Shown here: piece by piece, positions 1 through 62,166 of the stretch
How positions within the stretch are numbered: position 1 is the stretch's first letter
Layout of the letters: each line of letters opens with the position of its first letter
Source: Clostridia bacterium
GTDB taxonomy: Bacteria > Bacillota > Clostridia > UMGS1883
Direction: 5' to 3'
DNA: 62,166 bases
Assembly: GCA_045656645.1 (NCBI GenBank)
Contig: JAZORN010000060.1
Span: forward strand, 1-62,166
Notes under the pieces: model-generated
Told to the model about the DNA's origin: nothing
Seen by the model: only the letters and a program-made list of their open reading frames with translations
Databases searched by the model: none
Translations under genes and position numbers: made by a program

Positions 1-200
1 ACGTCAGTATTATTCTTGAATTTTCTTTGTCTTATAACAAAATTTCTTGTTTTTAAACTCTTCGACCTTAAACGCAGGAAAATTTGATATAATTTTTATG
101 CGGAGGACGAAGATAGGCTGACGCCTTTCAAGGACGACAAATAAAAAGAATAAAAATTTAACAAGTTTAAGGCATATTGGGATGGGCTCCCTTATGCCTA
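1..200 (-). mobile_element. 277-bp Y-shaped element, subfamily A, truncated by window edge
   Basis: Reverse complement of 49969-50168; ends CATATTGGGATGGGCTCCCTTATGCCTA. Confidence 0.85.
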
Positions 201-234
201 CTATGTGCTCATTTATTTGAAAGGAATGATATAT

Positions 235-1233
235 ATGAAAAAGCTCAATGTTGCTGTTGTCGGCGCAACAGGTATGGTAGGAAGAACTTTCCTCAAAGTA
301 TTGGAGGAGGAAAATCTCCCCGTAGAAAATTATTATTTGTTTGCATCTGCACGCAGTGCCGGCTCCACAGTTAAATTTATGGGTAAGGATTACGTTATTG
401 AAGAGCTTAACGAAAACTCTTTTGACAGAGGAATTGATATAGCACTTTTCAGTGCAGGCGGTTCAATCAGTGAGAAGTTTGCTCCTATTGCAGCTTCCAA
501 GGGTTGTGTTGTTATTGATAACTCCAGCGCATGGCGTATGAATAAGGAGGTTCCGCTTGTTGTTCCCGAGGTTAATCCCGAGGATATTAAGTGGAATAAG
601 GGTATTATTGCAAACCCCAACTGTTCAACAATTCAGGCAATGGTTGCACTTAAGCCCCTTGACGAGAAGTATAAGATTAAGAGAGTAGTTTACTCTACAT
701 ACCAGGCAGTATCAGGTGCAGGTATGGCAGGCTGGAACGACCTTGAAAACGGTCTTAAGGGAGAAGCTCCCAAAAAGTTCCCTCATCCTATTGCCAACAA
801 CTGTCTTCCCCATATCGATGTATTTCTTCCCAACGGCTACACCAAGGAAGAGATGAAGATGATTGAGGAAACACGTAAAATCTTAGGCAGACAGGATATT
901 AAAATAACTGCAACCACTGTAAGAGTTCCCGTTTTCAACAGCCACAGTGAGTCAATCAATCTTGAGTTTGAAAACGCTTTTGACCTTGCAGAGCTTGTAG
1001 AAGTGCTTAAGAATGCGCCCGGTATTGTTGTTCAGGATGACCCTGCAAATAACGTTTATCCCCTTGCAACAAATGCAACAGGCACAAACGAAACATATGT
1101 AGGAAGAATTCGCCGTGACGAAAGTGTTGAAAACGGTGTAAATCTTTGGGTTGTTGCAGATAACATCCGTAAGGGTGCGGCAGCAAATGCAGTTCAGATT
1201 GCAAAGAAGCTTATTGAATATATGAATGACTGA
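235..1233 (+). CDS. asd: aspartate-semialdehyde dehydrogenase
   Basis: GATGMVG, NPNCST, DNIRKGAA motifs; GAAAGGA RBS before ATG 235. Confidence 0.97.
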   Translation: MKKLNVAVVGATGMVGRTFLKVLEEENLPVENYYLFASARSAGSTVKFMGKDYVIEELNENSFDRGIDIALFSAGGSISEKFAPIAASKGCVVIDNSSAWRMNKEVPLVVPEVNPEDIKWNKGIIANPNCSTIQAMVALKPLDEKYKIKRVVYSTYQAVSGAGMAGWNDLENGLKGEAPKKFPHPIANNCLPHIDVFLPNGYTKEEMKMIEETRKILGRQDIKITATTVRVPVFNSHSESINLEFENAFDLAELVEVLKNAPGIVVQDDPANNVYPLATNATGTNETYVGRIRRDESVENGVNLWVVADNIRKGAAANAVQIAKKLIEYMND

Positions 1234-1248
1234 TTGGGAGGTATAAAA

Positions 1249-2139
1249 GTGAGAACAAAATCAATTTTCACCGGCTCCTGCTGTGCGATAATCACACCAT
1301 TTGACAAAAACGGTAATCCTAACTTTGATGCGCTTGCAAAAATTATAGAGCAGCAGATAGAAGGCGGTACTGACGCTATCTGTGCCTGCGGAACAACGGG
1401 CGAGGCCTCTACAATGGATGACAAAGAGCATCTTGGTGTTATTGAATACATTGTAAAAAAGGTTGACGGCAGAATCCCCGTTATTGCGGGAACAGGCTCT
1501 AACGATACACGTCACGGTATTGCACTTTGTAAAGATGCTCAATCACTTGGCGTTGACGGTCTTCTGATTGTTACACCTTATTACAACAAAACTTCTCAGC
1601 GTGGTCTTATCCACCACTATGAAACACTTGCAGACAGTGTCGATAAGCCTATTATTCTCTACAATGTTCCGGGAAGAACGGGTGTTAATATTGCACCCGC
1701 TACCTTAAAGGCGCTTGCTGACCACCCCAACATTGCAGGTATTAAAGAGGCTTCGGGAAATATGGCGCAGGTTGTTGAAATGGTTTCTCTGTGCGGCGAT
1801 AAAATTGATTTTTATTCAGGCTGCGACGAAATCAATGTTCCGATTGCATCTGTCGGCGGAAAGGGTGCTATTTCAGTTCTTGCAAATGTTGCCCCCAGAC
1901 AGACACATGATATGATGCAGTTTGCACTTGACGGTAATTTTAAGGAAGCGGCACGCCTTCAGACAGAGGCACTTGACCTAATCAATGCCCTTTTCTGTGA
2001 GGTTAATCCCATCCCCGTTAAAGAGGCTATGAATATTCTCGGCTTTAATGCAGGTCCTACAAGACTTCCTCTTTACAAAATGGCAGACGAAAACATTGAA
2101 CGTCTTAGAAATTCAATGAAAAATTACGGTATAATATAA
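1249..2139 (+). CDS. dapA: 4-hydroxy-tetrahydrodipicolinate synthase
   Basis: GTTGE, YNVPGRTG, IKEAS motifs; GTG start after GGGAGG. Confidence 0.97.
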   Translation: MRTKSIFTGSCCAIITPFDKNGNPNFDALAKIIEQQIEGGTDAICACGTTGEASTMDDKEHLGVIEYIVKKVDGRIPVIAGTGSNDTRHGIALCKDAQSLGVDGLLIVTPYYNKTSQRGLIHHYETLADSVDKPIILYNVPGRTGVNIAPATLKALADHPNIAGIKEASGNMAQVVEMVSLCGDKIDFYSGCDEINVPIASVGGKGAISVLANVAPRQTHDMMQFALDGNFKEAARLQTEALDLINALFCEVNPIPVKEAMNILGFNAGPTRLPLYKMADENIERLRNSMKNYGII

Positions 2140-2142
2140 TAA

Positions 2143-2284
2143 GGATGACAAAGTCATCCTTTCGAAAAAGAAATTTTGCAATGCAAAACATTCTTTTTCG
2201 AGGTAAGGGCTTACGCTCGCACGGCACTCACCGTGCCAGCCCTTTATAGGAGTCAAAAACGAGGTGCACGCCCCCGTTTTTGAC
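2143..2284 (+). repeat. four-hairpin structured intercistronic repeat (family B), copy 1
   Basis: Aligns to 60128-60268 with compensatory stem changes. Confidence 0.85.
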
Positions 2285-2405
2285 GGATTATATGTTAAGG
2301 GAGCGCCCTTAACAATCCCCTTTAAGACGCAAATTCCTATGAGAAAAAACATATCTGAAACCGTGCCTTTCGGCACGGTTTCAGATATTAAAAGGATGGT
2401 TTCTT

Positions 2406-3164
2406 ATGATAAATATAATTTTAGTAGGCGCAAACGGAAAAATGGGACAGGTAATCTCCCGTATAACAGAAGAAAATTCAAACGCAAATATTGTCTGCGG
2501 CATCGACATAAATACAGAAAAGAAAAATTCTTTTCCCGTATATTCTTCCTTTGATGATGTAAAAGAGCAGTGCGATGTTATTATCGATTTTTCACATCCA
2601 TCCTCTCTTTCATCTACGCTCCAGTATGCAATAAATAATAAAAAGGCAATCGTTATTGCTACAACGGGGCTCTCTGACGAACAAATTCTTTCTATTAAGG
2701 CAGCATCTCAGACTATCCCCGTTTTCTTCAGCGCAAATATGTCTTTGGGTGTAAATCTTATTATACAGCTTGCAAAGAAGGCAACCGCTCTTTTAGAGGA
2801 TAATTTTGATATTGAAATTATCGAAAAGCATCATAACCTTAAAATTGATGCACCGAGCGGAACGGCACTTGCTATCGCTGACGCCATCAATGAAACGAGT
2901 GCACACTCAAACGAGTATGTATATGACCGCCATAGTATGCGCAAAAAGCGCAGCAAGCGTGAAATCGGTATTCACAGTGTTCGCGGAGGTACAATCGTGG
3001 GCGAACACGATGTAATTTTTGCAGGCAATGATGAAATCATCGAAATCAAGCATACTGCAACAAGTAAGGAAATTTTTGCAGTCGGCGCAGTTAAGGCGGC
3101 GCACTTCCTTGCAAATAAGGCGCCCGGTTTTTATAATATGGACGACCTTATTTCAGCTATTTAA
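2406..3164 (+). CDS. dapB: 4-hydroxy-tetrahydrodipicolinate reductase
   Basis: GANGKMG, EKHHNLKIDAPSGTA motifs. Confidence 0.97.
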   Translation: MINIILVGANGKMGQVISRITEENSNANIVCGIDINTEKKNSFPVYSSFDDVKEQCDVIIDFSHPSSLSSTLQYAINNKKAIVIATTGLSDEQILSIKAASQTIPVFFSANMSLGVNLIIQLAKKATALLEDNFDIEIIEKHHNLKIDAPSGTALAIADAINETSAHSNEYVYDRHSMRKKRSKREIGIHSVRGGTIVGEHDVIFAGNDEIIEIKHTATSKEIFAVGAVKAAHFLANKAPGFYNMDDLISAI

Positions 3165-3175
3165 AGGAGTTTTTT

Positions 3176-3847
3176 ATGAAAAGAACATCTCTTAGGGACA
3201 GAATACTTCCCTCCTATACTAAAGGGGAGGAAATTTTCAATATGGTCACTCACATAGTGGGTAGTGCTTCGGGCGTTTGTTACCTTGTGCTTTGCGTTAT
3301 AATGGCGGCAATCCACAAAAATGTATACGGAGTGGTTTCCTCCGCAATCTACGGTGCATCTGTGATACTTCTTTTTACAATGTCGAGTATTTATCACGGA
3401 CTTCGCCCCAGTATGGCAAAAAAGGTACTGCAGGTAATTGACCACTGCACAATCTATGTTATGATTGCAGGTACTTACACACCTATTACCCTTTCGGCAA
3501 TGAGGCCCCTTGCCCCCGCTCAGGCGTGGACACTTTTTGGAATTGTCTGGGGCGTTACCCTTGTAGCAATGGTTTTCACTGCAATTGACCATAATAAATT
3601 TAAAAAGCTTTCTATGATTTGTTATGTTGGACTTGGATGGTTTGTTATTGGTTTCTGGAATACTACCTATGCCGCAATAGGTATGGGCGGTGCAGTTTTC
3701 CTTGCCCTTGGCGGTGTGCTTTATACAATCGGTGCAGTGCTTTACGGCATCGGTAAAAAGAAACGCTACATTCATTCGCTATTTCATATATTTGTAAATG
3801 TAGCAAGTCTGATGCATTTCTTCTGCATATTATTCTACGCAGTGTAA
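3176..3847 (+). CDS. hemolysin III / PAQR family membrane protein
   Basis: EEIFNMVTH, SSIYH, DHCTIY..IAGTYTP, HSLFH motifs; multiple TM segments. Confidence 0.9.
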   Translation: MKRTSLRDRILPSYTKGEEIFNMVTHIVGSASGVCYLVLCVIMAAIHKNVYGVVSSAIYGASVILLFTMSSIYHGLRPSMAKKVLQVIDHCTIYVMIAGTYTPITLSAMRPLAPAQAWTLFGIVWGVTLVAMVFTAIDHNKFKKLSMICYVGLGWFVIGFWNTTYAAIGMGGAVFLALGGVLYTIGAVLYGIGKKKRYIHSLFHIFVNVASLMHFFCILFYAV

Positions 3848-3883
3848 AGATGACAATGCCAACCTTTCGAAAGAGAATTGAAT

Positions 3884-3919
3884 AAAAAAATATCTCTCCT
3901 GATGGAGAGATATTTTTTT
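3884..3919. terminator. bidirectional intrinsic terminator
   Basis: AAAAAAATATCTCTCC-TGAT-GGAGAGATATTTTTTT between convergent genes. Confidence 0.85.
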
Positions 3920-4148
3920 ATTCAATTATATCAACGATAACCTTTTTACCGTCTCTGCCGGAAGCGGCACGCATAACAGTTCTGATTGCCTTGGCAATTC
4001 TTCCCTGTCTGCCGATAACCTTTCCCATATCTGCGGGATTAACTCTCAGCTCAAGAAGGTCTGAATCTTCACGTTCAATTAAGGTAACATTGACCTCCTC
4101 AGGAAATTGGACAAGAGGTTTAACAATTGTCTCTAAAAGTTCCTTCAT
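3918..4148 (-). CDS. khpA: KH-domain RNA-binding protein
   Basis: DMGKVIGRQGRIAKAIR; follows rpsP. Confidence 0.95.
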   Translation of the reverse strand: MKELLETIVKPLVQFPEEVNVTLIEREDSDLLELRVNPADMGKVIGRQGRIAKAIRTVMRAASGRDGKKVIVDIIE

Positions 4149-4170
4149 GTACTATCAACCTTTCTTGATT

Positions 4171-4416
4171 TTAGTCGATTATACCGTTTTTCTTGAGCAG
4201 GCTCTTTACAGTGTCTGTAGGCTGAGCACCGTTAGCAATCCACTGCTTTACCTTCTCACCGTCAACTGTGAATACAGAAGGCTCTGTAAGAGGATTGTAT
4301 GTTCCGATTTCCTCGATAAATCTACCGTCACGGGGATAACGGGAATCTGCTACAACTACACGATAATAAGGAGCTTTCTTAGCACCCATTCTTCTAAGTC
4401 TGATTTTTACTGCCAT
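4171..4416 (-). CDS. rpsP: 30S ribosomal protein S16
   Basis: [19 protein letters not shown]; GGAGGTG RBS. Confidence 0.98.
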
Positions 4417-4475
4417 TTCTTTCACCTCCGTAGAATAATTATTACTTTATATAATAACTTTCGTTATTAACTGAA

Positions 4476-5798
4476 TTAAAAAGGGAAACGCATCTTTTTA
4501 AGCTTTTTCGGGTCAGAAAACATTTTCATCATTTTCTGCATTTGTTCGAACTGCTTCAAAAACAAATTTACATCCTGAACGCCAAGACCGCATCCGTTTG
4601 CAATTCTTTTTCTGCGGCTGCCGTTTATGATTTCGGGATTTTCACGTTCCTTTTTCGTCATAGAACAGATTATTGCCTCTGTCCTCGTAAACTGCTTGTC
4701 ATCAAGCTTAACCCCTTTAAGCTTTGACCCCATTCCGGGAATCATACCTATTATACTTTCGAGCGAGCCCATATTTTTCATCTGATGAAGCTGCTCAAGA
4801 TAATCATTAAGGTCAAATTTCTGCGCACGGATTTTCTTTTCAAGCTCAATGGCTTTCTTTTCATCAAAAGCCTCCTGCGCTTTATCAATGAGTGAAAGCA
4901 TATCACCCATACCAAGTATTCTTGATGCCATACGGTCAGGATAAAACGGCTCAAGGTCAGTAAGCTTTTCGCCCATACCGACAAACTTTATATTCTTACC
5001 CGTTGTTGCCCTTACGCTGAGTGCCGCACCGCCTCGTGTATCTCCGTCAAGCTTTGTAAGAATTATTCCGTCTATTCCAAGCTGCTCGTCAAAGCTTGCT
5101 GCAACATTTACCGCATCCTGACCCGTCATAGAGTCAACTACCAGAAGTATTTCTGTAGGATGCACACTCGCCTTTATTTGTCTCAGTTCGTCCATCAGCG
5201 CCTCATCCACGTGAAGACGGCCTGCCGTATCTATAATAACTGTATCGTAAAGAGATGTGTCGCACCCCTTTAGCGCATCAAGTGCAATTTTTACTGCGTC
5301 CTTCGTTTCAAAATCAGCATAAACCGAAAGACCAAGCTGCTCACCCACTACCGAAAGCTGCTTAATCGCCGCAGGACGGTAAACGTCACAACCAACAAGA
5401 AGAGGCCTTTTCCCCTGCTTTTTAAGCACTCCGCCAAGCTTTGCGGCAGTTGTTGTCTTACCTGCACCCTGAAGACCAACAAGCATATAAACCGTCGGTG
5501 CCTTAGAGGAAACTGCAAGCTTTGAATTTGCACCGCCCATAAGCCAGGTAAGCTCATCACGTACTATTTTTATTATCTGTTGACCGGGGGTAAGGCTCTC
5601 AAGAACCTCACTGCCCGTTGCTTTTTCAAAAACACGCTTCTCAAACTCTTTAACAACCTTATATCCTACGTCTGCTTCGAGCAAGGCAAAGCGGACTTCA
5701 CGCATTGCAGCTTTTATATCCTTTTCACTTACAACGCCCTGCCCTTTAAGCTTTTTAAAAGTTTCCTGAAGCTTTTCACCTAAAGTTTCAAAAGCCAT
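4476..5798 (-). CDS. ffh: signal recognition particle protein
   Basis: GLQGAGKTT, DTAGR, TKLDGD, Met-rich M domain. Confidence 0.98.
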   Translation of the reverse strand: MAFETLGEKLQETFKKLKGQGVVSEKDIKAAMREVRFALLEADVGYKVVKEFEKRVFEKATGSEVLESLTPGQQIIKIVRDELTWLMGGANSKLAVSSKAPTVYMLVGLQGAGKTTTAAKLGGVLKKQGKRPLLVGCDVYRPAAIKQLSVVGEQLGLSVYADFETKDAVKIALDALKGCDTSLYDTVIIDTAGRLHVDEALMDELRQIKASVHPTEILLVVDSMTGQDAVNVAASFDEQLGIDGIILTKLDGDTRGGAALSVRATTGKNIKFVGMGEKLTDLEPFYPDRMASRILGMGDMLSLIDKAQEAFDEKKAIELEKKIRAQKFDLNDYLEQLHQMKNMGSLESIIGMIPGMGSKLKGVKLDDKQFTRTEAIICSMTKKERENPEIINGSRRKRIANGCGLGVQDVNLFLKQFEQMQKMMKMFSDPKKLKKMRFPF

Positions 5799-6157
5799 TA
5801 CTCTGCTCCGTTCTCAATAATCTTTACTCTATCAATTATTTCACTGCACAGCTTTTCAATATCCTTGCTCTGCGATAATCTTTTGTTAACAGCCTTTATT
5901 TCCTTTGCACATTCGCCGATTCTTGATACACCGTGGAAAAGGCCCACAAGGTGAAGCTTTCCCTCCATCTCGTCAATAATCGCCTCGCCCCTTTTTATAA
6001 AGTCACGAACGCCCTGACGTGATATATCCATCAGCTCTGATATTTCACCGAGTGAATAGTCGCTGTCATAATAATATTCCATTGCCTCTGCCTGTTTATC
6101 GGTAAGAAGACCCTTGTATATGTCAAGAAGCTCTGTATAAATAAGATTTTTTTCCAT
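5798..6157 (-). CDS. ylxM: YlxM-family HTH DNA-binding protein
   Basis: LLTDKQ..DYSLGEI..SRQGV; directly upstream of ffh. Confidence 0.92.
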   Translation of the reverse strand: MEKNLIYTELLDIYKGLLTDKQAEAMEYYYDSDYSLGEISELMDISRQGVRDFIKRGEAIIDEMEGKLHLVGLFHGVSRIGECAKEIKAVNKRLSQSKDIEKLCSEIIDRVKIIENGAE

Positions 6158-6201
6158 AATATATGCCTGCGGCTTCACCCCTTTTTGAATATCTTTCACT
6201 C

Positions 6202-6262
6202 GTTGTAAAGCCAATTAACTTTACAACTTCTTTAGTATACACGTATTTTTCCTCTATGTCAA
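6202..6262 (-). promoter_or_regulatory. sigma-A promoter of ylxM-ffh with an operator-like palindrome
   Basis: TTGACA-17-TATACT (6262-6234); GTTGTAAAG-N8-CTTTACAAC at 6202-6227. Confidence 0.75.
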
Positions 6263-6305
6263 TAGTTTTTATTTAATTTTTCTGTAAAATTTCTGCAAAA
6301 AATAC

Positions 6306-6493
6306 TTGCTTTTACCATTTGTTTGTGGTATCATAGTATGGCACAAAAATACGCACATTGCCTGAGTGACGCCCGGTGCTTCCTTAATATATAGGAAGAT
6401 TGGCGTACACGCTGACGGCGGTGGAGGTGCTGCCGCATCGCTTATGACATGGGCGCGGTGGTAAAAAAACTAAATAAACGGAGGTGTTTTAAC
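6306..6493 (+). promoter_or_regulatory. rpsB promoter and structured S2 leader
   Basis: TTGCTT-17-TATCAT with TGn; long GC-rich 5' UTR containing CCGGTGC and GGAGG. Confidence 0.6.
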
Positions 6494-7222
6494 ATGTCAG
6501 TTATTGCTATGAAGCAGCTTTTGGAGGCAGGTGTTCACTTCGGTCACCAGACAAGAAGATGGAACCCCAAAATGGCGGAGTATATCTTTACAGAACGTAA
6601 CGGTATCTACATCATCGACCTTCAGAAGACAGTAAAGAAGATTGAGGAAGCTTATGATTTCATCCGCTCTGTTGCGGCAGACGGTGGCGAAATCCTCTTT
6701 GTAGGTACAAAGAAGCAGGCTCAGGAAACAATCAAGGAAGAGGCTCAGCGTGTTGGTATGCACTACGTTGATGCAAGATGGCTCGGCGGTATGCTCACAA
6801 ACTTCAAGACAATCAAGAAGAGAATTGAGCGTCTCTCTCAGCTTCACAAGATGGAAGAGGACGGAACATTTGACCTTCTTCCCAAGAAGGAAGTTATCGG
6901 TCTTCGTGGCGAGATGGATAAGCTTGAAAAGTATCTTGGCGGTATCAAGGATATGAAGAAGGCTCCTGCAGCTATTTTCATCGTTGACCCCAGAAAAGAA
7001 AGAATTGCTATTTCTGAAGCTAAGAAGCTCAATATCCCGATCGTTGCTATCGTTGATACAAACTGCGATCCCGAAGATGTTGATTACGTTATCCCCGGCA
7101 ACGACGATGCTATCCGTGCGGTTAAGCTCGTTGTTTCTACAATTGCTAACGCAGTTATCGAGGGACGTGAGGGCACTACTGATGCTCCCGCAGAGGAAGA
7201 AATCGATATTACACTCGAGTAA
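6494..7222 (+). CDS. rpsB: 30S ribosomal protein S2
   Basis: [22 protein letters not shown]. Confidence 0.99.
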
Positions 7223-7248
7223 TTTATTACGGAAGGAATGTTATTAAT

Positions 7249-8145
7249 ATGAATTTCACAGCTCAGGACGTTAAAGAATTAAGAGAAAAGACAGGCTGCG
7301 GTATGATGGACTGTAAAAAGGCTCTTTCTGAAACAAACGGCGATATGGACAAGGCTATTGACTTTCTCCGTGAAAAGGGACTTGCTACAGCAGCTAAGAA
7401 ATCAGGCAGAATCGCATCAGAAGGTATTGTTAAGGCTTACCTTTCAGATGATAAGAAGATTGGTGTTCTTGTAGAAGTTAACTCTGAAACAGACTTCGTT
7501 GCTAAGAACGATGAGTTCCAGGCATTCGTTGAAAAGGTTGCTAAAATCGTTGCTGACAAGGCTCCTGCAGATGTTGATGAGCTTAAGGCTCTTCCCTATG
7601 AAGGTGCTGACACTGTTGGCGATGCTCTTACAGCTCTTATTGCAAAAATCGGCGAGAATATGAACCTTCGCAGATTTGCAAGAGTTGAGGGTAATGTTTG
7701 CTCCTACACACACGGTGGCGGCAGAATCGGTATCCTCGTTGAGGCTGAGGGAAGCCTTGCAGACGAGGAAGCTTACGAGGCAGCAAGAGATGCAGCAATG
7801 CAGATAGCAGCTATCAATCCTCTCTATCTTTCACAGGAAGTTGTTCCTGCTGAAGACCTTGAGAAGGAAAAGAACATCATCATCGCTCAGATCAAGGAAG
7901 ACCCCAAGAATGCAAGCAAGCCTGACGCAATCATTGAGAAGATGGTTGGCGGTAAGATTAATAAGTTCTACGAGCAGAACTGCCTTCTTCAGCAGGAGTT
8001 CGTTAAGGACGATTCATTCAAGGTTGGTGCTTATCTTGAGTCAAAGGGCGTTAAGCTTATAAACTTCGTTCGTTTTGAAAAGGGCGAAGGACTTGAGAAG
8101 AAGGAAGAAAACTTTGCAGATGAAGTTGCTTCAATGATTAAATAA
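7249..8145 (+). CDS. tsf: elongation factor Ts
   Basis: [27 protein letters not shown]. Confidence 0.99.
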
Positions 8146-8157
8146 AAAGCTTAATAC

Positions 8158-8192
8158 AAAAACCGCTTAACCATCAGGGTTAAGCGGTTTTT
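8158..8192 (+). terminator. intrinsic terminator after tsf
   Basis: AAAAACCGCTTAACC-ATCAG-GGTTAAGCGGTTTTT. Confidence 0.85.
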
Positions 8193-8278
8193 AATTGGCT
8201 CTATAATATCTATTGGGGTAACCAATCAATAGAGCTTTACAAAAAACAATAAATATTTAAAAAAATAGTAGAGCATAT

Positions 8279-8314
8279 TGAATAATGAATAGTGAATAAT
8301 GAAAAATGAATAAT
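8279..8314 (+). repeat. heptamer tandem repeat (TGAATAA)x5
   Basis: TGAATAA TGAATAG TGAATAA TGAAAAA TGAATAA. Confidence 0.8.
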
Positions 8315-8642
8315 ACAAAACAAAAAATCCTATCTTTCGAAAGGATTTTTGTTTTGGTGATTCGAACTACTTAAACTCTGCAACCTCGGTTTAATAAGCA
8401 ACTATGGTGGAAACGACACCTTGTAGCACCACAGTTTGCGCGTGGCGGATAAACCGCCATCTGCAAACTTTGGCTACTGCGTTTCTTAGCAGTGCTCTTT
8501 ATCTTCCACCGGAAGCGAGCTCTGCTAAGACTACCAACTTCGCCCGCTCAGTCGGCAAAGCACATAAACTTAAACAGCAGTCAAGGTACCAAAAAGATTC
8601 ACCAAAACGAAAAAGACACCCTTACGGATGTCTTTTTCGTTT

Positions 8643-8718
8643 TGGTGAGCCATCGGAGATTCGAACCCCGGACAACTTGATTAAAAGTCAAGTGCTCTGC
8701 CGACTGAGCTAATGGCCC
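8643..8718 (-). tRNA. tRNA-Lys(TTT)
   Basis: Cloverleaf, anticodon loop CTTTTAA, encoded CCA. Confidence 0.97.
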
Positions 8719-8723
8719 GTATG

Positions 8724-8800
8724 TGGCTGGGCTGGCAGGACTTGAACCTGCGCGTACCAGAGTCAAAGTCTGGTGCCTTTACCGACTTGGCTACAGCCCA
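8724..8800 (-). tRNA. tRNA-Gln(TTG)
   Basis: Cloverleaf, loop CTTTGAC, CCA. Confidence 0.97.
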
Positions 8801-8835
8801 ACATTATAATGCTGAGTGCAACTCAGGTTGGAAAG

Positions 8836-8913
8836 TGGGGTGGATAGAGGGACTCGAACCCTCGGCCTCTAGAGCCACAATCTAGCGCTCTAACCAACTG
8901 AGCTATACCCACC
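8836..8913 (-). tRNA. tRNA-His(GTG)
   Basis: Cloverleaf, loop TTGTGGC, G-1/C73, CCA. Confidence 0.97.
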
Positions 8914-8919
8914 ATATTT

Positions 8920-8996
<77 letters not shown>

Positions 8997-9024
8997 ATAT
9001 TTTGCCGTATAATAGGCAAAAAAG

Positions 9025-9098
9025 TGGAGCGGGTGATGGGAATCGAACCCACCTATCCAGCTTGGAAGGCTGGTGTTCTACCAATGAACTACACCCGC
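9025..9098 (-). tRNA. tRNA-Gly(TCC)
   Basis: Cloverleaf, loop CTTCCAA, CCA. Confidence 0.97.
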
Positions 9099-9113
9099 AC
9101 TTGCGACTTTAAA

Positions 9114-9142
9114 ATTATAGCAAATATATTCTCTTTTGTCAA
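9114..9142 (-). promoter_or_regulatory. sigma-A promoter of the tRNA operon
   Basis: TTGACA-17-TATAAT with extended -10 TG. Confidence 0.9.
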
Positions 9143-9210
9143 TATCTTTTTCGCAAATTTTTGTTTTTTTACGAAAATTTACTATTTTCTTTTAAAGTCT
9201 ATTATTTCCG

Positions 9211-10209
9211 TTAGAAAGATAAATATTCTTCTATATTAATTTTGATTATCATTTTTAATAATTCGCAGGTATTCTCCAAATCCGTTTTATCAATAACTTC
9301 ACATGCTGAATGTATATATCGTGTGGGAATTGAAATCGTGCCTGCCCTTACTCCCCCGCCTGAAAGATGAATTGCACCTGCATCTGTGCCGCCATAGCTT
9401 GCCGCTTCCATCTGATAAGGAATGTTTGCTTTTCTGGCGCAGTCAAGAAGCATATCCTTAACATTCTCGTGAATTATAAAGGATGCATCCTTCATTTTTA
9501 TCGCAGGACCTTTACCAATAGAAAGGTTAAGCTCCTCCGACTGTGGAGTATCTCCTACATTTGAAACATCTACCGATACCGCCATATCAGGATTTATATG
9601 TGCTGCGGCGGTCTTTGCGCCACGCAGACCTACCTCCTCCTGAGCGGTGAATACTGCGTATATATCATTTTCTGACTTTTCTGCCTTCTTCATTGCCTCT
9701 ATAAGCGCCCAGCATCCTGCTCTGTCATCAAGCGCTTTTGACATTATACGGTTACCTATAAGAGAAAAAGACGGAGCATATGCTGCCATATCGCCTATCT
9801 GAATTTTCTGTTCTGCCTCCTCTTTTGAGGATGCACCAATATCCATATACATTTTCTCAAACGGAGCGGTAGAAGGGTTTTCTTTATTTTCATATGAAAT
9901 TTTTCCGCATGTGCCGTTTTCAAACTCAATGCAGGAATTTATAGAGTTGTATTTTTGCACTCCGCCAATGGTAGAAAAACGCGCAAATCCGTTCTCGTCA
10001 ATATAGTTTACCATAAAGCCTATCTCGTCCATATGAGCGGCAAGCATAAGCTTTTTACCGTTACCTTTTTTATGACATATAAGATTACCTAAAGCATCAG
10101 TATATATTTCATCACAGAATTCTTTAAGTTCATTTTCAATAATCTCACGCACACGCTCTTCCCTGCCTGACGGAGAAATGCACGCAGTTAATTTTTGTAA
10201 AAGTTCCAT
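9211..10209 (-). CDS. M42 family (TET) aminopeptidase
   Basis: AHMDE, ALDDR, QEEVGLRGA, GGTDAG, RYIH. Confidence 0.93.
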   Translation of the reverse strand: MELLQKLTACISPSGREERVREIIENELKEFCDEIYTDALGNLICHKKGNGKKLMLAAHMDEIGFMVNYIDENGFARFSTIGGVQKYNSINSCIEFENGTCGKISYENKENPSTAPFEKMYMDIGASSKEEAEQKIQIGDMAAYAPSFSLIGNRIMSKALDDRAGCWALIEAMKKAEKSENDIYAVFTAQEEVGLRGAKTAAAHINPDMAVSVDVSNVGDTPQSEELNLSIGKGPAIKMKDASFIIHENVKDMLLDCARKANIPYQMEAASYGGTDAGAIHLSGGGVRAGTISIPTRYIHSACEVIDKTDLENTCELLKMIIKINIEEYLSF

Positions 10210-11222
10210 TAAAGGTCACTCCCTTCTATAGATTTAAGCACTGCTTTTGAAAGCCTTAATACACTTTCCAGATCGTCTTTACACATTACACTTACAGGAG
10301 AATGTATATATCTGCAGGGCACGGCAAGCACCGCAGTTTTTACGCCAGCACCGCTTCGCTGAATTGCACCTGCATCCGTGCCTCCCATTGCTGTACGTTT
10401 TATCTGCAATGGGATATTATTTTCCTTTGCCGTTTTCATAATAAAGTCAAAATACTTTCTGTCTGAAATAGCCGCTCTGTCCATAGCCGTCATAACGGCG
10501 CCACCGCCAAGATTCGTAACCTGATTGTGCGGCTTGCTTCCATACACATCAGAGCAGGTTGTCCCCTCAATTACAAGTGCAATATCGGGTTTTATTGTAT
10601 TCGCTGAAATAATTGCACCACGAAGCCCCACTTCTTCCTGAGCGGTAAAAACAAAGTATATGTCGCTGTCATATTCCTCTTTCATAAGCTCCAACAACAC
10701 TGCGCAGCCAACTCTGTCATCAAGCGCCTTGCTCTTTACAAGATTTTCACCAAATTCAGTATACTCCCCGTCAAAGGAGGCATAATCGCCAATCTCTACA
10801 AGTTTTTTCGCGCTTTCTTTATCTTTGGCACCTATATCTATGCATAAATCCTTAATCTTGGGCGGATTTAAAACATCGTCACGCCTTTGAAGATGAATAG
10901 CCTTCGCCCCGATAATTCCCGGGATACGGTTTTTTCCTATAAGGACTTTTTTACCGTACATTACGGCTGTTTCGATACCGCCAAGTTCATCAAACTTTAA
11001 AAATCCGTCATCCGTTATTTCAGTTATAATAAAGCCGACTTCATCCATATGCGCAGAAACCATAATTTTTCTGCCGCTTCCTTTTTTATGGCAAATGAGA
11101 TTGCCGATTGTGTCAGTATAGATTTCGTCAGCGGTTGCCCTCTCTCTTAAAAAAGCACGCACCTCATCCTCAAAGCCTGACGGGGCACAAATATTACAAA
11201 GCTCCTTTACCAGCATAAACAT
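10209..11222 (-). CDS. M42 family (TET) aminopeptidase
   Basis: AHMDE, ALDDR, QEEVGLRGA, RYIH. Confidence 0.93.
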   Translation of the reverse strand: MFMLVKELCNICAPSGFEDEVRAFLRERATADEIYTDTIGNLICHKKGSGRKIMVSAHMDEVGFIITEITDDGFLKFDELGGIETAVMYGKKVLIGKNRIPGIIGAKAIHLQRRDDVLNPPKIKDLCIDIGAKDKESAKKLVEIGDYASFDGEYTEFGENLVKSKALDDRVGCAVLLELMKEEYDSDIYFVFTAQEEVGLRGAIISANTIKPDIALVIEGTTCSDVYGSKPHNQVTNLGGGAVMTAMDRAAISDRKYFDFIMKTAKENNIPLQIKRTAMGGTDAGAIQRSGAGVKTAVLAVPCRYIHSPVSVMCKDDLESVLRLSKAVLKSIEGSDL

Positions 11223-12244
11223 TCACCGTCCTTAAGCTTTAATGCAAATGTTGCAATAAGGCGGGCAGCCTTTTCCATATCAGAGCAATCTGCAACCTCA
11301 TAATTTGCGTGCATATATCTTACGGGAATTGAAATAAGTGCCGTAGGTATACCACTGCCCGAGGTCTGAATTTCCCACGCATCTGTACCCGTATCACCGC
11401 CGCACGCTTCAAGTTGAATTTCTATATCATCTTCGTTTGAAAGTGCAATAAGCTTTCTTGTCATCTTACTGTGAAGATTGGGTCCCATAGTAATAACAGG
11501 GCCTTTTCCGCAGGGATATGCGTCATCAGATACGCCCGGGCTTTTTCCGTGACATACATCTATTGCAATAGCACATCCGGGCTGAATTTGGGCTGCCGCA
11601 GTTTTTGCACCACGCAGACCTACCTCCTCCTGGACAGTAGCAACGGCAATAATATCATTCTGAAGCTCATAACCTGACAGCATTTCAAGCACCTTTATAA
11701 CTATGGCAAGACCTCCACGGTCATCAATACACCTTGCCGCGACGGTGTCGCCGTCAAGCTCTGTATAAAAGGTATTAAACGTAATAATATCTCCTACACT
11801 GACAAAACTTTCCGCTTTTTCCTTTGAGAAAAAACCTGCATCAACGCAAAGCTCGGAAAGAGCGGGAAGCTTATCCCTTTTTGTTATAAGATGCGGGGGC
11901 TTTGCACCGATTACACCGAAAAGCTTTTCCTTACCCCATACTGTTACCTCTGTACCGGGAAGAATCTTTGGGTCAAATCCGCCTATCGGGACAAATCTGA
12001 GGCTTCCCTCTTTTGTGATTTCACTGACCATAAGACCAAGCTCGTCCATATGCCCCTCAATCATAAGAGAGGGGGCATTTTTATTTTTGCCCTTTTTTAC
12101 ACCAATAACGTTGCCAAGAGCATCTGTGTAAACCTCGTCGCAAAATTTTGAAAAAAGTGATTTCACACAATTTCTGACAGGCGTTTCACATCCGCTGACA
12201 CCAAATTCACTGTCAAGTATTTTAAGATATTCGGAAATATTCAT
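11207..12244 (-). CDS. M42 family (TET) aminopeptidase
   Basis: GHMDE, IDDR, QEEVGLRGA, RYMH. Confidence 0.93.
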   Translation of the reverse strand: MNISEYLKILDSEFGVSGCETPVRNCVKSLFSKFCDEVYTDALGNVIGVKKGKNKNAPSLMIEGHMDELGLMVSEITKEGSLRFVPIGGFDPKILPGTEVTVWGKEKLFGVIGAKPPHLITKRDKLPALSELCVDAGFFSKEKAESFVSVGDIITFNTFYTELDGDTVAARCIDDRGGLAIVIKVLEMLSGYELQNDIIAVATVQEEVGLRGAKTAAAQIQPGCAIAIDVCHGKSPGVSDDAYPCGKGPVITMGPNLHSKMTRKLIALSNEDDIEIQLEACGGDTGTDAWEIQTSGSGIPTALISIPVRYMHANYEVADCSDMEKAARLIATFALKLKDGECLCW

Positions 12245-12260
12245 ATAATCATCCTTTTAA

Positions 12261-13634
12261 TTACAGGCTATTAACTATGCTCTTAAACAAATTGCCGCGT
12301 TCTTCAAAATTTTTGAACATATCAAAGCTCGTGCTTGCGTTTGAGAGGAGGACTGTATCCCCTGCAGTTGCGGCATTTTTCGCACACATTACCGCCTCTT
12401 CATAAGTTGTGCAGAATTCTGTCACTATATCCTTGCCTTCTCCCGTTTTTTCTGCATATTTATCAAGAGCAGACTTTATAAGGGGCCCTGTCTTTCCTAT
12501 TAAAACAAGATGCTTTACCTTATGGGCAATATGCTCCCCTATTTCATCATAGGGAATTCCCTTATCTTTTCCGCCTGCAATAAGAATTACCTTATCAAAA
12601 ACCTTAAGAGTATTTATCGTTCTGTTCGGGCTTGAATCAATTGAACTGTTATAGTAACGCACACCGTCTATTTCACGCACAAATTCAATTCTGTGCGCAA
12701 CTCCGCCAAAGCTCTGCGCAACCTTTTTCACCGCCTCCGGGGTGTAGAGCGGATATGTTGCCGCTATTGCGGTCATATAATTCTGCACATTATGCTCCCC
12801 GGGAATTTTAATATCGGAAATATCAAGAAGCTTTTCACCAAAGGCATATATTGATTTCCCGTCAGAATAAACGCTGCACTCTGCATCGTAGCCAAAAGAG
12901 CGCACTGTTCCCTTTGCATCCGCACTGCAACTGTGCGATTTTTCATTTGTGCTGTTAACTACGAGAACACCGTCTTCTCCCTGGTTAATGTAAATATTCT
13001 TCTTTGCCTCTATATATTCTTCATAGGACTTATGAACATCAAGATGATTAGGAGTTATATTGGTAATTACAGCAACATCTGCACTCTTTTTCATTGTGTG
13101 AAGCTGAAAGCTTGAAAGCTCTATTACTGCAATATCTTCCTCATTAATATCGTCTGTTCTGCATAAAAGGGGCGTTCCTATGTTTCCGCCGAGGTGGCAT
13201 CGGTACCCGCTTTCACACAGTATATTATAAACAAGAGTTGTGGTAGTTGTTTTTCCGTCGCTACCCGTTATGCCGATAATTTTCGCGGGGCAGACTTCAA
13301 AAAACACTTCCATCTCACTTGTTATTATACTGCCGTTTTCTTTTGCCTTTAAAAGAGCATTATGGTCAAAGCGCATACCCGGTGTTTTGAAAACAAGCTC
13401 ACCTGAAAGATTATCAAGGTAATCCTCACCACAATTAAGTATAACACCCATATCTTTTAACTGCATCGCTGTTTCGCCAAGCTCTGCCTCAGTTTTTTTG
13501 TCGCAGGCGGTGACATATGCCCCGTGCTTACATAAAAATTCAATAAGTGGCAGATTGCTTATACCTATACCTACCACCGTTATATTTTTTCCGCTTACGT
13601 ACTTTTTAAATGCATCAAACTTTTTACTGCTCAA
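12261..13634 (-). CDS. murD: UDP-MurNAc-L-Ala-D-Glu ligase
   Basis: GITGSDGKTTT, GGNIG, ELSSFQL, SFDMFKNFEERG. Confidence 0.96.
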   Translation of the reverse strand: MSSKKFDAFKKYVSGKNITVVGIGISNLPLIEFLCKHGAYVTACDKKTEAELGETAMQLKDMGVILNCGEDYLDNLSGELVFKTPGMRFDHNALLKAKENGSIITSEMEVFFEVCPAKIIGITGSDGKTTTTTLVYNILCESGYRCHLGGNIGTPLLCRTDDINEEDIAVIELSSFQLHTMKKSADVAVITNITPNHLDVHKSYEEYIEAKKNIYINQGEDGVLVVNSTNEKSHSCSADAKGTVRSFGYDAECSVYSDGKSIYAFGEKLLDISDIKIPGEHNVQNYMTAIAATYPLYTPEAVKKVAQSFGGVAHRIEFVREIDGVRYYNSSIDSSPNRTINTLKVFDKVILIAGGKDKGIPYDEIGEHIAHKVKHLVLIGKTGPLIKSALDKYAEKTGEGKDIVTEFCTTYEEAVMCAKNAATAGDTVLLSNASTSFDMFKNFEERGNLFKSIVNSL

Positions 13635-13646
13635 TTTTCATTCCTC

Positions 13647-14264
13647 TTATCTTATAAAATTAGTCTTGATTTTTTCTTCTGTTTCAGGTTTATTTATACC
13701 CGCCTTTTCACCTGCATCAATACATTTTAAAAGCCACGCCATATTTCTTCCCAATGTACGCATTGCCTGCATACCCTCAAGGTCTTTTTTAACCTCTTCG
13801 GGGGTTGTTCCGTGCACCATTGTCCAGTACTGCGCCGTTACAATAGGCATCTGCATAAATTCGGGATATTTCAAAAGCTGATCGAGCGTCGCCGTTGAAC
13901 CGCCCCTTCTGCAGGAAGCAACTACTGCGCAGGGCTTATGGCGAAGCTTTCCGCCCGCACTGTAGAAAAGTCTGTCAAGGAAAGATGTCATCATTCCCGA
14001 TGCCGCCGCATAATGAACGGGTGAGCCAAATACTACCGCATCGGCACTGTCAAGGAGTGTTGCTGCCTCGTTAACACAATCATCTGTAACACATTTTCCG
14101 TTCTTTACACAGTATCCGCATCCAAGGCATCCCTTTGTTGCCGCCCCTGCGTGAAAGATTACGGTTTCAATTCCTTCAGCGTTTAACTCTTTTTCGATTT
14201 CTGTAAGTGCTGTATATGTACAGCCGTTTTTCTTAGGACTTCCATTAAAAAGTATAACTTTCAT
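13647..14264 (-). CDS. iron-sulfur flavoprotein / multimeric flavodoxin
   Basis: NGSPKKNGCT, CxxCxxC motif, GSPVHY. Confidence 0.9.
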   Translation of the reverse strand: MKVILFNGSPKKNGCTYTALTEIEKELNAEGIETVIFHAGAATKGCLGCGYCVKNGKCVTDDCVNEAATLLDSADAVVFGSPVHYAAASGMMTSFLDRLFYSAGGKLRHKPCAVVASCRRGGSTATLDQLLKYPEFMQMPIVTAQYWTMVHGTTPEEVKKDLEGMQAMRTLGRNMAWLLKCIDAGEKAGINKPETEEKIKTNFIR

Positions 14265-14290
14265 AATTATAACCAATCCTTTCTTTTCGT

Positions 14291-15328
14291 TTATGGATTA
14301 CAATTTCCGCAAACTGAATACCCTGCCATAACTGCATTTTCACGTTTATTAAATATAACTCTGTTTTTATTTCCCGGAAGATTGGGGCACGTTTCACAGT
14401 GGAAAATTTTTGACTTTTTATTTCCTATGTATACCTGCCTCTGCTCACTTTCTTCCCGTTTATAAAGCCCTTCACCTGTGGCTTTATAAACTTCTTTTCC
14501 GTCAGATGTTAAAACCACTGTGCCAATCCTGTCACATCTTAAAATCTCTGCTCCGCACTTTTCTATACGCTGCACCGCCTCTTTATGCGGATGTCCGTAG
14601 GAATTTCCGCTGCCAGATGAAATTACCGCAACACTCGGAGATACCTTATTTAAAAATTCCACCGACGATGCGTAGCGGCTTCCGTGGTGTGAAACTTTTA
14701 AAATATCAGCATCTATGTTATCTCCGTTTTTTATAAGCTCTGCCTCGACAGAGCGTTCTGCATCACCTGTAAAAAGAGCTGTTACATCACCATATTTTAC
14801 TGTAAGAACAAGCGAATTATCATTAGAATTTCCAAAATCCTTTCGTGGCGACAAAAATTTTAGCTTAAACGGACCTATATCATACTCTATTCCCATATCA
14901 GGTATATAGGGTGTAATTTCCTTATTTATAAGAACATCTATAAATCTCTCAAAAAAATAAGATGTGGTTGTCTCACCATTAAGATATACATTTCCTGCAT
15001 CCACACCCAAAAGAACTGCCGCTCCGCCGCCCATATGGTCCTCGTGTGGGTGAGTGCCAATAAAGCAATCAAGATAGTCTATGCCCAAATTTGAAAGATA
15101 TTCGCATATAATACTGCCGCTCTCACGTGTTCCTGCATCAATCATAATATTAGTATCACCGCTGCGGATTAAAGCACAGTCCCCCTGCCCGACATCTATA
15201 AAATGAAACTGTGCCGTTTCCAGAGTTTTGTCTGCGTTCGTACTTTCCGTTTGATTTGTGCTGTATGTACAGGATGTAAAAAGCAGGATAATAAGAAGGA
15301 CGAAAGAAATCAATCTTCTTTTTTGCAT
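14291..15328 (-). CDS. ComEC/Rec2-type MBL-fold lipoprotein with C-terminal Ada-type Zn domain
   Basis: Lipobox-like FTSC, IDVGQGD, THPHEDH, LKVSHHGS, FHCETC..CGNCNP. Confidence 0.88.
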   Translation of the reverse strand: MQKRRLISFVLLIILLFTSCTYSTNQTESTNADKTLETAQFHFIDVGQGDCALIRSGDTNIMIDAGTRESGSIICEYLSNLGIDYLDCFIGTHPHEDHMGGGAAVLLGVDAGNVYLNGETTTSYFFERFIDVLINKEITPYIPDMGIEYDIGPFKLKFLSPRKDFGNSNDNSLVLTVKYGDVTALFTGDAERSVEAELIKNGDNIDADILKVSHHGSRYASSVEFLNKVSPSVAVISSGSGNSYGHPHKEAVQRIEKCGAEILRCDRIGTVVLTSDGKEVYKATGEGLYKREESEQRQVYIGNKKSKIFHCETCPNLPGNKNRVIFNKRENAVMAGYSVCGNCNP

Positions 15329-15380
15329 ATATTTCCTCCTATATTCAAAAAAGCCTGACTAAGCTGTCAGGCTTCAAAAG

Positions 15381-15644
15381 CTATTCTGCAAAATTTGCTG
15401 CAACAAGATTTGCCAGTTCACTAACTGCCGCCTCTTCATCTGCACCGTCTGCAATCAATGTAACCCGCATTCCACGTGTTACCCCTAAAGACAAAACACC
15501 GAGCAGGCTTTTTGCATTGACTCTGCGCTCGTCCTTCGAAATCCAGATTCCCGAAGAAAATTCGTTCGCTTTCTGTATGAAAAATGTTGCAGGACGCGCA
15601 TGCAATCCAACTTGATTCTGCACAATAATCTCTTTAGAAATCAT
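15381..15644 (-). CDS. ptsH: HPr phosphocarrier protein
   Basis: GLHARP (His15), NAKSLLGV (Ser46); TTGACT-17-TATACT promoter at 15709-15681. Confidence 0.93.
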   Translation of the reverse strand: MISKEIIVQNQVGLHARPATFFIQKANEFSSGIWISKDERRVNAKSLLGVLSLGVTRGMRVTLIADGADEEAAVSELANLVAANFAE

Positions 15645-15868
15645 AAAATGCAAGCTCCTTATCAAAATACTGTTTTTATTAGTATACAGCTTTTTTTGCA
15701 AATAGTCAACTAAATTTTAACGAAATTTATTCAAGACGCATTTAAAATAGTACTTTTTGGAAAAAATTCTCCGTTTTGTGCAAATTGTACAAAAAAAGTT
15801 TTATTTCAATATTCAATTTTTATAGTTTAAATATTGAAATTTGTCAAAAAATCAGTTATTATATAGAC

Positions 15869-15949
15869 GTACCGAAAAGGTACTTAAACTTTTTTCATTT
15901 TCCCTCCTTTTAGTGGCAGACGGTTTATCTTGTCTGTCATCTTTTTTTT
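15869..15949 (+). ncRNA. candidate ~80-nt anti-SD small RNA
   Basis: TTGAAA-17-TATTAT promoter (15834-15862), 5' hairpin, CATTTTCCCTCCTTT seed, terminator with T8. Confidence 0.55.
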
Positions 15950-15959
15950 GTCTTTTTTT

Positions 15960-15988
15960 GCATAACGCCTCTCTACACGGCATATATT
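15960..15988 (+). promoter_or_regulatory. sigma-E-like promoter
   Basis: GCATAAC-14-CATATATT upstream of a spore coat gene. Confidence 0.6.
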
Positions 15989-16010
15989 CGTTTTGTAAGG
16001 AGGATGAATT

Positions 16011-17537
16011 ATGGAAATAAATATTAAAAATGAAAATTTATCCGTATGCAGCGGTGTATGCCGCACAAAAAACAATTTTACTACAGAAACGGATGTTATA
16101 GTCCCCGACAGTAAGCCTGATATATTAAAGGTACTTCAGCTCAGTGCCCGTCCCAAAGTGACTCTTTGCGAAACCCGCAGCGGTCAGGTAATAATTTCGG
16201 GAACATTAACATTTAATATTCTTTATCTTGCAGATGACGAGGAAAAATGTGTAAAATCCATTACCTCCTCCTGCGAGTTTTCAAATCTTATAAAGGACAG
16301 CAATATCGGTGATTCTATGCTGACCTTTGTAGATGTAGATGTGAGCGACCTGTCGGTAAACATAGCAAATTGCCGTAAGCTTACACTTCGTGCAACTCTT
16401 TTGGCATCGCTTCGGGTTTATTCACAACGCAATCTTGAGCTTGTCAGCGATATAGAGGGTGCCTGCACTAAGAAAACTACTCTTTATTCAGGAACAATTT
16501 GTGCCAATGCGCAAAGTAATGCATCTATTACTGATTCATTTGAGCTTTCACAGGGAAAATCCGATATTGAGGAAATATTACAAACAGATGCATGGATAAC
16601 TGACAGTGAACTGAAGGTTATTGACGATAAGGCTATAGTAAAAGGGAATGTCCGTGTCACCGTTCTTTATAAAAGTGAGAACTCCCTTGAATACGCACAG
16701 ACGGAATGTTCATTTGCTCATGTTCTTGAGGTTGACGGTATTCGCAGTGATATGACGAATGAATACTCCGTAAAGCTGACAGATATAGATGCAATTGTGT
16801 GTACAAACGAAGACGGCAGAAACAATGTTATTGAACTTTCCTGTGATTTATTATTAAGAGTTATTGCACGTTCACGTAGTGAATTTGAGTGTGTTGTTGA
16901 TGCGTATATTCCCCACGGGGCACTCGAGTGCAGCCACTGCGATATCAGCGTGGAGGATATCGAAACGGTTATACATACTTCATCAGATTTTAAGGAAAAG
17001 GTTAATCTTCCTGCCTCTTGCCCGCCAATCGGTTCAATATACCAGACTATTGCACGGCCTTTTGTTGAAAGTTGTTATACAGAAAGCGGAAAAATTCATA
17101 TAAGCGGCTATACTGAGGTTTATCTCCTTTATCTGAGCAGCGATGAAAATTCACCTGTTTACAGCCATAAAGCAAATATTGACTTTTCCGCAGTATGCGA
17201 CTCCCCTGGTTGTATGCTTACACCCGTGGCAGAGGCTCAGCTGCGTAATATAAGCTATACCATTAATTCTGAGGACTGCGTTGAGATACGGGGAAGCATA
17301 GATATAAATGTACAGTGCATCCGTAATACTGCTACAAAGGTTATATATGATGCGAGCATAGGAGAATACACCCCGCCCGAGCGTCCGTCAATTATCGTTT
17401 CGTGCGTTTCAGAAGGAAGAAATCTGTGGGATATTGCAAAGGAATATTTAGTTGACCAAAACGATATTCTTCTTGCAAACGCACTTGAAAACAGCGAAGA
17501 GATTATGCCTGGAACGGCACTTATCATACCTAAATAA
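16011..17537 (+). CDS. SPOCS (DUF3794) and LysM spore coat morphogenetic protein, SipL-like
   Basis: IVPDSKPDILKVL repeats; C-terminal LWDIAKEY LysM. Confidence 0.88.
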   Translation: MEINIKNENLSVCSGVCRTKNNFTTETDVIVPDSKPDILKVLQLSARPKVTLCETRSGQVIISGTLTFNILYLADDEEKCVKSITSSCEFSNLIKDSNIGDSMLTFVDVDVSDLSVNIANCRKLTLRATLLASLRVYSQRNLELVSDIEGACTKKTTLYSGTICANAQSNASITDSFELSQGKSDIEEILQTDAWITDSELKVIDDKAIVKGNVRVTVLYKSENSLEYAQTECSFAHVLEVDGIRSDMTNEYSVKLTDIDAIVCTNEDGRNNVIELSCDLLLRVIARSRSEFECVVDAYIPHGALECSHCDISVEDIETVIHTSSDFKEKVNLPASCPPIGSIYQTIARPFVESCYTESGKIHISGYTEVYLLYLSSDENSPVYSHKANIDFSAVCDSPGCMLTPVAEAQLRNISYTINSEDCVEIRGSIDINVQCIRNTATKVIYDASIGEYTPPERPSIIVSCVSEGRNLWDIAKEYLVDQNDILLANALENSEEIMPGTALIIPK

Positions 17538-17545
17538 TATACTGC

Positions 17546-17711
17546 AAAAAGGCTATCGCAAAATGTATATTTATGCAATCCATTAAGTGGGGACGGTCCT
17601 GTTTTGGCACAAAAAATATAATTTTTCGTGCCAAAAGACTTAAAAAGTCTGTCAGGAGCCGTCCCCGAATGGCTTGCATTGTATATTAATACATTTTGCG
17701 ATAGCCTTTTT
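17546..17711. mobile_element. 166-bp palindromic MITE-like element (family E)
   Basis: Perfect 23-bp terminal IR AAAAAGGCTATCGCAAAATGTAT plus nested inner IRs. Confidence 0.7.
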
Positions 17712-17712
17712 T

Positions 17713-18021
17713 TCACATTATTATCTGCATTATAAATGCTGTCACTGCCGCACCCACCGCAACGGTAAGAAGACTTCTTTTAGTGTATGCGAGCACTATT
17801 GCAATCAGGCTTCCTGCGGCGGCACTTATAAAAGAGGACGTACTGTAAAGCACTGCAGGGAATGTCATTGCCGAAAGCACTGTATATGGCACATAATAAA
17901 GAAACGACTTTATCCATTTGTTTTTAATCTTTTTTCTTATCAGCACCATAGGTGTTACACGGATAAGGTAGGTTACAATTGCCATAACGGCTATGCCTGA
18001 GATTAAGTATGTATTGCTCAT
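17713..18021 (-). CDS. azlD: AzlD branched-chain amino acid exporter small subunit
   Basis: VTYLIR..P, FLYYVPY..LSAMTFP. Confidence 0.9.
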   Translation of the reverse strand: MSNTYLISGIAVMAIVTYLIRVTPMVLIRKKIKNKWIKSFLYYVPYTVLSAMTFPAVLYSTSSFISAAAGSLIAIVLAYTKRSLLTVAVGAAVTAFIMQIIM

Positions 18022-18038
18022 TCTTCACCCTCCTCAAC

Positions 18039-18315
18039 TAACCGAAACGAAGTAATCCAAACTCTGTTTTTTGCTTTCTGTTTTCCGCCATTGCTGCGTT
18101 AAAAGCCTTGCATATACGACAGTATATGCTGCAATTTTGCCTTGCACTGACGAAAAACCGTGTGCAAAAAATTCTACGAACCCAAAATGTCTCAAAATTG
18201 AGATTTTTCAAGGCGGCAGGACGAAGGAATACTGTTTCGTATTTCAATACCGACAACGAAGAAAAAGCCGATTTTCAGCCATTTTGGGCAGGTTCGGATT
18301 GCTTCGTTTCGGTTA
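18039..18315 (-). mobile_element. 277-bp Y-shaped element, subfamily D, inserted in the azlC 3' end
   Basis: TA-ACCGAAACGAAGTAATCC...GGATTGCTTCGTTTCGGT-TA; about 20 substitutions versus the inverted copy at 48620-48896. Confidence 0.93.
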
Positions 18316-19000
18316 TAGGGAATAAAAACGCCGCTGCAGCACTCACTGTAAGGGTAATGATAATGATCGACCAACCACTTGAAATACTTTTAAGCATCGG
18401 TGCATAATAAAAAATAACGCTCATCAAAACTGCCATAACGGAAGTTATCATCACATTCTTATTCTCACGTGCAGGGGGAATTACTATCGCAATAAACATT
18501 GCATAAAGCGCAATCCCCATTGACGAGGATAATACGGGCGGCATAAAAGAGGTCAAAACAGCACCCGTAAGAGTGCCGAGTGTCCACCCTATTGGTGGCG
18601 TAAGTACAAGCCCCGCCATATATGCGCTTGTAATTGTCCCTTTGTGCTTTATCGATACCGCAAACACCTCATCAGTTATTGCAAAAGAGAAAATCATTCT
18701 TTTCCATATGCTCATTTTTTCATCTACACGTTGCGATAAGGAAAGCGACATAAGAAAATACCTGAGGTTTATTATTAAGGTTGTCAGCGCAAGCTCTGTA
18801 AGTGCACCAAGTACAAGCAGTATATTAACGCCTGCAAACTGGCCTGCACTTGTAAGATTTGTCATCGAAATAAGCACTGCCGACCATATTGGAAGTCCTG
18901 AAAGTGCCACCGTAAGACCAAATGCCATAGAAACTGAAAAATATCCGAGTGCTATCGGTACACCGTCTTTAACTCCCTGTAAAAATTCCTGTTTTTTCAT
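18275..19000 (-). CDS. azlC: AzlC branched-chain amino acid exporter permease
   Basis: PIALGY, AGQF, INLRY, ITDEVFA; last 12 residues and stop come from the element. Confidence 0.92.
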   Translation of the reverse strand: MKKQEFLQGVKDGVPIALGYFSVSMAFGLTVALSGLPIWSAVLISMTNLTSAGQFAGVNILLVLGALTELALTTLIINLRYFLMSLSLSQRVDEKMSIWKRMIFSFAITDEVFAVSIKHKGTITSAYMAGLVLTPPIGWTLGTLTGAVLTSFMPPVLSSSMGIALYAMFIAIVIPPARENKNVMITSVMAVLMSVIFYYAPMLKSISSGWSIIIITLTVSAAAAFLFPITETKQSEPAQNG

Positions 19001-19720
19001 TTAAAATCCATTCTCTTTCAGCCATTCTTTTTCTTTTTGTGAAAGCTCCGCCCTTTGTATAAGGTCGGGGCGTTTTTTTGCCGTGCGCAGTATGCTTTGC
19101 TCTCTGCGCCATTTTTCTATATTTGCGTGATGACCGCTGAGGAGAATTTCGGGAACTTCACGCCCCATAAAAACGGGAGGTCTTGTGTACTGCGGATATT
19201 CTAAAAGACCGTCATAGTGGCTTTCAACACTGGCGGTTTCTTTACTGTCGAGCACACCCTCCACCATACGGCACACACAATCTATAAGTACCATACAAGG
19301 AAGCTCTCCGCCCGTAAGAACATAGTCACCGATAGAGATTTCCTCGTCAACAATTTCCTCTAAAATTCTTTCGTCAACACCCTCATAATGACCGCACAAA
19401 ATCACAATATGCTCATATTCCGAAAGCTCCCTCGCCCTTTTCTGCGTAAGTGTTTTTCCCTGCGGGGACATATATATAACGTGCGGTTTTTTCTCCCCCG
19501 CAACACTTTTATATGCATCATATATGGGCTGTGGTTGCATAAGCATACCGCCCCCTGCCCCATACGGATAATCGTCCACACGACGGTGCTTGTCTTCAGA
19601 AAAATCACGTATATTGATATACTGCGTTTCAATAATACCGCCTTTAACGGCTCTGCCGATAATACTTTCGCCAAGAGCTGCCATCATTTCGGGAAAAAGT
19701 GTAAGTACACTGAATTTCAC
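19001..19720 (-). CDS. trmD: tRNA (guanine-N1)-methyltransferase
   Basis: VDDYPYGAGGGM, CGHYEGVDER, SIGDYVLTGGE; start may be 19729. Confidence 0.98.
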   Translation of the reverse strand: MKFSVLTLFPEMMAALGESIIGRAVKGGIIETQYINIRDFSEDKHRRVDDYPYGAGGGMLMQPQPIYDAYKSVAGEKKPHVIYMSPQGKTLTQKRARELSEYEHIVILCGHYEGVDERILEEIVDEEISIGDYVLTGGELPCMVLIDCVCRMVEGVLDSKETASVESHYDGLLEYPQYTRPPVFMGREVPEILLSGHHANIEKWRREQSILRTAKKRPDLIQRAELSQKEKEWLKENGF

Positions 19721-19734
19721 TTTATACACCCCCG

Positions 19735-20223
19735 TTATATAAGTCCTTCAATCGGCGTTATATATATGAGCTTTTGAGCTAAATCCACCTTTTCAACAAA
19801 CACGGGGATATTTGGTATAAGGACCTTTTCTCCGTCATCCTTTGTAAATTCAAGTAAGTTTGCCGCATTGTTCTCAATTACGTTTGTAACTGTGCCAAAA
19901 TGCGACCCGTCAGGAAGCATACCCGTAAGTCCCATAAGCTCAAAGAAATAATACTCTCCCTTTGGAAGCTTTGGCAAATCTTCTTCCTTTGCATAAAGCT
20001 CGGTAAATTTCATTTTTTCAGCAGTATCTACATCATCTACGCCCTCAAGCTTTAAAAGAACTGCGCCCTTCTGAAATCTCCACGAAAGGATTTTTACAGG
20101 TGTAGTATCTTTTTTATATACGGTTTTTACTTTTTTAAAAAATGCTTCTCCGTCGGTAAAATGAAGTGCCTTCACTTCACCGCGAATTCCGTGTGTATTT
20201 ACAATCTGCATAACGTATATCAT
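19735..20223 (-). CDS. rimM: ribosome maturation factor
   Basis: THGIRGEVK, GEYYFFELMG; upstream of trmD. Confidence 0.95.
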   Translation of the reverse strand: MIYVMQIVNTHGIRGEVKALHFTDGEAFFKKVKTVYKKDTTPVKILSWRFQKGAVLLKLEGVDDVDTAEKMKFTELYAKEEDLPKLPKGEYYFFELMGLTGMLPDGSHFGTVTNVIENNAANLLEFTKDDGEKVLIPNIPVFVEKVDLAQKLIYITPIEGLI

Positions 20224-20235
20224 TTTATTTTCCCC

Positions 20236-21699
20236 TTATTTGAATGAGCTTGGTGTTAACGGCACCATATTTGTAAGGCTGTCCCAAACCATATATTTAA
20301 CATTTCCGCCGTTGTATTTTACTTTCCAAATTCCCGATGCCTCTGCCGCAAGTGTTCCTTGTCCCTTTTTTACAATGTCTAGAGTTTTGTCTGTATTGTA
20401 AAGAGCATAAAGCATTTCAAATGTAATCTTTTCTTCTGTATTATTATAGATTACGACTTCACTCACTTTACCTGTAGAACCTTCCTCTTGTACATCTAAA
20501 AAAGTAACAGGAGAAATATATATTTTTCTGCCCTCAATCATTTTTTTAATTGCAGCTTCACAGTTTATAACTCCATATCCCAAATAATCATCTCGCGTGG
20601 TTCTTCCCGATGTGTTTTGAAGAAGGGTTTCAAACTGATTTGCATCAATTTCAGGCTTTATACACTTTGCAATAGCCGCAATTGCACTTACGTGCGGTGC
20701 TGCAAGAGAAGTACCGTTCGTTTTACACAAAGTAAATATTTCTTCCCCATTTTCATCGAAACGATACATTATATCAATCCTCATGGTTCCGCCGGGTGCT
20801 GCAATATCTACCTTATTGTTATGCTGAGAAAATTCCGAATGTGTTCCGTCACTTTCAACAGAGGCAACACTTATAACCCCATCAAGCGATGCGGGGTACG
20901 CATAAGAATCACTATACCCGTTCCCTGCAGCTGCAATTACAATAATACCTGCATCCACGGCATTATTTATAGCTTTCTGCAAAGTTGTCAGATTGCTTTC
21001 TGTAGCTTCGCCATTACTCAAAACCAAACTTAGGTTTATAACATCGCAATTGTACTTATCGGTTGCATCTTCTATAGCACGGATGACATTTGCCACATTT
21101 CCCGCACCATTGTCATCCAATACTCTCAATGGCACAATAGAAACTCTCGGAGCAATACCTGTTCCGTAACCATTATTCTGACGTGCAATGATAGAGCTTA
21201 CAACTGAACCATGATAACTGCCGTCGTTTTTTACAGAAGCATCCGTCTCCACATTATTGATATAATCATATCCGTTTAGGATTTGTGGCCTTATCATATA
21301 ATCACTATTAAGACCACTGTCAATTACAGCAACCTTCACTTCATTCCCCATTGCCCCTGTTTTGTAGGCAAAAGCAGCATTTATCTTATTAAAATTCCAA
21401 TTATCTACAATATCATCAGATACTGTTCCCTCTGTTTCTACTGTCACAGGTTCAATGGCAACGACATCATAATTAGGCTCGTAATCTTCTACAATACCCG
21501 CCTCAATATACTCCTCAAGCTCCTCCTGAGTTGCAACGGTATAATTTATCCCCTGATTTTCCCTTGAACTGAAAAGCTGCATACTGTCATTAAAACGGAC
21601 AATATACGTATCCTCCTGTGCGAATGCAGATGCAGATAAAAGAAATATAAAAAGAAATGTACTTATTTTAATTTTATGTTTCATCTTCATCACCCTCAA
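20236..21699 (-). CDS. secreted S8 subtilisin-like serine protease
   Basis: Signal peptide; triad VAVIDSG / HGSVV / GTSLAAPHV; start may be 21690 or 21684. Confidence 0.92.
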   Translation of the reverse strand: MRVMKMKHKIKISTFLFIFLLSASAFAQEDTYIVRFNDSMQLFSSRENQGINYTVATQEELEEYIEAGIVEDYEPNYDVVAIEPVTVETEGTVSDDIVDNWNFNKINAAFAYKTGAMGNEVKVAVIDSGLNSDYMIRPQILNGYDYINNVETDASVKNDGSYHGSVVSSIIARQNNGYGTGIAPRVSIVPLRVLDDNGAGNVANVIRAIEDATDKYNCDVINLSLVLSNGEATESNLTTLQKAINNAVDAGIIVIAAAGNGYSDSYAYPASLDGVISVASVESDGTHSEFSQHNNKVDIAAPGGTMRIDIMYRFDENGEEIFTLCKTNGTSLAAPHVSAIAAIAKCIKPEIDANQFETLLQNTSGRTTRDDYLGYGVINCEAAIKKMIEGRKIYISPVTFLDVQEEGSTGKVSEVVIYNNTEEKITFEMLYALYNTDKTLDIVKKGQGTLAAEASGIWKVKYNGGNVKYMVWDSLTNMVPLTPSSFK

Positions 21700-21703
21700 T
21701 TAC

Positions 21704-21740
21704 AAATGTAGGGGTTGACATTACATCTACCCCTACATTT
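21704..21740 (-). terminator. hairpin terminator after ileS
   Basis: AAATGTAGGGGT...ACCCCTACATTT. Confidence 0.7.
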
Positions 21741-21751
21741 AATTTAATATC

Positions 21752-24700
21752 TTACGCTTTTACAACGCCAAGATATACCTTCTCGCCGTTAATGTTCCAC
21801 TCTTTTGAATTATCGCACTTTTCATCCATATTGATTGAAAGGGCAAGAACATCTTCCTTGATTTCATCAGCATTCTTTTCTATAATCTCAGCAACTTTTG
21901 CGTTTCCTGACACATAGACATTGATGTTATCCATAACCTCAAAGCCGCTGTCCTTACGCATTGTCTGGAGCTTGCTGATGATTTCACGAACAAAGCCCTC
22001 TTCAATAAGCTCTTCGCTAAGTCGGGTATCAAGAACTACAGTGATACCTGCATCACTTTCAGATGCAAAGCCCTCAACCTGCGCACTCTCAATAAGAAGG
22101 TCTTCTCTTTCAAGAGTAATTGTGCTGCCGCCTGCCTCAAACTTGATTGCACCATTATTCTCAAGCTCATCCATTGCACTGTTGCCATCAACATTTGCAA
22201 GGTAATCTCTTATTGCACCGAGGAATTTTCCGTATTTGGGACCAACAGTTTTAAGCTGCGGCTTAAAGCTGTAGCTTGTGCATTCACGTACACTGTCCGT
22301 AAACGTAACTTCCTTGACATTAAGCTCGTCTGCAATAATTTCCTTATAGAAATCGTTAAGGGCACTATCTGCCTTTACAAGCATTTTGCCGATAGGCTGA
22401 CGGTTCTTAATATTTGACGCATTACGTGCCGCTCTTCCAAGTACAACAATTTTAAGAACCTGCTCCATATTACTTTCAAGCTCGGCATCAATCTTGCTTT
22501 CATCAAACTCAGGATAATCGCAAAGATGTACACTTATCGGTGCATCCTTGTCAATACTGCATACAAGGTTTCTGTAAATATCCTCTGCCATAAAGGGAAT
22601 CATAGGTGCAGTAACCTTTGAAAGTGTCACAAGTGCAGTATAAAGCGTCATATACGCATTTATCTTATCCTGAGTCATTTCCTTACCCCAGAAACGCTCA
22701 CGGCTACGGCGTACATACCAGTTACTGAGTTCATCTGTAAATTCCTGAATTACTCTTGCAGTTTCAGTAATCTTATAATCGGAAAGGTTGTTGTCAACCG
22801 TCTTAATAAGCGTATTAAGCTTTGAAATGAGCCACTTATCCATTACGGAAAGCTTATCATACTCAAGCGTATATTTTGTTGCATCAAAATTATCGATATT
22901 TGCATAAAGCACAAAGAATGCATAAGTGTTCCAGAGAGTACCCATAAACTTACGCTGACCTTCGCTTACTGCACCGTCGTGGAAACGATTGGGAAGCCAC
23001 GGTGCACTGTTTACGTAGAAATACCAGCGGATTGCATCTGCGCCGTGCTTTTCAAGAGCCTCAAACGGGTCAACCGCATTACCCTTGGACTTACTCATCT
23101 TCTGTCCGTTTTCGTCCTGAACGTGACCGAGAACGATAACATTCTTATAAGGTGCTTTATTAAAAATCAGTGTTGAAATCGCAAGAAGTGAATAGAACCA
23201 TCCTCTTGTCTGGTCAACTGCCTCACTGATGAAGTTTGCAGGGAAATTCTCCTCAAATATTTTTTCATTTTCAAAGGGATAATGCCACTGTGCAAAGGGC
23301 ATTGCACCTGAGTCAAACCAACAGTCAATAACCTCTTTTGTACGGTGCATCTCTCCTCCGCACTGTGGGCACTTGATTGTCACTGCATCAATGTATGGTC
23401 GGTGAAGCTCGATATTCTCAGGGCAGTTATCACTCATTTCACGAAGCTCTGCAATAGAGCCGATTGAATGCTTATGTCCGCAATCACACACCCAGATATT
23501 AAGCGGTGTTCCCCAGTAACGGTCACGGCTTACACCCCAGTCCTGAACATTTTTCAGCCAGTCACCAAAGCGGCCCTTACCGATACTTTCGGGAATCCAG
23601 TTAATTGTTTCGTTATTTTTAATAAGGTCATCACGCACAGCCGTCATTTTTATAAACCATGACTCTCTTGCGTAATAGATAAGGGGTGTGTCGCATCTCC
23701 AGCAGAACGGATAAGAATGTTCAAACGGGAGTGCCGCATAAAGAAGTCCGCTTTCATCAAGAGCCTTGAATACTTCCTTATCTGCATCCTTACAGAACAT
23801 TCCTGCCCACGGGGTTTCAGAAGTCATTTCACCCTTTGCGTCAACGAGCTGCACAAACGGCAAATCATATGTTCTTCCCACTCTGGAGTCATCTTCACCA
23901 AACGCAGGTGCAATATGAACAATACCTGTACCGTCGGTGAGTGTTACATAACTATCGCATACAACGTAATATGCCTTTTTATCAGGATTTGCAAAATCAA
24001 AGAGCGGCTCATATTCCTTATACTCAAGGTCTTTACCGACATATTCTTCGATTACTTCATATTCACCCTTTATAACAGAGGGAATAAGAGCCTCTGCAAG
24101 AATATAAATATTACCCTCATTATTGATTTTAACGTATCTTTCGTCGGGGTTTACGCAAAGTGCCACGTTTGAGGGAAGTGTCCACGGCGTAGTGGTCCAC
24201 GCAAGGAAGTATTCGTCCTCAGTTCCCTTTACACGGAATTTTGCAATAGCACTCTTTTCCTTTACATCTTTATATCCCTGGGCAACCTCGTGGCTTGAAA
24301 GCGGAGTTCCGCAACGGGGGCAGTAAGGTACAATCTTATAACCTTTATAAAGAAGGTCCTTTTCCCAAATCTTTTTAAGCGCCCACCACTCAGATTCAAT
24401 AAAGTTATTGTCATATGTTACATATGGGTCATCCATATCAGCCCAGAAGCCTACAGTCTGTGAGAAATCCTCCCACATACCTTTGTATTTCCACACGCTT
24501 TCCTTACACTTTGTAATGAAAGGCTCAAGTCCGTACTGTTCAATCTGCTCCTTACCATCAAGACCGAGAAGCTTTTCAACCTCGAGCTCAACGGGAAGTC
24601 CGTGAGTATCCCATCCTGCCTTACGGATAACCTTATAACCCTTCATTGTGCGGTAACGCGGAATCATATCCTTGATTACACGTGTCAGCACGTGACCGAT

Positions 24701-24865
24701 ATGCGGCTTTCCGTTTGCCGTAGGCGGTCCGTCATAGAATGTATAGCACTCACACTTGGCACGGTTTTCAATACTCTTTTCAAAAATATTGTTTTCACGC
24801 CAGAAAGCACCTATTTTCTTTTCCCTTTCAACAAAATTAAGATTAGTGTCAACCTTGTTGTACAT
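21752..24865 (-). CDS. ileS: isoleucyl-tRNA synthetase, type 2
   Basis: DGPPTANG.PHIGH, GWDTHGLPVE, KMSKS; long IleRS2-type C-terminus. Confidence 0.98.
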   Translation of the reverse strand: MYNKVDTNLNFVEREKKIGAFWRENNIFEKSIENRAKCECYTFYDGPPTANGKPHIGHVLTRVIKDMIPRYRTMKGYKVIRKAGWDTHGLPVELEVEKLLGLDGKEQIEQYGLEPFITKCKESVWKYKGMWEDFSQTVGFWADMDDPYVTYDNNFIESEWWALKKIWEKDLLYKGYKIVPYCPRCGTPLSSHEVAQGYKDVKEKSAIAKFRVKGTEDEYFLAWTTTPWTLPSNVALCVNPDERYVKINNEGNIYILAEALIPSVIKGEYEVIEEYVGKDLEYKEYEPLFDFANPDKKAYYVVCDSYVTLTDGTGIVHIAPAFGEDDSRVGRTYDLPFVQLVDAKGEMTSETPWAGMFCKDADKEVFKALDESGLLYAALPFEHSYPFCWRCDTPLIYYARESWFIKMTAVRDDLIKNNETINWIPESIGKGRFGDWLKNVQDWGVSRDRYWGTPLNIWVCDCGHKHSIGSIAELREMSDNCPENIELHRPYIDAVTIKCPQCGGEMHRTKEVIDCWFDSGAMPFAQWHYPFENEKIFEENFPANFISEAVDQTRGWFYSLLAISTLIFNKAPYKNVIVLGHVQDENGQKMSKSKGNAVDPFEALEKHGADAIRWYFYVNSAPWLPNRFHDGAVSEGQRKFMGTLWNTYAFFVLYANIDNFDATKYTLEYDKLSVMDKWLISKLNTLIKTVDNNLSDYKITETARVIQEFTDELSNWYVRRSRERFWGKEMTQDKINAYMTLYTALVTLSKVTAPMIPFMAEDIYRNLVCSIDKDAPISVHLCDYPEFDESKIDAELESNMEQVLKIVVLGRAARNASNIKNRQPIGKMLVKADSALNDFYKEIIADELNVKEVTFTDSVRECTSYSFKPQLKTVGPKYGKFLGAIRDYLANVDGNSAMDELENNGAIKFEAGGSTITLEREDLLIESAQVEGFASESDAGITVVLDTRLSEELIEEGFVREIISKLQTMRKDSGFEVMDNINVYVSGNAKVAEIIEKNADEIKEDVLALSINMDEKCDNSKEWNINGEKVYLGVVKA

Positions 24866-24892
24866 AAATCTTCCTCCTACCTATATAAAAAA

Positions 24893-25347
24893 GTATTTTT
24901 AATACATCAACCCCTACCCCACTCTTTGGGGTATTTATGCCATTTTGAGCGCCAAAATGGCGAAAAGCGTCGGGGGATTTCGATTTCCCCCGAGCCCCTT
25001 TGAAACGACCTCGCAGGGGCGCTTTCAATTTCGGGCGTGCCACAGAATTAGTAATTGGTCTTTGTTTATAAATTTGCTTTTCTTTCTTACGCCGTCCGCA
25101 TTGAAATACTCATTTTCAAGATGGACTAAAAATTGCCCGTCAGCAGCGGAAATTGATACGAGCAATTTTTACCCAAGAAAGCAAAGCAAATTTACAAACC
25201 CTGAGAGTGTGGAAGTTAGTTAGTTTTATATCAAACTAACTGCAGCGATAAAGCTGCGTTTTTCCGTGGTTTTGGTCTTTTTGACACCAAAAGGACATAT
25301 TGATACGTGCTCCACGTATGTTTCTTAAGCTTTGCTTATTTTTACAC
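24893..25347 (+). mobile_element. family C structured element, internally deleted copy
   Basis: Near-identical to 58345-59019 but lacks about 58725-58942. Confidence 0.88.
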
Positions 25348-25364
25348 AACGTATTTTTCAATAC

Positions 25365-25610
25365 AAAAAAATCGTCCTATGCTAAATAGGACGAAGTCGC
25401 TTTTTCACCTAATTAGCATACCATCATATGCGTCCCCTTAACAGAGGGACCCCCTGTCGTCGCTTAATCGTAATTAATCAATTAATGTACTTTCAGCAAC
25501 GCAGCTCAGAAGTGATATTCACCGTCGGTTAATCTGCATCAGGCTCACACCGTCCCTGATTCGCTACGCCATTTCACCTTACGGCTACTGTCTTCGTCAC
25601 AGCTTTTATA
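25365..25610 (-). promoter_or_regulatory. T-box leader with Ile specifier, atypical antiterminator bulge
   Basis: GA motif, AGCGA/GGTGTGA stem I, specifier ATC at 25516-25514, GCTGAAAG stem II, terminator TCGTCCTAT/ATAGGACGA plus T-run. Confidence 0.9.
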
Positions 25611-25622
25611 TGTCTGCATTTA

Positions 25623-25651
25623 ATTATATATCCGCTTTACTAAAATGTCAA
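25623..25651 (-). promoter_or_regulatory. sigma-A promoter of ileS
   Basis: Perfect TTGACA-17-TATAAT. Confidence 0.9.
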
Positions 25652-25673
25652 CTGTTTTATTTCCATTTATTTA

Positions 25674-25702
25674 TTGCAACAAGGTGAAAAATATTGTATA
25701 AT
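25674..25702 (+). promoter_or_regulatory. sigma-A promoter of addBA
   Basis: TTGCAA-17-TATAAT. Confidence 0.75.
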
Positions 25703-25732
25703 TAAATTAATTAATCACAAAGGAGGGGCAAA

Positions 25733-28700
25733 ATGTCACTCAGAATAATTTTAGGCCGCGGTGGATGCGGAAAAACAACATATATGCTCGGTGATATGGA
25801 GGAAAACAGCGATTGCGTTTACATAGTACCTGAACAGTTTTCATTTTCTGCCGAAAAAAAGCTTATTGATGCATTTGGCGTGGTAGGTCTTGGAAATCCG
25901 CAGGTGCTTAGCTTTATGCGCCTTGCAGACTTGGTTTTTTCAAAATACGGTGCTCCGAAATTCATTTCTGATGATGCATCCTTTCAGATGCTTGTAAGCT
26001 ACTGCGCAAATTCCATCAAGGCAGAAAAGCTCAGACTTTTTGACGGACTTGTTAAAAAGAGCGACCTTGCCGATACCGCCGCATCGCTTATTACAACATT
26101 TAAACGCTACTGTATAACTGCCCCCATGCTTTTAAGTGCAATAGAAAAAACGGATGACCTTCTTTTAAAGAAAAAGCTTTCTGATGCCCTTACGGTATAC
26201 GAAGAATATAATGAGTGCCTCAAAGAGGCAGGTGTAAGTGATAAAAACGATACCTTATCCGTGCTTGCCTCCGTGCTTTCAGATGAAGAGTGCGACTACC
26301 TTTCGGGCAAAAAAATATATATAGACCAGTTTTCAGATTTTGACCCCAGTGAATATGAATGTATTAAAGCAATGCTGCGCCGTGCACAGACAGTCTGCAT
26401 ATCTCTGTGCACAGACGGCTCTTTCCCTTTTGATACGGTTAACCGTACATATAATACGCTTTTAAGGCTTGCAAAGGAGTGCGGCTGCAAAGTCAGCACA
26501 TCGATTGAAATTGACAGCGCTATGCACGGGGCAAAGCCAATGATTAAGCACCTTGAAAAATGCTATTTTGACGATGACAGTGCACAGTTTGCAGGAAGTG
26601 ACGGCAGTCTGTCAGTTTTCTGCGGAAAAAACAGATTTTCTGAAATTCACCACGTGGCGAGAAATATTGTGCGCCTTGTACGTGACAAAGGTTTTCGTTA
26701 CCGTGATATTTCGATTATTGCACGTGATGCCGATCTGTATAAAGGGATTGTCGAGCGTATTTTCCCATTTTATGATATACCCGTATTCATTGACAAAAAA
26801 TCTCCGCTTTCATCGCACAGCGTAACACTTTTTATTACAAGCATACTTGACCTTGCGGCAGGCGGTTTTACATATGAAAATATTTTCAGCTATATTAAAA
26901 GCCCGTTTTCGCCAATTTCAAAGGATGAGGCGGACGAGCTTGAAAACTACTGCCTTGCATTGGGTATACGCCCGTTTTCGTGGAAGAAACCGTTTTACGC
27001 AAAAAACAGTGTATATGATGCTGAAAATTCTGCAGGCACAAAAGCCGTTACAGAAGAAAAGCTTGAAAAAATCAACGCCCTGCGTGAAAGAGTTTACGCA
27101 CCTCTTGCCAGGCTTTTATGTGCGATAGGAAAAAAGGCACGTGTAGAAGATACCTGCCGTCACCTTTTTGATTTCTTTGAAAATATTTCTCTCAGGGAAA
27201 AGATTGAAAGCTATGCAACCGCTCTTGAAGAAGACGGAGAAAATCTTTATGCACTGCAAACAAAACAGGTTTATAATATTTTAGTCGATATTTTCACCGA
27301 TATATGCGAGGTTATGGGTGAAAAGGAGCTTACACTCAATCAGTTTTATACAACAGTAATGGCGGGGCTTCAATCAGTTGAAATCGGAACAATTCCCGTC
27401 TCTTCAGACTGTGTTACCCTCGGCTCTATCGACAGAATAAAGGGACACGGTGCACGCAGTGTATTTCTTGTTGGCGCAAACAGCGGTGTTTTCCCCGCTT
27501 CACCCAGTGAGGGCGGTCTCTTTACCGACGAGGATAAGGCAGAGCTTGAAAAAATGGGGATTCATATGCCCCCGTCGCTTGCCACTCTGGCACAGAGCGA
27601 ACAGCTTCTTATCTATGATGCCATTACGTGCGCAGGAGATTATCTTTATGTGAGCTATGCCGCGCAAGACAGTGCTTCAAATGCACTTTTACCGTCGGAA
27701 ATTGTGGGACGTATACGCTCCCTTTTCCCTGACATTCCATATACAGATGATCTTACCTCTCTTCCCGATGACGAAAGTATGATAACTGCAAAAAAAGCGG
27801 TATTTGATATGCTGTGTGCCAAAATACGTGAATATGCACTTGGCAAAAAACCCCTTTCCCCGGCAATGAGTGCGGCGGCATATTATTTTTGTAATGACGA
27901 AGTATATGCACCGCTTCTTAACGATGCGCTTTCTATGACAAGCTTTGAAAATGAATCCTCACCAATTGACGAAGAACTTATAGATAAGGTTCTCGGTGAT
28001 AATATGAAAACGAGTGTCACCCGCCTTGAAAGCTATAATAAATGCCCGTTCTCGTACTTTGCAAAATATCTGTTAAAGCTTGAGCCTAAAAGAACCTTTG
28101 AGGTCAGCGTTTCAGACAGTGGCTCTTTCCTGCACGATTTTCTTGACAGATTTTCCCGATTTGTGTCAGAGAGCACGGACGAAAACGGCAATCCCCTTAC
28201 ATGGCACAGTATTGATAACGATTTCATACGTATAAACACACCCGGAATACTTGAAGAAGTTTTATGCAGTGTTAACGGGGAAATGCTTGAAATTCCACGT
28301 ATAAAAGCACTCTTTGACAGACTTTGCCGTGTTGCAGTGCAGTCTGTCTATGTTCTGCGCCGTCATATTGTAAAAAGTGATTTTGTACCCTTAGGTTACG
28401 AAATAAGCTTTGACGAGGACGGACGCTTTAAACCTACGAAGATAAAGCTTGATGACGGAAAAACCGTTACTCTTCGGGGCAGAATTGACCGTGCGGATGA
28501 ATTTACACTTACAATGCCCGACGGAGAAAGCGGAAAATTTGTAAGAATTGTTGATTATAAAAGCAGTGATAAAACGCTTTCCTTAAGCGACGTATATCAC
28601 GGCGTACAATTGCAGCTTTTTGTGTATCTTTCAACGCTTTGCAAAAACGGCTACTCCCCTGCAGGTATTCTTTACTATAACCTTTCAGACCCTATCGTAG

Positions 28701-29074
28701 AGGTTACACCTGGGGCAACAGAGGATGAAATACTTCAAAAAAGGTTTGAGCAGCGCAGAATGAGCGGTATCGTTCTCTCCGAAAATGATATGGCAGAGCG
28801 TATGGACGGAACAGAAACCCTTAAATCCAAAAAGACTGCAACGGCAAAAAATTTCAATGCAATGTTCAGGCATCTTGACAAGGTTATAAAAAACACTGCC
28901 GAGGATATTTACAGCGGTAAATTCCCCATTGAGTGTACCGCTGATGCGTGTGACTGGTGTGAGTATAAGCATCTTTGCCGATTTGAAAAATCCTTCGCAG
29001 GGTGCAGTATACGTGATAATGAAAAGCTCAAGGATGATGAAGTATGGGCTTTGTTAGAGGAGGGTGAGATTTGA
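25733..29074 (+). CDS. addB: helicase/nuclease subunit B
   Basis: GRGGCGKT, VPEQFSF, CPFSYF, GRIDR..IVDYKS, Fe-S cysteines. Confidence 0.95.
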   Translation: MSLRIILGRGGCGKTTYMLGDMEENSDCVYIVPEQFSFSAEKKLIDAFGVVGLGNPQVLSFMRLADLVFSKYGAPKFISDDASFQMLVSYCANSIKAEKLRLFDGLVKKSDLADTAASLITTFKRYCITAPMLLSAIEKTDDLLLKKKLSDALTVYEEYNECLKEAGVSDKNDTLSVLASVLSDEECDYLSGKKIYIDQFSDFDPSEYECIKAMLRRAQTVCISLCTDGSFPFDTVNRTYNTLLRLAKECGCKVSTSIEIDSAMHGAKPMIKHLEKCYFDDDSAQFAGSDGSLSVFCGKNRFSEIHHVARNIVRLVRDKGFRYRDISIIARDADLYKGIVERIFPFYDIPVFIDKKSPLSSHSVTLFITSILDLAAGGFTYENIFSYIKSPFSPISKDEADELENYCLALGIRPFSWKKPFYAKNSVYDAENSAGTKAVTEEKLEKINALRERVYAPLARLLCAIGKKARVEDTCRHLFDFFENISLREKIESYATALEEDGENLYALQTKQVYNILVDIFTDICEVMGEKELTLNQFYTTVMAGLQSVEIGTIPVSSDCVTLGSIDRIKGHGARSVFLVGANSGVFPASPSEGGLFTDEDKAELEKMGIHMPPSLATLAQSEQLLIYDAITCAGDYLYVSYAAQDSASNALLPSEIVGRIRSLFPDIPYTDDLTSLPDDESMITAKKAVFDMLCAKIREYALGKKPLSPAMSAAAYYFCNDEVYAPLLNDALSMTSFENESSPIDEELIDKVLGDNMKTSVTRLESYNKCPFSYFAKYLLKLEPKRTFEVSVSDSGSFLHDFLDRFSRFVSESTDENGNPLTWHSIDNDFIRINTPGILEEVLCSVNGEMLEIPRIKALFDRLCRVAVQSVYVLRRHIVKSDFVPLGYEISFDEDGRFKPTKIKLDDGKTVTLRGRIDRADEFTLTMPDGESGKFVRIVDYKSSDKTLSLSDVYHGVQLQLFVYLSTLCKNGYSPAGILYYNLSDPIVEVTPGATEDEILQKRFEQRRMSGIVLSENDMAERMDGTETLKSKKTATAKNFNAMFRHLDKVIKNTAEDIYSGKFPIECTADACDWCEYKHLCRFEKSFAGCSIRDNEKLKDDEVWALLEEGEI

Positions 29075-29075
29075 T

Positions 29076-32000
29076 ATGAAATGGACAGTTGACCAGGAAA
29101 AATCAATATTTGCCAACCCCTCCAATATAGTTGTAAGTGCCGCCGCAGGAAGCGGAAAGACGCAGGTGCTTACAACACGAATAATTGAGCGGATAAAAAA
29201 CACCTCCTCCCCCGTTTCTGTCGAAAAGCTTCTCATAGTTACCTTTACAAAGGCTGCCGCCGCAGAAATGAAGGAGCGAATTGCAAAATCACTGCGCACT
29301 GCCGCAAAAGAAGCACAGAGCAGAGAAGAACGTGATTACCTTAAAGGTCAGCTTTCCCTTTTGGGAAGTGCTAAAATATGTACAATTGATTCATTCTGCT
29401 ATGACGTTGTAAAGCAGAATTTCTTCAAGGTAAATCTCCCCTCCGATATTTCAATCGGTGAAAATGGGGAGCTTTCACTGCTTCGCCTTGCGGCACTGGA
29501 GGAAACAGTTGATGCACTTTACTGTGCACTTGAAAAAAGCAGAGGGGCTAAGCTCAGCGAGGAAAATCTCGCCCTTGCATCTGTGTGCGAGGAATATTTC
29601 GATGACGACCTTCCCTTTATTCTTCTTGGGTTTGATGCGCTTACAAATGCCTGCGCCTATGACAAGCGGGACAGTGAATTCACAGAAAACATCCGTGGTG
29701 GCGGTGATTATTCCACTATGATAAGGGAGCTTTATCAAAAAGCTCAATCTGCTGCATACCCTGATAAGTGGCTTGACCAGATGGCGGATATGTATAATGC
29801 TGATATTCTTCCCTATGATAAAACTCCGTTTTTTGAATATGCATTTTCAGAATGTATCAGTACAATAAAAAACGGTGCATTATCTCTTAAAAGTGCCGCA
29901 CAAATTTCAGAAAATGGCGCTATAGGTTATGAAGCGTGTCTTTTAGAGGAGGCAGAAAGGCTCGATGCACTCTCTTCCTTTAACGATTACGACGCTCTTC
30001 GCACTGCCTATATGAATACGGAAATTTTCGGCAGATTAAAAGGGAAAAAGCGTGGATGCGATGAAGAGCTTTCAGGCAGTATAAAGACAGCACGCGACAA
30101 TGTAAAAAAGGTTGTAGGCGATACACTTTCCGCTCTTCTTGAATTTTCGCTTTCTGATTGCGAGTCACTGCGCACACAATTATATCCGCAGATAAAGGCA
30201 CTTTGTTCTGCGGCAAAGCTTTTAGGCAAAATTTATTATGAAAAAATGACTGCCCGCAGAATTATTGACTTTTCTGCGTGTGAGCATCTTGCACTTACCG
30301 TTATTTCAGAGGACGGACAAAATCTCACCGATGCGGGCGAGGCTATACGAAACAAATACGATGAAATCTATATAGACGAAACACAGGACTCGAACGAGCT
30401 TCAGGATATGCTTTTCTCGCTTATAAGCAAGGGACGCACATTTATGGTAGGCGACGTAAAACAGAGTATTTACGGTTTCCGCAATGCCGATCCTACAATC
30501 TTTATGAAAAAGTGTGACGAATCGCTTTTTGATGAAGATGCTTTAAAGCGCAAGATTTTCCTATCAAAAAACTTCCGCAGTTCAAAGGGCGTAATTTCAG
30601 GTGTTAACAGTGTTTTTGATATTATAATGACCTCTGATGTCTGCAGTATTGATTATAAAGGTGAACACCGTCTTGATTACGGTGCTGACTTTATGCCCGA
30701 AAACTTTGAGGGTGAAAAATGTGAAATTGTCATTATCGAAAAGGACGGTAATGCAGAAAATCAGCTAAAAAACGAAATGGAATATATCGCAGGGAAAATA
30801 AAAACACTTGTTGCAAGCGGTAAGGAAATTTTTGACAAGGACGAGGGCACTGTGCGCCCGATTTCCTACAGTGACATAGCTATTCTTATGCGCTCGGTAA
30901 GCTCTGCTGCACAAACGTGCGAATCGGTATTTGCACAAAATGCTATCCCCTGCTATGTAGACGGCGGAAGCGGACTTTTTGAAACGAGCGAGGTCGGTCA
31001 GATAATAGAGATATTAAAGCTGATTGACAATGCCCAAAGCGAAATCCCGCTTGCTTGTGCACTTAGAACTCCTATGTTTATGTTTGACGAAAACGACCTT
31101 TTGAGGATAAAGCTTTGTTCAAGGGAAAGCTTCTGTGATGCGTTTTACGGAATATGCAGCGGAAAATACAAAACCGAAAATGCCCTCACAAAAAAATGTC
31201 TTGATTTTATGCACCGTCTTTCCTCCTGGAGAAAGGCATCAGGCTTTATCAGTGTAGAGGCTCTTATCCGCAGAATATATACAGACACCAATATTTACAG
31301 CAGTGCTCTTTCCTTCCCTGACGGACAGATGCGCAGAGCAAATCTTGATTTACTTCTTGAAAAGGCGGAGGAATTTGAACGTTCAAGCTACAGCGGTTTA
31401 TTTAACTTTGTAAACTATGTTCAGAAAATCAAAAAAACTTCCGACAATGTAAGCGGTGCAAAGGCTGTTTCAGAAAAAATGAACGTTGTCCGTATTATGA
31501 GCATACATAAATCCAAGGGACTTGAATTTCCCGTAGTTTTTGTTGCAAACTGTGCAAAGCCTTACCACGCCCCGACAACGGGTGCAGGCGGTCTTATCAT
31601 TAATTCACGCTGCGCAATCGGTATGAATGTTATAAACCCGCTGCTCCGCTCCAAATACAAATCGCCTATGCAGACCGCCCTTTTACACATGGCAAAAATG
31701 GGCGACAGTGCAGAGGAAATGCGTCTTTTCTATGTTGCACTTACCCGTGCACGCGAGAAGCTTTATTCCGTATGCACACTGCGTGATTATGATGCTTTTG
31801 AAAAAATGACCTGCTCTGCAGTGGACAAGCTTACTAAAAACGAAATTTTAAATGCAAACAGCTACAGTGCACTTTTAGCACTTGCCTACGGACACGGTGC
31901 AGATAAGTGCTGGAGCATTACAGAGATTTCTCCCCGGGAGGCACAAAACACCGCTGAGGATTATGAAAAACATCCTGATGAATTTTGCGAGGATAAAGAG

Positions 32001-32702
32001 ATAAGCAGGATGCTTGATTTTAAATATCCTTACGAGGCTTCGCTATTACTTCCAAATAAGGCTTCTGTATCATTTCTTAAATCGTTTGACATTAACCTTG
32101 CCCCGTCGGAGGGCGGTAATATAAGTCTTCTCGGTGCCCCGTCATCAAAGAAAATTACTCTTTCTGAAATGAGGTTTTCCAAAAATGAAGACAGTGGCAC
32201 ATTCTTCGGCAGTGCACATCATAAAATGCTTCAGTATCTTGACTACAGCTCAGATAATATTGAGATGCAGAGGGATGCACTTATTAAAAAAGGTATTCTT
32301 TCAGCGGAAGAGGCAGGCGTTCTCCACATTGAAAAGCTAAAAGCTTTTATTAAAAGCGACCTTGCCTCTATGATGAGAAATGCGCCAAAGCTTTACCGTG
32401 AAGAGCCATTTGTAATCAGTGTAAGCGCAAAGGAGCTTTCCCCCGCACTTCCCGAGGGTGAGACGCTGTGCGTTCAGGGTATTATTGACTGCTATTTTAT
32501 AAAGGACGAAAAAACCATCGTTCTTGTAGATTATAAAACAGATACATACGATAACCCGTCTGAAATTGCAGAAATATACAAAAAACAGCTTTATTATTAT
32601 GAGATGGCACTTAAACAAAAATTTAAAGACAAAATAATCGAAAAATATCTTTACTTGCTTCATAAAAATGATATAATAGTAGTAGATGATTTACGGAGGT
32701 AG
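29076..32702 (+). CDS. addA: helicase/nuclease subunit A
   Basis: AAAGSGKT, TFTKAAAAEM, GDVKQSIY, IHKSKGLEF, QGIID..DYKT. Confidence 0.96.
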   Translation: MKWTVDQEKSIFANPSNIVVSAAAGSGKTQVLTTRIIERIKNTSSPVSVEKLLIVTFTKAAAAEMKERIAKSLRTAAKEAQSREERDYLKGQLSLLGSAKICTIDSFCYDVVKQNFFKVNLPSDISIGENGELSLLRLAALEETVDALYCALEKSRGAKLSEENLALASVCEEYFDDDLPFILLGFDALTNACAYDKRDSEFTENIRGGGDYSTMIRELYQKAQSAAYPDKWLDQMADMYNADILPYDKTPFFEYAFSECISTIKNGALSLKSAAQISENGAIGYEACLLEEAERLDALSSFNDYDALRTAYMNTEIFGRLKGKKRGCDEELSGSIKTARDNVKKVVGDTLSALLEFSLSDCESLRTQLYPQIKALCSAAKLLGKIYYEKMTARRIIDFSACEHLALTVISEDGQNLTDAGEAIRNKYDEIYIDETQDSNELQDMLFSLISKGRTFMVGDVKQSIYGFRNADPTIFMKKCDESLFDEDALKRKIFLSKNFRSSKGVISGVNSVFDIIMTSDVCSIDYKGEHRLDYGADFMPENFEGEKCEIVIIEKDGNAENQLKNEMEYIAGKIKTLVASGKEIFDKDEGTVRPISYSDIAILMRSVSSAAQTCESVFAQNAIPCYVDGGSGLFETSEVGQIIEILKLIDNAQSEIPLACALRTPMFMFDENDLLRIKLCSRESFCDAFYGICSGKYKTENALTKKCLDFMHRLSSWRKASGFISVEALIRRIYTDTNIYSSALSFPDGQMRRANLDLLLEKAEEFERSSYSGLFNFVNYVQKIKKTSDNVSGAKAVSEKMNVVRIMSIHKSKGLEFPVVFVANCAKPYHAPTTGAGGLIINSRCAIGMNVINPLLRSKYKSPMQTALLHMAKMGDSAEEMRLFYVALTRAREKLYSVCTLRDYDAFEKMTCSAVDKLTKNEILNANSYSALLALAYGHGADKCWSITEISPREAQNTAEDYEKHPDEFCEDKEISRMLDFKYPYEASLLLPNKASVSFLKSFDINLAPSEGGNISLLGAPSSKKITLSEMRFSKNEDSGTFFGSAHHKMLQYLDYSSDNIEMQRDALIKKGILSAEEAGVLHIEKLKAFIKSDLASMMRNAPKLYREEPFVISVSAKELSPALPEGETLCVQGIIDCYFIKDEKTIVLVDYKTDTYDNPSEIAEIYKKQLYYYEMALKQKFKDKIIEKYLYLLHKNDIIVVDDLRR

Positions 32703-32706
32703 TAAA

Positions 32707-33354
32707 ATGGCTGAAAGAATGGACGATACAAAGGCAATAAAAAGAAAATTTGATGACGAAACAGTTGAACAGCTTGTTGAAAACCGTTTCGTTTCTGATA
32801 AAAAAGCTTCACACAAACCAAAAAGAAAGGCTAAAAAGAAAAAGAACTATGCACTCAGTGCACTTATCACAATTCTTGCATTTGTGCTTGTTTTTGTTGT
32901 TTTCTTTATCGGCTCGTACATAGTTTTTACTGCATCACCTCAAAATATTGAAGATGAAATCAAGGTAACAGACAGTAAAGACGATAAAAAGAATGAGGAC
33001 CTTGCAAAAGATTATGAGAAGGAGGAGCTTCCTGCCCCCGAAAAGAATAAGGAAAATAAAGAGGATAAAAGCTTTGACGATGATTCTCTTATGAAGGAGG
33101 ATGACCTTGACGTTAAGCCTTCTTCTGAAAAGAAAGACAAAGCGGAGGATAAAAAGCCGTCATCTACTGATGATGACGAAGATGAAAAAGAAAAGCCCTC
33201 ATCATCTGCAGCAGAGGATGAAAAAAAGGCGGATGCAAATACCAAGCCACAGGCACAGCCCTCTGCAAAACCGTCTGCCCCTGCGGCGGACGAAAAACCG
33301 TCATCTGATGTAGTAAAAAAGAATGAGCAGTCGGAGGCTATAATCCTCGATTAA
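32707..33354 (+). CDS. single-TM hypothetical protein with acidic, Lys-rich disordered tail
   Basis: GGAGG RBS; basic patch, one TM helix, D/E/K-rich C-terminus. Confidence 0.8.
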   Translation: MAERMDDTKAIKRKFDDETVEQLVENRFVSDKKASHKPKRKAKKKKNYALSALITILAFVLVFVVFFIGSYIVFTASPQNIEDEIKVTDSKDDKKNEDLAKDYEKEELPAPEKNKENKEDKSFDDDSLMKEDDLDVKPSSEKKDKAEDKKPSSTDDDEDEKEKPSSSAAEDEKKADANTKPQAQPSAKPSAPAADEKPSSDVVKKNEQSEAIILD

Positions 33355-33380
33355 TATTTTGGAATAATGGAGGTTTTGTT

Positions 33381-33578
33381 ATGAACAAAAACGGTGCAGA
33401 AAAACTTTTTTCCAGAATGATTGACCGTGAATATGCGGAAATGGCAGATTTACCCGAGGATATGCTCTACGAGGAGGAAATCCTTGACGAAGACGTGTTG
33501 GTTGACGAAAGCAAGGACGAGGATTACTATAAAAACAGAATAGCTAAGGGATATGGTTTAACCGACAGTGTTATATAG
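33381..33578 (+). CDS. small acidic hypothetical protein
   Basis: GGAGG RBS; 65-aa ORF. Confidence 0.7.
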   Translation: MNKNGAEKLFSRMIDREYAEMADLPEDMLYEEEILDEDVLVDESKDEDYYKNRIAKGYGLTDSVI

Positions 33579-33662
33579 GGGATGCAAGTGTAAGAGGATA
33601 TAAATGTAAATTAATATTAGTATAGTTATAGTCATGCAATAGAAAGAAAAAGGAGCAGCGAA

Positions 33663-34691
33663 ATGGAAAACATCAAAGAATTTTTTGAACAGGCAGCAAT
33701 TGATATAGTAGGAAGTGCAGCAGATCCTAATACTCATTTATATAAACTTGAAGACGGAACCATTGTTCACAGAGTTTATGTTAATACAAAAAAAGGCGGA
33801 GAAGAAAAGAATATTCTTTTTATTTCCGATACTCATCTTACAACCTGGAATCTTAAGGATTTTGAAGAAAAGAATCCTGTTATTCTTGAAACTATCGATA
33901 AAAGAAGAAGTTCCTTCAGAAGAGAAGATGCTCTTTTAAACACAGAAAAGTTTATGAGTTGGTCAACGATGTTTGATAAAACCGTTGTCGGCGGTGATTT
34001 GATTGACTACCTTACCTGGGGCGGAATTGAGTACATACAGCGTTTTTTCTATGACAAAAACCCTGAAGCAATTCTTCTTATAGGCAGTCACGATACCACC
34101 CGTATTGTAGGATACAAGAGCGAAATCGAAGACCCTACAACCTTGGAGTCAAGAGAAGATATTATAAGAGGTGCATTAAAAACCGATATACATTATCATT
34201 CTGAAATTTTTGCAGACAGAGCTCTGCTTATCGCACTTGATAATGGTCAGCATAAATATTATGATTTTCAGGTGGAAAAATTAAAGGCAGATATTGAAAA
34301 AGCAAAAAAAGAAGATCTTGACATTTTCATATTCCAGCACGAGCATATGGCAACCAACAACCCAAAAGAAAAGAGGATAAATGTTCTTTATGAAAATCTT
34401 AACAGAGATTTTAACATTCACGAACACGTTCTTGATTTCTGTGATTCTCCTTATAAAATCGGAGGTCCGGGCACCGAGGGAACTACTCTTGAGCTTTACA
34501 ATCTCATAAGAGAAAATGCTGACATAATAAAAGGTGTGTTCTGTGGACATTGGCATAATGAAGCATATACTGAAATTCTGGGGTCATATATTAATGAAAA
34601 CGGTGAAAAGATTGAAAAAATAATACCTCAGTATATTGTTACCGCTGCAGCTTATGAAAAGGGCCATATGATGGTAATAACAGTAAAATAA
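33663..34691 (+). CDS. calcineurin-like metallophosphoesterase
   Basis: DTH, GDLID, GSHD, GHWH motifs. Confidence 0.85.
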   Translation: MENIKEFFEQAAIDIVGSAADPNTHLYKLEDGTIVHRVYVNTKKGGEEKNILFISDTHLTTWNLKDFEEKNPVILETIDKRRSSFRREDALLNTEKFMSWSTMFDKTVVGGDLIDYLTWGGIEYIQRFFYDKNPEAILLIGSHDTTRIVGYKSEIEDPTTLESREDIIRGALKTDIHYHSEIFADRALLIALDNGQHKYYDFQVEKLKADIEKAKKEDLDIFIFQHEHMATNNPKEKRINVLYENLNRDFNIHEHVLDFCDSPYKIGGPGTEGTTLELYNLIRENADIIKGVFCGHWHNEAYTEILGSYINENGEKIEKIIPQYIVTAAAYEKGHMMVITVK

Positions 34692-34693
34692 CA

Positions 34694-34795
34694 AAGTTGA
34701 CTTCGTCAACTAAATGTTCGCTGCGCTCACCTTTTTATAGGTAAACTTTGTTGAAATACGCAATTTTGCGCACAATGCGCGCAAATTCCTATATT
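34694..34795 (+). repeat. family-B-related hairpin cluster
   Basis: AGTTGAC-TTC-GTCAACT, CTCACC..TTTATAGG, CGCAAATTCCTAT. Confidence 0.6.
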
Positions 34796-34840
34796 ATAAA
34801 CAAGTGTGACTAATATCACACTTTTTTATGCCAATAAGTT

Positions 34841-34883
34841 ACGGACAAACTGAGCCAAGCTTCGCTTGGCTCAGTTTGTCCGT
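34841..34883. terminator. long perfect hairpin between convergent genes
   Basis: ACGGACAAACTGAGCCAAGC-TTC-GCTTGGCTCAGTTTGTCCGT. Confidence 0.75.
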
Positions 34884-34929
34884 TCTGCACTATTTTTTCC
34901 TATCCTCGCAATAAAGTAGGTAAAAAACA

Positions 34930-35598
34930 TTAGTAAATATATGATTCGGGGTTTATTGCCACTCCGCCCTGCCATATTTCAAAATGCAGGTGCGAGGTTT
35001 CTCTGCTTTCAACGGCGGCACTTTTCCCTACCTTGCCAACCGTTTGCCCCTTTTTCACTTTATCGCCTTTTTTTACGGGCGGTTTTAATGCAAGGTTTTT
35101 ATATACACTTTTTAAATCTTCACTGTGGGTGATTTCAACACAGTTTCCCCAAAGCTTGTCCTTATACACACGTGTTACAGCGCCGTCCCAAACGCTTTGA
35201 ACCTCGCTCCCCTTTTCGGCTGCATAATCTATCCCCGTATGCGCACGCCAGTCCCCCATAGTTTCAGAATAGACTGCCGTTTCGCTATATCCCTTGAGCA
35301 CAGTTTGTCCGCACGGGAAAAGAAGTCTTGACGGCATGCTCTCTTTTGTTTCAGGCTTTTTTTGAGGTTTTGCAGTTTCTTCTGCCTTGCTTTCCTCCAA
35401 AACCTTTGCCCCTGCGGCGGCAGGGGTCAACTCTTCTTTTTCCTCTTTTTTGGGAATTGTTACCGTTCCCATATATATTTTATTTTCCGAAGAATTTTCT
35501 TCCTTACTGCGCAGAGCAGTAGCCCGCCCGATTAAAAAGCTAAGTAAAAAAACGCTTATCACTATCGTTGCAATAAGCAGCGCTCTTGCATTTTTCAT
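34930..35598 (-). CDS. M23 peptidase, SpoIIQ-like
   Basis: N-terminal TM, HTGID, HLHFE; downstream of spoIID. Confidence 0.85.
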   Translation of the reverse strand: MKNARALLIATIVISVFLLSFLIGRATALRSKEENSSENKIYMGTVTIPKKEEKEELTPAAAGAKVLEESKAEETAKPQKKPETKESMPSRLLFPCGQTVLKGYSETAVYSETMGDWRAHTGIDYAAEKGSEVQSVWDGAVTRVYKDKLWGNCVEITHSEDLKSVYKNLALKPPVKKGDKVKKGQTVGKVGKSAAVESRETSHLHFEIWQGGVAINPESYIY

Positions 35599-35642
35599 TC
35601 TCCTCACACTCCTCATTTGTATTATTGCCAAAACTGCCTGAT

Positions 35643-36599
35643 CTAAACACCCTCAATCTGAGTTCCGCTGTAATAATGCGTCAGAATTTTTTTATAATCA
35701 AAGCCTTCCTTTGCCATAGTATTTGCGCCGTACTGGCTCATTCCCACACCGTGACCGTAACCCGTCACTTCAAACCTGACATTTCCTTCCTCTGCAAAAA
35801 TTTTAAAACAACTGCTGCGAAGATTAAAAAGGGTTCTTATTTCTCTTCCCGTAAAGTCTACACCGCCGATTGTTATGCTTTTTACACTTCCGCCCTCACT
35901 TATTTCACTTTTTCCTATATCCTCGGGAGTATTTAGCTTTACCTCAGAATTTTGTGATAATATTTTTTCCTTAAATTCTTCAAAGGAGAAAATAGCACTG
36001 GAATAAAAGTTGGGGGCATTTTCTTCCCCGTGGCTTTCAACACTTACAAGATACGGAACGTCGCCGCCCCATACGTCAGAGGAATTTTCCGTTCTTCCCC
36101 CTCCTGACTGAGAATGAAAAACTGCAAGGGCAACTTCACCGTTATAGGTCAGAATTTCCCCTGCCGTTTCTTCTATTGCCTGCTTTATTTTTTCACTGTA
36201 TTTATCAGCATCTTTTCCCCATTCTTTTTGCGCTTTTTCTATTTTTTTATATGCTTTACAATGCGCAAAATCAGTGCATACTGCCGCACCCGTATGCTCC
36301 CCGCTCGGGTTTTCCATTCTGTAAATTGCGTAGCTCCGTGCGGCAACTGCCTGTGCTTTAAGAGCTTCTTTTTCAAATGAGGCAGGCATTTCCGCACAAA
36401 CAACACCCATCAGATATTCTTCAATATCCATTTCCTTTATAACCTTTTCGTCAGAAAAATACACACTGATGTCCTGTCCTGAATGCTTTTTTGGTTTTTC
36501 GCTGAGGTTGTCCTGAAACTGCATAATAAAAAAAACGCACAGTGGCAAAATTAATGCAGATATCAAAAAAAACGCTGTATAAAAAATATATCTTTTCAC
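35643..36599 (-). CDS. spoIID: stage II sporulation protein D
   Basis: GVVCAEMP, EALKAQAVAARSY, GYGHGVGMSQYGA. Confidence 0.95.
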   Translation of the reverse strand: MKRYIFYTAFFLISALILPLCVFFIMQFQDNLSEKPKKHSGQDISVYFSDEKVIKEMDIEEYLMGVVCAEMPASFEKEALKAQAVAARSYAIYRMENPSGEHTGAAVCTDFAHCKAYKKIEKAQKEWGKDADKYSEKIKQAIEETAGEILTYNGEVALAVFHSQSGGGRTENSSDVWGGDVPYLVSVESHGEENAPNFYSSAIFSFEEFKEKILSQNSEVKLNTPEDIGKSEISEGGSVKSITIGGVDFTGREIRTLFNLRSSCFKIFAEEGNVRFEVTGYGHGVGMSQYGANTMAKEGFDYKKILTHYYSGTQIEGV

Positions 36600-36719
36600 A
36601 AAAAAACCTCCCCATAATATAATTATATTTTTTTAGCCGTATTTTAGAACATTTTTGTTGAAATTACCATCATTTGGTGGTATACTAATATTTAATTAGT
36701 TTTTTGGAGTTGATGGCAT

Positions 36720-38072
36720 ATGCAAAATAATGATGCTTTATTTGATAAGCTTTGTAATCTTACAAAGGATATTTATTCAATTGATTCAGAGCTTTACAAC
36801 AGATACAGTGTAAAAAGAGGGCTTCGTAATTCTAACGGAAGCGGTGTTCTCGTCGGACTTACAAAGGTCGGCGACGTTCACGGTTATCTCCTTGACGAAG
36901 GGGAAAAGCACCCGATAGACGGTCAGCTCCGATACAGAGGTGTGAATGTTACAGATATTGTTGAGGGTTGTGACAAGGATAACCGTTTCGGCTTTGAAGA
37001 GGTTGTGTATCTTCTCCTTTTCGGCAGACTTCCCAAAAAGGATGAGCTTGACGAATTTTCCCATTACCTCGGTTCAAAAAGGCAGCTTTACCCCAACTTT
37101 ACAGAGGATATGATTTTAAAGGCACCGAGTAATAACATTATGAACAAGCTTGCCCGCAGTGTTCTTGCAAGCTATTCATATGACGATAACCCTGACGAGG
37201 TATCAATTGAAAATGTACTGCGTCAGTCGTTTGAGCTTATTGCACGTTTCCCCGCTATGATTGCACACGCATATCAGGCAAAATCGCATTACTATGACGG
37301 AAAAAGTCTTATTCTCCATTCACCCCGTGCAGATATGAGTACGGCTGAAAATTTCCTTTATATGATGCGCCCGAATAATGAGTTTACGCAGACGGAGGCA
37401 CATCTTCTTGACCTTGCACTCATTCTTCACGCAGAGCACGGTGGCGGTAACAACTCAACCTTTACAACGCATGTTCTTTCATCATCAGGTACAGATACCT
37501 ACAGTGCGATTGCGGCGGCAATCGGTTCTCTTAAAGGACCAAAGCACGGCGGTGCAAATGCAAAGGTTATGGGAATGATTGATGATTTCAAGGCAAATAT
37601 TACTGATATTACAGATGAAAAGCAAATAAGAGAGCATATTATAAAGCTTTACCGCAAAGAGTCCTATGACCATAGCGGTCTTGTATACGGTATAGGCCAC
37701 GCCATTTATACAAAGAGCGATCCCCGTGCCGTTCTTCTTCGAAAGAGTGCAGGAATGCTCGCCCGTGAAAAGCATATGGAAGAGGAGCTTTTGATGTATG
37801 ACCTCATTGCAAAAAATGCGATTGAGCTTTTCACAGAAATTACAGGCAAGGAAAAAGACCTTGCAATAAACGTCGACTTCTACAGCGGCTTTGTTTATAA
37901 AATGCTCAACATTCCGCCTGAGGTTTATACACCAATATTTGCTATGAGCAGAATTGCAGGCTGGTGCGCACACCGTCTTGAGGAAATTATGGTTTCTGAC
38001 AGAATTATACGTCCTGCGTATAAGAATGTTTTAAAAGCCAAAGAATATGTCGATATAAGCGACAGAACATAA
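36720..38072 (+). CDS. gltA: citrate/2-methylcitrate synthase
   Basis: HAEHGGGNNST, GPKHGGAN, GIGHAIY, NVDFYSG. Confidence 0.93.
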   Translation: MQNNDALFDKLCNLTKDIYSIDSELYNRYSVKRGLRNSNGSGVLVGLTKVGDVHGYLLDEGEKHPIDGQLRYRGVNVTDIVEGCDKDNRFGFEEVVYLLLFGRLPKKDELDEFSHYLGSKRQLYPNFTEDMILKAPSNNIMNKLARSVLASYSYDDNPDEVSIENVLRQSFELIARFPAMIAHAYQAKSHYYDGKSLILHSPRADMSTAENFLYMMRPNNEFTQTEAHLLDLALILHAEHGGGNNSTFTTHVLSSSGTDTYSAIAAAIGSLKGPKHGGANAKVMGMIDDFKANITDITDEKQIREHIIKLYRKESYDHSGLVYGIGHAIYTKSDPRAVLLRKSAGMLAREKHMEEELLMYDLIAKNAIELFTEITGKEKDLAINVDFYSGFVYKMLNIPPEVYTPIFAMSRIAGWCAHRLEEIMVSDRIIRPAYKNVLKAKEYVDISDRT

Positions 38073-38091
38073 CAAACGGAGGTATCTTTTT

Positions 38092-39744
38092 ATGCAGGAA
38101 GGTTACTCAAATTTCATTCACGATATTATTGATGAGGATTTGGCGGCAGGCCGTGAAAACGGTGTGCACACACGCTTTCCTCCCGAGCCTAACGGTTATC
38201 TTCATATAGGAAGTGCCAAGGCTATATGGATTAATTTTATGACAGCAAAAAAATATAACGGACTTTTCAATCTCCGTTATGATGATACAAACCCCGTAAA
38301 GGAAGATGATGAGTTTGTAAAGGCAATTGAGGCTGACCTTCACTGGCTCGGTGCTGACCCTACGGGCGGAATTTACTACGGCAGTGACTATTTTGACAAG
38401 TGCTATGAATTTGCTTGCAAGCTTATACGTGACGGCAAGGCATTTGTATGCGACCTTACACAGGAGGAAATGGCTCTTTACCGTGGAACACTGACAGAGC
38501 CGGGTAAAGAAAGCCCCTACAGAGGCCGTAGTGTAGAGGAAAATCTCGACCTTTTCGAACGTATGAAAAACGGTGAGTTTGCAAACGGTGAGAGGACACT
38601 GCGTGCAAAGATTGATATGGCGTCACCCAATATGAATATGCGTGACCCCGTTATCTACCGTATACTCCATATGAATCATCACCGTCAGGGCGATAAGTGG
38701 TGCATATATCCTATGTATGACTTTGCGCATCCCATTCAGGACGCTTTGGAGGGTATTACACATTCCCTCTGCTCTATCGAGTTTGAAAACCACCGTCCGC
38801 TTTATAACTGGGTTGTTGATAATGTAGGCTTTGACCACGACCCGCATCAGTATGAATTTGCACGTCTTAATATGACATATACCGTTATGAGTAAGCGTTA
38901 TCTTCGTAAGCTCGTTGAAACAGGTAATGTTGACGGATGGGACGACCCGAGAATGCCAACCCTGCAGGGACTTAGAAGACGTGGCTATACCCCCTCTGCA
39001 ATATTTGACTTTATTGAGAGAAGCGGTGTTGCAAAGGCAAACTCTATGGCGGATATCAGACTTCTTGAATACTGCATTTGCGAGGAGCTTAACGAAAACG
39101 CTCAGCGCCGTGTTGCAGTAATTGAGCCTCTTAAGGTTACAATAACAAATCTTCCCGATGACCATATAGAGTATTTTGAGCTTCCAAACCATCCCAAGCG
39201 TGAGGAGCTTGGCACACGTAAGGTTCCCTTTACAAATAAGCTCTATATCGAGCAGAGCGACTTTATGGAAGAACCCGTTCCGGGATTTAAACGTCTTAAA
39301 CCAAACGGCGAAGTAAGACTTATGGGCTCATACATTATGAAGTGTAACGAGGTTCTTCACGATGAAAACGGTAATGTTTGTGAGCTTTTGTGCACTGTTG
39401 ATGTAGAGACGGGTAACGGTATGCCCACAGACGGCAGAAAGGTCAAGGGTAACATCCACTGGCTCAGCCGTGAAACTGCGGTGCCTTTCAGCGTTCATCA
39501 GTTTGACAATATCTTTAACAAAGAAAATGTTGCCACCCTTCTTGAGGATGACAACTTCGATGAATTTATTAATCCTGATTCACTTATCGTTTATGAAACC
39601 GCCTATGGCGAGCCGTCACTCAGGGATGCCGAGGTCGGTGAAAAATTCCAGTTTGTGCGTATGGGTTACTTCACACGTGACAGTAAAGACACTAACGTAT
39701 TTAACCGTACCGCACCGCTTAAAAGCTCATTTAAGCCACAGTAA
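38092..39744 (+). CDS. glnS: glutaminyl-tRNA synthetase
   Basis: TRFPPEPNGYLHIG, MSKR, WDDPRMPTL. Confidence 0.97.
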   Translation: MQEGYSNFIHDIIDEDLAAGRENGVHTRFPPEPNGYLHIGSAKAIWINFMTAKKYNGLFNLRYDDTNPVKEDDEFVKAIEADLHWLGADPTGGIYYGSDYFDKCYEFACKLIRDGKAFVCDLTQEEMALYRGTLTEPGKESPYRGRSVEENLDLFERMKNGEFANGERTLRAKIDMASPNMNMRDPVIYRILHMNHHRQGDKWCIYPMYDFAHPIQDALEGITHSLCSIEFENHRPLYNWVVDNVGFDHDPHQYEFARLNMTYTVMSKRYLRKLVETGNVDGWDDPRMPTLQGLRRRGYTPSAIFDFIERSGVAKANSMADIRLLEYCICEELNENAQRRVAVIEPLKVTITNLPDDHIEYFELPNHPKREELGTRKVPFTNKLYIEQSDFMEEPVPGFKRLKPNGEVRLMGSYIMKCNEVLHDENGNVCELLCTVDVETGNGMPTDGRKVKGNIHWLSRETAVPFSVHQFDNIFNKENVATLLEDDNFDEFINPDSLIVYETAYGEPSLRDAEVGEKFQFVRMGYFTRDSKDTNVFNRTAPLKSSFKPQ

Positions 39745-39756
39745 TACTTTGATACA

Positions 39757-39799
39757 AAAAGAGGTACACACCACTTTGTAAGTGATGTGTACCTCTTTT
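39757..39799. terminator. bidirectional terminator
   Basis: AAAAGAGGTACACA...TGTGTACCTCTTTT. Confidence 0.8.
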
Positions 39800-39812
39800 A
39801 GTATATATTTTC

Positions 39813-40562
39813 TTATTCGTAATCTACCACATCTACCCAGGAGAGCAGGAATTCACGTTCTTTTTCATTGCCCTTGACAGACTGCGAAGCTGCAACAATA
39901 GGCATCCATTTCTGAACGTACTGTTTTGCGGTATCGCTCTTTTTGCAGAACAAATCAAGGTATGCTTCTGCTCCTGAAATGTCACCTGCAAGATGGAATA
40001 AAAGATATGTTCTTGCAACATCTGCTGATGCATTACCCTGCGTTGCGTGTGACCAGTCCAAAATATAGGGGGTGCCGTCTTCGCCTATTATAATGTTTGA
40101 CGGGTTAAAATCCCCGTGACAAACCTTTGTATGCTTAGGCATACCCTCAAGCCTTGTGTGAAGCTCATAACGTGTTGTTGCATCAAGATTAGATTCACTG
40201 ATTTTACGGTTCATCTTATCCTTGAGCTTATTAAGAAGGGGTGCTTTCTTTGAATGAACTTCAAGCTGAAGGTCAACCAGAAGCTCAAGATATTCCTCTT
40301 TCTTATCTTCGTTTTCTTTCATAAGCTGAGAAAGCGTCTTTCCTTCAATATATTCAGATACAATCGCCCATTTGCCGTCTATTAATGTTACCTCTGAAAT
40401 TTTAGGAATGTTAAGCTCTGTTTCTTCAATTCTTGCCTGATTTAAAGCTTCGTTAAGAACATCTGCCTTTGAAAAGCATTCATCAAAAACCTTAATACAT
40501 CTGTCACCGTCACGGTAGATTTTTTTATTTTTTCTCTCAGAAATCAAATTATCAAGTTTCAT
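39813..40562 (-). CDS. APH/choline-kinase-like phosphotransferase
   Basis: CHGDFNPSN, ILDW; cotranscribed after adhE. Confidence 0.88.
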   Translation of the reverse strand: MKLDNLISERKNKKIYRDGDRCIKVFDECFSKADVLNEALNQARIEETELNIPKISEVTLIDGKWAIVSEYIEGKTLSQLMKENEDKKEEYLELLVDLQLEVHSKKAPLLNKLKDKMNRKISESNLDATTRYELHTRLEGMPKHTKVCHGDFNPSNIIIGEDGTPYILDWSHATQGNASADVARTYLLFHLAGDISGAEAYLDLFCKKSDTAKQYVQKWMPIVAASQSVKGNEKEREFLLSWVDVVDYE

Positions 40563-40583
40563 ATTCAAAATCCTCCAAATATT

Positions 40584-43229
40584 TTAGATGTTATTTACAG
40601 TGGGCATCGCTTTTTCCTCAAAATGTTTGCCGTAGTAGGCATTGAGGTACATCTGTTTAATTTCTGACATAAGCGGATAACGGGGATTTGCACCTGTGCA
40701 CTGGTCGTCAAATGCCTGCTCTGTCATTTCGTCAAGGTTATCAAGGAATACCTTTTCATCAATGCCGTAATCCTTAATTGTTTCTTTAATACCAACCTTA
40801 GCCTTAAGGTCATTTATAAGTTTAATAAGTCCCTCAAGCTTCTCACTGTCATTATTACCCTTAACACCGAGGTAATCGGCAACTTCAGCGTAACGTGCAA
40901 GTGTATGGGGATGATCATACTGCGAGAATGTACCCATTTTTGCGGGTGCCTCGCTCGCATTAAATCTTATAACCTCTTCAATCATAAGCGCGTTTGCAAC
41001 ACCGTGGGGCAAATGATGGAAAGCACCCAGCTTATGCGCCATAGAGTGGCATATACCGAGGAATGCATTTGCAAATGCCATACCCGCCATTGTAGCGGCA
41101 TTAGCCATCTTTTCCCTTGCTTCTATATCTGTCTGCCCGTTTTCGTAAGCTCGGGGAAGGTATTCAAAGATTGTTTTAAGTGCCTTGAGGGCAAGACCGT
41201 CTGTATAGTCGGTTGCAAGCATTGCAGCATATGCCTCAACTGCGTGTGTTACGGCATCAATACCTGATGCGGCAGTTAATCCCTTGGGTGCTGACATATG
41301 GAAATCTGTGTCAACAATAGCCATATCAGGCATAAGCTCGTAATCTGCAAGGGGGTATTTAACTCCCGTCTTCTCGTCTGTAATAACTGCAAAGGGGGTA
41401 ACCTCGCTGCCCGTACCTGCAGAAGTGGGAATTGCAATAAAGTATGCTTTCTCACCCATCTTCGGGAATGTGTAAACTCTCTTTCTGATATCAATAAATC
41501 TCATTGCCATATCCATAAAGTCAGCCTCGGGATGCTCATAGAGCACCCACATAATTTTAGCCGCATCCATTGCACTGCCACCACCGAGTGCGATGATTGT
41601 GTCAGGCTTAAATGAGTGCATCTGCGCAGCACCGTTTTTAGCGTTTAAAAGTGTCGGGTCAGGCTGTACATCAAAGAATGTGGTGTGAGCAATACCCATT
41701 TCATCAAGCTTATCTGTAATAGGCTTTGTATAACCGTTTTCATAGAGGAATGTATCTGTTACGATAAAGGCTCTCTTTTTACCCATTACATTTTTAAGCT
41801 CATCAAGTGCTACGGGCAGGCAGCCTTTCTTAATATATACCTTTTCAGGTGCACGGAACCAAAGCATATTTTCCCTTCTTTCTGCTACTGTCTTAATATT
41901 TAAAAGATGTTTTACACCAACATTATCTGATACCGAGTTACCGCCCCAGGAACCGCAACCGAGTGTAAGTGACGGGGCAAGCTTGAAGTTATAAAGGTCA
42001 CCGATACCACCGTGAGAAGAAGGGGTATTAACCAAAATTCGGCAGGTTTTCATACGTGCGGCAAACTCGTTAATCTTTTCTTTCTCTGTAACTTCGTTAA
42101 GATATACAGAAGATGTATGACCAAAGCCACCGTCTTCAACCAGTCTTTCTGCCTTACTGAGTGCATCTTCAAAGCTCTTTGCCTTATACATTGCAAGAAC
42201 GGGAGAAAGCTTTTCGTGTGCAAACTCTTCTGAAAGCTCAACACTTTCTACCTCTCCGATAAGGATTTTTGTTCCCTCGGGAACTTTTACACCTGAAAAC
42301 TCTGCAATTTTATACGCACTCTGACCAACGATTTTAGCATTTAATGCTCCGTTGATTATAATTGTTTTTCTTACCTTTTCTGTTTCTTCTTCATTTAGGA
42401 AATAACAGCCTCTTACGGCAAACTCTTTCTTAACTGTATCGTAAATACTTTCAAGCACTATTACCGACTGCTCTGATGCACAAATCATACCGTTATCAAA
42501 GGTCTTTGAGTGAATGATAGAGTTTACTGCAAGCAGAATATCTGCACTCTCATCTATAATTGCAGGGGTGTTTCCTGCACCAACGCCAAGTGCGGGCTTA
42601 CCGCTTGAATATGCTGCCTTAACCATTCCGGGGCCGCCCGTAGCAAGGATTATGTCAGCCTCTTTCATAACTGTATTTGTCATATCAAGACTGGGAACGT
42701 CAATCCAGTCAATAATTCCTTCGGGTGCACCTGCCTCAACTGCTGCTTCCAGAATAAGTTTTGCCGCTGCGATTGTAGAGTTTTTCGCTCTCGGATGAGG
42801 AGAAATTATAATGGCATTTCTTGTTTTAAGAGCTAAAAGGCACTTAAAAATTGCCGTTGATGTAGGGTTTGTTGTGGGGATAACTGCGGCAATTACACCG
42901 ATAGGCTCAGCAATTTTCTTTATACCATAAGACTTATCTTCCTCAATAACCCCGCAGGTTTTCGTTTCTTTATATGCATTGTAGATATATTCTGATGCAT
43001 AGTTATTTTTTATAACCTTATCTTCTACAATACCCATACCTGTTTCCTCTACTGCCATTTTTGCAAGGGGAATTCTTGCTTTATTTGCAGCACTTGCTGC
43101 AGCTAAGAAAATTTTGTCAACCTGTTCCTGTGTATACGTTGCAAAAATCTTCTGTGCTTCTCTTGTGCGAAGGATTGCTTCTTCAAGCTTTTCAACGCTG
43201 TCTACAATTTCATAATTCTTTTTGTCCAT
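40584..43229 (-). CDS. adhE: bifunctional acetaldehyde-CoA/alcohol dehydrogenase
   Basis: PTTNPTST, CASEQ, GCGSWG, GGGSAMD, HSMAH. Confidence 0.98.
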   Translation of the reverse strand: MDKKNYEIVDSVEKLEEAILRTREAQKIFATYTQEQVDKIFLAAASAANKARIPLAKMAVEETGMGIVEDKVIKNNYASEYIYNAYKETKTCGVIEEDKSYGIKKIAEPIGVIAAVIPTTNPTSTAIFKCLLALKTRNAIIISPHPRAKNSTIAAAKLILEAAVEAGAPEGIIDWIDVPSLDMTNTVMKEADIILATGGPGMVKAAYSSGKPALGVGAGNTPAIIDESADILLAVNSIIHSKTFDNGMICASEQSVIVLESIYDTVKKEFAVRGCYFLNEEETEKVRKTIIINGALNAKIVGQSAYKIAEFSGVKVPEGTKILIGEVESVELSEEFAHEKLSPVLAMYKAKSFEDALSKAERLVEDGGFGHTSSVYLNEVTEKEKINEFAARMKTCRILVNTPSSHGGIGDLYNFKLAPSLTLGCGSWGGNSVSDNVGVKHLLNIKTVAERRENMLWFRAPEKVYIKKGCLPVALDELKNVMGKKRAFIVTDTFLYENGYTKPITDKLDEMGIAHTTFFDVQPDPTLLNAKNGAAQMHSFKPDTIIALGGGSAMDAAKIMWVLYEHPEADFMDMAMRFIDIRKRVYTFPKMGEKAYFIAIPTSAGTGSEVTPFAVITDEKTGVKYPLADYELMPDMAIVDTDFHMSAPKGLTAASGIDAVTHAVEAYAAMLATDYTDGLALKALKTIFEYLPRAYENGQTDIEAREKMANAATMAGMAFANAFLGICHSMAHKLGAFHHLPHGVANALMIEEVIRFNASEAPAKMGTFSQYDHPHTLARYAEVADYLGVKGNNDSEKLEGLIKLINDLKAKVGIKETIKDYGIDEKVFLDNLDEMTEQAFDDQCTGANPRYPLMSEIKQMYLNAYYGKHFEEKAMPTVNNI

Positions 43230-43380
43230 TTTAATAATCCTCCTATATTTGATTACTCTGTCTTCTTCAAAATACTATTCTTTTTCCATAGTCAGTATCA
43301 TAACATTATTTTTTTATTTTGGGAATTATTAAAATGTTTAATCGGTATTATCAATATCGATAACCCTTTATTTATTTCTT

Positions 43381-43423
43381 AAACAAAAAAGCCCGACTCT
43401 TAAAAAGTCGGGCTTTTTTGTTT
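43381..43423 (-). terminator. terminator after LysR gene
   Basis: AAACAAAAAAGCCCGACT...AGTCGGGCTTTTTTGTTT. Confidence 0.85.
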
Positions 43424-44345
43424 AAGAAAACATTTTTCTTTTAGAATCAGATAGCTGAGCTATAAATCTGCGGTCAATTTCACTTAGCTTATATCCCTTT
43501 TTGCGAATTAAAACATCTTTATAAATTTTTTTATTTTCCACACATTTTTTCTGCACAAGATTATACCTTTTAAGAAGGCTTTCGGGTACGGGAGAGACCC
43601 ACATAAAAGTCTGCGTGTTCGTACTAAGTAAATCAAACTGACTTGCCCGCTCAAAAATATATATTCTTCTGTCAATATTATCAGGAAGCTCCTCCTTTAT
43701 AACTTTTGATAAAGGCATAGAAGGAACAAACGGATCTGCGTGTGCTATCTCTATATAGTCAGTTAAATCATCAAAGGTAATTTCTTCTTTCTTTGCAAGA
43801 GGGTTTTCTGCGCTCATTATCAGAGAATAGCTAAACTCCGTTACAAGGTCATATACGAAACCTTTTTCATCAAGCATTGCCTTAAAATATTTATCATAAT
43901 TTTCGGCATATCTTATGATTCCAAGCTTGTAATCATGATTAATCATATTATGAATTGTCCGCTGGGAATTAGTTTCTTTATAAAATATTTCGGCACTGTC
44001 CTTAGTAAGTGTCTTTGAAAATTCAGCAAATGCTTCTGATATATAGCAGGCACGGGGAACGGAAATAGAGAATCTTTGTTTATTTGGCGCACCGTCTTTA
44101 TAATATTTTTCAACAGACTCAATCTGGGCGAGGATTCCTTTGGCAAAATTTATAAACTCCTCTCCTTCGGGAGTTAAGCACATACCTTTCGTTGTTCTGT
44201 CAAAAATAGTTATCCCTAAATCAAGTTCAAGCTCCTTTATTGAACGGCTGATATTAGGCACAGCAATCAGCAAAGATTCCGATGCTTTATTAAGAGAACC
44301 TGCCTTTGCAACCTCAACTGCATATTTCATGTGTAATATATTCAT
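43422..44345 (-). CDS. LysR family transcriptional regulator
   Basis: GSLNKASESL..PNISRSIKELE..LTPEG. Confidence 0.93.
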   Translation of the reverse strand: MNILHMKYAVEVAKAGSLNKASESLLIAVPNISRSIKELELDLGITIFDRTTKGMCLTPEGEEFINFAKGILAQIESVEKYYKDGAPNKQRFSISVPRACYISEAFAEFSKTLTKDSAEIFYKETNSQRTIHNMINHDYKLGIIRYAENYDKYFKAMLDEKGFVYDLVTEFSYSLIMSAENPLAKKEEITFDDLTDYIEIAHADPFVPSMPLSKVIKEELPDNIDRRIYIFERASQFDLLSTNTQTFMWVSPVPESLLKRYNLVQKKCVENKKIYKDVLIRKKGYKLSEIDRRFIAQLSDSKRKMFS

Positions 44346-44513
44346 AAAAAAGCACCTGCCTTCTTTTATTTCGATATTATAATATCAGTTTATGGTTTGG
44401 ATGTCAATATTTTCTCAATAGCGAAAATGGCGGTTTTTTCATTCTTTAAACTATTGAAATACTTTTTATATTATGCTATACTAAGTTTTGTATCGAAAGG
44501 AGTGTTTTGATAT

Positions 44514-45449
44514 ATGGAAAAAAAGGAACATATGACTTCCATTGGCGGCAGTGCCGTTATGGAGGGTGTTATGATGCGTGGTCCCAAGGAAATTGCCACT
44601 GCAGTGCGTAAGAGCGACGGGGAAATAGAGCTTGATAAAAGAGCTGTAAGCTCCCTTGTTACAAAATATCACGTTAATAAAATACCCGTTATCAGGGGTG
44701 TATTTTCATTTTTTGATTCTATGATTTGCAGTATACGTGCACTTATGTGGAGTGCAGAGTTTGTGGACTTAGAGGACGAGACGAGTGAGTCAAAGTTTGA
44801 CAAATGGCTTTCTGACAAATTCGGTGACAAGGTTAAGGATATTGTAATCTACTTTTCCCTTTTTGTTGCAATGATTTTTTCAATAGGCCTGTTCTTTATA
44901 CTGCCTAATATTATTACGGGATTTTTAGGAGGCTTTATTAAAAGTAACCTGTTAAAAACGCTGATTGAGGGTATTGTTCGAATTGCAATTTTCCTCGGCT
45001 ATGTTTTAGCCGTTTCGCAGATGGAGGATATAAAGCGTGTTTTCCAGTATCACGGGGCAGAGCATAAGACAATTTTCTGCTATGAGGCAGGTCTTGACCT
45101 TACGGTTGAAAATGCACGCAATATGTCACGTCTTCACCCAAGATGCGGCACAAGCTTCCTTGTTTTTGTAATGGTTATAAGTATTGTCCTCTTCTCCTTT
45201 ATATCGTGGGACAATATGTGGACACGCCTTGGAATGAGGCTTTTGCTCCTTCCCGTAGTTGCAGGTATCAGCTATGAAATAATCCGTTGGGCAGGCAAAA
45301 GCAAAAGCAAGGTTGTTTGTATTATAAGCAGGCCCGGAATGTGGCTTCAGAAGATTACCACACGTGAGCCTGACGACAGTCAGCTTGAAGTTGCAATCAC
45401 CGCAATGAAGGCTGTCCTGACAGATAATAAAGAGGACGACAAATGGTAA
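44514..45449 (+). CDS. DUF1385 (YqhQ-like) membrane protein
   Basis: IGGSAVMEGVMM, YHGAEHK, HPRCGTSF. Confidence 0.93.
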   Translation: MEKKEHMTSIGGSAVMEGVMMRGPKEIATAVRKSDGEIELDKRAVSSLVTKYHVNKIPVIRGVFSFFDSMICSIRALMWSAEFVDLEDETSESKFDKWLSDKFGDKVKDIVIYFSLFVAMIFSIGLFFILPNIITGFLGGFIKSNLLKTLIEGIVRIAIFLGYVLAVSQMEDIKRVFQYHGAEHKTIFCYEAGLDLTVENARNMSRLHPRCGTSFLVFVMVISIVLFSFISWDNMWTRLGMRLLLLPVVAGISYEIIRWAGKSKSKVVCIISRPGMWLQKITTREPDDSQLEVAITAMKAVLTDNKEDDKW

Positions 45450-46252
45450 GAGAGCTTCTTAAAAATGCTGCGTTGCGCCTTACAAATTCAGATACACCGA
45501 TGCTTGATGCTCGGGTACTGCTTGCAAAAGTAATGGGCGCAGAAAATGCCGCTATGATTTTTAATATGCCCGATGAAAAGCAAATAAAAACTTTTCAGGA
45601 ATATATCTCAAGACGTCAAAATGGTGAACCTGTGGCATATATACTCGGTGAAAAGGAATTTATGGGATTTACATTCCATCTTAATTCTGACACCCTTATC
45701 CCAAGGCCCGACACAGAATGTCTTGTTGAAAAGGTGATTGAGCTTAACCCTATCTCTGCCCCAAAAATTCTTGATTTATGTACGGGCAGCGGTTGTATCG
45801 GAATAAGCCTTGCAAAAATGATTGATAAAAGCACTCTTGAGCTTACCGATATTTCAGAGGGTGCACTTTCTATGGCAAAGTTAAACGCTACTGAGCTTTT
45901 AGCAAATGACAAAGCAAAGGTTTATCTCCTTGACATTCTAAACGAGGAAATCTGCGGAAAGTATGATATTATTACCGCCAATCCCCCGTACATTGAAAGG
46001 GAAATCGCAAAAAATCTCCCCGTGAGTGAGTATGAGCCTATGCGTGCACTTGACGGCGGTGAAGACGGACTTACCTTTTACAAGGCAATTTCAAAGAAAG
46101 CATTTTCCGCACTTAATAAAGGCGGTATGCTTGCCCTTGAAATCGGATATGACCAAAAAGAAAAGGTATGCTCTCTTCTCACAGATTTTTCAGAGGTTTT
46201 GGACTTTAAAGACTATGGCGGAAATGACAGAGTAATTATATGTTTTAAATGA
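45443..46252 (+). CDS. prmC: release factor glutamine methyltransferase
   Basis: LIPRPDTE, DLCTGSG, NPPY. Confidence 0.96.
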   Translation: MVRELLKNAALRLTNSDTPMLDARVLLAKVMGAENAAMIFNMPDEKQIKTFQEYISRRQNGEPVAYILGEKEFMGFTFHLNSDTLIPRPDTECLVEKVIELNPISAPKILDLCTGSGCIGISLAKMIDKSTLELTDISEGALSMAKLNATELLANDKAKVYLLDILNEEICGKYDIITANPPYIEREIAKNLPVSEYEPMRALDGGEDGLTFYKAISKKAFSALNKGGMLALEIGYDQKEKVCSLLTDFSEVLDFKDYGGNDRVIICFK

Positions 46253-46266
46253 ACGAAAGAAGGAAC

Positions 46267-46461
46267 TCATTTTTCGAGTTCCTTCTTTCGTTCATTTAAA
46301 ACTTTAGGCACAACGTAAATTTCACTATACGATTCTGCCTCATCATAATTTTCAGGAGGAATTTGTATCATTCCCGTACATTCTGTGGCAGATGCCACAC
46401 CATTTTGCTTGCTTAACATATCAATGGCATAGTCATCTTCAGGAAGTCTTTTTTTATCCAT
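46267..46461 (-). CDS. small hypothetical protein
   Basis: 64 aa, ASATECTGMI motif, GGGTGA RBS. Confidence 0.7.
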   Translation of the reverse strand: MDKKRLPEDDYAIDMLSKQNGVASATECTGMIQIPPENYDEAESYSEIYVVPKVLNERKKELEK

Positions 46462-46508
46462 AAATCAATCACCCGATGCTATTATGCATCGGGTGATTGA
46501 TTTATATA

Positions 46509-48602
46509 CTATCTTACTCCAAAAAGAAGCTCACTGTAGTCAGGATACGGCCACATCGTACGGTCGCAAATAACTTCAAGCTCGTCTGAAACTGTGCGAA
46601 GCTCCTCCATATTCTTTATAACCGTATTGCAGTAGTAATCTGCCTCCTCCTGCGCATCGGTTATCTTCTCTGCCTCTTTAAGTGCATTTTCAAGACTTCT
46701 CGTTTTTTCAAGCATTTCGTCAAGAAGTGCTGATGCCTTTTCAATAATGCTTTCCTCGTAAGCGCCCTTAATGCCCTTCACTGCGCTACGCTTTGCAAGG
46801 AGTGTATTACTCAGGTTTCCTATGAACTCACTGACTGCGGGCATAATGTCTTTATTTGACATTTCAGCCATTGTCAGTGCCTCTATATTAAGTATCTTGC
46901 GATAGCTTTCGAGCATTACCTCAAGTCTGGAGCGCATCTCCACCTCTGAATACACACGGTGTGTTTCGAAAAGCTCTATATTTTTCTTTGCTACAAGATG
47001 CTTTAAAGCCTCAGGCGTTGTCTTAAGATTTAAAAGCCCTCTCTTCTCCGCCTCGCAAATCCATTTATCGTCATATCCGTTACCGTTAAAGATAATATGC
47101 TTATGTGCCTTTATAGTCTTTTTGATAAGATTATGAAGCGACGCCTCAAAATCAGGTGCACCCTCTATCTCGTCTGCAAACTGACGAAGGCTTTCAGCAA
47201 CTGCCGTATTAAGTACAACATTGACATCTGAAACAGATGCAGATGAGCCGAGCATTCTGAATTCAAACTTATTTCCCGTAAATGCAAACGGGCTTGTCCT
47301 GTTACGGTCTGTTGTATCCTTGGGAAATCTCGGTATTACGTGAACGCCGATTTTCATCTGTACCTTTTCACGTCCGTCATAGGATTTTCCCGTTTCAATC
47401 GCCTCTAAAATTTCACTTAATTCTTCTCCGAGGAAAATTGAAACAACTGCGGGCGGTGCCTCATTTGCACCGAGGCGGTGGTCATTTCCTGCACTTGCCA
47501 CGCTGATACGAAGTAAATCCTGATATTCGTCAACCGCCTTGATAACGGCACAAAGGAACATCAGAAACTGTGCGTTCTCATATGGTGTTTCACCCGGGTC
47601 AAGGAGGTTTTTACCGTTACTTGTTACCATTGACCAGTTGTTATGCTTGCCACTGCCGTTTACACCCTCAAACGGTTTTTCGTGCAAAAGACATACAAGA
47701 GAATGTCTGCGTGCAACCTTCTGCATCATTTCCATTGTGAGCTGATTGTGGTCAGCGGAAATATTTGTTGTTGTAAATATAGGTGCAAGCTCGTGCTGAG
47801 CGGGTGCAACCTCGTTATGCTCTGTCTTGGCAAGTATGCCGAGCTTCCAGAGTTCTTCATCAAGGTCACGCATAAACTCTGCCACCCTCGGCTTTATACT
47901 GCCGTAATAGTGGTCATCAAGCTCCTGTCCCTTTGGCGGTTTTGCACCAAAAAGCGTTCTGCCCGTAAAAATAAGGTCAGGACGTTTATTATAAATTTCT
48001 TCATCTACAAGGAAATATTCCTGTTCAGGTCCTACAGTTGTCTTAACACTCTTTACATTGTCATTGCCAAAGAGCCTGAGGATTCGCATAGCCTGCTTAT
48101 CAATAGCCTCCATCGAGCGCAGAAGCGGTGTCTTCTGGTCGAGTGCCTCACCCCCGTAGGAGCAGAATGCCGTAGGAATACAAAGCGTTTTATCCTTTAT
48201 AAACGCATAGCTTGTCGGGTCCCACGCAGTATATCCGCGTGCCTCAAACGTAGCACGAAGTCCGCCTGACGGAAAGCTTGACGCATCAGACTCACCCTGA
48301 ACAAGCTCTTTACCCGAAAACTCCATTATAACATTGGCATCATCTGTAGGCGAAATAAAGCTGTCGTGCTTTTCTGCGGTAATCCCTGTCATAGGCTGGA
48401 ACCAGTGTGTATAATGTGTTGCACCGTTTTCAATTGCCCAATCCTTCATTGCATTGGCAACAACGTTTGCAACATTAATATCAAGACGTTTTCCATCCTT
48501 TATGGTTTTCTGCATTGCCTTATATATATCCTTCGGAAGTCTTTCCTTCATAACGGTTGCATTAAAAACCATACTTGCAAATATTTCGGTTACATTGCTC
48601 AT
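46509..48602 (-). CDS. glnA: glutamine synthetase type III
   Basis: HWFQP, DASSFPSGG, HNEVAP, NGSGKH, DRNRTSPF; true ATG at 48602 after AAAGGGGAG. Confidence 0.96.
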   Translation of the reverse strand: MSNVTEIFASMVFNATVMKERLPKDIYKAMQKTIKDGKRLDINVANVVANAMKDWAIENGATHYTHWFQPMTGITAEKHDSFISPTDDANVIMEFSGKELVQGESDASSFPSGGLRATFEARGYTAWDPTSYAFIKDKTLCIPTAFCSYGGEALDQKTPLLRSMEAIDKQAMRILRLFGNDNVKSVKTTVGPEQEYFLVDEEIYNKRPDLIFTGRTLFGAKPPKGQELDDHYYGSIKPRVAEFMRDLDEELWKLGILAKTEHNEVAPAQHELAPIFTTTNISADHNQLTMEMMQKVARRHSLVCLLHEKPFEGVNGSGKHNNWSMVTSNGKNLLDPGETPYENAQFLMFLCAVIKAVDEYQDLLRISVASAGNDHRLGANEAPPAVVSIFLGEELSEILEAIETGKSYDGREKVQMKIGVHVIPRFPKDTTDRNRTSPFAFTGNKFEFRMLGSSASVSDVNVVLNTAVAESLRQFADEIEGAPDFEASLHNLIKKTIKAHKHIIFNGNGYDDKWICEAEKRGLLNLKTTPEALKHLVAKKNIELFETHRVYSEVEMRSRLEVMLESYRKILNIEALTMAEMSNKDIMPAVSEFIGNLSNTLLAKRSAVKGIKGAYEESIIEKASALLDEMLEKTRSLENALKEAEKITDAQEEADYYCNTVIKNMEELRTVSDELEVICDRTMWPYPDYSELLFGVR

Positions 48603-48619
48603 CGTACTACTCCCCTTTA

Positions 48620-48896
48620 CAACCGAAACGAAATAATCTAAACCTGCCCAAAATGGCTGAAAATCGGCTTTTTCTTCGTTGTCGGTCTTGAAATACGAAA
48701 CAGTATTCCTTCGCCCTGCCGCCTTGAAAAATCTCAATTTTGAGACATTTTGGGTTTATGAAATTTTTTGCGCGCTGTTTTTCGTCAGTACAAGGCAAAA
48801 ACGCAGTATATACTGTCGTATATGCAAGGCTTTTAACGCAGTAATGGCGGAAAACAGAAAGCAAAAAACAGAGTTTGGATTACTTCGTTTCGGTTG
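48620..48896 (+). mobile_element. 277-bp Y-shaped element, subfamily D, in the glnA 5' UTR
   Basis: CA-ACCGAAACGAA...TTCGTTTCGGT-TG; inverted copy of 18039-18315. Confidence 0.93.
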
Positions 48897-48936
48897 AAAA
48901 ACAAGTGCCGAAGAATCCCTCGGCACCTTCTACATT

Positions 48937-48965
48937 AATATACCATTTTATAAAATTTTTGTCAA
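48937..48965 (-). promoter_or_regulatory. sigma-A promoter of glnA
   Basis: TTGACA-17-TATATT with TGn. Confidence 0.75.
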
Positions 48966-48970
48966 CCATT

Positions 48971-49852
48971 TTACGCACGCGGGTGCGCTTTTTTATAAAT
49001 TTTCTTGATATTATTTCTGAGCACCTGATTATATATCCTCGTCGTGACAACATCTGTGTGCCCGAGCATCTGTGAAACGGCATTTATATCTGCACCGTTT
49101 TCAAGAAGATGCAGTGCAAAGCAATTCCTAAGTGTCTGTGCATTAATTTCAGTTTTAATACCTGCACTTTGTGCATAGCTTCTGAGAATTTTCCAGAACC
49201 CCTGCCTTGTAAGAGCCGTGCCTGAGCAGTTTACAAAAAGATTTTTTACTTTGTTTTCGCCGAGCATAAGTGGGCGTGCCTTTTTAATATATACCTCGAG
49301 CGCCTCCGTTGCCGCCTTACCGATAGGGATGTAGCGCTGATTTTTTCCTGACGAACAGCTCAGCATACCGCCACGCACATCAACGTCCCCGAGTGCAAGG
49401 TTTATAAGCTCTGACACTTTTATACCCGTAGCATATAAAAGCTCCAGCATTGCTCTGTCACGTATTCCTTTCAGGTCAGTTGTTTTAGGCTGTTTTAAAA
49501 GCTTTAATATTTCACGGTGGCTTATCGCCTCGGGAAGCTTTTTCTCAACACGTGGCACCTCCACCCCGTAAACAGGATTTGTTTTAACTCTGCCCTCTAG
49601 CAGCATAAAATGATAAAATTTACGCAGTGCTGCCGCATTGCGTGAAATGGTGGAGTTTGCCCTGCCGCTTTCCTTTAAATCCTCTATATAGGCATCAACC
49701 GCTTCTTTTTTAACGGTTAGTGCATTTTTTATGTTGTGCGATTTGAGGTATCCGAAAAACGCCTCCAAATCACGAAGATACGAAGAAAGTGTATTTTCAG
49801 AAAGCTTTTGCCCTCTGAGGCTTTCCTCATACTGTGCCACTAACTCTCTCAT
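48971..49852 (-). CDS. xerD: XerD/RipX-like tyrosine recombinase with atypical active site
   Basis: RDRAMLELLYATG, LTRQGFWK, LGH..TTRIY, HPRA end; follows spoIIM; start may be 49861. Confidence 0.9.
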   Translation of the reverse strand: MRELVAQYEESLRGQKLSENTLSSYLRDLEAFFGYLKSHNIKNALTVKKEAVDAYIEDLKESGRANSTISRNAAALRKFYHFMLLEGRVKTNPVYGVEVPRVEKKLPEAISHREILKLLKQPKTTDLKGIRDRAMLELLYATGIKVSELINLALGDVDVRGGMLSCSSGKNQRYIPIGKAATEALEVYIKKARPLMLGENKVKNLFVNCSGTALTRQGFWKILRSYAQSAGIKTEINAQTLRNCFALHLLENGADINAVSQMLGHTDVVTTRIYNQVLRNNIKKIYKKAHPRA

Positions 49853-49968
49853 TTTATCCAACCTGCCATATTAGTTTACATAATGTAGGAATTATTTTAC
49901 ACCCTTCCGTTTAAATTGTATATAACCAAATTGCACATATTTTCCATTTATTTTCAGTAGAAAATGCT

Positions 49969-50245
49969 TAAGCCTAGGAGAGCCCAGCCCCATATGCCTT
50001 AAACTTGTTAAATTTGTATGTTTTCAATTTGTCGGTTTTGTAGGGCGTCAGCCCAACTTCAACCTTCGCATTAAAACCATAGCAAATTTTCCTGCGTTTA
50101 AGGTCGAAGAGCTTAAAAACAAGAATTTTTGCTATAAGACAAAGAAAATTCAAAAATAATACTGACGTATATTTGCAGAATTTTCTGCAGTATTATACGA
50201 AAATTCTGTTTTTAACCCATATTGGGCTGGGCTATCCTAGGCTTA
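49969..50245 (+). mobile_element. 277-bp Y-shaped element, subfamily A, inserted in the spoIIM 3' end
   Basis: 28-bp IR TAAGCCTAGGAGAGCCCAGCCCCATATG / CATATTGGGCTGGGCTATCCTAGGCTTA (2 mismatches); second copy at 1-200. Confidence 0.92.
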
Positions 50246-50774
50246 GTGCACGGAAAAGCACCATTTCAATACCGCCTGAAAGCATCGCTCCAAATAGCAT
50301 CAGGAAAAGTTCACCCTTTTTTAGTGTTACTGTACCTCCTCCCGTTTCAATGGAAAGCCTTTGCTTTCTTGCTGTTTCCACTGAAAAAAACATTAAAAGC
50401 GGCAGGATGGAAAAGCACTGCGGCATAGCAGACATTATCCCCTCTTTAACCCCTATATATGTAAACATGTACATAAGTGAAAAGCTGCTCATACACCCAC
50501 GAAGAAGCATAATAGGGTGCATTGAGGAAACGGGGAGAATGTTGCGGGCAATAAAAATCGAAAAAAGCCATAAAAGGTTAATCCACGAAAGCCTGAAAAA
50601 ATCCATCAGCTCCAAAGCCGTGCTGTATTCAAAATTGCCTTCAAAAACGGCGCTGTTACTCCTTTGCTGACCGTAAAACAAAACAATTCCCATTATTATA
50701 CCCAGCGTAAAATTTATTGCAGTAAAAAGGCATAGCTTTTTGCGTTCCTCTCTCAAATTTATCACCCCACGCAA
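50232..50774 (-). CDS. spoIIM: stage II sporulation protein M-like membrane protein
   Basis: Multi-TM protein, LLRG and PQ motifs, position upstream of xerD; divergent sequence. Confidence 0.65.
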   Translation of the reverse strand: MRGVINLREERKKLCLFTAINFTLGIIMGIVLFYGQQRSNSAVFEGNFEYSTALELMDFFRLSWINLLWLFSIFIARNILPVSSMHPIMLLRGCMSSFSLMYMFTYIGVKEGIMSAMPQCFSILPLLMFFSVETARKQRLSIETGGGTVTLKKGELFLMLFGAMLSGGIEMVLFRALSLG

Positions 50775-50801
50775 AATACTATGCCTGTCCTATAGAAAAT
50801 A

Positions 50802-51446
50802 TTACATTGCTGACAAAATCTCCAAAAGTGCATACGGTGAATCTGCAAGAGCACAGACACCGCTTTTCTGAAGCTCGCCCTCTCTTGCAAAGCCGTACGT
50901 CACACCGATACATTCTATACCGTTTTTTTGTGCGCCTATAGCGTCATGCTCACGGTCACCGACCATTATCGTATTTTCCTTATCTGTCCCAAGCGCCCTC
51001 ATTGCATTTTTTATAACAAGTGCTTTGTCGGTATTTCTGCCGTCAAGTTCACTTCCGAAAAGAGCATCAATATATGGCGTAATTCCATATTTATCGGCAA
51101 TTTGCTGCGCAAAAACGGTGGGCTTACTCGTTGCAATTGCCATTACCTTACCCGCATCCTTTAGTGCCTTCATCACTTCAATAATGCCGTCATATATCTC
51201 ATTTTCAAAAATTCCTATGGGCGCAAATCTCTCACGGTAGATTTTTACGGCTTTCTCCCCGTCTTCTTCCGAAAGCGAGGCATACTTCATAAACTGCTCC
51301 TTGAGGGGCGGACCTATAAACTCAATAAGCTCATCACACGTTCTTTCTATATTAAAATGCCTTAGAGCATGCTGAACACATTTAGTTATCCCCTCTTTTG
51401 GATTGGTAAGTGTTCCGTCAAGGTCAAAAAGAATATATTTAATCAA
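50802..51446 (-). CDS. HAD-family hydrolase
   Basis: FDLDGTL, ATSKP, MVGDREHD. Confidence 0.93.
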   Translation of the reverse strand: MIKYILFDLDGTLTNPKEGITKCVQHALRHFNIERTCDELIEFIGPPLKEQFMKYASLSEEDGEKAVKIYRERFAPIGIFENEIYDGIIEVMKALKDAGKVMAIATSKPTVFAQQIADKYGITPYIDALFGSELDGRNTDKALVIKNAMRALGTDKENTIMVGDREHDAIGAQKNGIECIGVTYGFAREGELQKSGVCALADSPYALLEILSAM

Positions 51447-51534
51447 AAAACCGTCACCTCTGTCTTGAAATTATCTTTTATTTCTTATATAATATCACTG
51501 TTTGGCTAATTAAACAAGAGAGGAAATAAATTTT

Positions 51535-52008
51535 ATGCAAAAGACGAATGTTATGCGTATGCTCGATAAAGCAAAAATACCCTACCGCACTGTAGAATAT
51601 GAGGTTGACGAATCCGATTTGTCGGGGGTTCACATCGCACACACAACGGGTATGAATCCCGATACAGTATTCAAAACGCTCGTTGCAAAGGGAGATAAAA
51701 CGGGTTTTTTAGTGTTTTGTATCCCCTGCGATAAAGAGGTTGACCTCAAAAAAGCGGCTAAAATATCAAATAATAAAAAGGTGGAATTTTTGCATCTTAA
51801 GGATTTGCTTCCCACTACAGGCTATATCCGCGGCGGTTGCAGTCCGATAGGTATGAAAAAGAAATTTCCTACATATATACACGAAACTGCCTGCGCTTTT
51901 GAAACAATCAGCGTCAGCGGCGGACAACGTGGACTGCAGGTTATTTTATCACCCAAAGAACTGTGCGACTTCATCGGGGCACAGTTTTGCGACTTAATAA
52001 CAGATTAG
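51535..52008 (+). CDS. ybaK: Cys-tRNA(Pro) deacylase
   Basis: KTNVMRML, VFKTLV, GYIRGGCSPIG. Confidence 0.95.
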   Translation: MQKTNVMRMLDKAKIPYRTVEYEVDESDLSGVHIAHTTGMNPDTVFKTLVAKGDKTGFLVFCIPCDKEVDLKKAAKISNNKKVEFLHLKDLLPTTGYIRGGCSPIGMKKKFPTYIHETACAFETISVSGGQRGLQVILSPKELCDFIGAQFCDLITD

Positions 52009-52021
52009 AGAGGAATAAAAA

Positions 52022-52903
52022 ATGAAAACTTCACATATCAGCCTTTTTGCAAAGCTGTGTCTTCTGCTTGCAACACTTATCTGGGGCTCTACATTTTTTA
52101 TAATGGAGGGAACCATTCAAAACATTGGCATATTTTCACTGCTTGCAATAAGGTTTTTAATTGCAACCCTTATACTTTTTATAATCCTGATAAAAAGAAT
52201 TCATTTAATAAACCGCAGTTATCTTATACGTGGATTTTTAATGGGGCTTTTCGTAATTGCCGCATACATATTCCAGACCTACGGTCTTGCAGACGAGGGA
52301 ACTACACCCGGTAAAAATGCATTTCTGACGGCTACCTACTGCGTGATAGTTCCGTTTCTTGCGTGGGCACTTAAAGGGCCACGCCCCGACAAATATAATA
52401 TCTGTGCGGCACTGATGTGTATTTTCGGTATAACGCTGATTTCAGTTAACGGAAACGATTTTACAAGCATTTGCCTGGGCGATATTCTCACGCTTCTCGG
52501 CGGAATTTTCTTTTCATTTCATATGGTGTGTGTTTCCTTCTTTTCAAAGGGACGTGACGTATTAATCCTTACTATGCTGCAGTTCTTTTTTGCAGGAATT
52601 ATCGCACTTATCGGGGCACTTTTCCTTGAAACATTGCCATCACATATCCCGCCTGCAAGCATTGCTGCTATTCTTTATCTTACAGTTATGGCAACGTGCC
52701 TTTGTTATATACTTCAGAATGTGGGGCAAAAATTCACCGCTCCCTCAACGAGTGCACTTATCCTGAGCCTTGAGGCGGTATTCGGAGTACTCTTCTCCGT
52801 TGTTTTCACATCAGAGATAATTACCCCGAGACTTCTTCTTGGTTTTATTATTGTCTTTTTATCGGTTATTGTGTCGGAAATAAAACCAAAATTCTTCAGA
52901 TGA
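52022..52903 (+). CDS. EamA/DMT family transporter
   Basis: IWGSTF, about 10 TM segments, LILSLEAVF. Confidence 0.92.
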   Translation: MKTSHISLFAKLCLLLATLIWGSTFFIMEGTIQNIGIFSLLAIRFLIATLILFIILIKRIHLINRSYLIRGFLMGLFVIAAYIFQTYGLADEGTTPGKNAFLTATYCVIVPFLAWALKGPRPDKYNICAALMCIFGITLISVNGNDFTSICLGDILTLLGGIFFSFHMVCVSFFSKGRDVLILTMLQFFFAGIIALIGALFLETLPSHIPPASIAAILYLTVMATCLCYILQNVGQKFTAPSTSALILSLEAVFGVLFSVVFTSEIITPRLLLGFIIVFLSVIVSEIKPKFFR

Positions 52904-52992
52904 ATTCGAAATACAATATATTTTTTACTAAAATTCATTGAAAAACGCAACATATTGTGTTATGCTATAATAAAAGGCAAAGGAGGATTACT

Positions 52993-53409
52993 TTGGAATT
53001 TTTGTCACATTGTCCTGAGGACACAGAAAATTTTGCATATAATTTTGCACAGAATATTTCTTCACCTCACATCATCTGCCTTATCGGTGACCTCGGTGCA
53101 GGAAAGACTGCTTTTACAAGAGGTTTTGTGCGGTTTTTCGGTGTGGAAAAGGGTGTATCCTCCCCCACGTTTATTATAATGCACCGCTATACGGGACGTG
53201 AGGTTATAAATCATTATGACCTTTACAGAATAAATGATTATGATGAGCTTATCGATATAGGCTTTGAGGAGCAGATTGAAAGCGGTATTTCCCTTATCGA
53301 ATGGCCTGACGCATTTATGGAATATCTACCCGAAGATAAAACTGTTATAAAAATCAGCCGCACACAAGGCGGTGGCGATGAAAGACTTATCGAGGTGATT
53401 GAAAAATGA
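52993..53409 (+). CDS. tsaE: t6A biosynthesis ATPase
   Basis: GDLGAGKT, SSPTF, HYDLYR, IEW; TTG start after AGGAGG. Confidence 0.96.
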   Translation: MEFLSHCPEDTENFAYNFAQNISSPHIICLIGDLGAGKTAFTRGFVRFFGVEKGVSSPTFIIMHRYTGREVINHYDLYRINDYDELIDIGFEEQIESGISLIEWPDAFMEYLPEDKTVIKISRTQGGGDERLIEVIEK

Positions 53410-54092
53410 AAATACTTGCACTTGACACCTCTGCACTAACCGCAACGGCGGCAGTTTTAGACGGTGACACCATTGTTTGTGAAGAAAGTACTACGACAAA
53501 GCTTACACATTCACAGACCATTATGCCAATGGTGGATGACCTGCTCAAAAAGGCATCGCTTGACATAGGCGATATTGACCTTTTTGCCTGTAGCGTGGGC
53601 CCAGGGTCATTTACGGGGCTGAGAATAGGTATCGGTACAATAAAGGGGCTTGCATACGGATGCGGAAAAAAGGTGTGCGCAGTTTCCACGCTTGAGGCAC
53701 TGGCATATAATATCCCCTTTTCAGACTTTCTTATCGCCCCCATTATGGATGCACGTCGGGAGCAGGTATATAATGCACTATACAAATGGGAAAATGGCAA
53801 GCTTATTACAATAGAAGAGCCACGTGCAATAAGTATAGAGGAGCTTTGTACGTCGCTTAACAAAAAAACTGTTTTTGTCGGTGACGGTGTAAAGGTCTAT
53901 AAGGAAAAAATCAGTGTGCTTTTAGGTGACAATGCACTTTTCGCACCACCCTCACACGTACTGCAAAGGGCATCATGCGTGGCTATTGCAGCACTTGAAA
54001 AAGAAGCAATCACCCCCGCAGAGCTATCCGCAGTATATCTTCGTAAGCCTCAGGCGGAACGTGAACGTGAAGAAAGGAATGAAGTAAAATGA
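53406..54092 (+). CDS. tsaB: t6A biosynthesis protein
   Basis: ILALDTS, HSQ, GPGSFTGLRIG, DARR. Confidence 0.96.
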   Translation: MKILALDTSALTATAAVLDGDTIVCEESTTTKLTHSQTIMPMVDDLLKKASLDIGDIDLFACSVGPGSFTGLRIGIGTIKGLAYGCGKKVCAVSTLEALAYNIPFSDFLIAPIMDARREQVYNALYKWENGKLITIEEPRAISIEELCTSLNKKTVFVGDGVKVYKEKISVLLGDNALFAPPSHVLQRASCVAIAALEKEAITPAELSAVYLRKPQAEREREERNEVK

Positions 54093-54526
54093 AAATAGCA
54101 ATGGCAGCAGACCACGGCGGTTATGAACTTAAAAACATTCTGCGTGAATATCTCACACAGAAAGGACACAGTGTAACGGATTTTGGTACAAATTCACCCG
54201 ATAGTGTTGACTACCCCGATTTTGCACAGCTTTGTTGCAATGAGGTTATTAAAAAAGAGGCTGACTTTGGCATACTTGTATGCGGCAGCGGCGTTGGCAT
54301 ATCAATTGCCGCAAATAAAATAGACGGTATCCGTTGCGGACTTTGCCCGTCAGCGGAGATTGCCGCACTTGTAAAGCAGCACAACAATGCGAATGTTATT
54401 GCTCTTGGCGGAAGATTTACTGCACCCGACCTTGCAAAGGAAATCGTAGATGCCTATATGAATGCAGAATTTGAGGGTGGCAGACATCAGCAGAGAATAG
54501 ATAAAATAATGAATTTGGAAAAATAA
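54089..54526 (+). CDS. rpiB: ribose-5-phosphate isomerase B
   Basis: DHGG, DYPD, CGSGVG, FEGGRH. Confidence 0.96.
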   Translation: MKIAMAADHGGYELKNILREYLTQKGHSVTDFGTNSPDSVDYPDFAQLCCNEVIKKEADFGILVCGSGVGISIAANKIDGIRCGLCPSAEIAALVKQHNNANVIALGGRFTAPDLAKEIVDAYMNAEFEGGRHQQRIDKIMNLEK

Positions 54527-54545
54527 ATTACAATTTTGCATTTTT

Positions 54546-54686
54546 AAGTTCGAAATTCGAAGTTCGAAGTTTGAAATGAATGTAGATTTTCTCTACACGA
54601 AAATCTTATCTATAAAAGATTTTTTGTCTTGCAAAAAATTCACCATCATTTCGCATTTCGCATTTTGCATTTCGCATTTCGCATTT
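54546..54686. repeat. inverted heptamer arrays flanking a structured core
   Basis: (AARTTCG)x4 ... (CATTTCG)x5. Confidence 0.85.
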
Positions 54687-54706
54687 ATATTTAAGGAGGA
54701 ATTTTG

Positions 54707-55165
54707 ATGCGTTGTCCGTATTGCGGTCATGATGACAGTAAGGTTATTGACTCCCGTCCGACTGAGGAGGGTGTTGCAATCAGAAGAAGGCGTGAATGTA
54801 TAAAATGCGCCCAGCGTTTCACCACTTATGAAAAGGTTGAAACACTCCCCATCGTAGTAATCAAGAAGGATAAAACGAGGGAGCTATTCAGCCGTGAAAA
54901 GCTTCTGGCAGGACTTACACACGCTTGCGAAAAAAGACCTGTTGAAACGAGTATGCTCGATTCTCTTGTAGACAGAATTGAATCGGATTTGCAAAACACC
55001 CTTAAGAGAGAGGTTTCTACAAGAGAAATCGGTGAAAAGGTTATGGAAGGACTTAAAGACATTGATGAGGTTGCATATGTTCGTTTTGCCTCTGTCTACC
55101 GTCAGTTTAAGGATGTCAACACCTTTATTGCAGAGGTTAATAAATTACTTACCGATAAAAATTAA
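54707..55165 (+). CDS. nrdR: transcriptional repressor NrdR
   Basis: CPYC, RRRREC, ATP cone, YVRFASVY. Confidence 0.98.
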
Positions 55166-55277
55166 AGAAGCGTGCCGCTTCACCCACTTCGCGTCCCAAC
55201 TAAATTTAAACAAGGCAAATGTTGCTCGCGATAAAAATACGCAAATTCCTATATAAAAAAAGAAACGGAGATTGATT

Positions 55278-56942
55278 ATGGCTAAGGAACGTTATTATTA
55301 TGATGTGCAGCCACTCACTTCCCTCAGAGAGCTGATTGAGCTTGCAAAAAACGAATCCGGCGACACGGTTGCCTACAAATTTAAAAACGCTGACAAACAA
55401 ATCGAGGAAGTCACCTACTCACAATTTTATGAGGATGTATATTCCCTCGGCACAGCACTTGCAGATATGGGGGTTTCAAAAGCACATATTGCCTGCATTG
55501 CAGAAAACAGCTACAAATGGATTAATACATATCTTATGACACTTTGCTCCGACTGCGTATTTGTCGGCATTGATAAGGAGCTTCCCGAAAAGGATTACCT
55601 TCACGTTATCAAAGACAGTGACAGCGAGGTTGTATTCTACCACCAGAAGATTGAGGATAGTCTTCGCGCTCATCGTGAGGAGCTTTCAAAGGTTAAATAC
55701 TTTATCGGTATTGACCGCAGTGAGGATGACGGGGAATTCCTTTCCTTTGACCTTCTTCGTGAAAAGGGACGTGCTCTCTACAAAGGCGGAAACACCTCAT
55801 ACACCGATATGAAAAACGATTATGAGGCAATGAAGATGCTTGTTTACACATCAGGCACAACAGGTTTTTCAAAGGGCGTTATGCTTTCAGAAAAAAATCT
55901 TGTTTCCCTTATTTATTTCGGTCTTCGTTCTGCTACAATATATGACAGATGCCTTTCAATACTCCCCTACCATCATACATATGAGGCAGTATGCGGCATC
56001 CTTGTAGGTATACATAAGCGTGTTACACTCTGCATCAATGAAAGCTTGCGTGCAGTTGCAAAAAACCTTGCATTATATAAGCCAAACTATATGTACGTTG
56101 TTCCCGCAGTTGCATCTGCACTGCATAAAAATGTACTGCGCACTGCACAGAAGCAGGGAAAGCTTAAAGTGCTTCTTCTTATGATGAAGGTCAGTAATGC
56201 CCTCAGAAAGGTTGGAATTGACCTTAGAAGAAAGCTTTTCGCATCTGTTCACGAAGGGCTTGGCGGTGAGCTTTTAGAGGTTGTTTGCGGTGGTGCACCT
56301 ATTCCCGTAGATACTGCATATTTCTTTGATGCAATCGGTATTATGATACTTAACGGTTATGGCATTACAGAATGTTCACCTCTTGTAAGTGTAAACTCAC
56401 CCAAAGACAGTGATTACAAAACTGTAGGCTATCCGCTTGAGTGTGTTGAGATTAAAATTGACGAGCCTGATAACGACGGAATTGGTGAAATCTGCGTTAA
56501 GGGTGACATTGTAATGCTCGGCTACTATAAAAAGCCTGAGCAGACCGCAGAGGTTATTAAGGACGGCTGGTTCTCTACGGGCGATTTTGGTTACTTAAAC
56601 AAAAAGGGACAGCTTGTTATTACGGGAAGAAAGAAAAACATTATTGTTCTTGACAACGGCAAGAATATTTACCCGGAGGAAATTGAGGAATATATTTATA
56701 CAATTCCTTATGTTAAAGAGGTTGTTGTGTACGATTCGACAGACGGTGATAAGCTTATCCTCTGTGCTGAAATTTACCCTGACAACGAGCTTTTGGGTGA
56801 CAGCGATGTAAATGCCGACATCTGCAGAGTTCTTTCCGAGCTTCCCCCGTATAAACAGATTGGTAAAATCGTAATGCGTGAGGAAGAGTTCGTGAAAAAC
56901 TCCTCCAGAAAAATCAAACGTGGCGAAATTATTAAGAAATAA
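55278..56942 (+). CDS. long-chain fatty acid-CoA ligase / AMP-binding enzyme
   Basis: YTSGTTG..KGV, GYGITE, TGD, GRKKN. Confidence 0.92.
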   Translation: MAKERYYYDVQPLTSLRELIELAKNESGDTVAYKFKNADKQIEEVTYSQFYEDVYSLGTALADMGVSKAHIACIAENSYKWINTYLMTLCSDCVFVGIDKELPEKDYLHVIKDSDSEVVFYHQKIEDSLRAHREELSKVKYFIGIDRSEDDGEFLSFDLLREKGRALYKGGNTSYTDMKNDYEAMKMLVYTSGTTGFSKGVMLSEKNLVSLIYFGLRSATIYDRCLSILPYHHTYEAVCGILVGIHKRVTLCINESLRAVAKNLALYKPNYMYVVPAVASALHKNVLRTAQKQGKLKVLLLMMKVSNALRKVGIDLRRKLFASVHEGLGGELLEVVCGGAPIPVDTAYFFDAIGIMILNGYGITECSPLVSVNSPKDSDYKTVGYPLECVEIKIDEPDNDGIGEICVKGDIVMLGYYKKPEQTAEVIKDGWFSTGDFGYLNKKGQLVITGRKKNIIVLDNGKNIYPEEIEEYIYTIPYVKEVVVYDSTDGDKLILCAEIYPDNELLGDSDVNADICRVLSELPPYKQIGKIVMREEEFVKNSSRKIKRGEIIKK

Positions 56943-57030
56943 TTATAATCAATTAGTAGAACTGCCTGTTTTGGCAGTTCTATTTTTTTGCCTGTCCGCA
57001 TATATTTATTCTGACAAAGGAGGATTTTTT

Positions 57031-58353
57031 ATGCAGACAGAGTATCCACCTCTTCGTGGGGGCGGTTTTATTATATCACCACAAAACTCAGGCACTATTC
57101 CAAAGGCAAAGCCCTTTTCCCCACCCCGAAAAAAAAGAGTAGTAAAAATAAAGGAGCTTATCTTTCCCGTTTTAAGTGACTACTGCTCTTACGCAGAAGG
57201 TATGACAAGCCGCATTATTTCAAAGCTCCTTTCTTCACTTATCGCACTGTGCTCAGTAGCAGTATTTTTTAAATATTTTACTTTCGGAACAATAATCTGT
57301 GTTGACGGAAACTATGTTGCCACCGCAAATTCTGACAAGAGCTTTTACAGTGCTTATTCTGCCGCCGATACAATAGCAGAGCAAAACGGAATTTATGATT
57401 TTAAACCTGATTTTTCGCTGACACCGACACTTACACTTAAAAACAATATCGAGAGCACACAAACAGTCCGTGACGAGCTTCTTCTATCCTCACCGCATTT
57501 TGTGCGTGGATGTGTTCTTTATTCAAAAAACACTCCCGTTTTCAGTGCCGAAAGCAAGAGCATTGCAAAGGAAGTTGTTGACGATTATATAAAAGCTTAT
57601 TCAATGAACGGCACTGTCAGCCTCAGCAGTGATATCAGTTTTAAGGAATGTGTTATTTCAAGAGATGAAATTTCAGGCAAAGAAGAATGCAGCGACCTTC
57701 TTTTTCAAAAAGATGCCATTGCCGTTACAAGTGTTGTAAATAAGGCTGTGGAAAAAGAAATTCCTTTTGAAACAAAAACACAAAATGACGCAAATCTCTA
57801 CATAGGCGAAAGTGTTACAGTTACCGAAGGTGTTCCGGGAAAATCAGCAATAACAGAAGAAACTGTTTATCATAACGGCACACAAAAATCAAGCCGAATT
57901 CTCACGGAAAATTTAATTCTTCCGCCCGTGACAAAGGTTGTCCGTGTAGGTACAAAGGAAAAGGAGGTTCTTAAAACGGGCGTTCTGTATCCTCTTGAGG
58001 GGGTTATTTCCTCCCCTTTTGGGTCCCGTTGGGGAAAAATGCACGAGGGGCTTGACATTGCAGTAAGCGAGGGTACACCCGTGCTTGCCGCAGAATGCGG
58101 CACTGTATCATACGTCAGTGAAAACGCAGGCGGTTACGGAAAATTTATCCGCATTGACCACGGCTACGGCGTAGAAACCGCGTACGCACATCTTAGCAAA
58201 ATTGAAGTGAGTGTAGGGCAAAGCGTAAACGCAAATACACGTATAGCACTAAGCGGCAATACGGGAAGGTCAACAGGACCGCATCTGCATTTTGAAATAA
58301 CACAAAATGATACACCGCTTGACCCTATAAAATATCTAAAAAAACGTTTTTAA
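57031..58353 (+). CDS. G5 and M23 domain peptidoglycan peptidase
   Basis: G5 (VTEGVPG..VVRVGT), HEGLD, STGPHLHFE; AGGAGG RBS. Confidence 0.9.
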   Translation: MQTEYPPLRGGGFIISPQNSGTIPKAKPFSPPRKKRVVKIKELIFPVLSDYCSYAEGMTSRIISKLLSSLIALCSVAVFFKYFTFGTIICVDGNYVATANSDKSFYSAYSAADTIAEQNGIYDFKPDFSLTPTLTLKNNIESTQTVRDELLLSSPHFVRGCVLYSKNTPVFSAESKSIAKEVVDDYIKAYSMNGTVSLSSDISFKECVISRDEISGKEECSDLLFQKDAIAVTSVVNKAVEKEIPFETKTQNDANLYIGESVTVTEGVPGKSAITEETVYHNGTQKSSRILTENLILPPVTKVVRVGTKEKEVLKTGVLYPLEGVISSPFGSRWGKMHEGLDIAVSEGTPVLAAECGTVSYVSENAGGYGKFIRIDHGYGVETAYAHLSKIEVSVGQSVNANTRIALSGNTGRSTGPHLHFEITQNDTPLDPIKYLKKRF

Positions 58354-59019
58354 TATATCAACCCCTGCCCCAATCTTTGGGGATATTATATGCCATTTTG
58401 AGCGCCAAAATGGCGAAAAGCGTCGGGGGATTTCGATTTCCCCCGAACCCCTTTGAAACGACCTCGCAGGGGCGATTTCAATTTCGGGCGTGCCACAGAA
58501 TTAATAATTGGTCTTTGTTTATAAATTTGCTTTACTTTCATTGCGCCGTCCGCATTGAAAAACTCATTTTCAAGATGGACTAAAAATTGCCCGTCAGCAG
58601 CGGAAATTGATACGGGCAATTTTTACCCAAGAAAGCAAAGCAACTTTACAAACCCTGAGAGTGTGGAAGTTAGTTAGTTTTATATCAAACTAACCATAGC
58701 CATAAAGCTGCGTTTTTCCGTGTTTTTTGTCGACTACCGAGAAATTGCGAGCATCATTTTCCTTTGCTGGCTCGCAATTTCAGCCGTCAGAGGAAACTAA
58801 GTGTTTCCTTTTTGTAGGCGGCGGTTCAAAGGCGGAAAGCACGGAAAAACAATACCCACACTGTATAAATGATATATCGTCCATTATTTTCTGCGCCCCT
58901 GCGAGGTCGTTTTGGGGGCGTGGGGGAATCGAAACCCCCACGTTTTTGGTCCTTTTGACACCAAAAGGACATATTGCCTAGCGCTCCGCTCATTTTTTAA
59001 GCATTGCTTTTTCTTACGC
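58345..59019 (+). mobile_element. family C ~680-bp multi-hairpin element, full copy
   Basis: Second copy at 24893-25347; perfect 19-bp long-range IR 58456-58474 / 58894-58912. Confidence 0.88.
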
Positions 59020-59064
59020 TAAAAAAGAGATAGAATGGATGCGCCCTTCTATCTCTTTTTTAGT
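59019..59064. terminator. bidirectional terminator
   Basis: CTAAAAAAGAGATAGAA...TTCTATCTCTTTTTTAG. Confidence 0.8.
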
Positions 59065-59667
59065 TTATTCCTTTGGTATATGTACTTTCTTGGTTTTCTT
59101 ATCAACACAAACTATCACATACCCGTTTTTATAAAGCTTTTCTCCTGATAAAAACTCCAGCGGATTGCCCTCGCTTTCATTTACCAAAAGTCCGAGGGCA
59201 CTGCTGCCGTCACTTTCCCCCACATAGTAATGTCCGTGCCTTTTAAAATTATCGTAAACACTTTTATTACTTAAAATGTACCTTATTTCCTCCTGCAGAT
59301 TTTTATAGCTTTTTTCCGTTACTTTTTTCCAGTTAAATCCGTCAATCTGAAACGGAGCGACTTCCTGCATTTTTTCCTCCGCTTTGTCAGGCAATGGCAA
59401 AGTATTTTCATTATCTTCTGCGTATTTTCCTATAAACATCTGTCTTCCCGTCTGCGTAATTAATATGGCATTATGTTTTTTTGTATCAATGTTTTTTTGA
59501 AGTTTCCCGTCTACAAGATTTCCGATGCTTTCCGCCTCGCCACCGATAAGCCAGGCTTTCATACCACCGCAGACACCGTTTATCTGAATCTCTACTGATG
59601 TATCTGTCACTCTTGCACTTCCCTTACCTATTTCGGCAAGGGGGGTAAGCTCAATTATTTTTTCCAT
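59065..59667 (-). CDS. hypothetical protein
   Basis: About 200-aa ORF with GAAAGGA RBS; no family recognised. Confidence 0.75.
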   Translation of the reverse strand: MEKIIELTPLAEIGKGSARVTDTSVEIQINGVCGGMKAWLIGGEAESIGNLVDGKLQKNIDTKKHNAILITQTGRQMFIGKYAEDNENTLPLPDKAEEKMQEVAPFQIDGFNWKKVTEKSYKNLQEEIRYILSNKSVYDNFKRHGHYYVGESDGSSALGLLVNESEGNPLEFLSGEKLYKNGYVIVCVDKKTKKVHIPKE

Positions 59668-59826
59668 ATTTATCATTCCTTTCATTTATAGTTATGAAAA
59701 ATCGGTTATAATTATTATCAAATTGTAAAGTTTTAGACTTTTTTCCAAATAAGGTGTTGAAAAAATTTTTAAATGTGATATTATATATATCTAGACATAA
59801 AATTTTAAGGGCTTATTATTTTTTAG

Positions 59827-60123
<297 letters not shown>

Positions 60124-60127
60124 CTGC

Positions 60128-61998
<1,871 letters not shown>

Positions 61999-62166
61999 TA
62001 AAGACTGACACAGGTCAGCCTTTCGAAAAAGGGGATGTAAAAAAAGTCCAGACCGCAAAAAGGCGATAAAGATACGAAATTCAGGTGGTTTATAGTTTGT
62101 AAAACATCTGAATTTGGTTGAAAAATCTTATTTCATTCGATTTTTCTTAGTTTATAAGCCTTTTTG

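What the first reader, a model, noticed from the sequence alone, without database searches (positions are those of the whole stretch)
48620..50245. 277-bp Y-shaped mobile element that conserves shape and ruler, not terminal sequence
Seen: two repeat types, D (18039-18315, 48620-48896) and A (49969-50245, partial 1-200), are both exactly 277 bp. Their terminal IRs are unrelated (ACCGAAACGAA.. versus AGCCTAGGA..). Internal motifs fall at the same 0-based offsets: TTGTCGGTYTTG at 59/60, ATACTGWCGTATAT at 190/190 and GCAGTAWT at 218/218. Both fold as an outer stem plus two long arms with fully exchanged stem sequence (arm 1 CCCAAAATG/CATTTTGGG versus CCTTAAAC/GTTTAAGG; arm 2 TTTTTTGC/GCAAAAAA versus TTAAAAAC/GTTTTTAA). 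Known: DDE-mobilised MITEs such as RUP and Correia conserve their IR sequence; ERIC repeats have TA ends and an internal AAGGC...AACGCA motif like the one in the D arms. Inference: this is a two-armed ERIC-like family mobilised or selected through a folded ssDNA/RNA structure by an unidentified factor.
Basis: partly seen in the sequence, partly recalled or inferred. Interest (0 to 1): 0.9.

Follow-up and report, generated by a model that had tools for sequence, protein, structure and literature searches.

The report
Y-shaped 277-bp mobile repeat family
The two "unrelated" 277-bp repeats are diverged members of one non-coding mobile DNA family, common in gut Clostridia, that keeps a three-armed fold and its length while its stem sequences change freely, and whose mobilising enzyme is still unknown.

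Summary
In detail: coordinates, the 277-bp length, the motif offsets and the Y-shaped fold were all reproduced. A and D are not unrelated. Iterative nhmmer from either one converges on the same 59 loci, and one covariance model finds 35 full-length copies in this 2.14-Mb genome.

The fold covaries strongly. In 33 own copies, 93.8% of cells pair against 74.7% when shuffled. In 77 copies from other species the figures are 93.1% against 76.1%, and 53 of 68 pairs show double changes. The outermost 7-12 bp are hypervariable yet complementary.

The family occurs in 32 of 150 sampled Clostridia genomes, nearly always at 274-280 bp. It is mobile. At 10 sites holding 11 copies, three related species have no full-length copy. 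Same-species metagenome contigs lack the D copy cleanly.

Half the copies (17 of 34) sit within 35 nt of a ribosome-binding site and start codon. Folding shows no strand bias, which favours a DNA-level constraint over an RNA one.

The mobiliser is unknown. IS630 transposases are nearly absent and Y1/RAYT genes show no association. There is no match in Rfam, phage, plasmid or E. coli collections (so no ERIC similarity).

It is a new structured, MITE/REPIN-like family.

The parts
48620..48896 (+). Full-length D-subfamily copy (277 bp). It lies in the 5' leader of the type III glutamine synthetase gene, between that gene's promoter-like site and its ribosome-binding site.
   Evidence: 258.4 bits with model R1. 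Promoter-like site 48965->48937 on the - strand. GS type III gene 46509-48602 (-). Contigs of runs X1 and X5 skip 48620-48895.
48621..48643 (+). D copy, 5' strand of outer stem P1. It pairs with 48873-48895.
   Evidence: Consensus structure mapped to window coordinates.
48646..48755 (+). D copy, arm P2. This long hairpin holds the conserved unpaired TTGTCG motif at 48678-48683.
48768..48864 (+). D copy, arm P3. This long hairpin has the conserved tip ATAC-N4/5-GTAT at about 48806-48825.
48873..48895 (+). D copy, 3' strand of outer stem P1.
18039..18315 (-). Second full-length D copy. In element orientation its 3' end lies 17 nt from a start codon preceded by a ribosome-binding site.
   Evidence: 267.3 bits. 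Absent at the orthologous site of G001.
49969..50245 (+). Full-length A-subfamily copy (277 bp). P1 is 49970-49993 with 50221-50244, P2 is 49996-50104 and P3 is 50116-50213.
   Evidence: 245.3 bits. Contigs of runs X1 and X17 skip 49973-50235 between two CCTAGG hexamers. G001 keeps a 24-nt remnant at the same site.
1..200 (-). Partial A-type copy cut by the contig start.
   Evidence: It is 97.5% identical over 200 nt to a copy in another species of the genus, G012.
48971..49861 (-). XerD-like tyrosine recombinase gene between the D and A copies. It is context only and not part of the element.
   Evidence: TIGR02225 recomb_XerD at 311.5 bits. Single copy in 35 of 39 genus genomes. Of the 29 loci from other species, none has a full-length element beside it and one (G053) has a short remnant. 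The X1 contig keeps the gene while lacking D and most of A.

Best explanation
A and D are two diverged subfamilies of one family of about 277-bp, non-coding, non-autonomous mobile DNA elements. Further subfamilies, here called E, A2 and mosaic H, belong to the same family.

Each element is a nested palindrome. A roughly 23-bp outer stem (P1) closes a three-way junction that carries two hairpin arms of about 100 nt each (P2, P3).

Three things are conserved: the fold, the overall length, and a few short motifs. The motifs are TTGTCG in P2, the ATAC..GTAT tip of P3, GCC/GGT at the base of P2, and a TCGAAC/GTTCGA box in the inner half of P1. Stem sequences drift through paired changes, and the outermost 7-12 bp are the most variable.

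Shown:
- A and D are homologous.
- The fold covaries.
- The family is spread across the class.
- Insertions differ between species and between strains.
- Junctions are rich in TA.
- Copies are enriched just upstream of ribosome-binding sites.
- Copies are lost by deletion between short repeats in the stems.

Inferred: the elements are moved in trans by a protein that is not encoded next to them. That protein reads the folded (hairpin or cruciform) DNA plus the conserved motifs, not the terminal sequence. Only lineages that keep the fold continue to spread. Copies that land between a promoter and a ribosome-binding site are transcribed as a structured 5' leader.
For: One family:
- nhmmer from D or from A converges on the same 59 loci.
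- Model R1 finds 35 full-length copies of all subfamilies (198-270 bits), 4 rearranged copies, and partial copies at contig ends.
- Mosaic copies combine an A-like P2 with a D-like P3.

Fold:
- RNAalifold predicts 68 pairs, 45 of them with double changes.
- In the 33 own copies, 93.8% of cells pair against 74.7% shuffled. The covariation score is 0.541 against 0.205 (0 of 500 shuffles reach it) and 0.05-0.12 when partners are slid.
- In 77 copies from other species, 93.1% pair against 76.1%. 53 of 68 pairs have double changes, and the score is 0.415 against 0.131 (0 of 500).
- Within clusters at >=86% identity, 94 pair-keeping double changes were seen where about 5.5 are expected by chance.

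Length ruler: own full-length copies measure 275-281 bp. Most full-length class-wide hits measure 274-280 bp.

Mobility:
- At 10 sites holding 11 copies, G001, G009 and G023 carry no full-length copy.
- Same-species contigs (about 99% identical) lack D exactly: 276 nt are skipped with no shared letters.

Spread:
- Found in 32 of 150 class genomes and 20 of 107 genera.
- Copies in other families are 82-87% identical to own copies.
- A D copy in G023 is 96% identical, while flanking DNA there is 68-76% identical.

DNA level rather than RNA level: no strand bias was found.

No linked gene: the commonest neighbouring protein cluster occurs in 5 of 80 loci.

Position: 17 of 34 copies have a ribosome-binding site plus start codon within 35 nt, against 12.0% of random intergenic TA sites.
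Against: - No mobilising enzyme was identified, so 'reads the folded DNA' is inference only.
- The junction rule is unresolved. TA..TA flanks occur in 55 of 93 copies and adjacent copies share one TA. Yet the single within-species filled/empty pair shows a 276-bp insert with no duplicated letter and non-canonical CA..TG ends. Between-species pairs give net insertions of 273-276 bp with small changes at the target.
- Paired changes could arise in part by mutation, through template switching in quasi-palindromes, without any selection.
- Covariation counts are inflated by shared descent. Alignment A2 was also fitted to the model's own structure.
- The high between-species identity could reflect constraint rather than transfer.
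- Most genomes used are incomplete metagenome bins (the own genome is 85% complete), so a missing transposase proves little.
- The null model for closeness to ribosome-binding sites is rough, because genes were approximated by long open frames.
Confidence: 0.6

Rival explanations
1. The element is an ordinary DDE-mobilised MITE of the IS630/Tc1-mariner type (like RUP or Correia). The transposase binds the terminal inverted repeats and duplicates a TA. Each subfamily's ends have co-evolved with its own parent IS.
For: TA..TA flanks occur in 55 of 93 copies. Adjacent copies share one TA. Net insertion is 275 bp at two sites. Flanks are AT-rich.
Against: PF13358 is absent from the own genome, present in 1 of 39 genus genomes, and present in 2 of 32 element-carrying genomes of the class sample. 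The termini vary almost copy by copy across dozens of variants, while inner motifs stay conserved. That is the reverse of transposase-bound ends. The within-species insertion has no duplication. The two IS types seen in the own genome (IS1182-like and IS256-like) have unrelated ends.
Confidence: 0.08
2. The element is a REPIN- or PATE-like element moved as single-stranded DNA by an HUH Y1 transposase (a RAYT or IS200/IS605 TnpA) that recognises hairpins.
For: REPINs also show compensatory changes and a conserved hairpin capacity (PMC3116915, passages read). Y1_Tnp genes occur in 26 of 39 genus genomes. A long form (259 aa) scores best against the NCBIfam REP-associated tyrosine transposase model, at 69 bits against a cut-off of 80. 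The within-species insertion lacks a duplication.
Against: Y1_Tnp is found in 20 of 32 element-carrying genomes and 72 of 119 others, so there is no association. Five carriers at >=96% completeness (G121, G156, G168, G174, G186) have no Y1_Tnp match. The own genome has none either. Only 2 of 20 long-Y1 loci have an element within the fetched stretch. IS200-like loci share no sequence with the element. Orientation shows no bias relative to GC skew (16 against 12).
Confidence: 0.1
3. The paired changes are a mutational by-product and not the result of selection. Template switching or intramolecular repair in quasi-palindromes copies one arm onto the other, so any long nested palindrome stays self-complementary.
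For: Folding is symmetric between strands. 37 of the 94 pair-keeping double changes are private to a single copy. Losses occur by deletion between short repeats at the hairpin base: CCTAGG in runs X1 and X17, and other remnants in G001 and G009. This shows that these palindromes do interact with replication.
Against: This does not explain three findings: unpaired motifs conserved across the class, a length held at about 275-280 bp, or copies in different families that are 82-87% identical. In addition, 129 single changes remain uncorrected and break pairs. The two strands of the outer stem lie about 230 nt apart.
Confidence: 0.12
4. The element is a circular intermediate integrated by a site-specific (tyrosine or serine) recombinase. 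The crossover occurs at a TA in the palindromic joined ends, and the targets are pseudo-sites upstream of ribosome-binding sites.
For: TA sits at both junctions without clear duplication, and tandem copies share one TA. Purine-rich boxes near the element ends resemble ribosome-binding sites. Copies are enriched next to such sites (17 of 34).
Against: The candidate binding arms are hypervariable. The neighbouring XerD is a single-copy housekeeping gene that is not linked to elements in other species. No end-to-end junction was seen in the laid contigs, although contigs could easily miss one.
Confidence: 0.07
5. The element is a host-beneficial structured RNA, such as a leader or small RNA, kept in many copies for regulation or mRNA stability, and is not mainly a selfish element.
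For: Half the copies lie in 5' leaders next to ribosome-binding sites. No sigma-70-like promoter lies inside the two window copies, so downstream genes must be transcribed through them. An RNA-library contig joins the glutamine synthetase start to the first 20 nt of D (weak).
Against: Neither orientation is preferred (9 same, 8 opposite), and the sense strand is the more stable in only 6 of 17. Orthologous sites in sister species lack the element. No Rfam family matches the window copies at E <= 5.
Confidence: 0.05

Closest known systems
REPINs (REP doublets forming hairpins) with RAYT transposases
   Same: Both are non-autonomous, multi-copy, intergenic and palindromic. In both, compensatory changes keep a hairpin, length and hairpin capacity matter, and copies insert next to each other (PMC3116915, passages read).
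   Different: REPINs are single hairpins with conserved terminal REP sequences and a variable spacer, and they flank a single-copy RAYT gene. Here the element is a 277-bp three-way junction with variable termini and conserved inner motifs. It shows no association with Y1 genes. The statement that REPINs are much shorter than 277 bp is recalled and comes from no call.
bcr1 repeats of the Bacillus cereus group
   Same: Both are mobile intergenic repeats of Firmicutes in which base-pair compensatory changes keep a cruciform-like structure (PMC3184786, passages read).
   Different: bcr1 is about 155 bp, is flanked by 5-bp direct repeats, and is described at the RNA level. Here the element is 277 bp, has no clear duplication and shows no strand bias. 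No bcr1 sequence was available for comparison.
IS630-related MITEs (RUP, Correia/NEMIS) and ERIC
   Same: They share small size, terminal inverted repeats, junctions at TA, stable folds and a location in transcribed leaders. These properties of the known families are recalled, not tested.
   Different: Those families conserve their terminal sequence. Here the termini are the most variable part. IS630-type genes are nearly absent, and the E. coli genome collection holds no similar sequence.
Integron attC sites
   Same: Recognition by folded single-strand structure rather than by sequence is the established precedent for a DNA site of this kind (recalled).
   Different: attC sites are short single hairpins (size recalled) that sit in cassette arrays next to an integron integrase. 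Here there are no arrays, and the nearby tyrosine recombinase is a housekeeping XerD.

Membership tests
IS630/Tc1-type MITE (RUP, Correia) | A parent IS with matching terminal repeats and a DDE_3 transposase in the genome or its relatives | tested here: not met
   PF13358 is absent from the own genome, present in 1 of 39 genus genomes, and present in 2 of 32 element carriers in the class sample.
IS630/Tc1-type MITE (RUP, Correia) | TA target-site duplication | tested here: inconclusive
   TA..TA flanks occur in 55 of 93 copies, and net insertion is 275 bp at two sites. However, the within-species pair shows 276 bp with no duplicated letter.
IS630/Tc1-type MITE (RUP, Correia) | Terminal inverted repeat sequence conserved within the family | tested here: not met
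   All 9 pairs of the terminal helix show double changes, with up to 5 pair types per position.
REPIN/RAYT | A single-copy RAYT gene flanked by the repeats, co-occurring with them | tested here: not met
   Only 2 of 20 long-Y1 loci have an element nearby. Y1_Tnp occurs in 20 of 32 carriers and 72 of 119 non-carriers.
REPIN/RAYT | Compensatory evolution that keeps a hairpin | tested here: met
IS200/IS605-derived PATE | Subterminal hairpins without terminal inverted repeats, strand-biased insertion, and a Y1 transposase | tested here: not met
   The termini are inverted repeats. Orientation relative to GC skew is 16 against 12. IS200-like loci share no sequence with the element.
ERIC | Sequence similarity to the enterobacterial ERIC consensus | tested here: not met
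   blastn of D against 20,395 E. coli records gives no match at E <= 0.01. The ERIC size and host range are recalled.
Integron attC | Cassette array next to an integron integrase | tested here: not met
   Copies are dispersed. The neighbouring recombinase scores 311.5 bits as XerD against 120.3 bits for the integron-integrase model.
Any Rfam family | A match to a curated covariance model | tested here: not met
   At gathering thresholds the window yields only 5 tRNAs. At E <= 5 nothing falls on the element except one chance-level microRNA match. Six other loci give only weak tmRNA T-arm matches at E 0.11-0.17.

The most novel reading that the evidence does not exclude
This would be a mode of DNA mobility in which the enzyme reads a three-way DNA junction of fixed arm lengths plus a few loop motifs, and ignores the terminal sequence. 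The enzyme could be a protein not now classed as a transposase. The elements pass freely between families of gut Clostridia and settle in 5' leaders.
Probability: 0.25. Interest if true: 0.85.

Novelty: new variant of a known kind. Interest (0 to 1): 0.66.

Why it matters
Structure-conserving mobile repeats are already known (REPINs, bcr1). This family differs from them in three ways. It is large, it forms a branched three-way junction, and its ends are the least conserved part.

It is also widespread. About a fifth of the sampled Clostridia genomes carry it, often in many copies, and none of the tested transposase families tracks it. It is therefore a concrete starting point for finding a new mobilising enzyme or a new way of recognising DNA.

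There are practical consequences too:
- The copies break metagenome assemblies. In this genome 14 contig ends stop inside a copy.
- They add a very stable 277-nt structure directly upstream of the ribosome-binding site of many housekeeping genes, here the type III glutamine synthetase. This may alter expression between strains.
- Their near-identity across species makes them markers of DNA exchange in gut communities.

Tried and rejected
- XerD as the mobiliser: rejected. It is a single-copy housekeeping gene that is not linked to elements in other species.
- Outer stem as a pre-existing host palindrome or terminator: rejected. Empty sites lack the terminal sequences.
- tRNA origin of the A-type ends: ARAGORN finds nothing and only weak tmRNA T-arm matches appear. 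This is kept as a note only.
- Linked gene: clustering open frames in 80 loci gave no recurrent neighbour; the best cluster occurs in 5 of 80.
- Phage or plasmid vector: no match in IMG/VR by pattern, and no match to the A copy in the phage and plasmid collections by blastn.
- Strain-level empty sites from metagenome contigs: the search for related loci returned only one close relative at 93% amino-acid identity, which was not used further.
- Own-genome searches for PF13586, PF04754 and PF04986 found nothing. For PF04986 the control rang in no genome, so that answer carries no weight.
- The single PF01609 hit is an IS1182-like element with unrelated 12-nt ends.
- Literature: five full-text searches and passages of PMC11602168 and PMC5581495 turned up no description of this family. 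Supplementary files were not seen and may list repeat families.
- Parts of the window without contig cover in the laid runs are not used as evidence.
Full report
OBSERVATION

The window is a whole contig (C60) of a 2.14-Mb, 109-contig, 39.4% G+C assembly that is 85% complete.

The D copies lie at 48620-48896 (+) and 18039-18315 (-) and are 93% alike. The A copy lies at 49969-50245. A second A-type copy at 1-200 is cut by the contig start.

Both full copies are 277 bp. The three motifs sit at offsets 59/60, 190/190 and 218/218, and the quoted arm sequences are present.

Each copy folds as an outer stem plus two long arms:
- As RNA, z = -8.8 and -11.8, and 0 of 200 shuffles fold as well.
- As DNA, z = -7.7 for D on the + strand and -12.3 for A on the - strand.

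ONE FAMILY, NOT TWO

Iterative nhmmer started from D (24, 62, then 79 hits) or from A (45, 82, then 96 hits) converges on the same 59 loci. A and D align globally at 51% identity, about 6 SD above shuffles.

An alignment of 34 full-length copies shows at least five subfamilies, which I call D, E, A1, A2 and H. H copies are mosaics with an A-like arm P2 and a D-like arm P3.

One covariance model built from 33 copies (275 positions, 68 pairs) finds the following in the own genome:
- 35 full-length copies of all subfamilies (198-270 bits)
- 4 rearranged copies
- partial copies, with 14 contig ends stopping inside a copy

THE FOLD COVARIES

RNAalifold predicts 68 pairs, 45 of them with compensated double changes. 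The table compares the two alignments.

| Measure | 33 own copies | 77 copies from other species |
|---|---|---|
| Cells paired, observed vs shuffled | 93.8% vs 74.7% | 93.1% vs 76.1% |
| Covariation score, observed vs shuffled | 0.541 vs 0.205 (0 of 500) | 0.415 vs 0.131 (0 of 500) |
| Score with partners slid | 0.05-0.12 | 0.04-0.105 |
| Pairs with double changes | 45 of 68 | 53 of 68 |

The second alignment was fitted to the model, which favours the structure. In it, all 9 pairs of the terminal helix vary on both sides.

Within clusters at >=86% identity (93 copies) there are 94 pair-keeping double changes, 57 shared and 37 private, where about 5.5 are expected by chance. There are also 129 single changes that break pairs.

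The outermost 7-12 bp differ almost from copy to copy yet stay complementary. A TCGAAC/GTTCGA box further in and several unpaired motifs are conserved. This is the reverse of a transposase-bound inverted repeat.

DNA LEVEL OR RNA LEVEL

The two strands fold equally well: the mean difference is -0.04 kcal/mol, 17 of 34 favour +, and G-U pairs number 190 against 162.

For the 17 copies next to a gene start, orientation is 9 same and 8 opposite, and the gene-sense strand is the more stable in only 6. Orientation relative to local GC skew is 16 against 12.

Nothing points to selection on one transcript. The constraint is symmetric, as expected for folded DNA of either strand, for a cruciform, or for a templated process.

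DISTRIBUTION

- The D query matches 21 of 24 other genomes of the genus and 6 of 15 in a second family of the order.
- The A query matches 46 of 87 genomes of the order. Its distribution is patchy: 0 of 11 in one sister genus and 5 of 10 in another.
- The model finds the family in 32 of 150 genomes sampled across the class, in 20 of 107 genera. Most full-length hits are 274-280 bp, and several copies per genome are usual.
- An exact pattern scan of species-representative genomes returned more than 106 stretches. All were in uncultured gut Clostridia bins, labelled Clostridia, Oscillospiraceae, Congzhengia, Ruminococcus or Eubacteriales.

Copies in other families are 82-87% identical to own copies. 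A D copy in G023 is 96% identical. In G023 the XerD protein is 75% identical and flanking DNA is 68-76% identical. The partial copy at 1-200 is 97.5% identical to a copy in G012.

This pattern suggests exchange between species, although very strong constraint is an alternative.

MOBILITY AND JUNCTIONS

At 10 sites holding 11 own copies, the orthologous places in G001, G009 and G023 (where alignable) carry no full-length copy.

Four of these 'empty' places keep 9-24-nt remnants of element ends. In two of the four the remnant belongs to a different subfamily from the one now present in G000. Sites are therefore reused or converted.

Same-species contigs of two runs (about 99% identical) skip 48620-48895, which is 276 nt with no shared letter at the joint. 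D is therefore a recent insertion that is polymorphic within the species.

Contigs of two runs skip 49973-50235 between two CCTAGG hexamers in the outer stem, leaving a 14-bp palindrome. G001 keeps a different 24-nt remnant at the same place. The A copy is therefore old and is being lost by deletion between short repeats at the base of the hairpin.

Flanks are TA..TA in 55 of 93 copies, adjacent copies share a single TA, and flanks are AT-rich. Net insertion is 273-276 bp. I could not settle whether a TA is duplicated, split, or brought in by the element.

GENE CONTEXT

17 of 34 copies have a ribosome-binding site and start codon within 35 nt of one end. Only 12.0% of random intergenic TA sites do so (binomial p about 7e-8, rough null).

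In the window, D lies between a strong promoter-like site (TTGACA-17-TATATT, 48965->48937, - strand), a leader hairpin, and the ribosome-binding site of the type III glutamine synthetase gene. No promoter-like site lies inside either copy.

Leader copies must therefore be transcribed with the gene. One RNA-library contig joins the gene start to the first 20 nt of D, which is weak evidence.

WHO MOVES IT

The mobiliser was not found.

- IS630-type DDE_3: absent from the own genome, present in 1 of 39 genus genomes, in 14 of 150 class genomes, and in only 2 of the 32 carriers.
- Y1_Tnp: absent from the own genome and present in 26 of 39 genus genomes. This includes a long RAYT-like form.
- However, only 2 of 20 such loci have an element nearby.
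- In the class sample, Y1_Tnp occurs in 20 of 32 carriers against 72 of 119 others. Five carriers at >=96% completeness have none.
- IS200-like loci share no sequence with the element.
- The own genome holds an IS1182-like and an IS256-like element with unrelated ends.
- No protein family recurs next to the elements.
- XerD between D and A is a coincidence.
- Phage, plasmid and IMG/VR collections hold nothing similar.

COMPARISON WITH WHAT IS KNOWN

Rfam has no matching family. The E. coli genome collection has no similar sequence, so ERIC membership fails.

The nearest concepts are REPINs, where compensatory changes and hairpin capacity were described (PMC3116915, passages read), and bcr1 of Bacillus (PMC3184786, passages read).

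This family differs in four ways: a branched three-way fold, its size, termini that are variable rather than conserved, and no link to a RAYT. Five literature searches found no description of it. Supplements were not available.

VERDICT

The ERIC likeness and the RNA reading are not supported.

This is a new, class-wide variant of structured non-autonomous mobile DNA. How it moves remains open.

Noticed in passing
window 24882-25323 and 58333-58997: A different repeat family of about 400 bp (94% identity between the two window copies), with at least 7 further copies on other contigs, several of them at contig ends.
   Followed up: partly
G000:C103:33018-33141 (L071 4019-4142): An insertion of about 124 nt that is absent at the orthologous place in G001 and G009. 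It belongs to a third small repeat family with at least 5 further copies in the genome.
   Followed up: partly
G000:C106:2977-3310 and G000:C78 about 5030-5097: Two element copies carry the same insert of about 57 nt, rich in hairpins, inside arm P2. Copies with inserts in the same arm also occur in other species (L117, L123, L139).
   Followed up: partly
L110, L111, L133, L135, L150 (A-type copies of other species): In some A-type lineages the ends resemble a tRNA acceptor strand plus T-arm (a GC stem closing a TTCGACT-like 7-nt loop). Rfam gives only weak tmRNA T-arm matches (E 0.11-0.17) and ARAGORN calls no tRNA. In L133 the element abuts a real tRNA gene.
   Followed up: partly
L215 2712-3491 (G023) and 19 similar loci L216-L234: Long Y1_Tnp proteins (245-326 aa open frames) occur in about half of the genus genomes, mostly in one copy. 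Their best NCBIfam match is the REP-associated tyrosine transposase model, below its cut-off. Their own repeats, if any, were not sought.
   Followed up: partly
G000:C72:12328-13803: An IS1182-like transposase (491 aa, DDE_Tnp_1) with 12-nt terminal inverted repeats. Its ends recur at several contig ends, so it is multi-copy. An IS256-like fragment lies at the start of C26.
   Followed up: partly
G000 assembly, contig ends: 14 contig ends stop inside a copy of the 277-bp element, and one more contig ends exactly at a copy's end. The family is a visible cause of assembly breaks in this bin.
   Followed up: yes
window 48903-48928 (- strand): A GC-rich hairpin followed by a T-run lies in the glutamine synthetase leader, downstream of the promoter-like site. 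It is conserved in G001 and G009, which lack the D insertion. It could be a leader stabiliser or an attenuator.
   Followed up: no
window 8646-9098 (- strand): A cluster of five tRNA genes.
   Followed up: no
window 9596-12067: Three diverged direct repeats spaced about 1 kb apart (64-78% identity over 41-74 nt). They look like three tandem paralogous genes.
   Followed up: no
L150 6232-6598: A cspA-thermoregulator-like match (63.4 bits, below the gathering score of 78) overlaps the start of an element copy. This suggests an insertion into a cold-shock gene leader.
   Followed up: no

Follow-up and report, generated by a model that had tools for sequence, protein, structure and literature searches.

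A hairpin-rich, gene-less repeat of an uncultured gut Clostridia genus with the traits of an oversized non-autonomous mobile element

Results

Insertion of a 675-nt element at the end of a peptidase gene

The window, by which we mean the whole 62,166-nt stretch of Clostridia DNA analyzed here, carries a gene for an M23 peptidase and a bidirectional terminator hairpin of the host. Between them lies a 675-nt insert (58344-59018) bordered on both sides by an 8-bp duplication, CTAAAAAA (Table 1). An earlier note on this DNA had described the stretch 58345-59019 as highly structured and lacking a credible ORF, with homology starting within the stop region of the M23 gene. We found only ORFs of 40-84 aa overlapping this stretch, and the homology does begin in the last codons of that gene.

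The M23 site is empty in two sister species (G052 and G009): the end of the gene runs straight into its own terminator with no insert between, and a single A-run (..TTTAAAAAAGAGATAA..) is present. This comparison shows that the element went into an A-run beside the terminator, duplicating 7-8 bp of the target, and that the insertion gave the M23 peptidase one extra residue. The site thus has the target-site duplication and filled/empty polymorphism of a MITE; coding capacity is lacking as well, and copies differ through indels and compensated stem changes. A clean comparison of filled and empty sites was obtained at this one insertion site; at four others, the sister species diverge too much in their intergenic DNA for a duplication to be read. 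A run of the type TAAAA(A) precedes all nine distinct left ends, and at the right ends listed an A-run comes 7-43 nt downstream. The outermost ends lack sharp boundaries, with a right tail of anywhere from 7 to 43 nt, and do not form an inverted repeat. The site of a second, shorter copy in the window is empty in G009, which supports insertion there too, and genome G001 has only a 14-nt remnant at this site, between two A-runs.

Table 1. Positions of the inserted element, its parts and related features in the window
Feature	Position	Strand	Remarks
Second copy, ~450 nt	24896..25345	+	right half deleted (query 388-599 missing); A-runs on both flanks
Target-site duplication, left copy, CTAAAAAA	58336..58343	.	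within last codons of M23 peptidase gene
Inserted element, 675 nt	58344..59018	+	first bases give the M23 ORF its last codons (..R F stop)
Outer hairpin A, left (CCCCAA-TCT-TTGGGG)	58368..58382	+	end type also at element ends in other species
Hairpin B, left (xxxxTTTTG-loop-CAAAAxxxx)	58392..58414	+	first part of 85-nt terminal module
Hairpin C, left (G5-TTTCGATT-C5)	58425..58444	+	conserved A-tract before it; 96.4% of cells paired
Motif D, left strand of 19-bp perfect repeat	58456..58474	+	conserved; no covariation with partner
Left three-way junction	58526..58643	+	stem P 58526-39 / 58631-43; H1 58548-80; H2 58581-625
Central hairpin linking the two inverted halves	58673..58694	+	
Right three-way junction	58712..58850	+	stem P 58712-22 / 58840-50; H2' 58741-81; H1' 58792-808
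Motif D', right strand of 19-bp repeat	58894..58912	+	
Hairpin C' (G5-AATCGAAA-C5), then TTTTTGG	58922..58939	+	terminator-like for transcripts exiting rightwards
Hairpin B', right	58948..58970	+	
Outer hairpins A' and X'	58980..59009	+	A' 58980-90 AGCG-CTC-CGCT; X' 58999-59009 AAGCA-T-TGCTT
Target-site duplication, right copy, CTAAAAAA	59019..59026	.	also the A-tract of the host terminator hairpin
Host bidirectional terminator hairpin	59019-59063	.	its A-tract is the right duplication copy

Inverted-dimer architecture of the element

A unit of ~290 nt makes up the element as an inverted dimer, in effect two very long structured TIRs placed head to head. Proceeding inward, each unit consists of variable small hairpins (X and A), an 85-nt terminal module composed of hairpin B, the terminator-like hairpin C and motif D, and a three-way junction of stem P with hairpins H1 and H2. 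The right junction corresponds to the left as an inverted homologue, and the reverse complement of the right half aligns with the left half. Terminal inverted repeats, another trait of MITEs, are evident as a 76% match between query positions 44-130 and the reverse-complemented stretch 550-630; the alignment extends over the whole halves, with only the outermost ~45 nt not being inverted copies. Among the 39 unique elements, 31 measure 530-600 nt and have their parts in the same order; the 62 halves of these 31 can be aligned with one another.

All helices listed in the earlier note are present, among them pairs of 14 bp (58581-94 / 58612-25), 12 bp (58741-52 / 58770-81) and 15 bp (58712-26 / 58836-50) and the flanking G5/C5 hairpins C and C'. 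As stated there, the terminal hairpin A' reads ACGTG-CTC-CACGT in the second window copy; in general, the stems of A' and X' vary among copies and their loops are kept. In 55 of 60 halves, the outer four nucleotides of hairpin B, which occur as six arm types, show full complementarity. On the minus strand, hairpin C reads as a GC hairpin with a T-tract behind it, i.e. an outward-facing terminator-like site. Our scan flagged hairpin C' as a putative terminator (58912-58949) by its GC-rich stem and T-run, and the A/T-tract beside hairpin C is at least 90% conserved in 62 halves.

Local hairpins covary and pair symmetrically on both strands

The element folds far better than shuffled sequences on both strands, with -273.6 kcal/mol (z = -14.1) for the plus and -260.4 kcal/mol (z = -10.2) for the minus strand; none of 20 shuffles was as good in either case. 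A strand preference deduced from folding energy was dropped, since the better-folding strand is inconsistent among elements (19 versus 13 of 33, with one tie).

Among the local hairpins, 92.6% of cells pair, compared with 71.9% in shuffles, none of which (0/500) reached the observed value; slid controls gave 37-58% pairing. Cells changed on both sides number 521 versus 163 in shuffles, and compensatory changes occur at 32 of 39 consensus pairs. In H2, the 12-13 bp stem is variable and swapped wholesale around a conserved 17-nt loop (10 of 17 positions at least 90% conserved). Loose searches with the loop motif gave genome-wide matches that were mostly due to chance, and only those with stems of 9-13 bp were kept. 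Random disruption of helices by substitutions among copies, named in the earlier note as grounds for refutation, was not seen; the substitutions are compensated. Covariation of this strength in interior hairpins is unexpected for a plain transposase-binding end and counts against the explanation that we favor below.

The perfect 19-bp repeat formed by D and D' had been taken for a helix spanning about 440 nt. The inverted repeat is there, but covariation lends the long-range helix no support: similarity of the two strands is 0.802 within an element (n = 31) and 0.805 between elements (n = 930), and no more than 2 of 31 elements have the repeat in perfect form. It is one conserved motif shared by the two ends.

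Pairing adheres strictly to Watson-Crick rules and is strand-symmetric, with 49 G·T and 50 A·C combinations among 2260 cells. The strand co-transcribed with neighboring genes gives the same picture (15 G·T versus 14 A·C in 11 elements). In real RNA families, G·U far outnumbers A·C. The 39 elements occupy all gene contexts in both orientations (8, 8, 8 and 5 in the orientation classes), and the scan found no promoter-like site; at the center of the element, a divergent promoter was sought both by eye in the alignment, where no motif was consistent, and in the scan, which found none. Together, strict symmetric pairing, occurrence in all contexts and orientations and the lack of a promoter argue against an ncRNA gene on one strand. 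As the halves are inverted homologues, a single transcript would moreover hold one half in antisense, and the complementary loops pointed out in the earlier note follow automatically from the inverted symmetry of the element. That note had suggested a cmscan against Rfam for OLE, GOLLD, ROOL, HEARO and group I/II introns; the region 57800-59600 gave no match at E<=1 on either strand, and the whole window gave five tRNAs and nothing else at the gathering score.

Copies, distribution and deletion derivatives

The copy count asked for in the earlier note revealed 44 BLAST pieces in genome G000, at 23 places on 18 contigs, with 13 of the places touching a contig end. Matches were found in 21 of 24 other genomes of the same genus and in 2 of 16 genomes of the same order outside it. 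A 31-nt end pattern occurs in 62 stretches among 185,579 species genomes, all 62 titled Clostridia or Oscillospiraceae MAGs. An 18-nt pattern of motif D produced chance matches in unrelated GC-rich taxa and was excluded from the distribution; paired ends across genomes were gathered with an nhmmer profile. Metagenome contigs contributed five matching stretches only, and plasmid, phage and viral collections none.

Shorter forms, 450, 170 and ~75 nt in length, arise by internal deletion between palindromic hairpins. One such deletion joint (58440>58938) lies in a contig from an RNA library. Contigs of three metatranscriptome libraries from two studies overlap the element, although they show neither strand, ends nor transcription; in one of them, a left arm stands in the place of the right arm. 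A GC-rich module of ~115 nt beside hairpin C is optional, and end hairpin types are exchanged among elements.

Relatives with gene cargo and the search for an enzyme

The 85-nt ends also flank small gene cargoes in other genomes. Relative L193 (1.29 kb) encodes an XRE HTH protein and a 98-aa ORF, L215 (1.36 kb) an XRE HTH protein, and L248 (1.5 kb) a 424-aa PDDEXK_4 protein that matches PADLOC PDC-S26 at 4.8e-68, which makes its PD-(D/E)XK gene a candidate defense gene as judged by sequence. This protein was discarded as the mobilizing enzyme, being present in only one of 39 genus genomes, its own; it is cargo. With ends around passenger genes and no transposase, all three relatives fit the definition of mobile insertion cassettes, and the window copy is gene-less. 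Longer, ORF-bearing forms, which the earlier note had proposed looking for, do exist; neither an autonomous copy nor a transposase with these ends was found among the 39 unique elements or in the plasmid, phage and viral collections. The same was true of 17 solo ends with 2-kb flanks, in MAGs that often lack IS contigs; the genes adjoining 15 solo ends are housekeeping genes or have no family assignment.

Several candidate partners in G000 were rejected. IS256-family elements generate 8-9-bp target duplications. The one on contig C47 has unrelated ends, with 12- and 15-nt matches at chance level (E 0.076 and 0.30). The ISL3 family had no match in G000. Its multi-copy ORFs comprise only housekeeping duplicates and two tyrosine recombinases, a gene pair repeated on contig C65, none of them beside a copy. 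Y1_Tnp (PF01797) and the TnpB zinc-ribbon family (PF07282) were not found in this genome, which is 85% complete, and the copies examined have no recombinase gene as a neighbor.

Discussion

We consider it probable, at roughly 60%, that this stretch is a copy of a new family of oversized, gene-less MITE/MIC-like non-autonomous DNA transposons related to mobile insertion cassettes. Between the two possibilities raised in the earlier note, a non-autonomous structured mobile element and a large ncRNA, the former is borne out by the 8-bp target duplication at a site whose ortholog is empty, the 23 places, the internal-deletion derivatives and the genus-wide occurrence. The family appears confined to one uncultured gut genus of the Clostridia/Oscillospiraceae. 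Its ends would be recognized by an enzyme supplied in trans, and selection on the folded DNA of both strands, as cruciforms or single-stranded intermediates, may keep the hairpins intact; alternatively, hairpin-templated correction could maintain them. The outward-facing terminators would halt transcripts where they reach the element's far end, so that insertions beside genes would be tolerable.

Several known repeats share part of these features. The MITEs RUP of pneumococcus and Correia/nemis of Neisseria are, like the element, non-coding, multi-copy and intergenic, with inverted ends and target duplication; they also have long stem-loop folds and deletion variants and can affect neighboring transcription. 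As reviewed in PMC3184786, bacterial MITEs are generally below 200 bp, with some of ~400. Our elements exceed this range with 575-675 nt (675 nt for the window copy, 530-600 nt for 31 of 39 relatives). They further differ from MITEs in their ~290-nt inverted ends with 5-7 hairpins each, including a three-way junction, in the strong covariation of interior hairpins, and in that a search of the 39 elements, the plasmid, phage and viral collections and the 17 solo ends turned up no parent IS. The repeat bcr1 of the Bacillus cereus group is likewise mobile, lies between short direct repeats and has a cruciform-like fold kept by compensatory changes (PMC3184786). It measures ~155 nt, forms two stem-loops, has direct repeats of 5 bp and is reported as transcribed; the element is four times larger and pairs strand-symmetrically, and Rfam and BLAST searches gave no sequence relation between the two.

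Mobile insertion cassettes such as MIC231, like the three cargo-bearing relatives, have transposon-type ends around passenger genes without a transposase. MIC231 is mobilized by IS231. The window copy differs from it in carrying no gene, and no mobilizing partner was found. REP/BIME sequences resemble the element as palindromic units of conserved structure that form mosaics and adjoin gene ends or terminators. The REP-associated tyrosine transposase belongs to the HUH Y1 family. REPs are 20-40 nt long and hypothesized to be moved by this transposase; our element has a target duplication, and a Y1 gene was not found in G000 (85% complete). ROOL, GOLLD and OLE share with the element the size class (0.6 kb), the many helices and optional domains. 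It differs from them in being multi-copy, mobile and strand-symmetric in its pairing, with no promoter found and no match to an Rfam model.

A rather unlikely alternative to this non-autonomous transposon is an undescribed structure-dependent cassette system, in which ends of 85-290 nt would be recognized as folded DNA, either cruciform or single strand, by a structure-specific enzyme that shuttles small payloads, candidate anti-phage genes included. Such ends would combine covarying hairpins with a three-way junction and a built-in terminator, and the gene-less 0.6-kb form would either serve as the minimal vehicle of the system or be a non-coding payload that has its own function.

It is unlikely that we are dealing with a mosaic of smaller palindromic units (BIME/REP clusters or BOX-like) whose spread and rearrangement would come about through recombination and nested insertion; the 85-nt B-C-D module would be the actual unit, and whatever stands between two modules variable filling. 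Interiors between the same ends do differ, holding three-way junctions, genes with a GC-rich 190-nt repeat, or a nuclease gene, and the optional ~115-nt module, the swapped end hairpin types, the 170-nt and ~75-nt forms and the contig with a left arm replacing the right all suit such a mosaic. Against it, the M23 site either has the entire 675-nt unit, with one duplication, or lacks it, and most elements (31 of 39) are near-equal in length with their parts in the same order.

Movement as single-stranded or hairpin DNA, driven by an HUH (Y1) enzyme as in IS200/IS605-derived PATEs and REP/RAYT, or by a tyrosine recombinase acting on folded sites in the manner of integron attC cassettes with the A-run as crossover core instead of a duplication, is improbable. 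It would agree with end hairpins that conserve structure rather than sequence, with the same A-run at different insertion sites, with small cassettes as cargo and with the repeated tyrosine-recombinase gene pair in G000. PATEs and REP/RAYT are characterized by the absence of a target duplication, same-strand subterminal hairpins (same-strand hairpins also mark IS200/IS605 ends) and a Y1 HUH transposase in the genome; here, a duplication is present, the ends are inverted and symmetric, neither PF01797 nor PF07282 was found in the 85% complete G000, and the copies examined showed neither an adjacent recombinase gene nor a circular junction.

Least probable of all is a multi-copy gene for a large ornate ncRNA in the manner of ROOL, GOLLD or OLE, its hairpins and complementary loops making tertiary or quaternary RNA contacts: the very stable fold (z = -14.1), the strong covariation of local helices, conserved loops on variable stems, optional domains and overlapping metatranscriptome contigs (which show neither strand nor transcription) would fit, but insertion with a target duplication opposite an empty site, the absence of an Rfam family at E<=1 and of a promoter-like site, copies in every context and both orientations, G·U no more frequent than A·C and the inconsistent better-folding strand all speak against it.

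The element looks like a large RNA and yet is mobile DNA, and the comparison of G·U with A·C counts, combined with a check of orientation and context, offers a simple way of telling the two apart. It stretches the MITE concept in three ways: by its size of 0.6 kb, by structured ends of 290 nt, and by stems that are compensated wholesale around conserved loops, the hairpin architecture remaining intact across species while the sequence changes. The family interrupts assemblies, contig ends accounting for 13 of its 23 places in G000, and also changes gene ends and leaders. In an uncultured gut lineage, it ties gene-less repeats to cassettes with candidate defense genes, and the enzyme that recognizes such ends, once found, could reveal a structure-specific mechanism of transposition or recombination.

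Insertion Next to an M23 Peptidase Gene

The 675-nt element (58344-59018) is bracketed by CTAAAAAA, which is found at 58336-43 and repeated at 59019-26. In the two sister species G052 and G009, the orthologous end of the M23 gene is directly followed by its own terminator and a single A-run, as opposed to the two copies of CTAAAAAA in the window's own genome. We therefore conclude that insertion of the 675 nt duplicated 8 bp of the target. It also altered the end of the M23 protein from ..KYLKKR to ..KYLKKRF. The second copy in the window is also flanked by A-runs, and its site is empty in G009. In a further genome, G001, 14 nt alone lie between two A-runs at this site, which we read as the remnant of a deletion between the 14-nt terminal direct repeats of the element. 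At four further sites, intergenic DNA of the sister species is too divergent for a duplication to be read; the target duplication has one clean and one supportive case. Each of the nine distinct left ends is preceded by a run of TAAAA(A) type, which pairs with a T-run in the tip of the element, and the listed right ends show an A-run 7-43 nt downstream that in many cases belongs to a host terminator as its A-tract.

On one side of the second copy is a hairpin-plus-T-run (about 25355-25400, read on the minus strand), on the other the ribosome-binding site of a gene on that strand; the copy is hence inside the leader of this gene and antisense to it. No leader RNA was called by Rfam at 24896-25345.

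Features of the element, its copies and its cargo-bearing relatives
Feature	Position	Description
Second window copy	24896-25345	lacks query 388-599
Left neighbor gene	56920-58353	G5 + Peptidase_M23 (Pfam 1.6e-19 and 8.6e-34)
Right neighbor	59019-59063	bidirectional terminator hairpin
Convergent gene beyond terminator	59065-59685, minus strand	no Pfam family
170-nt form	contig C75, window's genome	ends only: query 3-99 + 574-668
Hairpins X and A	outermost in unit	small; stems variable, loops kept
Hairpin B	next inward	xxxxTTTTG-loop-CAAAAxxxx
A-tract, then hairpin C	next inward	conserved A-tract; GC hairpin, loop TTSCGATT
Motif D	next inward	CGNCCTCGCAGGGGCG
Three-way junction	innermost in unit	stem P + hairpins H1 and H2
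Linking hairpin	element center	short; joins both halves
Relative L193 (1.29 kb)	G004:C6 (L193 positions 1721-3010)	long GC-rich inner repeats; XRE-type HTH protein + 98-aa protein without family
Relative L215 (1.36 kb)		XRE HTH protein
Relative L248 (1.5 kb)	gene 2074-3348; JAZPYX010000006.1 = G047:C6:42998-44269	single 424-aa PD-(D/E)XK protein
Tyrosine-recombinase gene pair	C65:1589-3911 (L179), window's genome	adjacent, 301 and 384 aa, Phage_integrase family; repeated on C64

Copies and Distribution

The window's own genome comprises 2.14 Mb in 109 contigs and is 85% complete; a BLAST search of it with the 675-nt stretch returned 44 pieces, which we grouped into 23 places on 18 contigs. Since 13 of these 23 places abut a contig end, the repeat evidently breaks the assembly. 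The copies are 88-95% alike and mosaic in make-up, and further ones are cut or contain added DNA. Matches were found in 21 of the 24 other genomes of the genus, in the single genome of a second family not at all, and in two of 15 from a third family of the order. A 31-nt end-module pattern recovered 62 stretches from 185,579 species genomes, every record being titled Clostridia or Oscillospiraceae MAG, as well as five stretches from metagenome contigs and none from viral contigs. Plasmid and phage collections gave no match to the element, and the public runs containing the 675-nt stretch are animal-gut metagenomes.

Some copies carry an optional GC-rich module of ∼115 nt in or beside hairpin C (C7:35400-35510 in the window's genome; loci L030, L031, L084 and L097:1860-1990), which in G009 (C78) looks fused to a host terminator. 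The window's genome also harbors at least two other high-copy repeat families of ∼270-560 nt (C72:9137-9705, C103:39251-39807, C74:1-480) with about 15-21 self-matches each, unrelated in sequence to the element.

An Inverted Dimer with Covarying Stems

A profile of the end module (nhmmer) detected 56 plus/minus pairs that reduce to 39 unique ones, of which 31 span 530-600 nt. We halved 31 elements mid-way and reverse-complemented the right halves; because the resulting 62 sequences align together across ∼300 columns, the element is an inverted dimer of a ∼290-nt unit. The hairpins are palindromes, and the inverted twin of each one is for this reason a direct repeat as well, which accounts for the deletion series of 450 nt, 170 nt and ∼75 nt (A-B-A', the prime denoting the right half). 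The ∼75-nt form is present in G043 at the exact site of a full element in G017.

RNAalifold predicted 39 pairs from the alignment of halves, 32 of which show two-sided changes that preserve pairing. Paired cells (92.6% versus 71.9%), cells changed on both sides (521 versus 163) and the covariation score (0.549 versus 0.197) all exceed the shuffled values, with 0/500 shuffles as high in each case. Because the sequences are related, the shuffle count overstates the case; controls in which the 3' partners were shifted by 1-3 columns are free of that bias, and here only 37-58% of the cells pair, with scores ≤0.168. At least a dozen different versions of the 12-13 bp H2 stem are found, each of them perfectly complementary, and 10 of the 17 positions of the H2 loop are ≥90% conserved. 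A one-column offset kept hairpin B out of the prediction; the outer 4 nt of this hairpin are complementary without mismatch in 55 of 60 halves, and six types of arm occur.

All helices named in an earlier note, which had read this region from sequence as a large ncRNA or a non-autonomous mobile element, are present within 58345-59019. The 19-bp long-range helix among them exists as sequence and lacks covariation: D motifs are no more alike within an element (identity 0.802, n = 31) than between elements (0.805, n = 930), and both halves have identical D motifs in only 2 of 31 elements. This repeat is a single conserved motif that each end carries. In the RNA library X18, one contig joins window positions 58427-58474 to 58738-58893: at the 19-bp repeat, the right half is continued by the left arm in reverse complement. 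The contig either represents an arm-swapped variant or was misassembled at the inverted repeat.

RNA Gene or Folded DNA

Both strands of 58345-59019 fold strongly (plus, –273.6 kcal/mol, z = –14.1; minus, –260.4 kcal/mol, z = –10.2), and none of 20 dinucleotide shuffles folded as well in either case. The overlapping ORFs are all just 40-84 aa, bearing out the earlier view that none is credible, and the suggested comparison with Rfam yielded no family at E ≤ 1. At the gathering score, five tRNAs and nothing else were matched in the whole window; a five-gene tRNA cluster (Lys, Gln, His, Arg, Gly) is located at 8643-9098 on the minus strand.

A constraint acting on one RNA strand should favor G·U. 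Leaving out pairs 116/137 and 120/125 (a fixed T·G), the remaining 37 pairs comprise 2260 cells: 2039 Watson-Crick, 49 G·T, 50 A·C and 122 others. On the strand that read-through would transcribe in the 11 elements between co-directional genes, the counts are 15 for G·U and 14 for A·C. Pairing is strand-symmetric and almost entirely of the Watson-Crick type. The better-folding strand is inconsistent among 33 elements (two fold sets merged by hand): that of the query's plus strand in 19, the other in 13, with one tie. The gene context of 39 copies is mixed (8 divergent, 8 + 8 co-directional, 5 convergent, 10 with an unknown side), and a scan found no promoter-like site in the element versus 1.9 expected. 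Metatranscriptome contigs from three libraries of two studies overlap the element, one of them with the 170-nt deletion joint 58440>58938; from such contigs, neither strand nor ends nor transcription itself can be read.

We conclude that the structural constraint works on both strands. What is constrained could be DNA folded as a cruciform or in single-stranded intermediates, or transcripts from either strand; alternatively, mismatches could be corrected with the hairpin as template. Such correction would produce compensated changes without intermediates, but leaves unexplained the higher conservation of loops relative to stems. Of the two original proposals, mobility is upheld by the empty sites in the sister species and the 8-bp duplication, while strand-symmetric pairing, mixed contexts and the lack of promoter sites speak against an ncRNA gene.

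Hairpin C and its T-tract (≥90% conserved), read outward, are shaped like an intrinsic terminator, and a terminator scan flags 58912-58949. With such a site at each end, transcripts would run into one at the far end of the element, whichever side they enter from, and would be expected to stop there.

Cargo and Candidate Partners

Ends of the order B-C-D, identical in kind to those of the window copy, surround genes in other genomes. The XRE-type HTH protein of L193 matches PF01381 (2.4e-16) and the PADLOC capH model (8.2e-14). The L248 protein matches PF14281 (2.6e-24) and, over its full length, the PADLOC candidate defence family PDC-S26 (4.8e-68); its gene is enclosed by end modules like a single-gene cassette. 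This protein was found in one of 39 genus genomes, its own only, and is thus cargo and ruled out as the mobilising enzyme. In G009, a right half adjoins two small ORFs without family. ORFs of 100 and 69 aa, without family, lie beside half-elements at L082:640-1317 (G009:C7) and L080 (G009:C23), and a similar minus-strand ORF adjoins another copy; this may represent a small two-gene cargo.

No Y1 HUH transposase, TnpB domain or ISL3 family was matched in the window's 85% complete genome, an absence that proves little as MAGs commonly lose IS contigs. Its IS256-family element (Transposase_mut, 2.6e-115; intact 411-aa ORF on the 2016-nt contig C47, also C13:2742-3868, C26:2-379 and C87:9570-9722) was rejected as partner: its ∼30-nt inverted ends, starting GTGTGAGA on C47, are unrelated to those of the element. 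The multi-copy ORFs are housekeeping duplicates and the two tyrosine recombinases on C65, a pair found on more than one short contig and adjoining no element copy. Genes next to 15 solo ends are housekeeping or without family.

Relation to Known Repeats

Among known repeats, bacterial MITEs come closest, bcr1 of the Bacillus cereus group in particular. As reviewed in PMC3184786, bcr1 is mobile and transcribed, has 5-bp flanking repeats and keeps a cruciform-like fold via compensatory changes; MITEs mostly measure less than 200 bp, with an upper range of about 400 bp. Our element differs in being larger, in having 290-nt multi-hairpin ends that include a terminator-like site and a three-way junction, in its strand-symmetric pairing and in the cargo-bearing relatives of its family. 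Literature searches directed at such repeats returned no description of the family, and it may be undescribed. We favor, at a probability of roughly 60%, a new, oversized repeat of the MITE or mobile insertion cassette (MIC) type rather than an ncRNA gene. With genes enclosed in its relatives, the family resembles transposon ends able to take on passengers, and the window copy, in which two long ends meet head to head with no gene between them, is its gene-less form.
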